A DNA stretch of 64,000 nt from Bacteroidales bacterium. Its GTDB lineage: Bacteria > Bacteroidota > Bacteroidia > Bacteroidales > UBA12077. Within the stretch, counting starts at the first letter, position 1, and every line of letters starts with the position of its first letter. Made by a program: the position numbers and the translations under genes. The stretch lies in assembly GCA_016342685.1 (NCBI GenBank), contig JAEINU010000001.1, forward strand, positions 1,332,933-1,396,932, written 5' to 3'. Below the pieces are notes generated by a model. It searched no databases, was not told where the DNA came from, and saw only the letters and a program-made list of their open reading frames with translations. Below are positions 1 to 64,000 of the stretch, one piece after another.

Positions 1-408
1 AGGAAAATTACCTGCTATTAATTTTAAACTAAACATTTTTGTAAAATCACTATCAACACATGAAATTCGACCAATATCAATACTTTCATCCTTAAGCTGT
101 AATTTACAATCTGGTACTGTTAATAAACGTGACGTATACTTAACATCAGGAAAGTTCTCTGCTAAGAAATCAGCCATTGGATAAGTTGTTGTGCTCATAT
201 CCCAATTATGAACACTATCTTTTAAAACCACCTTAAATAGTTCATCTCTATTTTTATTATAGTCGTTGTAACTTGTTTCAGCACTTACATAAATAAGAAT
301 AAAAAATGTAACTGCTAAACCTAAAGAAAGCCCTAAAATCTTAATAATAGATATTGATTTATTTCGATAAAAATTTCTAAAAGCTATTTTAATGTAATTC
401 GTGATCAT
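1..408 (-). CDS. FtsX/MacB-like ABC transporter permease, N-terminal part (gene continues beyond window start)
   Basis: Not in the ORF track because there is no stop in the window. Reverse complement from the ATG at 408 reads MITNYIKIAFRNFYRNKSISIIKILGLSLGLAVTFFILIYV...DFTKMFSLKLIAGNFP. This is colinear with the N-terminus of the 782-aa permease at 3303-5651 (MLKNYLKIAFRRFWRQK..., TM1 then extracytoplasmic domain). Confidence 0.8.
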   Translation of the reverse strand, partial: MITNYIKIAFRNFYRNKSISIIKILGLSLGLAVTFFILIYVSAETSYNDYNKNRDELFKVVLKDSVHNWDMSTTTYPMADFLAENFPDVKYTSRLLTVPDCKLQLKDESIDIGRISCVDSDFTKMFSLKLIAGNFP

Positions 409-423
409 GTAATTTATTTTTTA

Positions 424-454
424 GTTTGACTTACAATGCCAAACTGCATACCAA
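424..454 (-). promoter_or_regulatory. Conserved sigma-54-like promoter block upstream of the partial permease gene
   Basis: The minus strand reads TTGGTATGCAGTTTGGCATTGTAAGTCAAAC and ends 15 nt before the ATG. A near-identical block lies at the same distance from the second permease gene (5666-5697). It contains TGGTA and TGGCA elements resembling the -24 TGGCAC motif. Which pair acts as -24/-12 is ambiguous. Confidence 0.4.
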
Positions 455-587
455 ACATTCAAAATTTTGTAATTAAGATACTTACAAAGTACAATGTAAA
501 TTACTGTGTTGCTTTTTACGACACTCTTGTCGGATTTAACAACATTAAGTTTTACTTTTACTCTGAATCTTGATTTAAAACGTAAAG

Positions 588-1958
588 ATGTTAAAAAAAG
601 GAAAGATATTAATTATTGATGACAACGAAGAACTCTTAATTGCTTTTAGATTTTTTTTATCGAAACATTTTGATAAGATTGAAACTATAAAAAATCCAAA
701 CCTTATTCATGAATGCATCCGTAAAGAAACGTATGATATTGTTCTGCTAGACATGAATTTTTCGGCAGGCGTTAATACCGGAAACGAAGGGATTTATTGG
801 ATGAAACAAATCCTAGAGAAAGACTCAAATGCTTCGGTAATTTTAATTACTGCATACGGAGATGTCGAGTTAGCAGTTAATGCAATGAAAGAAGGTGCTG
901 CCGATTTTATTCAAAAATCATGGGACGAAAAGAAAATTTTATCGACTATATTATCTGCTTACAATCTTCGTTTATCTAAGCTAAAAATTAAAACTCTTGA
1001 GCAAAAACAGAAACATTTAAGCGATAAAATCGATAGTAAATTTGATCATATAATTGGGGAATCAGATTCGATGAAATCTGTTTTTAATATTATAAATAAG
1101 GTTTCTGAAACGGATGCTAACATTCTAATTTTAGGCGAAAACGGAACAGGTAAAGAAGTGATTGCGCGTGAGATACACCGAAAATCAAAACGCAACAGTG
1201 AAGTTTTTGTAAGTGTTGATATAGGATCGTTGCAAGAAAATTTATTCGAAAGTGAATTATTCGGGCACGTTAAAGGAGCTTATACAGATGCAAAAGAAGA
1301 TCGCGTGGGGCGTTTTGAAATTGCATCGGGAGGCACTCTTTTTTTAGACGAAATTGGAAACCTACCTATGTCTTTACAATCGAAACTTTTGTCTGCAATT
1401 CAGAATAAAGAAATTTTCCGTATTGGATCAAATATGCCAATACCTGTAGATATTCGATTAATATGTGCTACCAATAAAAATCTAAACGATATGATTATTG
1501 AAGGTAACTTTCGTGAAGATTTACTTTACAGGATTAATACGATAAAAATTAATCTACCTTCTTTAAACGAACGTAGTAGCGACATTAAGCTATTAGCTAC
1601 TTTCTTTCTGAATAAATATGCTAATAAATACAATAAATCAGAACTTAAATTTAATCAGAATACAATTAATAACTTGTTACAACACTCATGGCCCGGTAAC
1701 ATTAGAGAGTTGCAACACACTATCGAAAAAGCTGTAATTTTGTGCGATGGAAACATCATTCTTAGTTCGCATTGCTGGCCCGATGGAGAACAAATCACTA
1801 AACAACTTATTGCCAATACCTTAAATTTAGATCTGAACGAAAAACTAATCATAGAAAAGGCTCTTCAAAAATATAAAGGAAACATAAGCAACGCTGCCAA
1901 AGAACTAGGCATAAACAGATCCACTTTATACAAAAAAATGGTAAAATATGATATTTAA
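588..1958 (+). CDS. Sigma-54-dependent response regulator (NtrC/AtoC family: REC + AAA+ + Fis-type HTH)
   Basis: REC domain (ILIIDDN...VLLDMNF). AAA+ Walker A GENGTGKE. GAFTGA-like loop GHVKGAYTDA. Walker B LFLDEIG. C-terminal HTH AAKELGINRSTLYKKM. Confidence 0.9.
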   Translation: MLKKGKILIIDDNEELLIAFRFFLSKHFDKIETIKNPNLIHECIRKETYDIVLLDMNFSAGVNTGNEGIYWMKQILEKDSNASVILITAYGDVELAVNAMKEGAADFIQKSWDEKKILSTILSAYNLRLSKLKIKTLEQKQKHLSDKIDSKFDHIIGESDSMKSVFNIINKVSETDANILILGENGTGKEVIAREIHRKSKRNSEVFVSVDIGSLQENLFESELFGHVKGAYTDAKEDRVGRFEIASGGTLFLDEIGNLPMSLQSKLLSAIQNKEIFRIGSNMPIPVDIRLICATNKNLNDMIIEGNFREDLLYRINTIKINLPSLNERSSDIKLLATFFLNKYANKYNKSELKFNQNTINNLLQHSWPGNIRELQHTIEKAVILCDGNIILSSHCWPDGEQITKQLIANTLNLDLNEKLIIEKALQKYKGNISNAAKELGINRSTLYKKMVKYDI

Positions 1959-3300
1959 ACGATATAGATTTCTAATCATCTTTCAAATAGTTTTTATTGC
2001 AATTACTACAGCCATTTTTTTCTGGACTCTCAATCAGGAATATATGTTAATTACAAGTTCGTCGCTTGTAATTATCTGGATATTGCAAATAGTATATTTA
2101 ATATGGTATCTACAAAAAATAAATCGAGACCTACTCAAGTTCTTTACTGCAATTCGCTACAACGATGTTTCAATCAATTTTAAAAACAAACAAGATACTG
2201 ACCCTTACTTTAAGGAACTATATAAAGAATTAACTAACATAATAAACGAACTATCTACAATAAGATCTGAAAAAGAAAGCGAACATCAGTATTTTCAAAA
2301 TACTGTAAAACATATAAATACAGGTATAATTGCTTTTGATAAAAAGGGGAAAATAGAAATCTGTAATAATGCGGCCTTAGAGCTTTTGAATTTAAATTCG
2401 ATAAAAACGATTTACGAAACAGATTCCTGCGCAAACGGATTATCAAAAACATTAATTGAGTTAAAACCAGGAAATCCAAAACTTCAAAAAATAAATCGTA
2501 AAGATGATATCTTACATTTATCGATAAAAGCTGCTAGCTTTAAAATTAATGAAAGAAGTATAAAACTAATTTCTTTGCAAAATATAAAACAAGAGATTGA
2601 TCGCAGTGAAGTAGATGCTTGGCAGAAACTCATTCGGGTTTTAACACATGAAATAATGAATTCGGTTAGTCCTATTAAACTATTGTCGGGCTCATTAATT
2701 GAACTATTCGAAGAAAATAATGTGATTAAGACAAGTGATGAAATTGATAATAAAACAATCGAAAATTCAGTTTTAGGCTTAAAAACAATACGCAAGCGTA
2801 GCGATGGATTGTCTACATTTGTTGATACGTATAAAAGCTTGACTCAAATTCCAAAAGTAAAATTTTCTGAGTTCAAGATAAAACAACTTTTCGATCATTT
2901 AGAAACCTTGTTAAACGATGAATTATTTTCTAAAAAAATCAATTTTACATGTATTTGTACACCTGTTGATCTTGTGTTAAATGCCGATGAAAAACTTATT
3001 GAACAAGTTTTAATTAACCTAATTAAAAATGCTTCAGAAGCTCTTGCTAAAATACAAAATCCAACCATAAAACTTGAGGCTAGTGTTATAAAAGATTTCA
3101 CATATATTTCGATTAGTGATAATGGAACAGGAGTCTCGTCGGAAATTCTTGAAAATATATTTATTCCTTTCTTTACAACAAAAGAAAAAGGCTCAGGTAT
3201 TGGTTTGAGCCTTTCTCGACAGATTATGCATTTACATAATGGAAGTATTTCAGTAAAATCTAATTCAGATATTGGAACGATCTTTACACTGCAATTTTAG
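1948..3300 (+). CDS. Sensor histidine kinase (NtrB-like partner of the sigma-54 regulator)
   Basis: Overlaps the upstream RR gene by 11 nt. Two N-terminal hydrophobic segments. H-box LTHEIMNSVSPI. HATPase boxes LINLIKNASEA, SDNGTGV, GSGIGLSLSRQIM. Confidence 0.9.
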   Translation: MIFKRYRFLIIFQIVFIAITTAIFFWTLNQEYMLITSSSLVIIWILQIVYLIWYLQKINRDLLKFFTAIRYNDVSINFKNKQDTDPYFKELYKELTNIINELSTIRSEKESEHQYFQNTVKHINTGIIAFDKKGKIEICNNAALELLNLNSIKTIYETDSCANGLSKTLIELKPGNPKLQKINRKDDILHLSIKAASFKINERSIKLISLQNIKQEIDRSEVDAWQKLIRVLTHEIMNSVSPIKLLSGSLIELFEENNVIKTSDEIDNKTIENSVLGLKTIRKRSDGLSTFVDTYKSLTQIPKVKFSEFKIKQLFDHLETLLNDELFSKKINFTCICTPVDLVLNADEKLIEQVLINLIKNASEALAKIQNPTIKLEASVIKDFTYISISDNGTGVSSEILENIFIPFFTTKEKGSGIGLSLSRQIMHLHNGSISVKSNSDIGTIFTLQF

Positions 3301-3302
3301 TT

Positions 3303-5651
3303 TTATTCGTAACGTAAAGAACGAGATGGATTTGCTCTTGCGGCCTTAATTGTTACAGCGTATATAATTACAAATGCAAGTAAGAATATAAATAGAAACA
3401 CAAAAATATATACAAAGCTATCTCCACTTGTTTTTACCGTAAAGAAATTTCCAGAATAGCTATGAATCAGGATGCTTATTGGTAATGCAATTAAATTAGC
3501 GATTAATATTAACTTAAAAAATTGCTTCGTAATTATCGATATAATTTTGTGAACACTTGCTCCCATAGCTTTTCTAATACCTATTTCTTTTGTTTTTTGC
3601 TCAACCATAAATGCTGATAAGCCTAACAAACCTAATACGGCAATAAATATCCCAAACATTGTAAAAAATGTTAGCTGCTTATTTAGGTTTTCGATTCCTT
3701 CTTCAACAGGCGACAGGAAATCGGAATAAAACGTGTACTCATATGGATATCTTGTATTGTATTTTTCAAATGTTTCTTTAATAAAATCTGCCACAAATGG
3801 ATAATTCCCTTTTTTATATCTTATGTATACATTACCAGCTGATGGTGGTTCCAATTTGATAATTAAAGATTTTCCGCCTAATTCTATTGGGAAAAAGTTG
3901 AAATATTCAATTACTCCAATTATGGTATATGCACTACCGTATAAATAAAACTGAGTACCTATTGGATCTTCTAAATTTAATTTTTTAACGATTTCTTCAT
4001 TTACAATTATTCCATTTTCAATATCATTAGGATAATCTTCTGAAAAGAATCTACCTTCGGTGATTTGAATATTAAAAACATCAACAAAATCATAATTAAC
4101 TCTTAATAAACGAGAAAGTTCTTCGTTCTTATCAGGAGTCAACCCCCACTCGAATTCCCCCAGTGTAACCCATGTTGGCTCCTGATTTGAAGTCGTTACA
4201 TAAGATATATTTGGATTTTTAATAAGCTCATTTCTAATAATCTCATAATTTTCGGCTATATCACCCGCTATTTGAATCGACAGCACCTGTTCCATATCAA
4301 TACCAATTTTTTTATTTTGTACGGTCTGACTTAACCTGTATGAAGATATTGTTAACGTTAAAAACATTATTGAAAGAACAAACTGAAAAACAACTAAAAC
4401 TTTCCTCAATTTTCCTGCTCCTTTATGAGACGATCGAAACGACAAAGCTTTTATTGGCTTAAATGCCGACAAAAATATAGCGGGATAACTACCTGCAAGA
4501 AGTCCTGTAAATAAAGCCAATCCTATTAACTGTCCCCATAAAGTAATATCCGTTAAGTTAAAAGGTATATCAACACCTAATGACTTATTCAAATATTCGA
4601 ACATGATTTCGGCTAAAACAATAGCAACATTCAAAGAAATAAAAGACAGTAATATCGATTCAATTAATAATTGCTTAATAAGTTGATTTCTATGCGCTCC
4701 AACAATTTTCCGGATTGCAATTTCTTTTGATCTACGTATGGAAGTTGCAGTAGACAAATTCATGAAATTAATACAAGCCATTATTAAAATAAAAAGAGCA
4801 ATTGCCACAAATATTGTAAGAAAAATAATATTTAAGCCTTCTCCTTGCATAAGCATATCCTCAACCAATAATATGTATGGCTCGTAATCGACGTCTCTAT
4901 CAAATCTCGAATAAAGAAAATCTTTTAATGTGGCACTAATATTATCGGGTGTTGCACCTTTTTCTAAAAGGATATATGTTTGAAAAGAGTTACCGATTGT
5001 ACCATTAACATCTATACCAAACTCCTTAAAGAATGATACCGGAAAATAGTAATCAAATCCCAATTGAGTATTGCTCGGCGGATCAGATAATATTCCTGTA
5101 ACTTTAAAGTTATACTTACCATTAATTTCTAAAGTCTCTCCGAGTGGATTTTCTTTACCAAAATACTTTTTCGCAAATTTTTCTGAAAGAACAATTGAGT
5201 ATGGCTCTCTTAAAACTTCCTCTGCTTTACCTTGTATTAAAGGGAACGAAAACATCTGGAAGAATGTAGAATCGACTCCTACACCATTATCTTCTACGTA
5301 CTTTTTTTCAACTTCTCCATTCTCGTTATACAGATTAACTAATAATTCTCCCGAATTTAATAATCGGGTTTTCATTTTAACTTCGGGATAGTTGTTTTTT
5401 ATTTCTTCGGCCCAAATTCCTTTACAAGTTAGCGATGGTACCTTTCCATCTTTTAATAAAAAATCTAAGCCAACCCGATAGATTTCTTTACCATTTTCGT
5501 GAAAACCGTCAAAGCCAAGTTGATATTTTACAGCGACTAACATCACTAAGGAAATAGCTAATCCAGTTGAAAGCCCAAGTACATTAATTATGGTAAAAGC
5601 TTTTTGTCGCCAGAATCTGCGAAAAGCTATCTTTAAATAATTTTTAAGCAT
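3303..5651 (-). CDS. FtsX/MacB-like ABC transporter permease (782 aa, duplicated FtsX architecture)
   Basis: N-terminus MLKNYLKIAFRRFWRQKAFTIINVLGLSTGLA. Two membrane bundles (around aa 270-400 and 650-782) are separated by large soluble domains. The C-terminus ends in the typical ...ANPSRSLRYE. No ATPase gene is adjacent. Confidence 0.85.
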   Translation of the reverse strand: MLKNYLKIAFRRFWRQKAFTIINVLGLSTGLAISLVMLVAVKYQLGFDGFHENGKEIYRVGLDFLLKDGKVPSLTCKGIWAEEIKNNYPEVKMKTRLLNSGELLVNLYNENGEVEKKYVEDNGVGVDSTFFQMFSFPLIQGKAEEVLREPYSIVLSEKFAKKYFGKENPLGETLEINGKYNFKVTGILSDPPSNTQLGFDYYFPVSFFKEFGIDVNGTIGNSFQTYILLEKGATPDNISATLKDFLYSRFDRDVDYEPYILLVEDMLMQGEGLNIIFLTIFVAIALFILIMACINFMNLSTATSIRRSKEIAIRKIVGAHRNQLIKQLLIESILLSFISLNVAIVLAEIMFEYLNKSLGVDIPFNLTDITLWGQLIGLALFTGLLAGSYPAIFLSAFKPIKALSFRSSHKGAGKLRKVLVVFQFVLSIMFLTLTISSYRLSQTVQNKKIGIDMEQVLSIQIAGDIAENYEIIRNELIKNPNISYVTTSNQEPTWVTLGEFEWGLTPDKNEELSRLLRVNYDFVDVFNIQITEGRFFSEDYPNDIENGIIVNEEIVKKLNLEDPIGTQFYLYGSAYTIIGVIEYFNFFPIELGGKSLIIKLEPPSAGNVYIRYKKGNYPFVADFIKETFEKYNTRYPYEYTFYSDFLSPVEEGIENLNKQLTFFTMFGIFIAVLGLLGLSAFMVEQKTKEIGIRKAMGASVHKIISIITKQFFKLILIANLIALPISILIHSYSGNFFTVKTSGDSFVYIFVFLFIFLLAFVIIYAVTIKAARANPSRSLRYE

Positions 5652-5665
5652 AATTTTATGTTTTT

Positions 5666-5697
5666 GTTTGCTTTCTTAATGCCACAATTCGTACCAA
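5666..5697 (-). promoter_or_regulatory. Conserved sigma-54-like promoter block upstream of permease 3303-5651
   Basis: The minus strand reads TTGGTACGAATTGTGGCATTAAGAAAGCAAAC and ends 14 nt before the ATG. TGGCAT-N8-GCA gives GG-N10-GC spacing here. It is the paralogous copy of the block at 424-454. Confidence 0.45.
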
Positions 5698-5844
5698 AAT
5701 ATTATTCTTCTATAAATCTGATAGTTACAACACCACTATAAATTAAACAATTCAAAATCGTCAAATAATTGGACAGTTAGCGCCAAATATGTTTACATTT
5801 TTATAACTTGGCTTGTCTATTATTTCCGAAAAACGAATAAAGAT

Positions 5845-7224
5845 ATGAAAAAAATGAAAGGCACTTTGTTAATCGTAGACGATAACCAAGATGTATTAGA
5901 TGCTTTAAGTTTATTTATTGAAAATGATATTGAAAAAGTATTGTACTTAAATAATCCTAATTTAATTCCTGAATCATTACGGAAAAATAGTATTGATGTG
6001 GTTCTTTTAGACATGAACTTTTCAGCAGGAATAAATAGTGGAAATGAAGGCATTTTCTGGATGAAAGAAATTCTAAAGAATGATTCCAACATTTCGGTTA
6101 TTCCTATTACGGCTTATGGAGAAGTTCAACTTGCTGTAAATGCACTTAAAGAAGGGGCTTTTGATTTTGTTTTAAAACCTTGGGATAACGATAAATTACT
6201 ATCAACAATTAAAGCTGCCTTTAAGCTCCGACAATCGAAACAAAAAGTATCCGAACTTAAATTAAAAAATGAAACCCTAATTGAGGATACCAATAAAATA
6301 TATCCAGATATCAAAGGAACGTCCACTGCAATAAAAGAGATTCATCAATTAATAGATAAAGTAGCAAAAACAAATGCAAACATTCTGATATTAGGCGAAA
6401 ACGGCACTGGAAAAGAACTATTAGCACGTGAAATATATAAAAAGTCGGATAGAAAGAATGATATATTTACAAGTGTTGATTTAGGTTCGTTAAGCGAATC
6501 TTTGTTCGAAAGTGAATTGTTTGGTCATGAAAAAGGGGCTTTTACCGATGCTAAGAATCAAAAAATTGGACGTTTCGAAGCTGCGCACAGAGGAACCATT
6601 TTTTTAGATGAGATTGGCAATATTCCTTTATCACTGCAATCAAAATTATTATCGGCTATTCAAAATAAGGAAATCTTTAGAGTTGGTGCCTCTACCCCTG
6701 TTTCTATAGATATTAGATTGATTTGCGCAACAAATCAGAACTTAGAATCTATGGTAAATGAAGGCTTATTTAGAGAGGATTTATTTTATAGAATAAATAC
6801 CATACAAATTGATCTTCCGCCTTTAAGAAAACGAGAAAATGATGTTTGTCTACTTTCTGAGTTTTTTGTACAAAAATATACTTCGACATATAATAAACCG
6901 GAGCTAAAAATAACTCAAAATGCCCTCGATAAACTAAAATCACATTCTTGGCCGGGCAATATCAGAGAGCTGGAACACACCATTGAAAAAGCTGTAATTT
7001 TATCGGAAAATAAGGTCTTATCCGAAGATGATTTTCATTTCAGAAAATCTGAAAATACGAATCTAAATACATCGAAATCTGAAACTTTGGAAGAAATCGA
7101 GAAAAATGCGATCATAAAAGCAATTCAATTGTACAAAGGGAATCTTACCGAAGCAGCCAAAAAACTCGCTATTAGCCGACAAACAATGTATAATAAGATC
7201 AGCAAATACAACATTTCAATATAA
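5845..7224 (+). CDS. Sigma-54-dependent response regulator (paralog of 588-1958)
   Basis: Same domain order and motifs as 588-1958 (LLIVDDN, GENGTGKE, GHEKGAFTDA, IFLDEIG, AAKKLAISRQTMYNKI). By eye more than half of the residues are identical to the first copy. Confidence 0.9.
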   Translation: MKKMKGTLLIVDDNQDVLDALSLFIENDIEKVLYLNNPNLIPESLRKNSIDVVLLDMNFSAGINSGNEGIFWMKEILKNDSNISVIPITAYGEVQLAVNALKEGAFDFVLKPWDNDKLLSTIKAAFKLRQSKQKVSELKLKNETLIEDTNKIYPDIKGTSTAIKEIHQLIDKVAKTNANILILGENGTGKELLAREIYKKSDRKNDIFTSVDLGSLSESLFESELFGHEKGAFTDAKNQKIGRFEAAHRGTIFLDEIGNIPLSLQSKLLSAIQNKEIFRVGASTPVSIDIRLICATNQNLESMVNEGLFREDLFYRINTIQIDLPPLRKRENDVCLLSEFFVQKYTSTYNKPELKITQNALDKLKSHSWPGNIRELEHTIEKAVILSENKVLSEDDFHFRKSENTNLNTSKSETLEEIEKNAIIKAIQLYKGNLTEAAKKLAISRQTMYNKISKYNISI

Positions 7225-7234
7225 AAATTCTCGT

Positions 7235-8587
7235 ATGATTTATAAGAAATTATTCTTTCAGGTTGTGATTCGAGTTCTATTGTTATTAGGAAACTCTTTC
7301 TTGTTAATGTATTTGCATTTTCTGAACAAATACCCTGCCGGACAATTTAATTTGGTTTTGCTTTTGATTGCACAAACAGCTCTTTTGATTTATTATTTAA
7401 ATAGAACAAACAGAGATTTAGGGCACTTTTTTTCTTCTGTAACTAATAACGATTCAAGCATTGTTTTTGATTATGATAATAGAAATAAATCATTCTCGAA
7501 CTTATACAAGAATCTTAATAATGTAAATAAAGTTATTGAGCAGGCTCGATTAGAAAAAATTGGACAATTTGAATATTTAAAACAAGTTGTGGAAAACATT
7601 GGTGTTGGCATTTTATCCTTTAACACTGATTATAATGTTCAGTTTTTTAATCCTGCAGGTAAAGATATTTTAAAAATTAGAACGCTTAAATCAATTAACG
7701 AACTCGAAAGTATTTATCCGGGACTCGCACAAAAATTAAAGAAAATAAAAGCAAATCAACAACAGTTATTAACTATTAAAAGCAAGCAATACGAACTTAA
7801 CTTATCTGTAAAACTTGTTGAATTTGTAATTCAAAAAGCAACAATAAAGTTGTTTGCTTTTCAGAATATTCAAACTGAGCTTGAAACAAAAGAAGTTGAA
7901 TCGTGGCAAAAAATTATTCGTGTATTAACTCACGAAATAATGAATTCCGTTTCGCCAATTAACTCTGCAACAACATCGATAAGTCGATTATTCCTAGACG
8001 ATAACAAGCCAATTAATCCGAGTAATATTGATGAAGATGCAATAAATAAAACGCTAAAAGGAATGACAATAATTGAACAGCGTAGTTCCGGAATGCTTAA
8101 GTTCGTTCAGAAATTCAGGGATTTAACTTTACTTCCAGAACCTCAAAAAGAAATTGTACTAATTAAAGATCTTTATCAAACGCTGGAAACCTTATTTAAA
8201 ACGGATTCTGAGAATAAAAATATTGATATTATTTTCAATTCTACTCATTCTGCTTTAAGCATTAACGCTGATAAAACACAAATAGAACAGGTCCTTATTA
8301 ATTTATTAAAAAATTCGATTGAAAGTTTATCCCAGACTCCAAAACCCATGATAGTAATTTCATCATTTAAGAACAATCGAAACAATACGGTTATAGCCAT
8401 AAAAGATAATGGAGAAGGAATAAGTTCTGAAGTTTTCGATAATATTTTTACGCCATTCTTTACAACAAAGGTAAAAGGCTCAGGTATAGGTTTGAGTCTT
8501 TCTCGACAGATTATGCATTTACACAATGGTAATATTTCGGTAAAATCTGAACCAAATATTGAAACTGTTTTTACACTAACTTTTTAG
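7235..8587 (+). CDS. Sensor histidine kinase (paralog of 1948-3300)
   Basis: 450 aa, the same length as the first HK. Identical H-box LTHEIMNSVSPI and an identical C-terminal block GSGIGLSLSRQIMHLHNG.ISVKS. Confidence 0.9.
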   Translation: MIYKKLFFQVVIRVLLLLGNSFLLMYLHFLNKYPAGQFNLVLLLIAQTALLIYYLNRTNRDLGHFFSSVTNNDSSIVFDYDNRNKSFSNLYKNLNNVNKVIEQARLEKIGQFEYLKQVVENIGVGILSFNTDYNVQFFNPAGKDILKIRTLKSINELESIYPGLAQKLKKIKANQQQLLTIKSKQYELNLSVKLVEFVIQKATIKLFAFQNIQTELETKEVESWQKIIRVLTHEIMNSVSPINSATTSISRLFLDDNKPINPSNIDEDAINKTLKGMTIIEQRSSGMLKFVQKFRDLTLLPEPQKEIVLIKDLYQTLETLFKTDSENKNIDIIFNSTHSALSINADKTQIEQVLINLLKNSIESLSQTPKPMIVISSFKNNRNNTVIAIKDNGEGISSEVFDNIFTPFFTTKVKGSGIGLSLSRQIMHLHNGNISVKSEPNIETVFTLTF

Positions 8588-8875
8588 AAATAATCTCGAA
8601 AAACCTGTATAAGCAACCAATGTGGTTAGTTCAAATTCAATAAGTTTATTCTTAACTAAAGGTAGATCTGCCAAAATATTTTGGGAAACTTCTTTATTTT
8701 CGCACTCCATAATAATATGCGCATTGTGCTCTTCTTGTCCAAAAAAAATCTCACGAATGATTCCTTTTTCGTATAAATCCCAAACCATTTTTGCTTCATT
8801 TGACGAATGTGGTTTAAAATCTTCATTTGTTAATCCTGGATTTTCATTTTCATAAAAAGAAAAAATCCCTAACAA
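8576..8875 (-). CDS. Small dimeric alpha/beta-barrel protein, muconolactone-isomerase-like
   Basis: 99 aa. The pattern EAKMVWDLYEKGIIREIFF...HIIMECENKEVSQNILADLPLVKNKLIEFELTTL resembles the MIase family layout (helix, GK..R, IFDV-type strand, LPL loop, final strand). Assignment is by eye only. The 3' end overlaps the convergent HK gene by 12 nt. Confidence 0.4.
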   Translation of the reverse strand: MLGIFSFYENENPGLTNEDFKPHSSNEAKMVWDLYEKGIIREIFFGQEEHNAHIIMECENKEVSQNILADLPLVKNKLIEFELTTLVAYTGFSRLFLKS

Positions 8876-8913
8876 ATAATCTGAAAGGGATAGTAAAATA
8901 TATTAGATAAATA

Positions 8914-9378
8914 TTAATCTGCCAAACTCATAAACTTTGCAAAATCGGGTTCACCATGGAAATCAAAAAGAAGTAAAACATTCTCACTTCCATCTTCAAC
9001 TAACATCAACATTTCCGATTTCCTTTTCGATTTCTGATTTATGATCATTCGAACTTTATCGCCACCATCGTTAACTGTCATTAGTTCTTCGAAATTTCCA
9101 TTTTTAATTCCATTTTCGAGCATTGTAAAATCGCTTTTATTAAACCCCTTTTCACAAATAACAATTTTCATGTCATCGATATGCTCTAAAACTTCACGTT
9201 CATCAGCATCTACATCGCCAAATGCTAGTCCCATTTTCAATAAGAAACTTGGTATTACTAACGTAAATTCACTATTTCGGTTCTGATAATCTTTAACAAC
9301 ATCACGAAGAGTTTCTTGTGCAAGAATTGTTGATGTTGATATGGCAATAACTATTATAACTGCAAGTATTCTTTTCAT
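8914..9378 (-). CDS. Secreted DUF4252-like protein
   Basis: Signal peptide MKRILAVIIVIAISTSTILAQ. The C-terminal pattern FEELMTVNDGGDKVRMII....EMLMLVEDGSENVLLLFDFHGEPD is typical of DUF4252 proteins of Bacteroidota. Confidence 0.5.
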   Translation of the reverse strand: MKRILAVIIVIAISTSTILAQETLRDVVKDYQNRNSEFTLVIPSFLLKMGLAFGDVDADEREVLEHIDDMKIVICEKGFNKSDFTMLENGIKNGNFEELMTVNDGGDKVRMIINQKSKRKSEMLMLVEDGSENVLLLFDFHGEPDFAKFMSLAD

Positions 9379-9741
9379 AATTTTAGTCTTTAAGTATTAA
9401 TCTTTTAACAAAGACGAATGAAAACTTGAGTTGTTACAAATTTATGATTTTAATCTTAAATTATGGTTTTAAAAATTAGAAACTTTTACATACTCAGATA
9501 AACTCGGTATAACAAGTCTCTTCAATTTTAGATGTAACAATGGCTCTATAAAATCAGGATTATCAACATGCCAAAGCCTTTGATATTACTGGTAATATTT
9601 TGTTAGGTTTTCGTGCTTTCCTTTTCGAATTATTAATCTATATACCATTAAATGAAAGTTTTATATTATATGTTTATACTATTCGTTAAGTCACACAAAA
9701 TAAGAATAATAGCAAATATTAGTAATTACCAATATTTAGAG

Positions 9742-9749
9742 TAACTTTG
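9742..9749 (+). promoter_or_regulatory. Candidate Bacteroidota -7 promoter box (TAACTTTG) for the lipid-headgroup operon
   Basis: TAACTTTG matches the TAnnTTTG consensus. It lies ~210 nt upstream of the ATG at 9961, which implies a long leader. Confidence 0.3.
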
Positions 9750-9960
9750 CAAATGGATTACATATCTTTTGAAATCAATCATTCACTATCAATTTTGTTG
9801 ATGAGCTTTTAAAGCACACTATCATCACATTAGCAGACTTCATATTTGTAGTTGAATAATTAGTAACCAGTCCGACCATCAGAGTGCTAAAAATTAGTAC
9901 ACCTAAGTGCTTTTAGTCGAGCGTTTAAGTTTTTTTTTGATGACACCAATTGAATAAAGT

Positions 9961-19224: not shown

Positions 19225-19896
19225 CTATTTTTCATTCCAATTTTTAACTTCAGTACGCAGCCAGTTAGCCCATTCATCAATCCCCTCCCCTGTTTTAGCG
19301 GTGATGGGTATCACTTTGATATTGGGATTTAGTTTTTTCACCCGTTCTTTCACGACCTCCAGATCAAAATCAAAAAAACCAATGGAATCCATTTTATTGA
19401 TCAATAAAACATCAACAATAGAAAACATTAAAGGGTATTTTAAAGGTTTGTCATCTCCTTCGGGAACGCTTAAAATCATAGCATTTTTTGATGCACCAGT
19501 ATCAAACTCTGCAGGACATACCAAATTTCCCACATTTTCTAAGATTGCAAAATCAACTCCTTCGGTACCTAGTCCTTCTAAACCTTGTTTGGTCATATCA
19601 GCATCTAAATGACACATTCCACCTGTATGCAATTGAATTACTTTAACTCCAGTTTTCGAAACCGTATTCGCATCAACATCAGAGTCAATATCCGCTTCTA
19701 AAACACCTATGCTCATTTCATCTTTTAAAGCTTCTATGGTTCTTAAAACGGTTGTTGTTTTACCTGAACCAGGTGATGACATGAGGTTCAATAAAAATGT
19801 CTTTTCTTTTTTTAAATCTGCCCTAAGCAAATCTGCTTGTCGGTCGTTATTTTCGAAAACGCTCTCCTTTATCTCAAGAATTTTATATGTATCCAT
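19225..19896 (-). CDS. hypB: Hydrogenase nickel incorporation GTPase HypB
   Basis: P-loop SSPGSGKTT. GGMCHLDADM (CH metal motif). ENVGNLVCP. NKMD guanine-specificity motif. Confidence 0.9.
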   Translation of the reverse strand: MDTYKILEIKESVFENNDRQADLLRADLKKEKTFLLNLMSSPGSGKTTTVLRTIEALKDEMSIGVLEADIDSDVDANTVSKTGVKVIQLHTGGMCHLDADMTKQGLEGLGTEGVDFAILENVGNLVCPAEFDTGASKNAMILSVPEGDDKPLKYPLMFSIVDVLLINKMDSIGFFDFDLEVVKERVKKLNPNIKVIPITAKTGEGIDEWANWLRTEVKNWNEK

Positions 19897-19919
19897 TTTC
19901 TGTTCTTCTTAATTTATGA

Positions 19920-20858
19920 TTATATATTTTCAGCAAAAACACGTTTATAGGCTTTTGTATCGGCAAATATTTCGTCTTTTAAGGGATTAAGCCTGTTTTT
20001 ACGAATCTTGTTAAACTGATAAACTACCAGGGCAAGGTTTGCGACCAATGCCAATAAACTAGCAATAAAAAATGCTTTTGGATTATGTGTAGTAGCAACA
20101 GGTGCTATGCGATCGGCAAACTGAGGGACAGTCATCACAAACATGATCCACAGAGCCAACGTGGAAGCGCGATGCTGTAACCAGGCTCCTTTTTTAATAA
20201 AAAATGCGGGGATAGTACATGAAAGAAGCAATGCAACTCCACAATAAAAGGAGTGGTCAGCTATACAGTTATAGGTATATGCAAAGTTCCACAGGTCATA
20301 AGCGATGATCCAGGGCCAGATCATATCAGGCCAAATCATATCTTTTGTCTTGTCTTTAGAAATAACAATACCGGCCCAACCACAAATAGTTATAATATTC
20401 AGCAGTCCAGCTATACCGTTCATGATATTCCACGGACCAGACATCACCCACAGATTATCAATAATGGCGCCATCCCATGCTCCATAAGAATAAACCTGGA
20501 AATCGCGTAAAACAGCCTCAAATATATTCACGGCAAGAATAAGTGGAGGGAACAATAAAAGCCCCTTCTTTTTACTTAGACCCGGAATATAACGTATGGC
20601 CATAAACCCTAAAACACCCGCCAGGGCCGAATATGTTTTTACCCAATTAAACCAGGTTCCCGTGCCGTATTCATTACCGGAGGCAGCAGTCTTTGGCCAA
20701 ACAAAGATTGTTAACACAAGAGGAATAATTAAAAATAGAACAATTCCTCCCCATTTTGTAGTACGACCTAATTCATTAAAAGCCATTAAAGCAAAAAGAA
20801 CCATGACCATAATAGCCCAACCTGAAAGACCAGGTACATCATAAAATAAACCCATCAT
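19920..20858 (-). CDS. Uncharacterised polytopic membrane protein, paralog B
   Basis: About nine hydrophobic segments. Shares the blocks GPWNIMNGIAG, GWAGI, KDMIW, WIIAYDLWNFAY, LLLSCTIPAFFIKKGAWLQHRA and NPLKDE with the upstream gene. Start moved to the ATGATG at 20858 (MMGLFYDVPG...), because the track's 44-aa extension has no counterpart in the paralog and would overlap it. Confidence 0.7.
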   Translation of the reverse strand: MMGLFYDVPGLSGWAIMVMVLFALMAFNELGRTTKWGGIVLFLIIPLVLTIFVWPKTAASGNEYGTGTWFNWVKTYSALAGVLGFMAIRYIPGLSKKKGLLLFPPLILAVNIFEAVLRDFQVYSYGAWDGAIIDNLWVMSGPWNIMNGIAGLLNIITICGWAGIVISKDKTKDMIWPDMIWPWIIAYDLWNFAYTYNCIADHSFYCGVALLLSCTIPAFFIKKGAWLQHRASTLALWIMFVMTVPQFADRIAPVATTHNPKAFFIASLLALVANLALVVYQFNKIRKNRLNPLKDEIFADTKAYKRVFAENI

Positions 20859-20927
20859 TTTATCCTTTAATTTATCTGTATTTTTTATTTCGTGCCATAA
20901 CAACACAAGCTTAAAAATGCATACAAG

Positions 20928-20955
20928 CTCCGCTTTGCTGATTTTCAAAGCGGAG
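20928..20955 (-). other. Intercistronic hairpin between the two paralogous membrane-protein genes
   Basis: The minus strand reads CTCCGCTTTG-AAAATCAG-CAAAGCGGAG, a perfect 10-bp GC-containing stem in the 112-nt gap. It may be an attenuator or processing site. Confidence 0.45.
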
Positions 20956-20970
20956 ATGTAAGCAGTACTT

Positions 20971-21888
20971 TTATTTGTTATCTTCCACAATCGATTGGTA
21001 GCTTTTTAAATCTGTATATACCTCATCTTTTAGCGGATTACGCTTAGATTTCACCATCTTATATACATGATAGATGACAAGAGCTATGTTTGCAATCAAA
21101 GCTATTGCGCTTATGGCAAATAGAGCAGTTGTATTTTGAGTTGATTTAACAGCAAATCGGGATGTATCGATGAATGCAGGAAAAGACATCACAAACATCA
21201 TCCAAACAGCCAATGTTTGTGCACGATGTTGTAACCATGCACCTTTTTTAATAAAAAAGGCAGGTATAGTACAAGAAAGTAACAATATTAAGCCTGCGTA
21301 AAAAGCATGGTCGCCAAGGGCATTATACACGTAAGCAAAATTCCATAGATCATAAGCGATAATCCAAAACCACAATTGGTCGGCCCATATCATATCTTTT
21401 TTCTTGCCCTTACTAATAAAAATACCAGCCCAGCCTGATATTGCCAATATATTTAAAATCCCGGCTATACCATTCATGATATTCCATGGACCACCAGTAA
21501 TCACAACACCATCGACAAAGCCATTTAGATTGTAACACTGAAAATCACGAATAACAGCTTCCATGATATTGATTGCCAATAGAAGAGCTGGTAACATCAA
21601 TATATACTTATTGTTGGCCCATCCTTTAATAAATCTTATGCCCATTATAATCAAGGTTATAGTTAACACAGAATATACTTTTGCATAATCAAACCAGGTA
21701 CCCACACTTGTTCCGGGGGTGGCAGTATGCGGCCAAACCATAAAAGCTAAATAAGTAGGTAATACTAAAAATAAGCCCAGCGCTATCCATTTATTTGCGC
21801 GTGCTATTTCATTAGCAAGCATTAATCCTGCTAATACGACAAATCCTATTAATATTGTTTGCCACGGTAATGATTCGAATAAATACAT
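20971..21888 (-). CDS. Uncharacterised polytopic membrane protein, paralog A
   Basis: 305 aa with about nine hydrophobic segments. It is the first gene after the FNR-like box and is colinear with paralog B along its whole length. Confidence 0.75.
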   Translation of the reverse strand: MYLFESLPWQTILIGFVVLAGLMLANEIARANKWIALGLFLVLPTYLAFMVWPHTATPGTSVGTWFDYAKVYSVLTITLIIMGIRFIKGWANNKYILMLPALLLAINIMEAVIRDFQCYNLNGFVDGVVITGGPWNIMNGIAGILNILAISGWAGIFISKGKKKDMIWADQLWFWIIAYDLWNFAYVYNALGDHAFYAGLILLLSCTIPAFFIKKGAWLQHRAQTLAVWMMFVMSFPAFIDTSRFAVKSTQNTTALFAISAIALIANIALVIYHVYKMVKSKRNPLKDEVYTDLKSYQSIVEDNK

Positions 21889-21915
21889 AACTTTATTTTT
21901 TAATTAAACATGACA

Positions 21916-21960
21916 CAAAAGTAGATGGTACGCGAATAAAAAAAGTTGAACTAGTTCAAC
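21916..21960 (-). promoter_or_regulatory. Operon promoter: FNR/CRP-like palindrome GTTGAACTAGTTCAAC (21945-21960) plus -7 box TACTTTTG (21916-21923)
   Basis: Perfect 16-bp palindrome, 21 nt upstream of a TAnnTTTG box, so its centre is near -41 (class II activator geometry). It lies 40 nt downstream of the stop of the Crp/Fnr-family regulator gene. Confidence 0.6.
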
Positions 21961-21999
21961 TTCGTACTCTGTTAATTAAAAAATTGCAGATCGTTCTTT

Positions 22000-22599
22000 T
22001 TAGCTTTTTAGCGAATTGTTTTTGAAGATTTTCTTTTTGAGCTTGCTGAGCCATTCTTTGCTTACTCCCATAAATTGAGCTATATATTTATCGGGTATCC
22101 TTCGCATATATACAGGATGCTGATGATATAAGAATAGTAAGAATTCCTCGGCATTTAATGACAGGCGCATGGCGCTAAACATATATAAATATTGAAAACT
22201 TCGTGCCGTAATTTTATGAAAAAGAACAGCAAATTCCTGAAAATTGCTAATTAAATATTCCAGTTGAGACTTAGAATATTCAATTACTTCGCAGTTTTCG
22301 ATAGCCTTTATTTGGAAATCGGAACTCTCCTCGGAAAAATAACTGGTAACAGACGATAGAAAAGCATAAACTTCATCTACGTAAAAACCCTGAACGATTT
22401 CTTTCCCATTTTGGTTTAGGAATGTTTGTATCAGACTGCCACTATTTATAAAATATCCATGGCGACACACCTGACCTGCTTTTAACAAATATTCGTTTTT
22501 CTTCAGGTGACGAATTTTCCCAAACTCCTGCAGCTGAGTCCACAATTCAGGACTCATTCTAATATCTTTATCTATAGCAAGCTTAAATTTTGAAAACAT
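22000..22599 (-). CDS. Crp/Fnr-family transcriptional regulator (cNMP-binding-like domain + C-terminal HTH)
   Basis: ~199 aa from the internal ATG at 22599 (MFSKFKLAID...). Beta-roll region YLLKAGQVCRHGYFINSGSL. C-terminal HTH DKYIAQFMGVSKEWLSKLKKK. There is no N-terminal Cys cluster, so it is not a canonical Fe-S FNR. Confidence 0.7.
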   Translation of the reverse strand: MFSKFKLAIDKDIRMSPELWTQLQEFGKIRHLKKNEYLLKAGQVCRHGYFINSGSLIQTFLNQNGKEIVQGFYVDEVYAFLSSVTSYFSEESSDFQIKAIENCEVIEYSKSQLEYLISNFQEFAVLFHKITARSFQYLYMFSAMRLSLNAEEFLLFLYHQHPVYMRRIPDKYIAQFMGVSKEWLSKLKKKIFKNNSLKS

Positions 22600-23429
22600 A
22601 AATATAGCTTTTATGGAGTAAATATAACATATTTTAATAAACCTCATAAAATACATGATTTTCTACCTATTACTTAAAAACCATCTATTTCTATTTTGTT
22701 AACAATATGAAAAAAATAACATTCAAGAGTCTTACATTATACTGTTTCCAAGAAATTATTTTCGACATTTATCTTTTTACTTTTTTTCATAAATGTCCAT
22801 TACAATCAATACTTCACACTTTTTTAATGAAATTACTAATTGTATTTAAATAGAATATCCAATTTGCGAATCACAAAAGCGTTGTAAAAACCTAAAACAA
22901 CTTTTATTCCCGTTGGTCATAAGAGAAGTTCTCATGAACGCAGTGAATAGTTTTCTATAACACTTGGCATACCAATCTCGATAAATTCAGAATCAAATCA
23001 CTACGAATAAAAACACTTTCACCATTAAACCGAAATACATATTCCATTTGCAATCCTTACAGAAGTACATCTAGATTGAGAAACTATATACTCATGTTTA
23101 CATGAATGACTATTTTTCAAGAAACATCTCTCACAGAAAAGCAGTAAATCATCTTATAAATTAAATTATAGATATATTCAAAAATCATATCATACTACCA
23201 ATATGATCAAAAATATTCGAGCCAAAATATTGTCCGATAACAAAAGAGACAAATATACAAGTGAAGGTTTTTTTTTATCAGCTACTTTCGTTTTCTTCGT
23301 GCAAATAAAAAAGGTCTTCTGTTTTTGGTAGTATTAACCAAAATTCGCATGAAACCTCGTTTTTTTTTAACACTATAAGACATCAAAAATTTCGGAATAA
23401 TTCACGATTAATTTAACATAAGACACTAT

Positions 23430-26258
23430 ATGGAAAACTTCTTTCCAAATCAAAGATGGACCAGTAAAGGTGAACCTGAACTTGGAGTAGGAATGGTTAC
23501 AGAAACTAGCAAAGGTCGGGTAAAGGTACATTTTCCAATATCCGATGAGACTCGACTGTATGCTATAGAAAACGCTCCCCTTCGCCGAGTACTTTTCAAG
23601 GCCGGGGATACAATCGTAGATACTAGTAAACGTCCATTGCTAATTGATCGTGTTGAACTGGATGGCGAGCTATTTTTATATTTTGGCCAAGACAGAACAT
23701 TATCTGAAGCAAACCTTGGAGATGTTTCAGTAAAACACGGTGTAGATGATCGACTTTCAGTTGGAGATGTTGATACACCAGAAATATTTACTTTACGCAG
23801 AAAGACACTTCAACATGATCATAGGCGGAGAATTTCTCCTGTAAATGGATTTGTAGGCGGACGAATCGATCTCATTCCTCATCAGCTTTACATTGCCCAT
23901 GAGGTGAGTACACGATATGCTCCCCGCGTTCTACTTTCAGACCAAGTTGGTCTTGGAAAAACAATAGAGGCTTGCTTAATTCTGCATCGCTTACTTTTAA
24001 GTGGACGAATTTCAAGAGTATTGATTCTTGTTCCTGATTCACTTGTTCACCAATGGTTTGTGGAAGTATTAAGAAGATTTAATCTATGGTTTCACATTTT
24101 TGATGAAGAGCGTTGCGCCGCAATTGACGATAGCGCACCAGAAGGAAACCCATTCCTAGACAATCAACTCATAATTTGTAGTACTGCTTTTTTGGCTAGT
24201 TCAGAAAATCGAGCACGGCAAGCTCTGTCGGCTAGTTGGGATATGCTTGTTGTGGATGAAGCTCACCACCTGAAATGGTCTGTTGATAAAGTGAGCCCGG
24301 AGTACGGTATTGTTGAACTATTGAGTAAAGTTGCTAAAGGATTACTACTACTAACAGCTACACCTGAGCAATTGGGTGCAGAAAGTCATTTTGCGCGACT
24401 TCGCTTGCTAGATCCAGACAGATATGCTGACTATGATGCTTTCAAAAACGAGCCACTAGATAATAAAGAAATTGCTAATATTGTCAAAAACCTGTCTTTA
24501 GGCAAGGCCATGCGAGTTAAGGATACAAAATTACTGGAATCGATTTTTGGCAAGGAAAGGATAGACTTATTAGTTAAAGGAGGAGATTCAGTACAAAATA
24601 ATCTCATAGAGGATTTGCTTGACCAACACGGACCGGGGAGAGTTGTTTTTCGAAATACCAGATCGGCAATGAACGGATTCCCAAAGCGAATACCCCACAT
24701 TGTTCCCATTGAAATAATGGAAGAGCATGATCTCTGGATAAAACGTTTGTCAAAAGAATTCTCAGTAGATATCAAAACTTCAGAGACTCCTTCTATTCAG
24801 CAAAAATTTTGGTTCACAGATGACCCTAGAGTTAACTGGCTTCTTAAAGCAATGGAAGATCTCAACCCAGCAAAAGTACTGCTCATATGTAAAACTAAAG
24901 AAAAGGTGCTTTCATTGGAAAGGGCATTAGCCAAACGTGTCAATTTTAAAATTGGTGTTTTTCACGAAGACCTCACTATTGTGCAGCGCGATAGGAATGC
25001 AGCTTGGTTCTCAGAACCAGAGGGGGCTAGATTACTCCTATGTTCTGAAATAGGGAGCGAGGGAAGAAATTTCCAATTCGCGCATCACCTCGTTCTATTC
25101 GACTTGCCATTTCATCCAGAATTATTGGAACAGCGAATTGGTCGCCTCGACCGTATTGGTCAGTCTTCGGCTATACATATTCATGTACCCTACCTTGTTG
25201 GAAGCCCTCAGGAAGTGCTTGTAAGGTGGTTTCACGAAGGATTAAATGCCTTTGGCGAAAACCTTGAGGGCGGAAATAAACTAGCTCAATTATTTAGCGA
25301 TCGCTTGTTGAATACTTCCTTATCCAACTCATCTCCAAATTCAGGAAAGCAACTCAAATCATTAATCGCCGACACAGCTATTTTCCAACAAGATCTCAAA
25401 AAAACTCTTGCAAACGGACGAGATCAATTGCTTGAAATGAATTCTTTTCGCCCAAAAATAGCCGAAAAACTGGTGAAACAAATCAGGGCAGAAGACCTCG
25501 ATATGAGTCTAGAAATATACATGACCAAGGTTTTTGAACATTTTAATATTGAAATGGAAGATCTTGCCCCCCGAACCTATTTATTGCATCCTTCGCAAAA
25601 AAACATAGATGTATTTCCATCTATTCCTGATACTGGTATTTCAATTACATTTGATCGAAAACGTGCACTTAGCAGAGAGGATATTAGTTTTATTAGTTGG
25701 GATCATCCAATGGTGACAGGTGCAATAGACATGGTATTAAGTTCAGGAACCGGAGGTGCAAGCTATGGAGTTCTCCGCGGAAGCGGAAATCCAGCGATTC
25801 TACTTGAGGTACTTTTTGTTCTTGAAACAGCGGGAGAACAAAGTGTTTTTGTTGACCGTTTTCTTCCTAAAACACTCTTGAGAGTGGTGGTTGATCATAC
25901 TGGAGATGAAGTAACCGATATTTATCCTGTTGAAGTATTCGAAAAACAGTTGATTTCTGGACAAATCAACGATATGATAAATAATGAGACCTTAATGGAT
26001 AATATCCTTCCGAATATGATCTCAACATCCTATGAAATTGCGGAAGCACTCGGATCGGCAGAAATTTCAAATGGACTGCAAAACATGAAGTTCACTACGA
26101 ATCACGAAATAGATAGACTTAAATCTCTACACAAAAAAAACAAGAATATTCGACCGGAAGAAATTCTGATTGCACTCGAAGAGCAGACAAACCTTGCAAG
26201 CCTTATTGGAAATGCAAGAATCAGGTTGGATGCACTCCAACTCATCCGCAAGGAGTAG
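23430..26258 (+). CDS. rapA: RNA polymerase-associated SNF2 ATPase RapA (HepA)
   Basis: Colinear with E. coli RapA from end to end: NQRWTSKGEPELGVG, LIPHQLYIAHEV, RVLLSDQVGLGKTIEA, DEAHHL, LLLTATPEQLG, HFARLRLLDPDR, RVVFRNTR, CSEIGSEGRNFQFA, DLPFHPELLEQRIGRLDRIGQ, ITFDRKRALSREDISFISWDHP, LDALQLI. Confidence 0.9.
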   Translation: MENFFPNQRWTSKGEPELGVGMVTETSKGRVKVHFPISDETRLYAIENAPLRRVLFKAGDTIVDTSKRPLLIDRVELDGELFLYFGQDRTLSEANLGDVSVKHGVDDRLSVGDVDTPEIFTLRRKTLQHDHRRRISPVNGFVGGRIDLIPHQLYIAHEVSTRYAPRVLLSDQVGLGKTIEACLILHRLLLSGRISRVLILVPDSLVHQWFVEVLRRFNLWFHIFDEERCAAIDDSAPEGNPFLDNQLIICSTAFLASSENRARQALSASWDMLVVDEAHHLKWSVDKVSPEYGIVELLSKVAKGLLLLTATPEQLGAESHFARLRLLDPDRYADYDAFKNEPLDNKEIANIVKNLSLGKAMRVKDTKLLESIFGKERIDLLVKGGDSVQNNLIEDLLDQHGPGRVVFRNTRSAMNGFPKRIPHIVPIEIMEEHDLWIKRLSKEFSVDIKTSETPSIQQKFWFTDDPRVNWLLKAMEDLNPAKVLLICKTKEKVLSLERALAKRVNFKIGVFHEDLTIVQRDRNAAWFSEPEGARLLLCSEIGSEGRNFQFAHHLVLFDLPFHPELLEQRIGRLDRIGQSSAIHIHVPYLVGSPQEVLVRWFHEGLNAFGENLEGGNKLAQLFSDRLLNTSLSNSSPNSGKQLKSLIADTAIFQQDLKKTLANGRDQLLEMNSFRPKIAEKLVKQIRAEDLDMSLEIYMTKVFEHFNIEMEDLAPRTYLLHPSQKNIDVFPSIPDTGISITFDRKRALSREDISFISWDHPMVTGAIDMVLSSGTGGASYGVLRGSGNPAILLEVLFVLETAGEQSVFVDRFLPKTLLRVVVDHTGDEVTDIYPVEVFEKQLISGQINDMINNETLMDNILPNMISTSYEIAEALGSAEISNGLQNMKFTTNHEIDRLKSLHKKNKNIRPEEILIALEEQTNLASLIGNARIRLDALQLIRKE

Positions 26259-26288
26259 CTTTTTTAGTCCTTTTGTAAGCAACTAAAA

Positions 26289-26330
26289 ATAGAGTGTCGT
26301 GCTGAATTTATTATAAGTACGACACTCTAT
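26289..26330. terminator. Bidirectional hairpin terminator between the convergent rapA and M56/M23 genes
   Basis: ATAGAGTGTCGT-(18 nt)-ACGACACTCTAT, a perfect 12-bp stem flanked by A/T runs on both sides. Confidence 0.6.
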
Positions 26331-26338
26331 AAGTTTAT

Positions 26339-27682
26339 TTAAAAATAATCGGCTGGATTTACGTTTTCACCATCCTTCTTTACTTCGTAATGTAAATGCG
26401 GCCCTGTAGACCGACCAGTACTTCCAACAAGTCCAATAACATCTCCTTGTTTTACTTCTTGTCCTTCTTTAACATTATACTCTGATAGCATGGAATAAAG
26501 TGTTGAATATCCCCCTTCATGATCAATTATTATATACTTCCCATATCCTTTACCTTCCACATGATTTTGTTTTACTTTTCGCACTAGACCATCGGCTGTT
26601 GCATATATTGGAGTTCCTTTCGGAGCTTTAATGTCAACTGCTTTGTGCATTCTCTCCTTTTTTGAAAATGGATCTATCATCATTCCAAATTCTGAAGAAA
26701 TTTTAACTCCATCAACTTTCTTTACAGGAAATATTGAAGGAACAGAATTCGTTTTTGTTTGTGTAAGACTTTTACTATTTAGTTCGTTTACAACTACTTT
26801 TTTATCATTCGAAAAATCAATTGTAAATGCCATAAGTAAAATTGCCATGAATGGAATTACTAAGATAATTTTGAATTTTGCTAGTATTCCTGAATTTATT
26901 CTTGTCATCATTTTTATTCTGTTTTTAGTTAATGAATAATTAAATTGGCTGGTAAGATTCACACTAAAACTCCGTTCAATTTGATTGAGAATAAGTCTCT
27001 GATAGCTAATTTTATCGCTATTCGCAATTAACACACCTCTGTCAGCTAAATACTCATGAACTTCTTTAAATGCTAGTCTGTACCGATAAATGAAAGGATT
27101 AAACCACTGAAGAACAAGTAATAATTCAAGCAAAATAACATCAACCGAATGCAATTGCTTCGAGTGGGTTATTTCGTGTAACAACAATTCACGAGATTCA
27201 ATTGAACCATAGTCATCTTTATTAATAAAAATATAATTAAAAAACGAAAATGGTGAACTGTTGCTATTAAGTAATACTATTTTTTTATTTCGATAAGCGA
27301 TTATTTCATTGGCTCTAATTGTTTTTAAAATTTTTATTATTTGATGTATAAACCGTACAAAAAACAAATTTGCAATCAATAAATATAAGATAAGAATATA
27401 GTTAGGATTTGATATTGCATTTACTGTTTGTTCTTCTATAGAGCTTACAGTAGAACCAATATCAAAATATTCACTGAATTCAAATTGATTTTGAGAATTA
27501 ACCATTATACTTGACGCTGAAAAATCAAGTAATGGAAGGATTACTGAAAAAATCAATCCAAAGATTAAAAAATAACGATTGAACCGAAACCAAGTATCGC
27601 GTTTTAAGAATAATTCATAAAACAAATAAAATACAACTACCAGAATCGACGATTCTATAATATATATTAATGCTAAACTCAT
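26339..27682 (-). CDS. BlaR1/MecR1-type M56 peptidase signal transducer with a C-terminal M23 (LytM) peptidase domain
   Basis: N-terminal TM region with the M56 zinc motif LLHEITHSKQLH. Further TM segment. C-terminal M23 signature GSTGRSTGPHLHYEV. Start codon overlaps the blaI-like stop (ATGA at 27682). Confidence 0.8.
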   Translation of the reverse strand: MSLALIYIIESSILVVVFYLFYELFLKRDTWFRFNRYFLIFGLIFSVILPLLDFSASSIMVNSQNQFEFSEYFDIGSTVSSIEEQTVNAISNPNYILILYLLIANLFFVRFIHQIIKILKTIRANEIIAYRNKKIVLLNSNSSPFSFFNYIFINKDDYGSIESRELLLHEITHSKQLHSVDVILLELLLVLQWFNPFIYRYRLAFKEVHEYLADRGVLIANSDKISYQRLILNQIERSFSVNLTSQFNYSLTKNRIKMMTRINSGILAKFKIILVIPFMAILLMAFTIDFSNDKKVVVNELNSKSLTQTKTNSVPSIFPVKKVDGVKISSEFGMMIDPFSKKERMHKAVDIKAPKGTPIYATADGLVRKVKQNHVEGKGYGKYIIIDHEGGYSTLYSMLSEYNVKEGQEVKQGDVIGLVGSTGRSTGPHLHYEVKKDGENVNPADYF

Positions 27683-28065
27683 TACTTTTCCGTTTTTTTC
27701 TTTAACTCAATTTGCTCTTCGACTTGCTTTTTTAAAAGTTCTAACTCTGTTAAACTTAGATCATTTTCCGAAGTAAAAAATGAAACCAATTTACTTGCGG
27801 AATTATTAAAAAAGTTTTTAGTGATTCCTTTAAAAAATACTTTTGTATATTCTGTTTTACCTACTTTTGGATGATACTCATTTGATTTTCCGTACGTCTT
27901 AAAATTAATAAAACCCTTATTTACCAATACTCTAACAACAGTAGAAATAGTAGTATATGCAGGTTTTGGCTCAGGGAATTTATCAACAATATCCTTTAGG
28001 AATCCTTTTTTAATCTCCCAGAGATATTGCATTACTTGTTCTTCAGCTTTGGTTAATTCTTTCAT
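27682..28065 (-). CDS. BlaI/MecI/CopY-family transcriptional repressor
   Basis: 127 aa. Winged-helix N-terminus LTKAEEQVMQYLWEIKKGFLKDIV...YTTISTVVRVLVNKGF. Translationally coupled to the M56 gene. Confidence 0.85.
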   Translation of the reverse strand: MKELTKAEEQVMQYLWEIKKGFLKDIVDKFPEPKPAYTTISTVVRVLVNKGFINFKTYGKSNEYHPKVGKTEYTKVFFKGITKNFFNNSASKLVSFFTSENDLSLTELELLKKQVEEQIELKKKTEK

Positions 28066-28074
28066 ACGACAAAT

Positions 28075-28114
28075 GTATAACTATTATTTTAGTTACACAA
28101 CTATTAAAATAGTT
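28075..28114. promoter_or_regulatory. Candidate BlaI-type operators (two ACTA/TAGT palindromes)
   Basis: GTATAACTA-TTATTT-TAGTTACAC (28075-28098) and AACTATT-AA-AATAGTT (28099-28114). They begin 10 nt upstream of the repressor start codon. Confidence 0.45.
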
Positions 28115-28312
28115 TACTCATTAATTTCTTTAAAAAAAATAATATCCATTTATGTCAAGTCAAAAAACACAACTCCTAAACCATTCTATTTGTGTTATTT
28201 ATACTCATTTTTATTATGAAAATTAAATTCTGTCTACCATCAACTTCTTAAATATTTCAACTAAAAATGCCTATTTAAAAGTATTATTGGATGTAACTAA
28301 AAACTATCTAAA

Positions 28313-29323
28313 ATGAGAAAGAAACTAAAATTTATTTTGATTTTACTCTTTATTATCTCCATCGGATGTGAAGAAGATTACACAATTGAAAAAGAAACTA
28401 TAAGCAGTATTGAAAAAAATACAAAGCTTAAAACTACCTCGGCAACATCAGGAATAACTTTACATTTTCAGGAATGGCTCAGTTATAATAATTACGACAA
28501 TTACGACTTTTTAAGGAATGATTTAGAAGGCGGAAGCTTCGGTGGAAAACTAGACGGTTGCGATGAAATTACCAATCAACCTGTGATTTTTATTCACGGA
28601 AATTCAGACAAAGCACTTGGTGATGTTTTCGGACAAAGCGGATGGACAGCTTCTGTAGATTACTTTAAAACCAACGGCTATACAAATGCCGAATTATATG
28701 GTTTTACTTGGGGACCTGCAAATGTTTTACTTTCTGCTCAACAAACTCATTCGTACGAATATCTTTCAAAAATCAGAGCATTTATAATTGCTGTACAACA
28801 ATATACAGGAGCTGAAAAAGTTGATATTATTGGACACTCTATGGGAGTTACGCTCGCTCGCAAAGCCATAAAAGGAGGAGATTGTTATGATCAAACTACT
28901 GATACTTATATTAATTTAGGATCTCCCTTAACTGATATTGTAGATACTTTTGTTGGTATTGCAGGTGCAAACCGAGGTTTAGTTTCTTGCTATATGGTTT
29001 CTGGATCAACAGCAACCTGCAATGATGAAGTAGGATTGTATCCTGGTTATCTATTCTGGGGAATGGGTCCTTATGGAGTTTCGGATATTCTTGTTGATAT
29101 TAATAGTACTCAAAATTACGAAGGCGATAATATTTACACAATATGGTCTACTGTAGACGAAATAATTGGATATGGATGTTTGGTGTATGGCCAATATACT
29201 ACAAGAATTCCAGGCCAAGATGGGGAAAAAGTCTTTAATTCTGTTCCTTTCGGGCACTATAACTCAAAAGACCTAACCACTAATTATCAATTAAATATGG
29301 TGAAAAATCATCAGGTTAACTAA
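28313..29323 (+). CDS. Secreted lipoprotein lipase/esterase (alpha/beta hydrolase, Lipase_2-like)
   Basis: Lipobox LFIISIGC. VIFIHGNSD oxyanion region. Nucleophile elbow IIGHSMGV. C-terminal His in FGHYN. Confidence 0.7.
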   Translation: MRKKLKFILILLFIISIGCEEDYTIEKETISSIEKNTKLKTTSATSGITLHFQEWLSYNNYDNYDFLRNDLEGGSFGGKLDGCDEITNQPVIFIHGNSDKALGDVFGQSGWTASVDYFKTNGYTNAELYGFTWGPANVLLSAQQTHSYEYLSKIRAFIIAVQQYTGAEKVDIIGHSMGVTLARKAIKGGDCYDQTTDTYINLGSPLTDIVDTFVGIAGANRGLVSCYMVSGSTATCNDEVGLYPGYLFWGMGPYGVSDILVDINSTQNYEGDNIYTIWSTVDEIIGYGCLVYGQYTTRIPGQDGEKVFNSVPFGHYNSKDLTTNYQLNMVKNHQVN

Positions 29324-29332
29324 GATATAAGA

Positions 29333-29490
29333 AAGGAAACTGTCCAAAAAATCTTACTTTGTCATCCCAACTTAATTGGGGATCTTAAAACAGTCATATT
29401 TACTATTAAGTATAAGATTCCCCTTTTACTTACTTCATTCGTGAGAGAAGTTCAAGAGAATGACAGTTTTAGGACTTTTTGGACACCCTC
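29333..29490. repeat. MITE-like element copy A with GTCATCCCAACTTAATTGGGGATC core and GGTGTCCAAAAAGT-type terminal inverted repeats
   Basis: The left end CTGTCCAAAAAATC pairs with the right end GACTTTTTGGACACCCTC. Internal blocks (GTCATCCC..GGGGATC, GATTCCCCTTTT, AATGACAGTTTT) recur in copy B at 37996-38127. Confidence 0.6.
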
Positions 29491-29608
29491 TTCTATTATA
29501 ATCCGATACAAAATAATCTTCACTCACCTTTACTCGTATTTCATCAGCCCTGTAATATTAAGTTAATTAACATGTTTTAACCTATTTCAATATTTTTTAA
29601 AAGATAGA

Positions 29609-30442
29609 TTGAACATATTTGTAGATACTAATATTAACCTTGTGAGATACCTTTCATATTGTACATTTTTAATTGTTCTATTTTCTATTAAAACAATCTA
29701 TTCTCAATCTGAATTTGAGCATATCGATGTTATAAGTGGAATAATTATAGATGACTCAAATGGAACTGAAATACCTCTGGCTCATATTTTTAACGAAAGC
29801 GAGAGAACGTGGGTACATGCAAAAGAAAACGGACATTTCTCTATTTGGGCAGATATAAATGATACACTACTTATAAGTGCTGTTGGTTTTGAATATAAGA
29901 TTATTGTTCTTAACGATTCATTATTACAAAGTGATTATATTCAAATAAAATTGAAGCCACAAATTTATGAAATAGGAGAAGCAACTGTTAAAAGCTTAAA
30001 GAACTACACTGCATTCAGACAAGATATTCTAAATCTTGATCTTCCAAAAACTGAACTTGACAGTGTGAGCGAAGAATTGTCTAAAACTTCTAAAGAAGTT
30101 GCAATACAAGCCGATTATGATAAAAAAATCGAAGATGTATTTAATCGACAAAAAGGAACTCTATTCGTGCTTAGCTCTCCGTTTCGGAGCAAAACAGAAA
30201 AGGATATGCGAAAACTAAAAAAGATTAGAACAAAGGAAGAAGAACAAAACTTAATGAATCAAAAATACAATCGAGAGATTGTAAAGAAGTACACCAACCT
30301 CAATGAAAATGAAATAATTCCATTTATGAACTTCTGTAATTTCAGCAATGAATTTATTCTGGAATCGAATGAATATGCTATTGCTGAAGCTATTAATAAT
30401 AAACTTGAAATGTATAAGAATCATAATCCTATTAAGAATTAA
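29609..30442 (+). CDS. Hypothetical membrane-anchored protein with a CarboxypepD_reg-like N-terminal domain
   Basis: Signal/anchor YCTFLIVLFSIKTIYSQ. The pattern GIIIDDSNGTEIPLAHIFNE...GHFSIWADINDTLLISAVGFEY fits the carboxypeptidase-regulatory-like fold. There is no ATG near the 5' end, so the start is TTG at 29609 or GTG at 29643. Confidence 0.5.
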   Translation: MNIFVDTNINLVRYLSYCTFLIVLFSIKTIYSQSEFEHIDVISGIIIDDSNGTEIPLAHIFNESERTWVHAKENGHFSIWADINDTLLISAVGFEYKIIVLNDSLLQSDYIQIKLKPQIYEIGEATVKSLKNYTAFRQDILNLDLPKTELDSVSEELSKTSKEVAIQADYDKKIEDVFNRQKGTLFVLSSPFRSKTEKDMRKLKKIRTKEEEQNLMNQKYNREIVKKYTNLNENEIIPFMNFCNFSNEFILESNEYAIAEAINNKLEMYKNHNPIKN

Positions 30443-30516
30443 TAATATCTTCCTCTTTGTTTCGCTTCCACATTCAATTTACCTTAACCTTTCCTATATC
30501 GTTAGAAATTCCATTC

Positions 30517-30610
30517 ACTCAAAATAAGTTACCATTTACTAAGTTATCCATCCCCTCTGCTCATCTCTTTTTTTCAAATAAGAACATGATTATATATTTG
30601 ATTATCAAAA
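30517..30610 (+). promoter_or_regulatory. Promoter region of the stefin-like gene (copy 1 of a ~100-bp direct repeat; -7 box TATATTTG, palindrome TTTGATTATCAAA)
   Basis: ACTCAAAATAAGTTACCATTTAC...ATATTTGATTATCAAAA. TATATTTG matches TAnnTTTG and lies ~30 nt before the ATG. The second copy is at 31214-31317. Confidence 0.5.
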
Positions 30611-30628
30611 TTTAAAAACCCTAAAAAA

Positions 30629-30934
30629 ATGGAAACAAAAACAAAAAAAGAAACGACAGAAGAGGTAATACCCGGAGCATATACTCCTTTTCATTGTGTA
30701 TCAGAACAAGAAAAAAATCTTTTTGAAAAAGTTATTAAAAATCTTCAAGGCGTTAAATATGATCCTGTATTAGTTTCAAGTCAGCTTGTTGCTGGTACAA
30801 ATTACAAATTCTTCTGTAATGCAAAGATTGTTTATCCTGATGCACCTTGGTATACTGCAATGGTAATGATATTCGAACCATTACCAGGAAAAGGAGAACC
30901 ATATGTTACAGAAATAAAAAAAATCACTTATTAA
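30629..30934 (+). CDS. Stefin/cystatin-like protein (putative papain-family cysteine protease inhibitor)
   Basis: 101 aa with no signal peptide. N-terminal VIPGA (stefin MIPGG). First hairpin QLVAGTNY (stefin A QVVAGTNY). Second hairpin PLPGKG (stefin A SLPGQN). The order and spacing are stefin-like. Confidence 0.65.
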   Translation: METKTKKETTEEVIPGAYTPFHCVSEQEKNLFEKVIKNLQGVKYDPVLVSSQLVAGTNYKFFCNAKIVYPDAPWYTAMVMIFEPLPGKGEPYVTEIKKITY

Positions 30935-30981
30935 TAAAGACTTCTTGTATAGAAGAGTATTATTATCGTGTAAATAATCAA

Positions 30982-31027
30982 AAATCAAAGTCCAGCTAAA
31001 ATTAAAAATCTAGCTGGACTTTGATTT
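30982..31027 (+). terminator. Hairpin terminator after the stefin-like gene
   Basis: AAATCAAAGTCCAGCTA-(12 nt)-TAGCTGGACTTTGATTT, a perfect 17-bp stem. Confidence 0.7.
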
Positions 31028-31213
31028 CATAAACCTTAGTTTGCATCTTACATTACTCATGTTGACTCTAAGCAGATTTTCACCTAGATTACACAAATAT
31101 TGAGCGTTTTGTAAACAGAATCTAATCCTTCAAACTCGACTTACATCAAAAGCATAAAAAACCACTGAACATTGCAATAATCTTCCAGTTAACATTTTAT
31201 CGAGATTCTATTT

Positions 31214-31317
31214 ACTCAAAATAATTCATCATTTACAAAATCTTTCTTACTCCCTACTCATTTAATTTTCACGCATCAGAATTTGATTTGATATTTGATT
31301 ATCAAAACACATCAACA
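31214..31317 (+). repeat. Copy 2 of the stefin-gene promoter region
   Basis: ACTCAAAATAATTCATCATTTAC...GATATTTGATTATCAAAA. By eye about 70% identical to 30517-30610, with a ~10-nt indel. It lies 245 nt upstream of the Cys-rich ORF. Confidence 0.5.
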
Positions 31318-31561
31318 AAATAGATAAATCAATAATCCATGAATCATAAACTCAATAAATATGTATTAACTAATTATTCTGAAATTAACCCTTGGTAGCC
31401 AATGTTTAATTTCCGAGGCATACTTCTACCTCGTCATCAAAGAGCATCTGTGAATATAGTAAATCACATAAAAAACTAACCTGATCCACACCGGTTTAAT
31501 ATTGTGGAGGCGAAACCCGAAAAGTCTTATAAGTAGGGAATAAACAATTAATCTATAAATT

Positions 31562-31918
31562 ATGGAAATCTATAAATTTAGTAAAGAATCTATTTCAAAC
31601 GCAACTGAAGCTGCTAAAAAAACACACGAAGAAACTCAAATGAACGCAACAGAACATGACTTTAATATTCACAAAGGCGGATGTCTTCTTGTTGCTGCTG
31701 AATGCATATCGGTTAAAATTGAGAATCATAAGATTTGTATTGATCTACCTCTTGGCCTTGGAAAACATTGTATCAGTATTCCAGTGAGTATTCCTGATGG
31801 GACTGTAGGTAAAGCTTGCTTGTCTATTTGTACTACATGGGGGATTCCTACTGGTGTTAAAGTATCCGTTATAATAGGGGGAGTAACAATAATTACTCAA
31901 TCATTTGGAAAATGTTAA
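31562..31918 (+). CDS. Small Cys-rich protein of unknown function (118 aa, 7 Cys)
   Basis: A polar 40-aa N-terminus ends in IHKGG. It is followed by a 78-aa hydrophobic Cys-containing part (CLLVAAEC, HKIC, GKHC, GKAC, SIC, terminal GKC). I recognise no family. Confidence 0.45.
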   Translation: MEIYKFSKESISNATEAAKKTHEETQMNATEHDFNIHKGGCLLVAAECISVKIENHKICIDLPLGLGKHCISIPVSIPDGTVGKACLSICTTWGIPTGVKVSVIIGGVTIITQSFGKC

Positions 31919-31938
31919 TCAATTAAATTTACGATACT

Positions 31939-32700
31939 TTAAATAACTGTAAACTTCTTAAACACCTCATCCCGGTGAACTTTGCTTACCGGGATTTGTT
32001 TATCATTAATACATAATGTGTTGCCTATAAATCCTGTTATATTCTCAATATTTACTACATAGGATCTATGTACTCTCATAAATTGATTTTCGGGAAGTTT
32101 TTGTTCTATCTTTTTTAATACAATCGAATACATAAATTTATCGCTATTTGTGTAAATACAAGTATAATTACTACAGGCCTCAAGCCACATAATATCCTTT
32201 AAATCTACACGTTCAAAATAACTATCTCGCTTTTTTAAAAACAAGCTGTCTTTTAATTGAAGTACTTGATTATCATCTTCGGAAAAAGCGCAACTTGTTG
32301 AAATATCTTCTGCCGGTGCAGAATTAGAGAAATTAATTAAGGCCATTTCTATAGCAACTTGAACTTGCCTGTCATTAAAAGGTTTAAGCATATAAGCATA
32401 AGGTTTCACTTTTTTTGCTCTTTCAACCAAAGGCTTATTTGCATATGAAGATAAAAACAAGAAAGGAATGTTAAATCGCTCATTAATAATTTCAGCAAGG
32501 TCAATTCCATCAAGTTCACCATGAAGAAAGATATCTAGAATAGCCACATCAACCCTTTTATTTTGTAAAATCACCAATGCCTCATCAACGTTAGCAGCTA
32601 TCCCGGCAATTAAATAACCAGCTTCTGTAAGCCGCAAAGCAATATCCTCAGCCAAAGTAATTTCATCTTCTACAATTAACAATCTTATTTTTTCACTCAT
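31939..32700 (-). CDS. LytTR-family response regulator
   Basis: REC domain (LLIVEDE...AILDIFL). C-terminal LytTR domain (IMWLEACSNYTCIYT...MRVHRSYVVNIENI). Confidence 0.9.
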   Translation of the reverse strand: MSEKIRLLIVEDEITLAEDIALRLTEAGYLIAGIAANVDEALVILQNKRVDVAILDIFLHGELDGIDLAEIINERFNIPFLFLSSYANKPLVERAKKVKPYAYMLKPFNDRQVQVAIEMALINFSNSAPAEDISTSCAFSEDDNQVLQLKDSLFLKKRDSYFERVDLKDIMWLEACSNYTCIYTNSDKFMYSIVLKKIEQKLPENQFMRVHRSYVVNIENITGFIGNTLCINDKQIPVSKVHRDEVFKKFTVI

Positions 32701-32716
32701 TTTTTTTAAAATAGTA

Positions 32717-34498
32717 TTAATTTAAGATAGTAATATTCCAACTGCAACCCTTATTATTTATGCATTCCAATTTACCATTCAATTGCTTGAGTAATGAATT
32801 AACAAGTTTAAGTCCAAATGAATCTGGTTTACCATTTGAGTTTATATCTGCAATTCCTTCTCCATTATCTGTAATTGAAATAATAAGCTGATTGTTGTTT
32901 TGCTTAATGGCAATATCCATCACAGGATTTGTTTCTTTACTAAATGCATGTTTTAGCGCATTTGTCACTAATTCATTTACAATTAACCCTAAAGGTATTG
33001 CTGTATCAATATCAACTTCTATAAGCTCTAATTCTAAATTAAGTTTTACATTTTTATCAAAACAATAAACCAAATTCATAGTCAATTCTTCAATATATTC
33101 GTTCAAGGCTATTTTTGTATTATAATCTTCCTGATATAATTTTTGATGAACCAAAGAAAGAGCTTCTACCCTATATTTTCCTGCTTTTAAAGATTCTGCC
33201 GCTGGATGCCCTTTTAACTGATGCGATTGTAGATTCAATAAACTAGAAATCATCTGCAGGTTATTCTTAACACGATGATTTAACTCCTTTAATAAAAGGG
33301 CCTTTTCCTCTTCGCGTTCCTGAATAATTTCTTTTTGTTCGTTTAGAATAAGATTTACTTTCTTTGACTTTTTATAAAGACGAAACAAAAAAAACGTTAA
33401 AACAATAAATACAAAAGCACCAAACGCTAAACAATAACCAATGCTTTTCTGTATTTTGTTTGTTTTATTAAGGAAATTTATTTCAGTTTCCTTCTTTTCT
33501 ATTTCATATTCTCCTCGTAACTGCTCTATTTTTCGAACATTTTCATAATTTATAATACTATCTCTATAAATCTCAAAATCTTTTCGGTATGCAAGGGCAT
33601 ATTTATACTGTTCGATAGATTCGTGGTAAAATGCGAGCTTCTTACTAATGTCGCAAATCTGTTCTTTAAGCCCTTCTTTTTGTGCAATTACTAAACTTTG
33701 CAACAATAGTTTTTCTCCAGATTTACCATTGCCTTCTTTAATTAAAACATCTCCCATTTCTGATTTATAGACAGCAATAGAATAAGGATCTCCTAAATTT
33801 TCAAGAATAACAATCGCTTGTTTTAACTCATTTTTAGCTAAAACCAAATTATTCTCAATAGCATGAACCATTCCTAAATTACCAATTGCATATGCAAAAA
33901 TCAAATCACTATTAAGATGATTGTTGACTTGTAAACTTTTATTAAAACAAATCTTGGCACTATCAAGAACATCAATTAACCTGTATGCTTCACCAAGGTT
34001 TATATTAAGAGCCGCTATATTAAAAGAGTCTGCCAATTCATCATAAATTAACAGGCTCTTTGTTAAAAACTTAATTCCTTCTTTAAAATTTTTGTTATCG
34101 ATATGCAATACCCCCAACTGCGAATTTATAGCTGCTTGAGATCTAACCAACTTTAAGTCTTCATATAATTTCAGGGCTTTTAGCGATGCATTAAAAGATG
34201 CAATACTATTTCCCATATATCTATGATTTAAGCCTATCTCTTCATAAGATTTTGCAATTAGAGCCTTGTTATCATGCTCTTGAGCAAGAAGCAATGCTTT
34301 TTGAGCATACTCTAAACCCTCGTGAGGCGTTCCATATTTAGCGATGCTCAAATTAGTTATTATCTCTTGCTCTAAATCAAGTTTTTGGTTTTCTAACAAG
34401 AAAATCAGACTATCCGCTTTTTGTCTATCCTGAGTATAAGCTAGACTTACCGTAAAAATAGAAACAAACAGAAATATATTTATTATTTTACTTCCCAC
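32717..34498 (-). CDS. TPR-repeat sensor histidine kinase (HisKA_2-type H-box)
   Basis: Signal peptide. ~330 aa of TPR-like repeats. One TM segment (IGYCLAFGAFVFIVLTFFLF). H-box LNHRVKNNLQMISSLLNLQ. HATPase boxes VNELVTNALKHAF and DNGEG. Confidence 0.85.
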   Translation of the reverse strand: MGSKIINIFLFVSIFTVSLAYTQDRQKADSLIFLLENQKLDLEQEIITNLSIAKYGTPHEGLEYAQKALLLAQEHDNKALIAKSYEEIGLNHRYMGNSIASFNASLKALKLYEDLKLVRSQAAINSQLGVLHIDNKNFKEGIKFLTKSLLIYDELADSFNIAALNINLGEAYRLIDVLDSAKICFNKSLQVNNHLNSDLIFAYAIGNLGMVHAIENNLVLAKNELKQAIVILENLGDPYSIAVYKSEMGDVLIKEGNGKSGEKLLLQSLVIAQKEGLKEQICDISKKLAFYHESIEQYKYALAYRKDFEIYRDSIINYENVRKIEQLRGEYEIEKKETEINFLNKTNKIQKSIGYCLAFGAFVFIVLTFFLFRLYKKSKKVNLILNEQKEIIQEREEEKALLLKELNHRVKNNLQMISSLLNLQSHQLKGHPAAESLKAGKYRVEALSLVHQKLYQEDYNTKIALNEYIEELTMNLVYCFDKNVKLNLELELIEVDIDTAIPLGLIVNELVTNALKHAFSKETNPVMDIAIKQNNNQLIISITDNGEGIADINSNGKPDSFGLKLVNSLLKQLNGKLECINNKGCSWNITILN

Positions 34499-34563
34499 AG
34501 ATTTTTTCCTTTTTTTTATTCCTTTAATTTAACATAGTCCTCAAAAGCATTAATTGATTCAAT

Positions 34564-35163
34564 TTATGGTTGAGGAACAGGATCATCAGACCTTACTTTT
34601 ATAAAAGGATCAATCTTTCCATATCTTGCTATTCCTTCATAATCAGTAAATTTAAAATTAATGGAGTAACTGAGCTTAGCATAATTAATATCTTCGCGAG
34701 ATATAGACGAAGGTTGAGTGGTAATTACAAAAGTCATTTTATTTTCTTTTTCTTCTTCTTCAGATAGTCTTAATCGACCATTCTGATCAACATCAAGATT
34801 ATTATCCCAAACAAATAATTTTTCCCATTCTTTTTGGTCAGGATAACTTTTATCTTTTTCTTTTTGCACCATTTCCATTGTGATGATATTCTTGACACCA
34901 TCATTATTTAATGTTAAGCTCCAATTATCTGAAGTTTCATTTAAAATACGTACTTGCCACGTATACCTACAATCCTGTTCCATTATAAGTATACGTCCAT
35001 CTGGACCAGTAAACGTACTATTTGATGCTGTTAATATAGAAAATGAATCTGCATTGCAGGGATATTCAGGATTACCCCATTCTTCATTATTAGCATCCTT
35101 GTAAAAATCTATTAAACTTTCAATATCAATACTAGTATTCAATGTAACTTCTTTCATAATCAT
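34564..35163 (-). CDS. Hypothetical cytoplasmic protein, first gene of the TPR-HK/LytTR operon
   Basis: 199-aa ORF with a 65-nt gap to the HK gene on the same strand. No signal peptide and no motif that I recognise. Acidic stretch SEEEEKENK. Confidence 0.5.
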   Translation of the reverse strand: MIMKEVTLNTSIDIESLIDFYKDANNEEWGNPEYPCNADSFSILTASNSTFTGPDGRILIMEQDCRYTWQVRILNETSDNWSLTLNNDGVKNIITMEMVQKEKDKSYPDQKEWEKLFVWDNNLDVDQNGRLRLSEEEEKENKMTFVITTQPSSISREDINYAKLSYSINFKFTDYEGIARYGKIDPFIKVRSDDPVPQP

Positions 35164-35428
35164 TTGTCTTTAAGTTGTAAATATTTTCTGAAATAATTAT
35201 ACGAAAATTACACAATATTGTCTAATATTAAACTATTATTTCTAAACATTTTTTCTAAAAAAAAGTTAGGTGTAATAAATAAAATATAATCATGAAACAA
35301 TTAATTATACTTTTCAATTATTATTTTATAGAAAAATACCATTAATTGTACACTCACACCTTCAAAAAACAACATTCTTAAAAATAAATATTACTTAAAC
35401 TAAAAAGAAACTTGTTCAAAATTTGTTT

Positions 35429-35468
35429 GTCACCTTAAAGTGACTTACTTTTGTCACCAGTTAGTGAT
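35429..35468 (+). promoter_or_regulatory. Two tandem TetR-type operator palindromes flanking a -7 box
   Basis: GTCAC-CTTAAA-GTGAC (35429-35444). TACTTTTG -7 box (35446-35453). GTCAC-CAGTTA-GTGAT (35453-35468). The ATG is at 35483. Confidence 0.55.
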
Positions 35469-35482
35469 ATAATTTTTTACTT

Positions 35483-36109
35483 ATGGCAAAAACAGAAAGA
35501 AATAAAGAGCAAACCAAGCAGAAATTTATTGATGCTGTTAGTAAAATCATTGTAAGAGATGGTTTTAAAGCAATCGGAATTAATACAATATCCAAGGAAG
35601 CAGGTTTAGACAAAGTGCTAATTTATAGATATTTTGATGGACTCGACGGACTTCTCCACGCCTTTGCAAAGCAAAAAGATTTCTACATTAACATTTCTGA
35701 GGAAATTTATAAAAGCATTGAAAATGCCTCAAAAGATGACGTAAAGCAGCTGGTAGTTGTTGTATTAAACAATCAACTTCGAGAACTCAGATCTAATAAA
35801 GAATTACAAGAATTAATGCTTTGGGAAATGATCGAACGAAACGAGTTGACAATTGCTATTGCAAAAGAACGCGAAAAAAAGGGATATGAGTTAAGCAAAA
35901 AATTGAAAGAGAAAATGAATATACCCGATGCTGAACTAGATGTTGATGCTATCATGTCAATTCTGGTTTCGGGTTTATACTATTTAGCATTGCGATCAAG
36001 AACCGTTGATGTATTTAATGGTGTGGAAATTGACACCAATGCTGGATGGTTAAGAATTGAAAGTGCAATACAAACAATTGTCAACAACTTATTTAATTCA
36101 ATTAACTAA
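35483..36109 (+). CDS. TetR/AcrR-family transcriptional regulator
   Basis: N-terminal HTH KQKFIDAVSKIIVRDGFKAIGINTISKEAGLDKVLIYRYF. Confidence 0.85.
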   Translation: MAKTERNKEQTKQKFIDAVSKIIVRDGFKAIGINTISKEAGLDKVLIYRYFDGLDGLLHAFAKQKDFYINISEEIYKSIENASKDDVKQLVVVVLNNQLRELRSNKELQELMLWEMIERNELTIAIAKEREKKGYELSKKLKEKMNIPDAELDVDAIMSILVSGLYYLALRSRTVDVFNGVEIDTNAGWLRIESAIQTIVNNLFNSIN

Positions 36110-36115
36110 AAAGTT

Positions 36116-36685
36116 ATGAAAACATTGGTATTAAATGGAAGTCCAAAAAAGAATGGAACCGTTGCAAAACTTCTTAAAAGTATTGTTACAGATCTTGAAA
36201 CTAAAGAAACTCTAGATTGGGTAAATGTTTATGATTTAAATTTAAAACCCTGTATTGGCTGCATGAAATGCCGAGATACTTTGGTTTGTTGCTTACCAGA
36301 AGACAACGCACATAAAATGGCAACTTTAATTAATAATGTTGATAATCTTATAATAGGTACACCGACTTATTGGGGGAACATGAGTGCTCAATTAAAAATG
36401 CTTCTGGAACGAGTTGTTCCTGTTTTTATGGGCGAATCTGCTAAAGGCATACCAATTCCAAAGCAAAAAGGTAAAAAAGCTATTATTGTAACGGCTTGTA
36501 CTACTCCTTACCCATTTAATTTCATATTAGCAGAAAGCAGAGGTGCTGTAAATTCTGTAAAAGAGATTTTAAAATACGGTGGATATAAGATTATTGGAAA
36601 ATTGGTTAAGCCAGGTTCAAAAAACAATTCAAAAATAAATTCACGATTAATTAATAAAGCTCACAAATTAGGTTCTAAAATCTAG
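36116..36685 (+). CDS. Iron-sulfur flavoprotein (Isf)-like flavodoxin-family FMN reductase
   Basis: MKTLVLNGSPKKNGT flavodoxin-like N-terminus. Compact cluster motif CIGCMKCRDTLVC (CX2CX2CX5C), as in Isf proteins. Confidence 0.7.
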   Translation: MKTLVLNGSPKKNGTVAKLLKSIVTDLETKETLDWVNVYDLNLKPCIGCMKCRDTLVCCLPEDNAHKMATLINNVDNLIIGTPTYWGNMSAQLKMLLERVVPVFMGESAKGIPIPKQKGKKAIIVTACTTPYPFNFILAESRGAVNSVKEILKYGGYKIIGKLVKPGSKNNSKINSRLINKAHKLGSKI

Positions 36686-36696
36686 GAGGTTAAAAA

Positions 36697-37425
36697 ATGA
36701 AAAAAATTACTTTAAGCATTGCTATGGCAGCAATGTTAATGCTAAACTTATGCTCTTGCGAGAAGGATGAACTTCTATTTAATACGGATGATATATCGGT
36801 TAAAATTACCGAAGGTGAAAACTGGATTCATGATTTTCCTTTATTTTTAGGGATTAATCTTAAAAATCCACCTCAATTTGCAATTTGGATTGAAGATACC
36901 GATGGAAATTACATCTCCACATTATTTGCAACTAAAAAAATTGCTACCGAAGGATGGGTAAGTAATAAGGGTAACAGAAGAAAAGAAGCACTTCCCCATT
37001 GGTGCTACCAACGCGGTATTTTTTATGACGATGGTTTATTATTACCTACAAAAGAAGAACCATTAACAGATGGAATTTCTGGAGCAACTCCAATAGCTGG
37101 GATTGAACTGAAAATCTCTCCCGAAAATATTCTTGATCAGCTTGTGATAAAAGTTGAGGTAAATCATTCTACCGATTTTAATAAAACATATCCAAAAAAT
37201 GCAAAGCCAGAAGATTCAAATTACTCTGGTGGCGAAGAAGGAAGTGGACAACCTGCGTTGATATACTCTTCACTTATTGATTTAAGCCCTGGTCAATCTG
37301 AATATCAATTAGACTTAATTGGACATAGTAGTCCTGATGGAACAGATGGTGATATTTATCAAGATTTATCTGGAATTACATCAGCTATAAAAATAATTAA
37401 CACCATAATTGTTAAAATTAAATAG
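36697..37425 (+). CDS. Lipoprotein, DUF2271-like
   Basis: Lipobox MLNLCSC. The block PPQFAIWIEDTDGNYISTLF...RKEALPHWCY resembles the DUF2271 signature (AVWIED..G..V.TL...W). Recognition is by eye only. Confidence 0.4.
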   Translation: MKKITLSIAMAAMLMLNLCSCEKDELLFNTDDISVKITEGENWIHDFPLFLGINLKNPPQFAIWIEDTDGNYISTLFATKKIATEGWVSNKGNRRKEALPHWCYQRGIFYDDGLLLPTKEEPLTDGISGATPIAGIELKISPENILDQLVIKVEVNHSTDFNKTYPKNAKPEDSNYSGGEEGSGQPALIYSSLIDLSPGQSEYQLDLIGHSSPDGTDGDIYQDLSGITSAIKIINTIIVKIK

Positions 37426-37429
37426 CCTT

Positions 37430-37972
37430 ATGAAAAAACTAGTTTTAATCATGTTACTAGCTGTTACATCACAACTAAGTTTATTCTCTCAAGAAATAGA
37501 AAGTACTGAATTTAGGTTAGAGAAGAATGCGATTCAACTTAATGTTACAAATATGCCAATCTCAATTGCCCTAAAAACAATTTCTAACAAACGAATTGCT
37601 AGTGAAATTAGTTTTGGAATAGCTGCTTTAAATAATGATACAAAATACGATGATTATATTGTTAATCTTAAACTACATTATTTATTAAAAAGAGGGAGAA
37701 AAACAAATCTATATACTGGAATTATAACGGGAATAGAATTCGTAAATGACCCTACTTTCGATCTTACAACTCCATTTATTGGAATTAATACACAATACGA
37801 ATATTTTATTGGTAAAAAGAAGAAAAACAGCTTAAGTATTGATATAAGTTACATATATGGTAAAAAGACCTATAGGAAATCTTATTCAGCAGATTGGGGC
37901 TCCGTTGAATATGTAGGTACATTCGAAAACTCTCCTTTTTGGTTTGGATTAGGATATTCGTTCTACTTTTAG
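37430..37972 (+). CDS. Small outer-membrane beta-barrel-like protein
   Basis: Signal peptide MKKLVLIMLLAVTSQLSLFSQ from the ATG at 37430 (the track start 37409 is TTG). Alternating-hydrophobic strands. C-terminal GYSFYF. Confidence 0.5.
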   Translation: MKKLVLIMLLAVTSQLSLFSQEIESTEFRLEKNAIQLNVTNMPISIALKTISNKRIASEISFGIAALNNDTKYDDYIVNLKLHYLLKRGRKTNLYTGIITGIEFVNDPTFDLTTPFIGINTQYEYFIGKKKKNSLSIDISYIYGKKTYRKSYSADWGSVEYVGTFENSPFWFGLGYSFYF

Positions 37973-37995
37973 AATTATAAATCCATGGATTTTAA

Positions 37996-38127
37996 GAGGG
38001 TGTCCAAAAAGTGAATTATTGTCATCCCCAACTTGATTGGGGATCGCATTATTAATTGTTAAACAATTAATTAAATGATTCCCTTTTTTAAAGGAATGGC
38101 AGTTTCTTTACTTTTTATACATCCTCT
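37996..38127. repeat. MITE-like element copy B (GTCATCCCCAACTTGATTGGGGATC core)
   Basis: Left end GAGGGTGTCCAAAAAGTG. Degenerate right end CTTTTTATACATCCTCTC. Internal palindrome ATTAATTGTT-A-AACAATTAAT. Shares core blocks with copy A. Confidence 0.55.
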
Positions 38128-38263
38128 CTTTATTAAAAAAAATTTAAAGCTCATGTACATCACATTAAATCAGAAAAATAATTGAATACTTAATAAAAAG
38201 AATATTTTTGTTAATCAGAATCTCTTTAAAGATTTAATAACTGATTAATGAAATATTTGTAAG

Positions 38264-39574
38264 ATGCACATAATTTTTGGAGTTGGTGCTTTCCAAACAT
38301 TTATATTCTCTCTTTTACTACTAACTAAAAAAGAAAAAAAAGTAGCTGATAAATTTCTTGCTTGTTTTTTCTTCATAATTACATTGTACCTCTTAAATTT
38401 ATTTTCGGTTCGCTTTGGCTTATGGCAAAAATGTCCGGATATTTTTCTAGTAAACACCCTGATTTATTTAACATATGGTCCATTACTTTATTTTTATGTA
38501 TGTTCTTTAGTTGGTACTAAAATTACAAAAAAACGACTCTTTTATCATTCCATACCCATACTTATTATTTTTCTAATTGTAATGCCTTTTATGTTTCGAA
38601 GTAACAGCGAAAAACTGCTTTACTTTACCGATAAATATAAAAATCTACCTCTCAATATTTCCATCGGTACATTTATTCAATATTTGTCTGCACCTATTTA
38701 CTTTGCCTGGATAATTGTAATCCTACAAAAACACAAACAATATTTAATAGATAACCATTCTTCAATTGATCGAATTAACCTTGATTGGATGCGAAAACTC
38801 CTATTTGGAGTAATAACTATTCGAATGATTGATATTTTTAATGCCTATGCCCTAAATTTTTCTGCTTACGATCTTAATTTCGGCGGTATTGTTTCATTTT
38901 ATATTAAACTTATATTTCTGATTTTTATAATGATAATTGGTTATTACGGAATTAACCAAGGAAACATTTTTGTGCATTATCAACCAACAGGGGATTCAGG
39001 CACAAATAATAAAATCAATTCGGATTTAATTCCTGCTAAAACAGTTGAAGAAAATGTTAAAATTCTTATTGAGCAATTGCGAAAAAAAGAACTTAACAAT
39101 GAAATACACATTCGAGATATTGCCTCAAATTTAAGTATTCCAATTCATGTATTATCCCATTTAATTAATGCAAATGCAAGAAATGAAAACACTATTGAGA
39201 ATCTTGAAAAGCCTAAATTAATTTGCGACCAAAAAGCAGAAAAATACACCCAAAAATTAGTTGCCTATATGCAGAAAGAAAAGGTTTATCTTAATTGTGA
39301 ACTTCGAATGCAGGATATAGCTGTTGATCTTGAAATACCGGCTCATATTTTATCATATATAATTAATACCAATCTAAATCAGAATTTTTTCGACTTTATA
39401 AATCAGCATCGAATTAACGAAACAAAAATACGTTTAAACGATGTAAAGTATAATAATCTAACAATTGTTGCCATTGCATACGATTGTGGATTTAATTCGA
39501 AAGCTACTTTCAATCGCTTATTTAAGCAATACACAGGTCAGACCCCAAGTCAGTACCGAAATACAAATCACTAA
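38264..39574 (+). CDS. Membrane-bound AraC-family transcriptional regulator
   Basis: N-terminal ~230 aa with about seven hydrophobic segments. C-terminal AraC HTH (IAYDCGFNSKATFNRLFKQYTGQTPSQYR). Confidence 0.8.
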   Translation: MHIIFGVGAFQTFIFSLLLLTKKEKKVADKFLACFFFIITLYLLNLFSVRFGLWQKCPDIFLVNTLIYLTYGPLLYFYVCSLVGTKITKKRLFYHSIPILIIFLIVMPFMFRSNSEKLLYFTDKYKNLPLNISIGTFIQYLSAPIYFAWIIVILQKHKQYLIDNHSSIDRINLDWMRKLLFGVITIRMIDIFNAYALNFSAYDLNFGGIVSFYIKLIFLIFIMIIGYYGINQGNIFVHYQPTGDSGTNNKINSDLIPAKTVEENVKILIEQLRKKELNNEIHIRDIASNLSIPIHVLSHLINANARNENTIENLEKPKLICDQKAEKYTQKLVAYMQKEKVYLNCELRMQDIAVDLEIPAHILSYIINTNLNQNFFDFINQHRINETKIRLNDVKYNNLTIVAIAYDCGFNSKATFNRLFKQYTGQTPSQYRNTNH

Positions 39575-39697
39575 TAATTAGGATTAAAATTATAAATAGG
39601 TCTCAATATTATAGATTGAGACTATCGATTGCTGCAAAAAATTCATATTTGTATAGATACTTTTTTGTACAAATATCTATTACAAAACCAAAACTAT

Positions 39698-40882
39698 ATG
39701 AGTATGGACAATCAATTTAAACCAACGAAAACTACCACCCGGATTGAAATCTTAGATGCTATTCGTGGATTGGCAGTTTTCGGAATCTTATTATCGAATA
39801 TTTTAATTATAGGCGGATATTATGTTACCAATTATTCCATTTTAGAGAATATGCACTTAGCAAAAGTAAACTATGGAATATTCATATTTAGCTACTATGC
39901 AATTATTGGCAAGGCCTATCCAATATTCTGTATGCTATTCGGAATAAGTTTTTACATGCAGTACCTGAAATATAAAGATGGGGAAAAATCATTCGTAAAA
40001 TTCTTTTTATGGCGAATGCTTCTTCTGTTTATAATTGGAGTTATGCACGTTTTTATATGGCCAGGTGATGTCGTGCATTATTATGCTATAATTAGTATAT
40101 TTTTAATTCCCTTTAGAAAATTTAATGCTCGTAAAATACTAATTGTTTCAATTACACTATTTGTTGTTGCAATTACAATTGGATTATCAAGCGATTTTAT
40201 GAATAAACAAGACCAAACCAAACAAGAAGAACGGATTGCAAGTTATCAATTCGAAGGAGTCGATTTTTTTGAGTTAAAAGATAAAGTCCAAAATGAAGGA
40301 CTTAGAGGAATGTGGTTTTTTAATAAGCAACAATACAAACTATTGTATTCTATTGAACGATTTAAAACATCTGTAATGTGGGTTTTAGCATTGTTTTTAC
40401 TCGGAATATTTCTTTATGTAAAAGAGCTAATAACTAAGAGAATGTATCACTGGAAATATCTGGTATCCTTTCTCATACTCGGATTATCGGGTAAAGCACT
40501 GGCAATGTTTGTTAGTTATCATTTAAGAATTATTGAGCATGTATTCTTGTCGCTATTTGTAATATCATTATTTGGAATTATATACAAAAGTAAAATCGGT
40601 AAAAACTTGCTATCATTCTTTAATCCTGTTGGACGGATGGCATTTACAAATTACGTGTTACAATCGATTTTAGCTTCGCTTATATTTTACGGAGTTGGAT
40701 TAGGTCTATTTGCAGAAATTCCTTTATATGGTATTTATTTAATATCATTTGGAATTTTATTTTTTCAGACTATTTTTAGTATTTATTGGTTAAGAAAATT
40801 TAAGTTTGGACCAATAGAATGGCTATGGAGAACACTCACTTACAATAAAAACTTTAAATTGAAAAATATAAAAGTCGATTAA
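39698..40882 (+). CDS. DUF418/YeiB-family membrane protein
   Basis: ILDAIRGLAVFGILLSNI, GRMAFTNYVLQSI and GPIEWLWRTLTY blocks. Start placed at the ATG at 39698 (the track start is TTG at 39629). Confidence 0.8.
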   Translation: MSMDNQFKPTKTTTRIEILDAIRGLAVFGILLSNILIIGGYYVTNYSILENMHLAKVNYGIFIFSYYAIIGKAYPIFCMLFGISFYMQYLKYKDGEKSFVKFFLWRMLLLFIIGVMHVFIWPGDVVHYYAIISIFLIPFRKFNARKILIVSITLFVVAITIGLSSDFMNKQDQTKQEERIASYQFEGVDFFELKDKVQNEGLRGMWFFNKQQYKLLYSIERFKTSVMWVLALFLLGIFLYVKELITKRMYHWKYLVSFLILGLSGKALAMFVSYHLRIIEHVFLSLFVISLFGIIYKSKIGKNLLSFFNPVGRMAFTNYVLQSILASLIFYGVGLGLFAEIPLYGIYLISFGILFFQTIFSIYWLRKFKFGPIEWLWRTLTYNKNFKLKNIKVD

Positions 40883-40898
40883 TATAAAGTATAACATC

Positions 40899-41747
40899 AT
40901 GGAAATAAAATCATTAAAAAATGTAAGTTTTGATATCATTTTTGAAGGCTTTAGTAAAGCTTTTGCAAAATATGAACTACAATTAACTAAAGAAGAACTT
41001 TTAGTAATGATAAATCGCAGAGGATTTGTTGCTGAATTATCCTTTGGTGCATTTGTTAACGATAAATTGGTTTCATTCACATTTAATGGAATTGGCTCTT
41101 TTAACGGTTTAAAAACAGCCTACGATACAGGGACAGGAACAACTGAAGAATATCGAGGACAAGGACTTGCCTCAAAAATATTTGCTTATTCCGTTCCATT
41201 TCTTAAAGAACAAGGAGTTACTCAATATTTACTAGAGGTTTTGCAACACAATACAAAAGCAGTTTCGATTTATACAAAGGCTGGATTTGAGGTAAGTCGT
41301 GAGTTTAATTACTTTGTTGAGGAACAAAAGAACATCCAGTTTCATTCAAAAGAATTAAGTAATGATTACAGCATTAAACAAACCAAATTAAATGAAAAAC
41401 TAATGACTGAGTTTTTTGACTTTAATCCATCGTGGCAAAATAGCTTTGACGCTATTTTGAGAAAACCCGATGATTTTAAAGTTATAGGAGCATTTAACGA
41501 ACAAGAATTAGTAGGATATTGCATTTTTGAGCCTACCTCTGGCGACGTAACACAAATTGCAGTTAACAAAGAATATAGAAGAAAAGGAATTGGTACAAAC
41601 CTGCTCAAAGAAGCATTTAAACTTAATTTACACAATGCAGTGAAACTTATAAATTCCGAAATTGATTGCGAATCAATAAATGGCTTTTTAAAAGCAAATT
41701 CAATATCGTCAACAGGAAAACAATTTGAAATGATTAAAGAACTCTAA
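40899..41747 (+). CDS. GNAT-family N-acetyltransferase (two GNAT-like halves)
   Basis: Acetyl-CoA motif A copies TTEEYRGQGLASKIF and VNKEYRRKGIGTNLLKEA. Confidence 0.75.
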   Translation: MEIKSLKNVSFDIIFEGFSKAFAKYELQLTKEELLVMINRRGFVAELSFGAFVNDKLVSFTFNGIGSFNGLKTAYDTGTGTTEEYRGQGLASKIFAYSVPFLKEQGVTQYLLEVLQHNTKAVSIYTKAGFEVSREFNYFVEEQKNIQFHSKELSNDYSIKQTKLNEKLMTEFFDFNPSWQNSFDAILRKPDDFKVIGAFNEQELVGYCIFEPTSGDVTQIAVNKEYRRKGIGTNLLKEAFKLNLHNAVKLINSEIDCESINGFLKANSISSTGKQFEMIKEL

Positions 41748-41790
41748 ATCATAAATGAGTAGATAATTTCAATTATATCTGTGTTTAAAA

Positions 41791-41966
41791 CACTTCAACG
41801 AGCTCAGTGTGACAAAATGCTATTTTGTAAATATCACACTGAGCTTATAAAAGTATTATTTCTAATAAAGATTCACTATTTGTCATTCTGAGCTTGTCGA
41901 AGAATCTCTTCTAATAAGAACTATTTATGCTTTGCATGAGAAGAATTCGACAAGCTCAATATGACA
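41791..41966. repeat. Cluster of four ~26-nt GTCAYNCTGAGCTYGTYGAAG units in alternating orientation, forming two long hairpins
   Basis: Units at 41791-41816 (rc), 41832-41857, 41881-41906 (TGTCATTCTGAGCTTGTCGAAGAATC) and 41938-41966 (rc). Hairpin 1 stem AGCTCAGTGTGA/TCACACTGAGCT. Hairpin 2 has ~27-nt arms. Located between convergent genes. Confidence 0.7.
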
Positions 41967-42018
41967 TTTTCAATTTATAACTTACTTTAGGATACTTTCT
42001 ATAGTTTATAAAATCTTT

Positions 42019-45000
42019 CTACTCTTTAACTTTTTTAACATCAAATTTTTCTCTTTGGTAATCCTTATCCATTACTCTATAATACGGATCTAGAACAATT
42101 TTTGCAGGTTTTTTATCTAATTTAAACTGATACTCGTTTTCTCCATTTGCCAGTTTTATCTTTTCAAGATAAACTTCTTCATTGTCTTTTGTGTAAATAC
42201 CAACTTCAATCCAATCATTCATATCAGCAAGTTCATCCTTCCCATTTCCATCAGAATAGAACTTCTCCCCTTCTATTTTTGCAGTTACAAAATATTCCAA
42301 ATCATCGTTTCGTGTATATGAAGCTTCGCGAACATCGTTATCGTAGAATGTAATTTTATTAAAGATATCGTTGGTGTAATACTTTAAAGAATCGGGTGTT
42401 TCTTTTTCGAGTAGATTTAAGAAATCCAATGTAGTTACATAAGGTTCTTGCTTAAACGCAAATTCATGCACCAACTCGCTCATTACATTCATTAACTTAT
42501 CATCGCCAAGATAAGCGTCCAAAGCTTTTAGTAAAACTCCACCTTTCTGATAGTATAACCATGATTGGTAATCGGCAACTTTACTTAAAGCTCGTTCTTC
42601 GTATGGTTCATTCTTTCTCGAATTCAGGTATGTTAAAGTCTCATCGCGAACAAATAGTTTTGCTGCTTCTTTTCCATATTCCTTTTCCAGAACTTTCATG
42701 GCACAATAATGCGTTATCGATTCCATAAGCATTTGCGATCCTTCCACATCGGCAGCCACAACCTGATGCGCCCACCATTGATGCGCTATTTCATGCGCTG
42801 TAAAAAAGAATGGATAATCGACAGAAGTTGTATCTGAACCATCTTTCAAATCCCTCAAATCAGCAACAAAACCAATACTTTCAGAAAAAGGAATCATTCC
42901 CGGAAACGATTGTGCAAATTGAGCATATCGTGGAAACTCAACTATTTTTAAATGATTGTATTTGAATGGAGCCAGATTCTCCGAATAATATTCTAAAGAA
43001 ACCTTAGCACTATTTAAAAAACTCTCTAAGTTAAAATCATGATCAGCATCGTGATAAACCGCTAATTCGATCTCTTTTCCCGTTGCCGGATTTGTCCATA
43101 ATTCTTCTTTTACTTCATATTCGGCCGACAAAATTGAAAAGTAGTTAATCATAGGAATAGGCATTTTGTAATGGAAATACAATCTGTTGTTCTCTTCCCA
43201 TTTCTTAACCAAATCGCCCGGAGCTAATGCTATTTGATTTTTCTTTGTACTAATAATTGCCTCGAAAGTAACAAAATCAGCACAATGTGAAATAAAATTA
43301 TGATTTCGACCAAATTCATCTTCTCTAGTCATAGCCACTTGTTTTTTAACCAAATCGTGTTTCTCTCTCACTTTATTACTAAAAATCTCGGCACCTGAAT
43401 TATAACCAATACTAGGAAAATAATTACTATCGAAAAATGTACCATTCTTATGAACTATGGACTTGATACCTGCATTTGTAAATCCTTTTGGCTCAGATAT
43501 AAATTCAAAAAACATTTGAACCGAATCGTTTGGAATTAATGGTTTTTCTAACTGATAAATATAATAATCCAAATCATTATTCTCATGAACCAATTTACTT
43601 TCGGATCCAAAATGTACCGATTTAATATATTCATTCTGAACAATATGTAAACTATCAATCGATTTATCTGTTGAGTTCTTTAACCAATATTCGCCTTTTA
43701 CCTGTAGTTTTCCTTTATCAGGATAAATATCTCCATTTATCTTAATATCAGTAATCTTAGGTTGATTTACACGTTCATATTTCTTGTACAAACGCTCATA
43801 TTCGACTTGTTGCTTTTCTTTGGAATATGATCTTTCAAAATCATTTAAAATATTCGTATTATAATATATAAACGATCCAGTAAGCACAAATAATGCAAGC
43901 ATAACAACCAATGAATTTCTGGTTTGTTTTGTTATTCTATTTTTAAGAATATGAATGCGTTTTCCGATTGCATTTTCCTTATGATTATTCCATAATAAAT
44001 TAGATAAAACAACCATAATTCCTGCAAAAAACGTCCAATATATAGTGAATACCCAGTACGGCAATACAGAATATCCATAACCATCTATATCGGAAAACGA
44101 CCAATTTGGTGCGCCTCTAAAAATAAACAGATTATGCTGAATGATTAAATCGGCAAATTGCGAATGCCAAACCATGTAAATTATCATTGCAACATAGGCA
44201 AAGTATTTATTGTTAATAGCTATTTGAACAAAAAATGCTAAAACGATAAACAGCAAATATTGTATGTATTGCATTCCAAAAATAGAAGTAAAATACTGAC
44301 TAATTTTAATATTGTAAAAACCATCGAGTAACTGATACGATATTCCAAATCCTATTAAAACAAATAATAACATTGCAACAGCCAAAGCTAAGGTAATCAT
44401 CTTACTAGCCATCGTTATCCAACTTGGGGTTGGCAAAGAATTAGATATTTCGCTCATTTTCAGATCGCGATCACGCCAAATCATTTCACCCGAAAATAAA
44501 ATGATAATAATATAGATAAATAAGGACATGGAACCTCCCAAAATATCAATAACATGATAGGTTACAGGATAAGTATCGGTTCCGTATATCTCACCAATAG
44601 CTTTTGACGAAACAATTAGAAAAACTACAGAAACAATTGAAATTAGAATAAAGTAGATGTTTTTTGTGAGCCCTTTTAACTCAAAAGAAACTAAATGTTT
44701 TAACATTTTAAAGATCGATTGTTTCGAGTAATCCAAACTGAATTTAGGTTTTTCAATTTGTTCCGAACTTCCGTATGATTCTTCTAAATGAGTCTTAATT
44801 TTAGCTTTCTCGGTTCGATTAAAAACAGGTTTTAAAATATACGAAAATTTAAATCTGAAATAACCTAAAGCCAGAACAGCAAAAGAAATACAAGTCCATA
44901 ATATACGATTGTATAAATAAACGCTTTCGAGAGAAACAGCTTCGTTATTCATATCAGAAGCCGAACTTCCTGTCGAAACAACTAATGATGCAGCCATTCC

Positions 45001-45648
45001 AAATGGATCGAGCAATGCTGCTAATGTTCTTGTATCAACAGCCTGCATAATCCCCTGACTAATGGCATACAAAACATACAATCCTAAAATGCTTAGCCAA
45101 TTTACAAGTACATTTCTAAGCAGAAGACTCATTACAAAAAATATTGAGGTTACCAATAAAACATTTGGTATTATTCTGGCTAAATATGGATTTATATAGG
45201 CACTCCACATAAAATCGCCAAACAAGTCGGGCTTTAAATATGGCATTTGTGTTCCCACAAATATTCCAATACCAACTGCAGTAAAAATGGCTAAATTAAT
45301 AAAATAGGCTGCACAAAATCGTCCAAATATGTATTGATATTTTTTAATTTGCGAGGTAAATAAAATCGATAAGGTATTGTATTTAAAATCTTTAATTACA
45401 ATATTATTTACAACTGCTACCATAATAAATATACCAATGTAACTAAATATCCCAAAGATGATATCCAATGTTCCGGGTGCATTAACTTTAACGTTATCGC
45501 CCGAAATATTCATATTTATTGATTTAAATGCTCCACCTGCTATATTCATTAAAAAGAATGCAAAAGCAAAAAGTATTAACCAGTAAAAATAGATTGCCGG
45601 ACGTTTGAATGCCCGCTTTATTTCGAATAAAAAAACTTCTTTAAACAT
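42019..45648 (-). CDS. Fusion protein: ABC-2-type multi-pass permease + C-terminal M1 (aminopeptidase N-like) zinc peptidase domain
   Basis: 1209 aa. The N-terminal ~590 aa has about 12 hydrophobic segments. The C-terminal part has the gluzincin motif FFTAHEIAHQWWAHQV...LMESITHY. Confidence 0.8.
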   Translation of the reverse strand: MFKEVFLFEIKRAFKRPAIYFYWLILFAFAFFLMNIAGGAFKSINMNISGDNVKVNAPGTLDIIFGIFSYIGIFIMVAVVNNIVIKDFKYNTLSILFTSQIKKYQYIFGRFCAAYFINLAIFTAVGIGIFVGTQMPYLKPDLFGDFMWSAYINPYLARIIPNVLLVTSIFFVMSLLLRNVLVNWLSILGLYVLYAISQGIMQAVDTRTLAALLDPFGMAASLVVSTGSSASDMNNEAVSLESVYLYNRILWTCISFAVLALGYFRFKFSYILKPVFNRTEKAKIKTHLEESYGSSEQIEKPKFSLDYSKQSIFKMLKHLVSFELKGLTKNIYFILISIVSVVFLIVSSKAIGEIYGTDTYPVTYHVIDILGGSMSLFIYIIIILFSGEMIWRDRDLKMSEISNSLPTPSWITMASKMITLALAVAMLLFVLIGFGISYQLLDGFYNIKISQYFTSIFGMQYIQYLLFIVLAFFVQIAINNKYFAYVAMIIYMVWHSQFADLIIQHNLFIFRGAPNWSFSDIDGYGYSVLPYWVFTIYWTFFAGIMVVLSNLLWNNHKENAIGKRIHILKNRITKQTRNSLVVMLALFVLTGSFIYYNTNILNDFERSYSKEKQQVEYERLYKKYERVNQPKITDIKINGDIYPDKGKLQVKGEYWLKNSTDKSIDSLHIVQNEYIKSVHFGSESKLVHENNDLDYYIYQLEKPLIPNDSVQMFFEFISEPKGFTNAGIKSIVHKNGTFFDSNYFPSIGYNSGAEIFSNKVREKHDLVKKQVAMTREDEFGRNHNFISHCADFVTFEAIISTKKNQIALAPGDLVKKWEENNRLYFHYKMPIPMINYFSILSAEYEVKEELWTNPATGKEIELAVYHDADHDFNLESFLNSAKVSLEYYSENLAPFKYNHLKIVEFPRYAQFAQSFPGMIPFSESIGFVADLRDLKDGSDTTSVDYPFFFTAHEIAHQWWAHQVVAADVEGSQMLMESITHYCAMKVLEKEYGKEAAKLFVRDETLTYLNSRKNEPYEERALSKVADYQSWLYYQKGGVLLKALDAYLGDDKLMNVMSELVHEFAFKQEPYVTTLDFLNLLEKETPDSLKYYTNDIFNKITFYDNDVREASYTRNDDLEYFVTAKIEGEKFYSDGNGKDELADMNDWIEVGIYTKDNEEVYLEKIKLANGENEYQFKLDKKPAKIVLDPYYRVMDKDYQREKFDVKKVKE

Positions 45649-45682
45649 AAGTTGAGTGTTTTAAATTAAACATAATTGCCAG

Positions 45683-46558
45683 TTAGTTACTTACCGAATT
45701 AATAGCCATAAAATACACATCGTCTAATTTTGGTTCTATCTGATTAAAACCATTTCCTGGATTTTCTTCACTAAAAATATGAATCAGCGGTTTTCCCCCA
45801 TTTAAATGCGAATACACAATATGGAAATCTTCTTGATATTTTGAAAAATCATTCTTATCAATGATCTTCTCCCAAATTTTTCCACCCAACTCACTCATAA
45901 CGTTTACGGGTTTGCCATTTAAAATAACTTCACCACTATTTATTATAGCCATATCCGAACATAGATCACTCACATCATCGACAATATGCGTTGAAAGAAT
46001 AACCACTTTATCTTCGCTAATTTCGCTAAGCAAATTGTTAAAACGAACACGTTCGGCAGGATCAAGACCTGCTGTAGGTTCATCAACAATAATTAATTTA
46101 GGATCGCCAAGTAAGGCCATTGCAATACCGAAACGCTGTTTCATTCCTCCACTAAAACTACTTACATACTTATTTCTGAAATTGTGTAAGTTAACCTGAT
46201 TCAATAAAAATTGAACTAGCTCCTTACGCTCCTTTTTATTCGACAATCCCTTTAAAATAGCTATATGATTTAATAACTCAACTGCCGATATTTTAGGGTA
46301 AATTCCAAATTCTTGAGGTAAATAACCCAACACTTCTTTTAGCTTTTCTTTCTCTGTTAAAACATTTATTCCATTAAATGTTATTTCGCCTTGATCTGCT
46401 TCTTGTAAAGTAGCAATTGTTCTCATCAATGTAGATTTTCCTGCACCATTAGGCCCAAGCAATCCGAACATACCCGAATTAATTGTTAAGTTCAGATTGT
46501 TTAAGGCTTTAATGCCGTTCTCATATGTTTTTGATAAATTCTTTATTTCCAGTTTCAT
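45683..46558 (-). CDS. ABC transporter ATP-binding protein (partner of the permease-M1 fusion)
   Basis: Walker A GPNGAGKST. Signature FSGGMKQR. Walker B LIIVDEPTAGLD. Located 34 nt upstream of the permease gene. Confidence 0.9.
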   Translation of the reverse strand: MKLEIKNLSKTYENGIKALNNLNLTINSGMFGLLGPNGAGKSTLMRTIATLQEADQGEITFNGINVLTEKEKLKEVLGYLPQEFGIYPKISAVELLNHIAILKGLSNKKERKELVQFLLNQVNLHNFRNKYVSSFSGGMKQRFGIAMALLGDPKLIIVDEPTAGLDPAERVRFNNLLSEISEDKVVILSTHIVDDVSDLCSDMAIINSGEVILNGKPVNVMSELGGKIWEKIIDKNDFSKYQEDFHIVYSHLNGGKPLIHIFSEENPGNGFNQIEPKLDDVYFMAINSVSN

Positions 46559-46711
46559 AATATTTTATGTTTTTTGATTTTTAAGTTTAATACTCTAATT
46601 GTTCTTCTTGCAGATCTTTCAACTGTGCCTTTGTAATCTTTTTTACTCCTTCAATTAATTCAAACTCTGAATTATTAACAGTAATAAAATTAATTTTAAC
46701 AGCTTTATAGT

Positions 46712-47158
46712 TTAGTTTTTTAATGAATATTCAGGAAAATCAGCACCAAAAGATATTTCGAATGATACTTTTATATTCTTTCGCTTATACCTTATCACAT
46801 CGTATCTGAGAGTCATTATTTCATAATCACAAATTCCTTGTGCAATTGGAATCTCTTTAATAATTTCATTTTCCGGTATTGCAAAATAAAGTCTGCTTTT
46901 TCTTGAACCTGAAATTAAGTCTTGAAATTTATTTAGACCTACTCCTTTTGTATTAAAACTAAAATTGAAATCATCAAAGTTCTTGAACAAATCTTCTACG
47001 TGATCTTTACTTTTCAGGTTTTGCAAATCAGTCTCTGTATAATTTGTAATTGAACCAGATGAGCCTCCATACATATGTACTGACATGTTTTTACCTGATT
47101 GTGCAAAAACAACTGATGATAATATTATTGAGGTAATAATTAAGAATACTGTTTTCAT
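46712..47158 (-). CDS. Hypothetical secreted protein
   Basis: Signal peptide MKTVFLIITSIILSSVVFAQ from the internal ATG at 47158. No recognised motif. Confidence 0.5.
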   Translation of the reverse strand: MKTVFLIITSIILSSVVFAQSGKNMSVHMYGGSSGSITNYTETDLQNLKSKDHVEDLFKNFDDFNFSFNTKGVGLNKFQDLISGSRKSRLYFAIPENEIIKEIPIAQGICDYEIMTLRYDVIRYKRKNIKVSFEISFGADFPEYSLKN

Positions 47159-47302
47159 AACTTCATTGATTTTAAGTTTCTGAAACAAATGTATTGGATA
47201 TAAAAAAAGCAAATAGTTAAGCAAGTGTTATACAGTGTTAACGAGTGTTAACATAATTTTTTTCTATACTTAGATTAAGTAGATTTGTGTAAACTTTAAT
47301 AA

Positions 47303-48832
47303 ATGAAAAAACAGATTTTTTACATATTGGTCTTGATAATTATTTCTGTATCAGGAATTTTAGCCATTCAGTTTTTTTGGATTTATAATTCATATAAAAT
47401 CAACAGAATGCAATTTATTAAAGAAATTGATCAGGCCTTGGAAGTTTCTGTTCAAACCGAAATGAACGCCAGATATTCAGAAATGGTTAATTTTATGTTT
47501 TCGAGCGACGATATTACAATTCTAAAGACTCAACCCGATACCGTTAATGGCGTAAGTATTGATTCATTGCTTCAAGAAGCCATGGCAACAGATCAATCTG
47601 GAGAAAGTTCAACATCAATGAACATAAATATTATACCTCAAGGAACTGACTCTGCAAGCACTGTTCCTGATTATATAGGCTTAGACATTAAGAATTTACT
47701 ACGAACAATATTTGTGGAAGAACTACAAGGTAAAACATCCTTAAATTTTGAAATGCTCGATTCACTTCTTCAAATTGAATTTAAAAATAGAAATATTGAA
47801 AGTCCTTATATTATTGAATTAATGGATACAGAAAAGGATTCGCTAATAAAAACAAATAGAGGACAAACTGTTACAACAAAAAAAATCCAAGGACCGAAGG
47901 ATTTAACTGTAACTGTTTCACATATAGAAACACATGATGAAAAAACGATTGCAACAAAAAACATTCTTCGATCAAAAGATGTTCCTGTATCAGTTTTAAA
48001 TAAAACACACGTTAGATTGGGCTTTCCTAAACAACGACAAGTTATTTTATCGCAAATGGCTGGCATTTTAGGAGCATCCTTTTTGTTGGTAGTAATTGTA
48101 GTACTTTGCTTTATTTATATGCTGCGTACTATTCTTAAGCAGAAAAAGCTTTCCGAAATTAAGAATGATTTCATTAACAATATGACACATGAGTTAAAAA
48201 CTCCAATTGCCACTGTAAGTGCTGCAGTTGAATCGATGCAAAACTTTAATGTGTTAGAAGATAAATCAAAAACTGAGCGGTATCTTGATATTTCATCTAA
48301 GGAGTTAAAAAGGCTGTCGGGCTTGGTCGAGAAGGTTTTAAATATATCTGCCTACGAGCAAAAAACACTTAAATTAAATCCTGAAAAAATAGATTTTAAC
48401 GAACTTATTCAGAATATAATTACTAGTCAATCGATTAAAAATTCGGATAAAAAAGTTGAAATAGAATACATTGCAAAAACTGAAAATAAATTTATTATAG
48501 CTGATCGAATTCATCTCACAAATGTTATGAATAACCTAATTGATAATGCAATTAAATATTCAAACAACGAGGTAAATATTGAGGTAACTTTCGATCAACA
48601 AAACAATCACAGCACAATTCGAGTAAAAGATAACGGACTCGGCATATCTAAACATAATCAAAGTAAGATTTTTGAAAAATTCTATAGAGTACCAACCGGA
48701 AATATTCATAAGGTAAAAGGTTTTGGATTGGGCCTGCATTATGTAAAAAGCATTATTGAAGAACAGCAAGGAACTGTTGAAGTTAAAAGTACTTTCGGAA
48801 AAGGAAGTGAATTTTTAATTACTCTACCCTAA
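47303..48832 (+). CDS. Sensor histidine kinase (classical HisKA/HATPase, two TM)
   Basis: H-box NMTHELKTPI. N-box NLIDNAIKYS. DNGLGI. GFGLGLHYV. Confidence 0.9.
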   Translation: MKKQIFYILVLIIISVSGILAIQFFWIYNSYKINRMQFIKEIDQALEVSVQTEMNARYSEMVNFMFSSDDITILKTQPDTVNGVSIDSLLQEAMATDQSGESSTSMNINIIPQGTDSASTVPDYIGLDIKNLLRTIFVEELQGKTSLNFEMLDSLLQIEFKNRNIESPYIIELMDTEKDSLIKTNRGQTVTTKKIQGPKDLTVTVSHIETHDEKTIATKNILRSKDVPVSVLNKTHVRLGFPKQRQVILSQMAGILGASFLLVVIVVLCFIYMLRTILKQKKLSEIKNDFINNMTHELKTPIATVSAAVESMQNFNVLEDKSKTERYLDISSKELKRLSGLVEKVLNISAYEQKTLKLNPEKIDFNELIQNIITSQSIKNSDKKVEIEYIAKTENKFIIADRIHLTNVMNNLIDNAIKYSNNEVNIEVTFDQQNNHSTIRVKDNGLGISKHNQSKIFEKFYRVPTGNIHKVKGFGLGLHYVKSIIEEQQGTVEVKSTFGKGSEFLITLP

Positions 48833-48833
48833 C

Positions 48834-49523
48834 ATGGAACAACTAAAAATATTATACGCAGAAGACGAAGATGCTTTAGGATTAATTGTAAAAGACAGTC
48901 TTGAATCGAGAAAGTTTGAGGTCGATTATTTTAAAGATGGTAAATCGGCCTTAGAAAGTTTTTATAAAAACAAGTATCATATCCTTGTTTTAGATGTTAT
49001 GATGCCCGAATTGGATGGCTTTTCTCTTGCCAAAGAGGTTCGCAAAACAGATAAAACTATTCCAATAATTTTTCTAACAGCTAAATCGCAAACATCAGAT
49101 GTTATTGAAGGTTTTGAGTTGGGAGGAAATGATTATTTAAAAAAACCATTTAGTATTGAAGAGTTAATTGTTAGAATTAAATCATTAACAAGTCGGAGTT
49201 TTAAAGAAATAACAAAAGAAGAAACTCTTTCTGATATCAGTATTGGACAGTATCAATTTAATTATACTCAACAATCGTTAAGTATTAATAGCAATATTAA
49301 GAAATTAACTCATCGCGAAACCGAGTTACTAAAACGTTTGCACGAAAATAAAAACGATGTTTTAGATCGCAAAGCTGTTTTGCTTGAACTTTGGGGCGAC
49401 GATAGTTTTTTCAACGCACGAAGCATGGATGTCTTTATTACCAAACTACGTAGGTATTTTAAAGACGATCCAAGTATTCAGATTATAAATGTGCGCGCTG
49501 TTGGGTATAAACTTATTTGTTAA
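48834..49523 (+). CDS. OmpR/PhoB-type response regulator
   Basis: REC domain (ILYAEDED...LVLDVMMP). Winged-helix C-terminus (LTHRETELLKRL...VRAVGYKL). The start is 1 nt after the HK stop. Confidence 0.9.
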   Translation: MEQLKILYAEDEDALGLIVKDSLESRKFEVDYFKDGKSALESFYKNKYHILVLDVMMPELDGFSLAKEVRKTDKTIPIIFLTAKSQTSDVIEGFELGGNDYLKKPFSIEELIVRIKSLTSRSFKEITKEETLSDISIGQYQFNYTQQSLSINSNIKKLTHRETELLKRLHENKNDVLDRKAVLLELWGDDSFFNARSMDVFITKLRRYFKDDPSIQIINVRAVGYKLIC

Positions 49524-50608
49524 TAAAACGATTTTTCTTTTTGCTTTATTAAGTTGTAATCAAGTTCGAACTTTTTAGTAAAAGCAGAGAAATCTTTACC
49601 GAAAACTTCTAGCGCATTCTTATAGGTTTGATTTGAATAGAATTCTATGAATTTATCGCGACCATATTTCTTTATTAACTCCTCGACAAAAAGTCCTGCC
49701 ATATTATACGAAAAATCGTAACTGTAATCATACCAGTTCTCCCAAACATCTTTCACGAAGATTTTTTTCTTTTTGGTATTGTCTGTTAACTCTTCAAAAT
49801 AGGCTTTTCGATCCAGATTGGTTTGATCGAAATAAGTTGCAGTACCTTCTGAAATAAAATTTGAAGATTCGTCTATTTCTGTGCAATAATGAGCTATATC
49901 ATGCGCAATCTCATGCCCTTCGGTTTCGTTATTACCACCATGAATATAACATAAATAACTGCCCGTAAACGAAAGGTTTCTTTTCAGAACATTCTTCGCA
50001 TCAATACGCGAACCCCAAATAAAATAGTCTATCTTTTTAGGTAATTCACTTTCAAAAAAAAGATTAATATTAGTGAATGCCAGCTCACAATCCGAAATAA
50101 AACGTTTATAGTTTATATCGGTTGTATCCTGAAAGTAAAAACGGAAATGATCCGTTTCAAAAAGGCTCCAGTCATTGTAAAATTGATCAAATCCAAACAT
50201 TTCATACCACATTTCACTAGATTCTTCAATATTTGAGTAAGTTTCAATTTTCCGGCTATCTTCCAGCACCTCTCTGGATTTAACCTTATCTTCTTTTAAA
50301 AAATAATATATTCCTAAATAAATGTTTGCTCTGGATCGTATTGTTGAGTGAGGATCGTTATGCTGCGCTGCTTTTAGAAAATGAGGAAAGGCCTTGTCTA
50401 TCTCATCTTCACGATAATATGCCCTACCAACCCAAAAATTATATTCGATATTCACTGAGTCTTTTTTTAGCAATTCTGTTCCAAACTCAATTAACTTCTC
50501 ATACTTTTTATCCTCGTAAAGCTTCCACATCTTTTTTAGATTAGGACTCTGAGCGTTACTTACAAAAACATAACACAATAAGACAAAACCAATAAATATT
50601 TTTTTCAT
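49520..50608 (-). CDS. Secreted TPR-like protein with an HExxH motif (putative metallopeptidase-like)
   Basis: Signal peptide MKKIFIGFVLLCYVFVSNAQ (ATG at 50608). TPR-like N-terminal region. TEGHEIAHDIAHY in the C-terminal half. Confidence 0.45.
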   Translation of the reverse strand: MKKIFIGFVLLCYVFVSNAQSPNLKKMWKLYEDKKYEKLIEFGTELLKKDSVNIEYNFWVGRAYYREDEIDKAFPHFLKAAQHNDPHSTIRSRANIYLGIYYFLKEDKVKSREVLEDSRKIETYSNIEESSEMWYEMFGFDQFYNDWSLFETDHFRFYFQDTTDINYKRFISDCELAFTNINLFFESELPKKIDYFIWGSRIDAKNVLKRNLSFTGSYLCYIHGGNNETEGHEIAHDIAHYCTEIDESSNFISEGTATYFDQTNLDRKAYFEELTDNTKKKKIFVKDVWENWYDYSYDFSYNMAGLFVEELIKKYGRDKFIEFYSNQTYKNALEVFGKDFSAFTKKFELDYNLIKQKEKSFY

Positions 50609-50735
50609 AATTTTCTCATAATGATTTAACAAAACTTAAAATTATATTTTTTTATCAATTTATTAAAGACTTCCACATTTTTATATCTCTAATTATATTC
50701 TTATTTTTCGTGTCTGTTTCAAACCTACAAAAACT

Positions 50736-52094
50736 ATGAAAAAAGCATTACTTCTATTAAGTGTTATATTACTGATTGCCGGATGCGCATCGAACCGTTA
50801 TACAAAAAAAGCTTCAAAATTCGAAGAAGCTGGTTTATATGAAGATGCCGCTGAATATTATTATCAAGCAATAAAAAAGAAAGATTCAAACGTTGAAGCC
50901 AAGCTTGGATTAAGGAAAAATGGACAGCTTGCCCTAGATCGTAAGCTTTCGGATTTTACTTTAGCATACAAACAAGCAGACTATAAAAAGGCGGTATATA
51001 ACTACCTTGCAGCCGAAAAATATTACAATAAAATTACAGCTGTTCATGTGGAATTAGATTTTCCAGAATATCATAAAGAATATTACGAAGAAGCTAAAAA
51101 CGATTACTTAAATCAGAAATATGCCGATGGATTAGATAAGCTTAATCGAGAAGATTTTTCTGCTGCACTTATGGTGTTAACTGAAATAAAAAGAATTGAT
51201 GCAAATTATAAAGATGTACAAGATTTGTATACAACGGCAAAATATGAGCCTATGTATCGAGATGCAAATCAATATCTCGAAACGGGATTGTATCGAAAAG
51301 CTTATTATACTTTTGAAACAATCATAAAAGGTGCTGGAACCTATAAACAGTCGGTTTCTTTAAAAGATGAAGCTCAGGAAAAAGGTACAATTACTATTTT
51401 AGTTGATGATTTTTCGTATACAAATTATAATTACAATCAAATTGCTCAAAACGTTACAAGTGATGTAAAAGCAAAGCTAAGTAAGCTTAATAACCCATTT
51501 TTACGAATTATTGATCCATCTACTTTAAGTGTTAATATATTCGAGAATGGACAAATGAATATGCAAGCGGCGAATCTAGCCGGCATAAAAGCTATTCTTT
51601 CTGGAAAAATAATCAGAGTATCAGCAACAAACGGAAGACTCACAAAAGAAAATAAACGCGGATATCTAAAAGAAGTTACTAAAACTAAAAATGAATTGGG
51701 CGAAGAAATTAAAAAGGTAAAATACATTAAAACGAATTACATGGAATATAAGCAGGCAAATAAAGCCAGCTTTGGAATGGAATTCAAACTAATTTCTACA
51801 AGCGACAATTCGATTATGGTTTCGGATATGATTAGCAAAAACACCTCCGATAAAATACATTATGCTACATATAGCGGCGATAAAAAGAAATTAATACCAG
51901 GATATTGGAAATATAAAGAACGTAAATCCGAAAAGGATGTTCAAAAAGACAATAAATCAGATATTAACAGACTTCAGAATTTATTGAAGGCCGACAAAAA
52001 TATTAAAGCGGCAAATACATTACTTAACGAAATTGTTAAAAAGTCGACCAAGGAAATTACTGAAAAAGTAAATAAGTATAATCCTGAAAAATAA
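50736..52094 (+). CDS. Lipoprotein with an N-terminal TPR-like region, function unknown
   Basis: Lipobox LLIAGCAS. Helical repeat region (YEDAAEYYYQAIKK...). The C-terminal half has ITILVDDFSY...VTSDVKAKL, reminiscent of CsgG/LpoB-type lipoproteins (weak). Confidence 0.5.
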   Translation: MKKALLLLSVILLIAGCASNRYTKKASKFEEAGLYEDAAEYYYQAIKKKDSNVEAKLGLRKNGQLALDRKLSDFTLAYKQADYKKAVYNYLAAEKYYNKITAVHVELDFPEYHKEYYEEAKNDYLNQKYADGLDKLNREDFSAALMVLTEIKRIDANYKDVQDLYTTAKYEPMYRDANQYLETGLYRKAYYTFETIIKGAGTYKQSVSLKDEAQEKGTITILVDDFSYTNYNYNQIAQNVTSDVKAKLSKLNNPFLRIIDPSTLSVNIFENGQMNMQAANLAGIKAILSGKIIRVSATNGRLTKENKRGYLKEVTKTKNELGEEIKKVKYIKTNYMEYKQANKASFGMEFKLISTSDNSIMVSDMISKNTSDKIHYATYSGDKKKLIPGYWKYKERKSEKDVQKDNKSDINRLQNLLKADKNIKAANTLLNEIVKKSTKEITEKVNKYNPEK

Positions 52095-52117
52095 CATTGT
52101 TTTTAAAACACAATCAT

Positions 52118-53464
52118 ATGAAACGTTACCTTGTAATATTGATGATATTTTTAGCTTCTTGCGCTGCGAAAAAACAAGCAGCAGAACTTGAAGCACAACC
52201 AAGTTGGATAAAACAAAAACCTATGCCAACGGGTTACTATATTGGTATTGGATCGGTAAAGAAAATAGGTACTTCGGCTCAGTATATTGCGAAAGCAAGA
52301 CAAGAGGCATTAACTGATTTAGCTGAAAGTGTGTCGTCGAATGTAAGTTCAACATCTGTTTTACACAGTATAGAAACTCAGTATGGTTTTTCTGAAACTT
52401 TCGATCAGAAGATAAAAATTAGTACCGACGACTATTTAGAAGGATTTGATCCTGTTGCTTTTTATGAAAATGAACATTCTTATTGGGTTTATTATAAGAT
52501 AAGTAAATCTACTTATCATGAGATGAAAGAAAAGAAAAAGCAAGAAGCAATTTCAACTGCAGTAGCAAAATATCAGTCTGGAATTCAAGAACAAAATCTA
52601 GATAAACCTCAGGAAGCATTAGCATTTTACTTACAAGGTTTACAGGCAATTAAAAGATATTTAAACGAAGAAACACCAACTAAATTTAACGGAGAGCGCA
52701 TTGATATTGGGAATGAAATTTATACATCGGTAAATGATATCTTAAATGCTCTGGAAATACAAGCAAAAACAAGTTCGATTAATGTTAAACGAGGTACCAT
52801 GTTTAATGAAAGCCTCGATTATTTGGTAACTTATAACTCTAAGCCGGTACATGGAATTCCTGTTAAAATTAAATATTCTGGAGGATACTTGAAAAATGAT
52901 TCGCATGTTTCTGATATGAACGGTTTGGTGCAACTACAACCAGAAGTTCTTAACTCAAGAAACGGAAAAGGACGAATTACTGCAAAAATTAATCTGCAAG
53001 GATTAGCTCAAAAATCTGTTGATGATTTATTTATCAGAGGCTTAATTCTCAAACGTAAAATGGAATCGGCTATTACATATGTTATAATAAAGGCGCCTTC
53101 TATTGCTTTAAGAATTGACGAGAATTCATGTACTGAAAACAATTGTAATCAGATCAAGAATATTTTTAATCAGAATGCCAATCAATTTGGTTATGAAATA
53201 AAAACATCTGAATCCAGCGATTATATTTTTGAACTGTTCTTTGGTTATAAACAAGGCGAACAGGCTGGAGGATTAGTTTCTGTTTATATTTCGGGCGAAT
53301 TAGCCATAAAAGATCAATTAAATAACATTATTTGGGTAAAGCAAACAGAGAATGTTAAAGGGGTTGGGAATAACATAAATCAAGCGAAAAACAAAGCATT
53401 TTCAGAATTTCAAACAGCTTTAGACAGAAAATACTTTAAACAAGGTATTGATGCATTGAAATAG
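52118..53464 (+). CDS. LPP20-like lipoprotein
   Basis: Lipobox IFLASCAA from the ATG at 52118. The block YIGIGSVKK...AKARQEALTDLAESVSSNVSS fits the LPP20 lipoprotein domain pattern. Confidence 0.5.
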   Translation: MKRYLVILMIFLASCAAKKQAAELEAQPSWIKQKPMPTGYYIGIGSVKKIGTSAQYIAKARQEALTDLAESVSSNVSSTSVLHSIETQYGFSETFDQKIKISTDDYLEGFDPVAFYENEHSYWVYYKISKSTYHEMKEKKKQEAISTAVAKYQSGIQEQNLDKPQEALAFYLQGLQAIKRYLNEETPTKFNGERIDIGNEIYTSVNDILNALEIQAKTSSINVKRGTMFNESLDYLVTYNSKPVHGIPVKIKYSGGYLKNDSHVSDMNGLVQLQPEVLNSRNGKGRITAKINLQGLAQKSVDDLFIRGLILKRKMESAITYVIIKAPSIALRIDENSCTENNCNQIKNIFNQNANQFGYEIKTSESSDYIFELFFGYKQGEQAGGLVSVYISGELAIKDQLNNIIWVKQTENVKGVGNNINQAKNKAFSEFQTALDRKYFKQGIDALK

Positions 53465-53490
53465 TTAAAAGATAAAATCACAAGATATAT

Positions 53491-53533
53491 AAAACTGTCA
53501 CGCTCCATTTATAGAAGTGTGACAGTTTTTTTT
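53491..53533 (+). terminator. Rho-independent terminator after the lipoprotein pair
   Basis: AAAACTGTCAC-(17 nt)-GTGACAGTTTT followed by TTTT. Confidence 0.75.
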
Positions 53534-53672
53534 AATAGATAATAGCATTATTTTCAGATAGAATTCCAATATATTAATTGTTCAAGGTTTGGATTCCCTC
53601 TCTTGCTAACAATAAATTTTATTATTGGACTACTTCTTATTAAAAGAAAATATTAAGGTATCGAAATCACAT

Positions 53673-54737
53673 TTACAACCACTTCTTTCGATTAAAGTAA
53701 AACAACATTCCAATGGTAACAATAATCATTGCGCCCCACATGGCAAAATAGCCGTATTTAAAATGTAACTCTGGAATATAATCGAAATTTGTACCGTAAA
53801 TACCAGCAATAAATGTAAGAGGAATAAAAATAGATGCAAATATAGTTAAGACCTTCATTACATCATTAGCCCGATTGCTTATATTTGTTTGATACAGATT
53901 AATTTGATCGGAAACCATGGTGTAATAAATTTCGACTGCTTCGAAAGCCTGAATTGTAAGATCTTCCAGATCAATCCAATAATGTTTGGTATCAGAACTG
54001 ATTAAACTGGTATCACTTTTCAAAGCTTTTAAAGCTATTTCTTTAACTGGTCGAATCGATTTTCTTACAAAATTTATATCTGTTTTTTGGGTATAAAGAA
54101 TTCCAGCTATTTCTTTAGAATGTGTTTTTATTATTATTTCTTCTTGCTTTTCAATATCGTTCCCAAGAATTTCTATGTTATGCAAATAACTATCAACAAT
54201 TGTATCCACTAATATGTATTGCAAGTAATCTGCTTTTCGCGATCTAATTTTCCCTATTGCATTTCGCAATCGATTCCTTACGGGATCAAAATAATCACCC
54301 ACTTGCTCTTGAATAGAAATAATATAATTATCGCCCAGAATAAAAGACATCTGTTCCGATTTTAGAGCATTCGTCTCATTTTCAAAAAATATAACTTTGA
54401 GGATAATAATAACATGGTTCTTATCTTCAATTATTCTTGGGCGTTGATCTGTATTCAAAATATCTTCCATCGCCAAAGACGATATATCAAACTGCTCCTT
54501 TACATTTTTTAATAAATCGATATCGTGCAAGCCATCAATATTAATCCAGGTAACTGAATCTTTACTAATAAGACCATTAAAGTCGGTATCACTTTCAAGT
54601 TCTCTTTCTGCAAAATCTGACTCGCTATATTTTATAAGTCGAATCCTGCTCTCATCCATCTTTTGTCGGCCAATATGAATTAAAGAACCAGGGGCCTTCC
54701 CTACCGATGATTTTCTATTTTTAATAAATCTTGCCAT
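53673..54737 (-). CDS. corA: CorA-family divalent cation transporter with a GTN in place of the GMN motif
   Basis: 354 aa. Cytoplasmic N-domain and two C-terminal TM segments. The pore loop is IAGIYGTNFDYIPEL, whereas canonical CorA has YGMNF. Confidence 0.8.
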   Translation of the reverse strand: MARFIKNRKSSVGKAPGSLIHIGRQKMDESRIRLIKYSESDFAERELESDTDFNGLISKDSVTWINIDGLHDIDLLKNVKEQFDISSLAMEDILNTDQRPRIIEDKNHVIIILKVIFFENETNALKSEQMSFILGDNYIISIQEQVGDYFDPVRNRLRNAIGKIRSRKADYLQYILVDTIVDSYLHNIEILGNDIEKQEEIIIKTHSKEIAGILYTQKTDINFVRKSIRPVKEIALKALKSDTSLISSDTKHYWIDLEDLTIQAFEAVEIYYTMVSDQINLYQTNISNRANDVMKVLTIFASIFIPLTFIAGIYGTNFDYIPELHFKYGYFAMWGAMIIVTIGMLFYFNRKKWL

Positions 54738-54749
54738 AATTTGAGTGCA

Positions 54750-55811
54750 TTAAACGTTCTTTTCTAAATTTGCCTTTTGTTCATCAATGTTTTTCACAAT
54801 TCGCTCTTGAATCTTTATTAATCTTTCTATAGTATTCTCTAATTTTTGAATCTCTTCTTTATCGTCGAGTTCTTTAATTTGCTTTTTTAAATTCTCTATT
54901 TTTTGATCAATCTCTGAAATATATTCCTTCTTTTTCTCAAGAGCTCCTGCTTCAATAGCTTTATCGAAGATTAATTCTTCAGGAGATTTTTCCTTATTAT
55001 CAATCTTTTGTGATTTCTCAGATTTTGGTATAAACCGCGCATCATCTACCTTTCTTTGATTCATAAATGATGGTGACACAATCTCGATATTATTTTCGTG
55101 AAGAAAATCAATTACCTTGCTATTTAGTAATGAACTTGTGGTAAAATATTTCCCGCTATCTTCCAAGAAACCATGTATTTTATAGGTAACAGAGAAATCA
55201 CCTAACTCAGTTATATATACATACGGATCTTTTAATCCTGTTTCTACAGCTGCATTTTTAAGACATTTTTCGATCTTTCTCTGAGAAACCTCATATCCTA
55301 AAGATAGAGTCGAAGAAATAACGGTATTTGATTTTCTAGTAAGTTTTACCGGATTTGAAGATATATATAAATTTGGAATTGTAACAAAATTGCTGTCTTC
55401 TAACTGAATTTCGGTATGAAATATATTCTTTTTTGTAACTCTTCCTGTTAATTCGCCAACTTTTATAAGATCACCAATTTTATACCTTTCCATGGCATTA
55501 TTCATTATTCCTGCCATTAAATTGCCCAAAACAGTTGTTGAACTTAATGCAATTGCCGCACTTATTACAATAGCTAAAAAACTCAAAACTTGCCCCTTCA
55601 ACCCCTTATCAATTGGAAGCGATAAAATAAAAGTTAAGATACCAACCAAGGATATTAATATAGAAATAGTTTGCCGAGTAATTTGGTGTGATTCTTTATC
55701 TGATTTAAACTGATTAAAAATCCATCTATGAATGAGTAATACCAATATTAAAATTAGTATAACCACACCAGATCCCATCAATGATGCCAATATTTCGAAA
55801 ACTTTTTCCAT
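54750..55811 (-). CDS. MscS-family mechanosensitive channel with a C-terminal coiled-coil extension
   Basis: Three TM segments. MscS beta-domain core GDLIKVGELTGRVTKKNIFHTEIQLEDSNFVTIPN. Lys/Glu-rich heptad-like tail. Confidence 0.8.
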   Translation of the reverse strand: MEKVFEILASLMGSGVVILILILVLLIHRWIFNQFKSDKESHQITRQTISILISLVGILTFILSLPIDKGLKGQVLSFLAIVISAAIALSSTTVLGNLMAGIMNNAMERYKIGDLIKVGELTGRVTKKNIFHTEIQLEDSNFVTIPNLYISSNPVKLTRKSNTVISSTLSLGYEVSQRKIEKCLKNAAVETGLKDPYVYITELGDFSVTYKIHGFLEDSGKYFTTSSLLNSKVIDFLHENNIEIVSPSFMNQRKVDDARFIPKSEKSQKIDNKEKSPEELIFDKAIEAGALEKKKEYISEIDQKIENLKKQIKELDDKEEIQKLENTIERLIKIQERIVKNIDEQKANLEKNV

Positions 55812-55966
55812 ATATTAAGTCTTAATTAAACAATCAAGTTAGAAAAATCATTTTACAATAAAAAAAACATTTTAACACAAGAAAGAAATTCTATTCTTTA
55901 TTTACATCCAGAATTAATCAATTAACCTATATTTTATTACGACATTAAGAATCTGTTATAAAACCA

Positions 55967-56845
55967 TTACTCTTTTTTGTATACAATTGTTCTGTGTGGA
56001 TAAGGAATTTCAATTCCTTCTTTATCAAATCGCTTCTTTATGCTTTCATAAACATCGCACTGTAAAACAAATGCATCATCGTTAGATTCCGACCATACAT
56101 AGGCTCTAAGTATTACCGAATATTCAGATAAGTTTACTAATTTTATCAATAGAATAGGTGCATCATTATTTGTTTCTTCATTAGTCCGTACATCTAAGAA
56201 TTTTGGATGCTTTATTATTTCTTCTTGAATTATTCGTTTTGCTAAATCGATATTGGAATCGTAACTAATTCCAAATTCAATATGCTTTTTAATTCTTTGA
56301 TCAACAATAGAACTATTCACGAGAGTTGTTTCACTAATTAGACTATTAGGTATAATAATCCTTCGATTTTCGTAATCTCTTATAACGGTATGGCGTAAAG
56401 TAAGTTCTTCAACAATTCCTTTCATTCCTTCTGATCTTAACTCGATTGTATCTCGCACACTAAATGGTTTAAAAATAAGAATGAAAATTCCACTCAAAAT
56501 ATTCGAAAATGCTTTTTGCGAAGCAAAACCAATTGTAGCTGCCAAAATTCCAGCTCCTGCAAACAAACCTTTCCCAACAAGTTTTAGTTCTGGCGTTAAC
56601 AGAAATATGATAATTAATACTATTGTGAAAATAATAAACGAAACACTATTTTTTATAAATACAAACTTTGTTGGATCAGCATTTAGTTGTTCTGATTTTC
56701 TACGAATTGCAACTGATAAAACCTTACGGATAATAAATGAAACTACGTATGCTAATAATATCAATCCTCCTATTAATAACCAATATTTCCAATCAAATTT
56801 CATAATTTTATAGATTTTAAGATTTTTTACACCATTATTAGTCAA
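55967..56845 (-). CDS. MscS-family mechanosensitive channel
   Basis: TM segments followed by VRDTIELRSEGMKGIVEELTLRHTVIRDYENRRIIIPNS. The true start may be the ATG at 56803 (MKFDWKYW...). Confidence 0.85.
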   Translation of the reverse strand: MTNNGVKNLKIYKIMKFDWKYWLLIGGLILLAYVVSFIIRKVLSVAIRRKSEQLNADPTKFVFIKNSVSFIIFTIVLIIIFLLTPELKLVGKGLFAGAGILAATIGFASQKAFSNILSGIFILIFKPFSVRDTIELRSEGMKGIVEELTLRHTVIRDYENRRIIIPNSLISETTLVNSSIVDQRIKKHIEFGISYDSNIDLAKRIIQEEIIKHPKFLDVRTNEETNNDAPILLIKLVNLSEYSVILRAYVWSESNDDAFVLQCDVYESIKKRFDKEGIEIPYPHRTIVYKKE

Positions 56846-57431
56846 CCTGTTCCTAATACTTCGGAATGAGTTTGAAACCCATAAATTGGTACATTATAAT
56901 TCATCAATACCACAATGTTTGAAGTTAAATTTAAGGGTTCATAAGGATTGCCTTTTCTGCCCGAAAGAATAATTCCTTTTATCTTAGTTTTAGCTGATAA
57001 AGTAATTGATTGATAATGACCAAAAAACACATAATTAAAATCCTGTTCAGCAAGGAACTGTCTCTTAAATTTCTTTATAAATGCACTTTGATTATCGATT
57101 ATTGGTAACATACATTTATCATTATAAATTTTCTAAATATATGAAATAATTCTATTTGAAATTCCATTTGATAATAAAATTTGATTGCAAGTGCTTTTAA
57201 TAAAAAATAACAAATACTTTATCATAATTATTATAGTTTAATATCATAATATAAAATAATTAAGAAACACATTATCAATCTATATATCTCGTTTAATTTT
57301 CTTAAAATTTTTCTATTAATAAAAAATTCTCTATTTTGTATGCACTAAGAAATTTAAGTTATACGAAATAAGTATTCATTATTAATTAAAGTACACCAAT
57401 CCAATAATATCATTAATTTAAAAATCACCAT

Positions 57432-57809
57432 ATGAAAGTATTCAAGACATTTTTAGCACTAAGTCTAATATTATTTACATCACAAATATTTGGACAGAAC
57501 CTACCTGATTCTTATCAAACCATGTTCGGCGAAATTATTACAAACTTTGAAACAATTCGTACAGGGAATTCTGTTAGAAAAGGCAAGAATACATTAAGCC
57601 TTCTTAACGAGAATAAAATTGCACTCCGAACTGAACATAAAAAAAAGATAAAAAATCTAACTTTCATTAAAAAGACCGATGATGAAAATAACACTTATTG
57701 GATTGCAGCAAACCAGCTTACAATAGATATGGTAAATAAATATGAAGAGTATGTTACGGAGACATTAGAAGCTATGCTTGAATTATCTGAAAAGAAATCG
57801 AAAGAATAA
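57432..57809 (+). CDS. Hypothetical secreted protein
   Basis: Signal peptide MKVFKTFLALSLILFTSQIFGQ. No recognised motif. Confidence 0.5.
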   Translation: MKVFKTFLALSLILFTSQIFGQNLPDSYQTMFGEIITNFETIRTGNSVRKGKNTLSLLNENKIALRTEHKKKIKNLTFIKKTDDENNTYWIAANQLTIDMVNKYEEYVTETLEAMLELSEKKSKE

Positions 57810-57867
57810 ATTACTTGTTAGATTTCTATGAAACGAAACAAGGTCTTCATAATTATTTAGCCTAGAT

Positions 57868-57918
57868 TACTAGTGATGCGTTAAACTTTAGACGCTAAAG
57901 TTTAACACATCACCAGTG
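57868..57918. terminator. Long imperfect hairpin between convergent genes
   Basis: TACTAGTGATGCGTTAAACTTTA-GACGC-TAAAGTTTAACACATCACCAGTG. ~23-nt arms with three mismatches. Confidence 0.55.
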
Positions 57919-57951
57919 TATTGTAATTAATAGATAAACACGTAATACTTC

Positions 57952-58794
57952 TCAATAAATTATTGATCTTAGGATTTTAAGTTTTTCCTTAAAATTAGTA
58001 TCTCCCAATAAATAATGATATATAACCATCCATAACAAACTCAAGAAGGCATAATATTTAACCTCTTCCATATTAGCTTTTCCGTAACCCTCCATAAAAT
58101 AATCAAACTTTCTGCTCCCATAATAACTAATAAAAGGCCTCGCCAAATCATAAGCTTTTGGTCCTGCCGAAAGATCTCCAAAATCGATAATACCTGCTAC
58201 CCTACCATCATTAATTCTTATATTCCAGTCTTCATAGTCAAAATGTAAAAGTACACTCTCTGTTGAATCTAAAAATGATTCATTTTTATTAAAATATTCT
58301 TTTGCTTTTTCTATTTCTTCCAATGATAAAAAGTTGCCTTTTTTAAAGAAATTAAGACTTTCTTGAAATTCCTTATAAATTTTTTCTTTTAAACTAAGAT
58401 ATTCGCCCTTTCCATTCAATCCAATAAATCCAAAACCTTCAGTTCTTGTTTTATGAATATTACTTAATATATTCCCCATCTGGCAATATATTTCCTTTTC
58501 TTGTTTAGGACTAAGCTTGACTTCATCTAAATCAATACCCTCCATATATTCTTCTACAACAAAATCTTTATGCTTATAAAAAATCTTTGGAACAGGCAAA
58601 TTTTTCAAATTTTCACAAGCAAAAATTTCCCTAAAGACCTGCACTTTTTCCCTTGGCATTTTCAAAATGTACTTGCCTTTTGTGGTTTCAATAATTTTCA
58701 CCAATTGTTCAGCTCCTTTAGATTTATCAACAATTTTAATTATGGTTTCATTTAAAGAATCTTCAAATAATCGAACTGTTTTATCTTCATTCAT
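57952..58794 (-). CDS. Aminoglycoside phosphotransferase/choline-kinase-family (APH-like) kinase
   Basis: Brenner-like HFDYEDWNIRI and metal-binding IIDFGD motifs. Start placed at the internal ATG at 58794 (MNEDKTV...). Confidence 0.75.
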   Translation of the reverse strand: MNEDKTVRLFEDSLNETIIKIVDKSKGAEQLVKIIETTKGKYILKMPREKVQVFREIFACENLKNLPVPKIFYKHKDFVVEEYMEGIDLDEVKLSPKQEKEIYCQMGNILSNIHKTRTEGFGFIGLNGKGEYLSLKEKIYKEFQESLNFFKKGNFLSLEEIEKAKEYFNKNESFLDSTESVLLHFDYEDWNIRINDGRVAGIIDFGDLSAGPKAYDLARPFISYYGSRKFDYFMEGYGKANMEEVKYYAFLSLLWMVIYHYLLGDTNFKEKLKILRSIIY

Positions 58795-59079
58795 AACAAT
58801 CAATTTGAAATTACTGCATAATGTCACTTACATATTGATTACAGATATGCGAATATAATCGTATTCTGAATATTTAGATTTTTTTATATAATCATTTACA
58901 TTGTTCTAATAATGTAATGATTACTCCTGCTAACTTAAAGAACTCTTAACTTTTTTGTTCATTCAAATATTTTTTTTACTTTGTTTTATTATCCTCTATG
59001 GAACTGTTTAATCAAACTGCCAAATTGTATACAATGAAAACGGAAAAAATACTTTTAAAAAGAATAATTTCAAATCAAT

Positions 59080-61401
59080 TCATTCATAACTATTAATTGT
59101 AGCAACAATGTTTTTATTAGCAAGCCTTAGAACACCATTTAAAATAGAAAACACCAAGATTATATGAATCAAAATACTAGGATATATATAATAATGAGCT
59201 CCATTATTGATATGGAATATAAAACCAGAAAGCCACAAATTTGCTAAATTTGTATACAGCCAACTTGCTATTAATACAGCAATTATGAATACAATTAAAT
59301 ACTCTTTCATTAATAACTTAATAATACTTTGAACTGTTGCACCATGAATTTTTCTAATAACAACATCTTTCGATCTTAAATCAACAATTGATTGTGCATA
59401 GAAATAAAAACCAAAAAAAATTAAGATCAAGGTTAGGCTTGAAAAAGCGGTCATATACTTTAACATAAAATCTTCTTCTTGATATAACGATTTAAGATAT
59501 TCTTTATAAAAAATCAATTTAGGTTTTCTCTTATAAATACGCTCATAAACATCGGAAATCATTTCTGTTCTCACCTGATCATCTGAGGTAAAAGTTACGA
59601 GTATTTCATAACATTGTTCGGGCTTACAAACTATTAGGATGGGATAATTTTCTTTTCGGACCGGAACCATACTAATATCTTCTACTACACCAATAATTCT
59701 CATTCCTGATTCTAATTCATGACCAATAATATTAACCACTCCAATTTGTTTTGCTAAAGATTTACTAACAATACAATTCGAATTATTATTACTATAAGTT
59801 TTAAACCCTTCGCCTTGTATATATCTCACACCTAGAGTTTCTAATGTGTTTTGATCTACACTCAACTTTGCAGTCAAAACATATCTTTCAACTTCATCTA
59901 CGCACTTTATTCGAGTCATTCCCTGAGGTAATTCTGAAGGAGGCATTTTTCCTATTCTCGTTACTCCTGATACGGTTGAAAGCTTTTTCAATTCCAATGA
60001 AAACACATTAAAATCTTGTTCAGATAAATCATTCTTCATAATAACCAGCTCCCGATTCTTAATCCCGAGATCTCTGTTAACCACAAACTGCAATTGTGAT
60101 TTAATCATAAACGTACAAGAGAGTAAAACAAATGCTACAAATATCTGAACACCAAGAAATATATTCCCAAATACTTTTTTTCTTTTCGCATAATTATATG
60201 TCTTTAATCTGTCAATGCGATGATATTTTATTATTGATTTAAAATAAAACATTGGAATCACAGTCGAAATGATGAGAATTATAATAGATGTGGATATAAA
60301 AACTCCATCAAACCAGTTAAAGTAGTCTTTAATAACGATATTTAAATTATCGAAAGACGAATATGCTTTTCTGCTTAATAAATATGCAAAACATGCTGCA
60401 ACAAAAACAAAAATTGCACTATCAGAAACAAAGCCATACCAAACACTACTCCTGTTTACACCAAATATTCCTTTTAAAGCAAACTCCTTTATTCGCATAC
60501 GCAAAAGAATTATAAACATTAAGTTATAATTAAAAACAATACACATAAACATTAATATAATAGCTATTAGAAATACAGATATCAATTTAATATTTCCTGA
60601 AGGATATGTATTAAAGTTTAAAAATTCCGATCTTAGATACACCTCTTTTAAAGGCTGAAAAAAGAATCCTTCCTTGTATGTAGTTCCTTTAAATTGGTAT
60701 TCCTCTGCTTGTATACTATTTAATTTTTCAATCTTATTATTTTCCTTCAGTAAAATAAAAGCTAAATCAAAATAACTATCATTAAAACCAAATACCTCCT
60801 CATTTTTCACAAAAAGATCACTACGCAAACAGGTTGTATTCTTAAAATCATCAATTACCCCTGTTATTGTAACCTGTATTGTATCGTTACTATTTGTAAG
60901 AACTATAATATCTCCTACTGGATTTCGGTTGCTGTAATTTTTTTTAGAAAATGACCTGGAAATTAAACAATCATTTTTTTCAAGATTAAAAGATGAGCTA
61001 TCTCCATAAATAAAATTAGGACTAAAAATATTTAAGAAATCACCTTCATAGAAAATAACGTTTTGACATATTGAATTCGAATCCTTTCTAATATTCATGT
61101 TTTGTATATTATTTATACCAACATAAGATTCAACTTCTGGATATTTCTGCTTTAAATCTTCAAGCGTTGGCATCCAGGCAGGTAAAGTATAATCTGGATC
61201 GGATCCGCTAATGGTCGAATTAATCATTCGATATATTCTATCTTTTTTTACAAAATTATCGTGAGTTAATTCACCATAAATAAACAAGCTTAATAAGCTA
61301 ATCACAGAAATCAATAGTATATATGCCAAAAGGTTAAAAAAAAACAAAGATGATCTTTTCTTTATTCTTTGAAAGAGAAGAGAAAAATATAAGTTTATCA
61401 C
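59080..61401 (-). CDS. Divergent FtsX/MacB-like ABC permease (third in the window)
   Basis: 773 aa with the same two-bundle architecture as 3303-5651. The N-terminus is divergent and the start is GTG. No adjacent ATPase or sigma-54 regulator gene. Confidence 0.7.
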   Translation of the reverse strand: MINLYFSLLFQRIKKRSSLFFFNLLAYILLISVISLLSLFIYGELTHDNFVKKDRIYRMINSTISGSDPDYTLPAWMPTLEDLKQKYPEVESYVGINNIQNMNIRKDSNSICQNVIFYEGDFLNIFSPNFIYGDSSSFNLEKNDCLISRSFSKKNYSNRNPVGDIIVLTNSNDTIQVTITGVIDDFKNTTCLRSDLFVKNEEVFGFNDSYFDLAFILLKENNKIEKLNSIQAEEYQFKGTTYKEGFFFQPLKEVYLRSEFLNFNTYPSGNIKLISVFLIAIILMFMCIVFNYNLMFIILLRMRIKEFALKGIFGVNRSSVWYGFVSDSAIFVFVAACFAYLLSRKAYSSFDNLNIVIKDYFNWFDGVFISTSIIILIISTVIPMFYFKSIIKYHRIDRLKTYNYAKRKKVFGNIFLGVQIFVAFVLLSCTFMIKSQLQFVVNRDLGIKNRELVIMKNDLSEQDFNVFSLELKKLSTVSGVTRIGKMPPSELPQGMTRIKCVDEVERYVLTAKLSVDQNTLETLGVRYIQGEGFKTYSNNNSNCIVSKSLAKQIGVVNIIGHELESGMRIIGVVEDISMVPVRKENYPILIVCKPEQCYEILVTFTSDDQVRTEMISDVYERIYKRKPKLIFYKEYLKSLYQEEDFMLKYMTAFSSLTLILIFFGFYFYAQSIVDLRSKDVVIRKIHGATVQSIIKLLMKEYLIVFIIAVLIASWLYTNLANLWLSGFIFHINNGAHYYIYPSILIHIILVFSILNGVLRLANKNIVATINSYE

Positions 61402-61927
61402 GTGGAAAAATTATAAGTATTGGTATGAAATCCTATTCTTAATACAAGTATAACAATAGTATTTTTATTCTAATAGATTTTTGTTGTAAAAAACATATAA
61501 TTCTAATAAACAATAATACTTTTAACCAATTACTTTTTGTTTTCTTTTAACCTAAAATTTATGTGCCTTTTGCTTAAAATCGCAAAAGGCATATTTTTAT
61601 TTAATTACATATGCAGATTACTTTAAGATCTCACAAAAACGTTTTAATTAATCTGATTTTTTATAGTTTCAATTTCTTTTTGCAAAAAGATGAAATCTAA
61701 GGTGTTCTTATAATTTAAAATTAATAAGCTTACACTAAGCTATTAATAAGTGTCAAATTATTATTTTTAGTTATAATTTATTTAATATCAGACACTTTAC
61801 TTGCATTTGTGATTAAATTGTTATTCTTTTACAATACGAAAAATGAAACTCTATTCGCAATACACTGTTTTCTTCTCATCTAAATTTTCTTGCAGATAAT
61901 TGTCTAGTAGAACTTTAATAATATTTT

Positions 61928-62368
61928 ATGTTAGATTTTAAAATTTACAATCCAAGTACAAAACTGTCAACACTGGATAAAATGAATACCGTTGACTTCT
62001 TACACAAACATCTAGAACAATATGGAGATGAAAAATCAGATATTGAAAAAGCTATCAAATATTCTTTAAAAGAAGAGTTATCATTTGGTGGATTTATTCT
62101 TAAAGCTTTTGATAAAGATCAACTAGTCGGAGTTGTAGTTATTAATAAAACAGGAATGTCGGGATATATTCCCGAAAACATTTTGGTTTATATAGCTGTG
62201 GATAGTTCTCAGAGAGGTAAAGGACATGGCAAATCGTTAATGAATAAAGCGATTGAATTATGTGAGGGAAATATCGCATTGCATGTTGAAAAAGATAATC
62301 CAGCTAGATTTTTATATGAAAAAGTTGGATTTACTAATCCATATCTTGAAATGAGACTAAAAAAATAA
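61928..62368 (+). CDS. GNAT-family N-acetyltransferase
   Basis: 146 aa. Motif A VDSSQRGKGHGKSLMNKA. Confidence 0.8.
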   Translation: MLDFKIYNPSTKLSTLDKMNTVDFLHKHLEQYGDEKSDIEKAIKYSLKEELSFGGFILKAFDKDQLVGVVVINKTGMSGYIPENILVYIAVDSSQRGKGHGKSLMNKAIELCEGNIALHVEKDNPARFLYEKVGFTNPYLEMRLKK

Positions 62369-62372
62369 AATT

Positions 62373-63443
62373 ATGGCTTTTGTTGTTTTAAATACGGAAA
62401 AACTATCACATAATTTCACCTATTTAAATAAAATGTTTAAAAAGCATAATATTGAATGGGCTGTTGTTTCTAAAATATTATGTGGTCATAAAGGATATAT
62501 TACCGAAGTAATTAATCTTGGAATAAAGCAAATTTGTGATTCAAGGGTTTCCAATCTTAAAGTTATTAAGGATATTGACCCCAAAATAGAAACGATTTAT
62601 ATAAAACCACCTGCAAAACGATCTTTAAAAAGTATCATTAAATATGCCGATATCAGCATTAATACCGAATTCTCTACCATAAAGCAACTTAATGTAGAAG
62701 CTAAAAAGCTTAATAAAACCCATAAGATAATAATTATGATCGAGATGGGCGAACTTCGTGAAGGAGTTATGGGGGATGATTTCATTGACTTTTACGAGTC
62801 TGTATTTAACCTTTCTAATATTGAAGTGGTTGGAATAGGAACAAATTTAAATTGTTTATATGGTGTGCTACCAAATCAAGATAAACTAATTCAGTTAAGT
62901 TTATATGAGCAATTAATTGAAGCAAAATTTAATAAAAATATTACATATGTATCTGGTGGCTCATCTGTTACTATACCATTGATATTTAAAGGACTTTTGC
63001 CAAAAAGCATTAATCACTTTAGGGTGGGAGAAACACTTTTTCTTGGCACAGATGTCTACAACGACAGCACGATTAGAAATATGGAACATAATGTTTTTCA
63101 ATTATTTGCCGAAATAATTGAATTATCAGAGAAACCTATCGTTCCAAGTGGTGAAATGGGAACAAACGTTGAAGGTGCAGAGTATGAATTTAATGATAGT
63201 GATTTAGGAAAAAATTCATATCGAGCAATCCTTGATATTGGTTTATTAGACGTTGAAGATAGGCATATTCAACCAAAAGACAATTCAATAGAGATTGCTG
63301 GCTCTAGTTCTGATATGATTGTACTAGACATAGGGAAAAACTCAAAAAATTACAAAGTGGGTGATTTAATTGAGTTTCAGCTAGACTACATGGGTACATT
63401 GAGTGTTTTAAATTCTAAATATATTGAAAAAAAGATAAAATAA
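62373..63443 (+). CDS. Alanine-racemase-fold PLP enzyme (ornithine racemase/YhfX-like)
   Basis: The N-terminal barrel has the PLP-lysine context WAVVSKILCGH. SGGSSVTIPL and HFRVGETLFLG blocks. The start is 4 nt after the GNAT stop. Confidence 0.65.
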   Translation: MAFVVLNTEKLSHNFTYLNKMFKKHNIEWAVVSKILCGHKGYITEVINLGIKQICDSRVSNLKVIKDIDPKIETIYIKPPAKRSLKSIIKYADISINTEFSTIKQLNVEAKKLNKTHKIIIMIEMGELREGVMGDDFIDFYESVFNLSNIEVVGIGTNLNCLYGVLPNQDKLIQLSLYEQLIEAKFNKNITYVSGGSSVTIPLIFKGLLPKSINHFRVGETLFLGTDVYNDSTIRNMEHNVFQLFAEIIELSEKPIVPSGEMGTNVEGAEYEFNDSDLGKNSYRAILDIGLLDVEDRHIQPKDNSIEIAGSSSDMIVLDIGKNSKNYKVGDLIEFQLDYMGTLSVLNSKYIEKKIK

Positions 63444-63496
63444 TATAGTTGGTAGCAAACTCCCGCCTTCCATTATAGATTGTGAAGCAATGTTGA

Positions 63497-64000
63497 CTAA
63501 CGTCTTATTTTTTTTTCAATATATTTTGAGTTTACTATCCTTAGGGTGCCTACATAGTCTAATCTAAATTCTATCAAATCGCCTACTTTATATTTCTTTC
63601 TATTTTTGTCAAGGTCAATTACAATCATATCTGAACTCGCTCCTGCTATTTTAATAGTTTTATCAACTAATTCAATATGATTAATATCTACATCAAGCAA
63701 TCCTAAGTCTATAATTGCCCTGTTTGAAGTTTCTCCAATGTTTTTTTGGTCAAACTCGAATTCCTCTCCTTCAACATTAGTTCCAAGTTCTCCTTCAGGA
63801 ATCATTGGTTTTTCGATTAATTCAATTATCTCAGAATATAATTTAAATATATCCGATTTCATTTTTTTAAAAGGTCTATTATTATAAACATCAGTACCTA
63901 AAAAAAGAGTTTCTCCCACCCTAAAATGATTGATTCCTTTAGGTAGCAAATTTTGAAAAATTAATGGTATTGTAACAGATGAACCTCCTGAAACATAATC
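63497..64000 (-). CDS. Second alanine-racemase-fold paralog, C-terminal half (gene continues beyond window end)
   Basis: The reading frame is open to position 64000 (…DYVSGGSSVTIPLIFQNLLPKGINHFRVGETLFLG...). By eye roughly two-thirds identical to the C-terminal half of 62373-63443. The two genes are convergent, 53 nt apart. Confidence 0.7.
   Translation of the reverse strand, partial: DYVSGGSSVTIPLIFQNLLPKGINHFRVGETLFLGTDVYNNRPFKKMKSDIFKLYSEIIELIEKPMIPEGELGTNVEGEEFEFDQKNIGETSNRAIIDLGLLDVDINHIELVDKTIKIAGASSDMIVIDLDKNRKKYKVGDLIEFRLDYVGTLRIVNSKYIEKKIRR

What the first reader, a model, noticed from the sequence alone, without database searches (positions are those of the whole stretch)
21916..21960. 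Perfect 16-bp FNR/CRP-type palindrome at about -41, repeated identically (29 nt) at two promoters 6.8 kb apart
GAAGTTGAACTAGTTCAACTTTTTTTATT occurs on the minus strand at 21942-21963 and again at 15130-15151 (the second copy is also annotated as feature 15105-15148). Each copy lies 20-21 nt upstream of the same -7 box, CTACTTTTGT. The core TTGAA-N4-TTCAA is one position per half-site away from the FNR consensus TTGAT-N4-ATCAA. The palindrome centre falls about 29 nt upstream of the TAnnTTTG box. If the TSS lies ~7 nt after the box, the centre is near -41.5, the classical class II Crp/Fnr activation geometry. A Crp/Fnr-family gene without an Fe-S Cys cluster ends 40 nt upstream of one site and is the obvious candidate binder. 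I found no third copy in the window.
Basis: seen in the sequence. Interest (0 to 1): 0.6.

Follow-up and report, generated by a model that had tools for sequence, protein, structure and literature searches.

The report
Crp-like activator box at two promoters
The repeated palindrome is most likely the DNA docking site of the Crp/Fnr-type regulator encoded next to it; it sits at a fixed distance from Bacteroidota-type promoters, and the same gene-plus-site arrangement recurs in about forty related loci, so it is real but a familiar kind of switch.

Summary
GTTGAACTAGTTCAAC occurs exactly twice (15133-15148 and 21945-21960), inside an identical 29-mer. Each copy lies 20 or 21 nt upstream (minus strand) of TACTTTTG, a perfect Bacteroidota -7 box.

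- In 42 of 48 loci whose regulator carries the recognition helix S-x-E-W-[LF]-[SC]-K, a TTGAA-N4-TTCAA box lies just behind the regulator gene. None of 28 loci with a different helix has one.
- Among 72 boxes with a -7 box, the spacing is 21 nt in 58. The box centre is then 29.5 bp from the TA, as in class II CRP/FNR promoters.
- The half-sites stay constant across the phylum, whereas the T-run is found only in this lineage. It is therefore a protein site and not primarily a terminator.

The regulator has a full Crp/Fnr fold, an FNR-like E-x-x-S-K helix, no Fe-S cysteine cluster and no cAMP-binding arginine.

Targets in this lineage are two DUF5692 membrane proteins, a HypB / 899-aa IsrA-like flavoprotein / HypA cluster, a patatin-Omp85 lipase and TolC-type efflux pumps.

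Activation, the transcription start sites and the effector are inferred, not shown. This is a new member of a known kind.

The parts
21942..21963 (-). 22-bp operator GAAGTTGAACTAGTTCAACTTT; the core perfect palindrome is 21945-21960. This is site 2, upstream of the DUF5692 / hypB / IsrA-like operon.
   Evidence: conserved in orthologous loci
21935..21944 (-). T7ATT tract directly after the palindrome (minus strand TTTTTTTATT). It occupies the place of the -33 element. Together with the hairpin it also looks like a weak terminator.
   Evidence: conserved only in the close (SKEW-helix) lineage
21916..21923 (-). -7 box TACTTTTG (matches TAnnTTTG), 21 nt after the palindrome and 27 nt before the ATG at 21888
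   Evidence: promoter consensus from PMC7366714
15130..15151 (-). 22-bp operator, identical to site 2; the core palindrome is 15133-15148. This is site 1, upstream of the patatin/Omp85 gene.
   Evidence: an orthologous patatin gene has its own site in L083
15105..15112 (-). -7 box TACTTTTG, 20 nt after the palindrome and 34 nt before the ATG at 15070
22000..22599 (-). Crp/Fnr-superfamily regulator, 199 aa, with recognition helix SKEWLSKLKKK. It is the candidate binder.
20971..21888 (-). DUF5692 membrane protein, first gene behind site 2
   Evidence: the commonest gene behind the box in related loci
19920..20858 (-). Second DUF5692 paralogue (ATG at 20858)
   Evidence: (D1)
19225..19896 (-). 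HypB nickel GTPase
   Evidence: directly behind a box in L004 and L098
16494..19193 (-). 899-aa Fe-S/FAD oxidoreductase of NfnB/GltD type, IsrA-like by size, domains and neighbouring genes
   Evidence: PMC10134865
16068..16409 (-). HypA nickel chaperone
15302..16033 (-). DsbD_2-family membrane protein, last gene before site 1
12812..15070 (-). Patatin-like phospholipase fused to an Omp85-type barrel, 752 aa, the gene behind site 1
   Evidence: it shares an operon with two DUF5692 genes in L089 and L097

Best explanation
Each copy is a 22-bp Crp/Fnr-type operator (rAAGTTGAAyTArTTCAACTTt). A dimer of the 199-aa regulator encoded at 22000-22599 most likely binds it. The operator centre lies 29.5 bp (site 2) or 28.5 bp (site 1) upstream of the TA of a Bacteroidota -7 box. 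It covers the place where the -33 element would normally sit. The bound regulator therefore most likely recruits RNA polymerase in a class II manner. It would switch on two transcription units: DUF5692 x2 / hypB / IsrA-like reductase / hypA / DsbD_2-like, and the patatin-Omp85 lipase. Three things are shown here: the sequence anatomy, the conservation, and the co-occurrence of box and regulator type. Three things are inferred: binding by this protein, activation, and a start site about 5-7 nt after the box. The effector is unknown. It is not cAMP and the protein is not an Fe-S oxygen sensor. The target genes suggest a hydrophobic or unsaturated compound.
For: (1) The palindrome lies directly behind the orthologous regulator gene in L001-L019, L024 and L026, with regulator identity falling from 93% to about 37%. 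It is present in 42 of 48 evaluable loci whose regulator has the [ER]W[LFY][SC]K helix. It is present in 0 of 28 loci whose regulator has an ..LSR[IVL][RK] helix. (2) TTGAA-N4-TTCAA occurs 77 times in 1.2 Mb of loci, against 5-12 times for control palindromes of the same composition. Thirty-nine of the 77 have an exact TAnnTTTG 21-23 nt after the 14-mer (30 at exactly 22), and none of the control palindromes does. Among 72 boxes selected for a -7-like box 20-22 nt downstream, the spacing from the 16-mer is 21 nt in 58, 22 in 9 and 20 in 5. (3) The half-site sequence itself is invariant. The flanking T-run is present in only 37 of 72, and some sites overlap the regulator's stop codon. (4) The residue before the helix Glu varies together with the outer and central bases of the box. 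SKEW goes with G..CTAG..C, S[NQ]EW with A..TTAA..T, and S[PSA]EW mostly with C..TTAA..G. (5) The regulator has a full-length Crp/Fnr fold: AF2 pLDDT 90.5 and TM 0.82 to A. fischeri FNR. (6) Independent metagenome contigs show the same box in front of DUF5692, hypB/IsrA-like and patatin genes. (7) No TTG or TTTG stands at the -33 position of these promoters, as read directly from the sequence.
Against: There are no binding, transcription start or expression data. A site that overlaps the -33 region could also repress. On the minus-strand RNA the palindrome plus U7 folds as a 9-bp hairpin with a U tail, 39 nt after the regulator's stop codon. A terminator role in this lineage is therefore not excluded. 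Pfam does not detect a Crp-type HTH. The loci are phylogenetically related, so the counts overstate the number of independent observations.
Confidence: 0.75

Rival explanations
1. The protein and site are as proposed, but the regulator is a repressor. By sitting on the -33 region it blocks RNA polymerase until an effector releases it.
For: The operator overlaps the -33 position. Targets include efflux pumps and detoxification-type enzymes. By general knowledge, such genes are often derepressed by their substrates.
Against: The 21-nt spacing is kept across different target genes and across families of the phylum. That is expected for face-of-helix contact with polymerase and is not needed for occlusion. 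No -33 TTG is present. By established knowledge, Crp/Fnr proteins centred near -41.5 are typically activators.
Confidence: 0.15
2. The element is mainly an intrinsic terminator (hairpin plus U7) that ends the regulator transcript and the upstream operon. Its nearness to promoters is incidental.
For: The RNA hairpin has 9 bp followed by U7. MFE is -9.8 to -10.9 kcal/mol in a 51-nt context, with z of -2.6 to -3.1. In 56 of 72 cases a co-oriented gene lies upstream. The T-run is well kept within the close lineage.
Against: The stem has only 2 G-C pairs and the terminator scan did not call it. The stem sequence is invariant instead of changing by compensatory substitutions. The T-run is missing in 35 of 72 sites, for example in L007, L011, L012, L018 and most sites of the distantly related loci. 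Six sites have a divergent gene upstream. The fixed spacing to the -7 box and the link to the regulator's helix type are unexplained by termination. A secondary insulating role in this lineage remains possible, at roughly 0.25.
Confidence: 0.05
3. The box is bound by another Crp/Fnr protein encoded elsewhere in the genome, such as a true oxygen-sensing FNR, and not by the adjacent gene product.
For: TTGA-N6-TCAA is the generic FNR/FixK core (established knowledge). Only 64 kb of the genome was visible.
Against: Box and regulator gene are adjacent in 42 of 48 loci. The box is absent next to regulators with another helix. The bases of the box vary together with a helix residue.
Confidence: 0.04
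4. It is a chance repeat or a dispersed or mobile repeat with no regulatory role.
For: The two copies are identical over 29 nt, as recently copied DNA would be. Near-identical promoter cassettes also recur within L008.
Against: The expected number of chance copies is 2e-5. There are only two copies in the window. All related copies sit in front of genes at a fixed promoter distance. There is no Rfam match.
Confidence: 0.01

Closest known systems
FNR/FixK-type boxes at class II promoters (E. coli FNR, TTGAT-N4-ATCAA centred at -41.5)
   Same: The layout is the same 22-bp palindrome with a TTGA...TCAA core. The distance from the box centre to the TA of the -10-like element is the same, 29.5 bp. 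The recognition helix E-x-x-S-K resembles FNR's E-x-x-S-R. The full-length fold matches, with TM 0.82.
   Different: The fifth base of each half-site differs (A/T swapped). There is no N-terminal Cys cluster, so this is not an Fe-S oxygen sensor. The promoter is of the Bacteroidota TAnnTTTG type, not -35/-10. The modelled protein ends with the recognition helix.
Bacteroides Crp-like global regulator BT4338 (Cur), predicted motif wwwTATGTTnTAnAACATAwww (PMC3878776)
   Same: It is from the same phylum and the same superfamily. Its motif is also a 22-bp palindrome with an nTAn centre, and it was also found by phylogenetic footprinting.
   Different: The half-site differs (ATGTT versus GTTGAA). 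It is a global sugar regulon with a site upstream of its own gene. Here the regulon is local or small and the site lies downstream of the regulator gene.
E. coli CRP (TGTGA-N6-TCACA, cAMP)
   Same: The fold, the dimeric palindrome recognition and the class II geometry are the same.
   Different: The half-site differs. The cAMP-phosphate residues R82/S83 align to S/D (alignment), so cAMP is an unlikely ligand.
PDB 3dn7, cyclic-nucleotide-binding regulatory protein of Cytophaga hutchinsonii (structural genomics, no known function)
   Same: It is the closest solved relative over the full length (E 1.7e-27). It is a short Bacteroidota Crp-like protein.
   Different: Its helix is TPEYLSEIRKK, not S-x-E-W-L-S-K. 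No DNA site is known for it.
isr (putative isoprene reductase) gene clusters, IsrA with HypA and HypB, neighbours DUF5692 and TetR (PMC10134865)
   Same: The target operon here has the same parts: an 899-aa (versus 901-aa) Fe-S flavoprotein, hypA, hypB and DUF5692.
   Different: The regulator here is Crp-like, not TetR. Direct sequence identity to IsrA was not measured, and the substrate is unknown.

Membership tests
Crp/Fnr superfamily transcription factor | N-terminal cNMP-binding-type beta-roll | tested here: met
   PF00027, E 3.5e-9; the profile hits CRP structures at 1e-5
Crp/Fnr superfamily transcription factor | Long dimerisation helix followed by a C-terminal helix-turn-helix, seen in the full-length fold | tested here: met
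   AF2 model with pLDDT 90.5 and helices 121-147, 170-177 and 181-198. Foldseek gives TM 0.82 to FNR and about 0.7 to CRP, Vfr and GlxR over about 195-200 columns. Pfam HTH_Crp_2 was not detected.
Crp/Fnr superfamily operator | Palindrome of two 5-bp half-sites within a 22-bp site, next to the regulated promoter | tested here: met
FNR proper (oxygen sensor) | Cys cluster for a [4Fe-4S] centre (three N-terminal Cys plus one central Cys) | tested here: not met
   The protein starts MFSKFK. Only C45 and C103 are conserved, and C103 aligns with the ordinary Cys of CRP.
FNR proper (oxygen sensor) | Recognition helix E-x-x-S-R and box TTGAT-N4-ATCAA | tested here: inconclusive
   The helix is E-W-L-S-K (FNR sequence from memory). 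The box matches 4 of 5 bases per half-site.
CRP proper (cAMP receptor) | cAMP-contacting R82/S83 and box TGTGA-N6-TCACA | tested here: not met
   These residues align to S and D. No TGTGA-N4-TCACA was found in any locus; the N6 spacing named in this feature was not itself scanned.
Class II activator-dependent promoter | Activator centred near -41.5, overlapping the upstream promoter element | tested here: inconclusive
   The centre is 29.5 bp from the TA of the -7 box in 58 of 72 sites, and no -33 TTG is present. The start site was not mapped.
Class II activator-dependent promoter | Transcription depends on the bound activator | not testable with these tools
   This needs a mutant, a reporter or in vitro transcription.
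Intrinsic (Rho-independent) terminator | Stable G+C-rich hairpin followed by a U-tract, conserved as a structure | tested here: not met
   The stem has 2 G-C pairs and the scan did not call it. The sequence is conserved without compensatory change, and the U-tract is missing in 35 of 72 sites.
Bacteroides BT4338/Cur regulon | Motif TATGTTnTAnAACATA | tested here: not met
   The half-site is different (one search compared).

The most novel reading that the evidence does not exclude
The window shows one member of a phylum-wide, so far undescribed subfamily of short Bacteroidota Crp-like regulators. Their recognition helix is S-x-E-W-[LF]-[SC]-K-L-K-K, and the modelled window protein ends with that helix. 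Members appear to use a TTGAA-N4-TTCAA box placed 21 bp (in 58 of 72 sites; 20-22 overall) upstream of TAnnTTTG, usually right behind their own gene. This would be the general way class II activation is built on the unusual sigma-ABfr promoter. Paralogues would be told apart by the outer and central bases of the box, read by the residue before the helix Glu. In this lineage the regulator would couple an unsaturated lipid or hydrocarbon signal to a regulon of a nickel-dependent IsrA-like C=C reductase, DUF5692 membrane proteins, a patatin lipase and efflux pumps.
Probability: 0.45. Interest if true: 0.7.

Novelty: new member of a known kind. Interest (0 to 1): 0.5.

Why it matters
Few activator sites in Bacteroidota have been placed relative to the TAnnTTTG/-33 promoter. 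This element offers a sharply defined, testable example. It has a known candidate protein, a 22-bp site and a spacing of 21 bp in 58 of 72 sites, seen in families from Salinivirgaceae to Saprospiraceae and Flavobacteriaceae. It also gives a regulatory handle on IsrA-type HypA/HypB-dependent reductase clusters and on DUF5692, both of which have poorly understood functions. Identifying the regulator's ligand could reveal the substrate of that pathway.

Tried and rejected
- An exact-protein look-up of the first DUF5692 gene found no source contig.
- The sigma-70 promoter scan is uninformative for this phylum, and the terminator scan did not call the element.
- Rfam gave no hit in 12000-24000.
- Full-text searches for the motif strings found nothing. 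A CRP/FNR superfamily survey gives no Bacteroidetes-specific motif.
- A weak box-like match at 20935-20948 was rejected. It is the loop and stem of a separate inverted repeat between the two DUF5692 genes and has a poor -7 box.
- An oxygen-sensing FNR was rejected because there is no Cys cluster. A cAMP-CRP was rejected because there is no R82/S83.
- Conserved C45 and C103 were considered as a thiol sensor and dropped. C103 aligns with a Cys also present in CRP, and both Cys are also present in 3dn7.
- The metagenome pattern scan returned only 23 contigs. That was enough to confirm the regulon but not to complete it.

Full report
**The observation**

The + strand carries AATAAAAAAAGTTGAACTAGTTCAACTTC at 15123-15151 and at 21935-21963. 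The perfect 16-bp palindrome GTTGAACTAGTTCAAC lies at 15133-15148 and 21945-21960. A search allowing 3 mismatches finds only these two copies. From base composition (31% G+C), 2e-5 exact copies of the 16-mer and 3e-7 identical 29-mer pairs are expected.

Read on the minus strand, each palindrome is followed by TTTTTTTATT. After 21 nt (site 2) or 20 nt (site 1) comes TACTTTTG, at 21916-21923 and 15105-15112. This is a perfect match to the Bacteroidota -7 consensus TAnnTTTG (PMC7366714). ATG codons follow 27 and 34 nt later, at 21888 and 15070.

**The surrounding genes**

All of these genes are on the minus strand.
- 22000-22599: a 199-aa protein with a cNMP-binding domain.
- Site 2.
- 20971-21888 and 19920-20858: two DUF5692 membrane proteins.
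- 19225-19896: HypB.
- 16494-19193: an 899-aa Fe-S/FAD oxidoreductase of the NfnB/GltD type.
- 16068-16409: HypA.
- 15302-16033: a DsbD_2-family membrane protein.
- Site 1.
- 12812-15070: a patatin-like phospholipase fused to an Omp85-type barrel.

The only paper in the library that mentions DUF5692 is the one describing the putative isoprene reductase IsrA. IsrA is 901 aa. Its homologues are neighbours of HypA (frequency 0.73), HypB (0.56), DUF5692 (0.40) and TetR (0.21) (PMC10134865). By size, domains and neighbours, the operon behind site 2 is a cluster of that type. I did not measure direct sequence identity to IsrA. Solved structures cover only residues about 350-835 of the 899-aa protein.

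**The regulator**

It has many close relatives (65-99% identity) in Bacteroidales metagenome genomes such as Salinivirgaceae and Prolixibacteraceae. Its closest solved relative is 3dn7, a Cytophaga protein of unknown function (E 1.7e-27). An AlphaFold model built on the family alignment is confident (pLDDT 90.5). The model matches full-length FNR (TM 0.82), Vfr, GlxR and CRP.

The family has no N-terminal cysteine cluster. The residues that contact cAMP phosphate in CRP align to Ser and Asp. BLASTP against E. coli FNR aligns E182, S185 and K186 of the helix SKEWLSKLKKK with FNR E209, S212 and R213. By established knowledge, these FNR residues read the TTGA half-site. The protein is therefore a Crp/Fnr-superfamily member with an FNR-like DNA-reading helix. 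It is neither FNR nor CRP in what it senses.

**Comparative test**

I fetched 78 loci from species-representative genomes that encode relatives of the regulator, each with up to 10 kb of flank on either side. The palindrome, with at most 3 mismatches, lies directly behind the regulator gene in L001-L019, L024 and L026. Regulator identity across these falls from 93% to about 37%.

In the 1.2 Mb of loci, TTGAA-N4-TTCAA occurs 77 times. Control palindromes of the same composition occur 5-12 times. Thirty-nine of the 77 have an exact TAnnTTTG 21-23 nt after the 14-mer, 30 of them at exactly 22. None of the control palindromes does.

Among 72 boxes selected for a -7-like box 20-22 nt downstream, the spacing from the 16-mer is 21 nt in 58, 22 in 9 and 20 in 5.

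The loci split cleanly by the regulator's recognition helix. Forty-two of 48 with [ER]W[LFY][SC]K have the box within -30 to +200 nt of the stop codon. None of 28 with ..LSR[IVL][RK] does. The nominal Fisher p is 3e-15, but the loci are related, so this overstates independence.

The residue before the helix Glu varies together with the outer and central bases of the box.
- SKEW goes with G-TTGAA-CTAG-TTCAA-C.
- S[NQ]EW, in Tannerellaceae, goes with A-...TTAA...-T.
- S[PSA]EW goes mostly with C-...TTAA...-G.

These results tie the box to the adjacent protein.

**Protein site or RNA hairpin?**

On the minus-strand RNA the element folds as a 9-bp hairpin followed by U7. It lies 39 nt after the regulator's stop codon, so a terminator is a fair rival. 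Several observations count against it as the main function.
- The stem has two G-C pairs, and the terminator scan did not call it.
- The stem sequence is invariant across the phylum instead of changing by compensation.
- The T-run is present in only 37 of 72 sites, essentially only in the close lineage.
- Some boxes overlap the regulator's stop codon, and six have a divergent gene upstream.
- A terminator would not need a fixed distance to the next -7 box, nor would it track the regulator's helix type.

A secondary insulating role in this lineage remains possible.

**Geometry and mechanism**

The palindrome centre is 29.5 bp from the TA of TAnnTTTG. By established knowledge, that equals the distance from -41.5 to T-12 of the -10 hexamer in E. 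coli class II CRP/FNR promoters. If the box spans about -11 to -4, the centre falls at about -40.5, and at -39.5 for site 1. The 22-bp site then covers the -33 position. No TTG or TTTG is found there.

The constant spacing in front of unrelated genes and in distant families argues for a contact with polymerase on one face of the helix. That points to activation rather than simple occlusion. This step is an inference. No transcription start or expression data exist for it.

**Regulon**

In orthologous loci and in 23 independent metagenome contigs, the box precedes the following genes.
- DUF5692 genes, which is the most common case.
- hypB / IsrA-like / hypA (L004, L098), or the second DUF5692 followed by these genes (L001, L079).
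- The patatin-Omp85 gene, with its own box in L083. In L089 and L097 it shares an operon with two DUF5692 genes.
- TolC / HlyD / ABC-2 efflux systems (L007; by gene sizes also L008, L013, L024).
- An OYE-type flavoprotein (L008).
- An outer-membrane barrel (L011).
- A glyoxalase-fold gene, second gene of the DUF5692 unit in L001.

More distant subfamily members sit before DUF5692, TolC-type pumps, an RPE65-type oxygenase, DAPG-hydrolase-like enzymes, an isochorismatase and further regulators of the same kind.

The common theme is handling of hydrophobic or unsaturated compounds. That the effector is such a compound is a guess.

**Comparison with known systems**

The box belongs to the FNR/FixK TTGA-N6-TCAA class but differs at the fifth base of each half-site. 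The nearest published Bacteroidota case is the predicted BT4338 (Cur) motif TATGTTnTAnAACATA (PMC3878776). It has the same 22-bp layout but different half-sites. Searches for the present motif in the paper library found nothing. A database description that is not in the library cannot be excluded.

**Verdict**

The feature is real and strongly non-random. It is best read as the operator of the neighbouring Crp-like regulator in a class II-like position. The kind of element is well known. The subfamily, its box, its fixed placement on Bacteroidota promoters and its link to IsrA-type clusters appear undescribed.

Noticed in passing
window 15302-21888 (-): The gene set is DUF5692 x2, hypB, an 899-aa NfnB/GltD-like Fe-S flavoprotein, hypA and a DsbD_2-family membrane protein. 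It matches the signature reported for homologues of the putative nickel-dependent isoprene reductase IsrA (PMC10134865). No solved structure covers the first ~350 or last ~65 residues of the 899-aa protein.
   Followed up: partly
window 16437-16468: A 14-bp-stem hairpin (GAAGATCAGGAAAC...GTTTCCTGATCTTT) lies between the IsrA-like gene and hypA. Its T-tail is on the + strand, which is antisense to the operon. Its role is unknown.
   Followed up: no
window 20929-20954: An inverted repeat TCCGCTTTG / CAAAGCGGA lies in the 112-nt gap between the two DUF5692 genes. It may be an internal attenuator or a processing site.
   Followed up: no
window 1092-3300 and 6352-8587: There are diverged duplicated segments (72-79% identity) about 5.26-5.29 kb apart, with one exact 26-mer at 3211 and 8498. 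They are probably tandem paralogous gene sets.
   Followed up: no
window 23430-26258 (+): A RapA-like SNF2 helicase (RNA polymerase recycling factor) is encoded about 830 nt beyond the start codon of the regulator gene, on the opposite strand.
   Followed up: no
window 22000-22599 (-); model m7037f5764747: The regulator model ends with the recognition helix (residues 181-198). It lacks the C-terminal strands seen in CRP, and Pfam detects only the cNMP-binding domain. The DNA-binding domain is a shortened variant.
   Followed up: partly
L032, L033, L038 (whole loci): These loci hold arrays of several paralogous regulators with the EW-type helix. Each is followed by its own TTGAA-N4-TTCAA promoter with different outer bases. 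One box precedes another regulator gene (L033 9240-9851). This suggests cascades or cross-talk.
   Followed up: partly
L008 11625 and 14184; window sites 1 and 2: Within a single locus (L008, and this window), the promoters carrying the box are nearly identical over 30-50 nt. The conserved stretches include TTACGAA upstream of the box and cATTGTTTAA after the -7 box. The whole promoter seems to have been copied as a cassette.
   Followed up: partly
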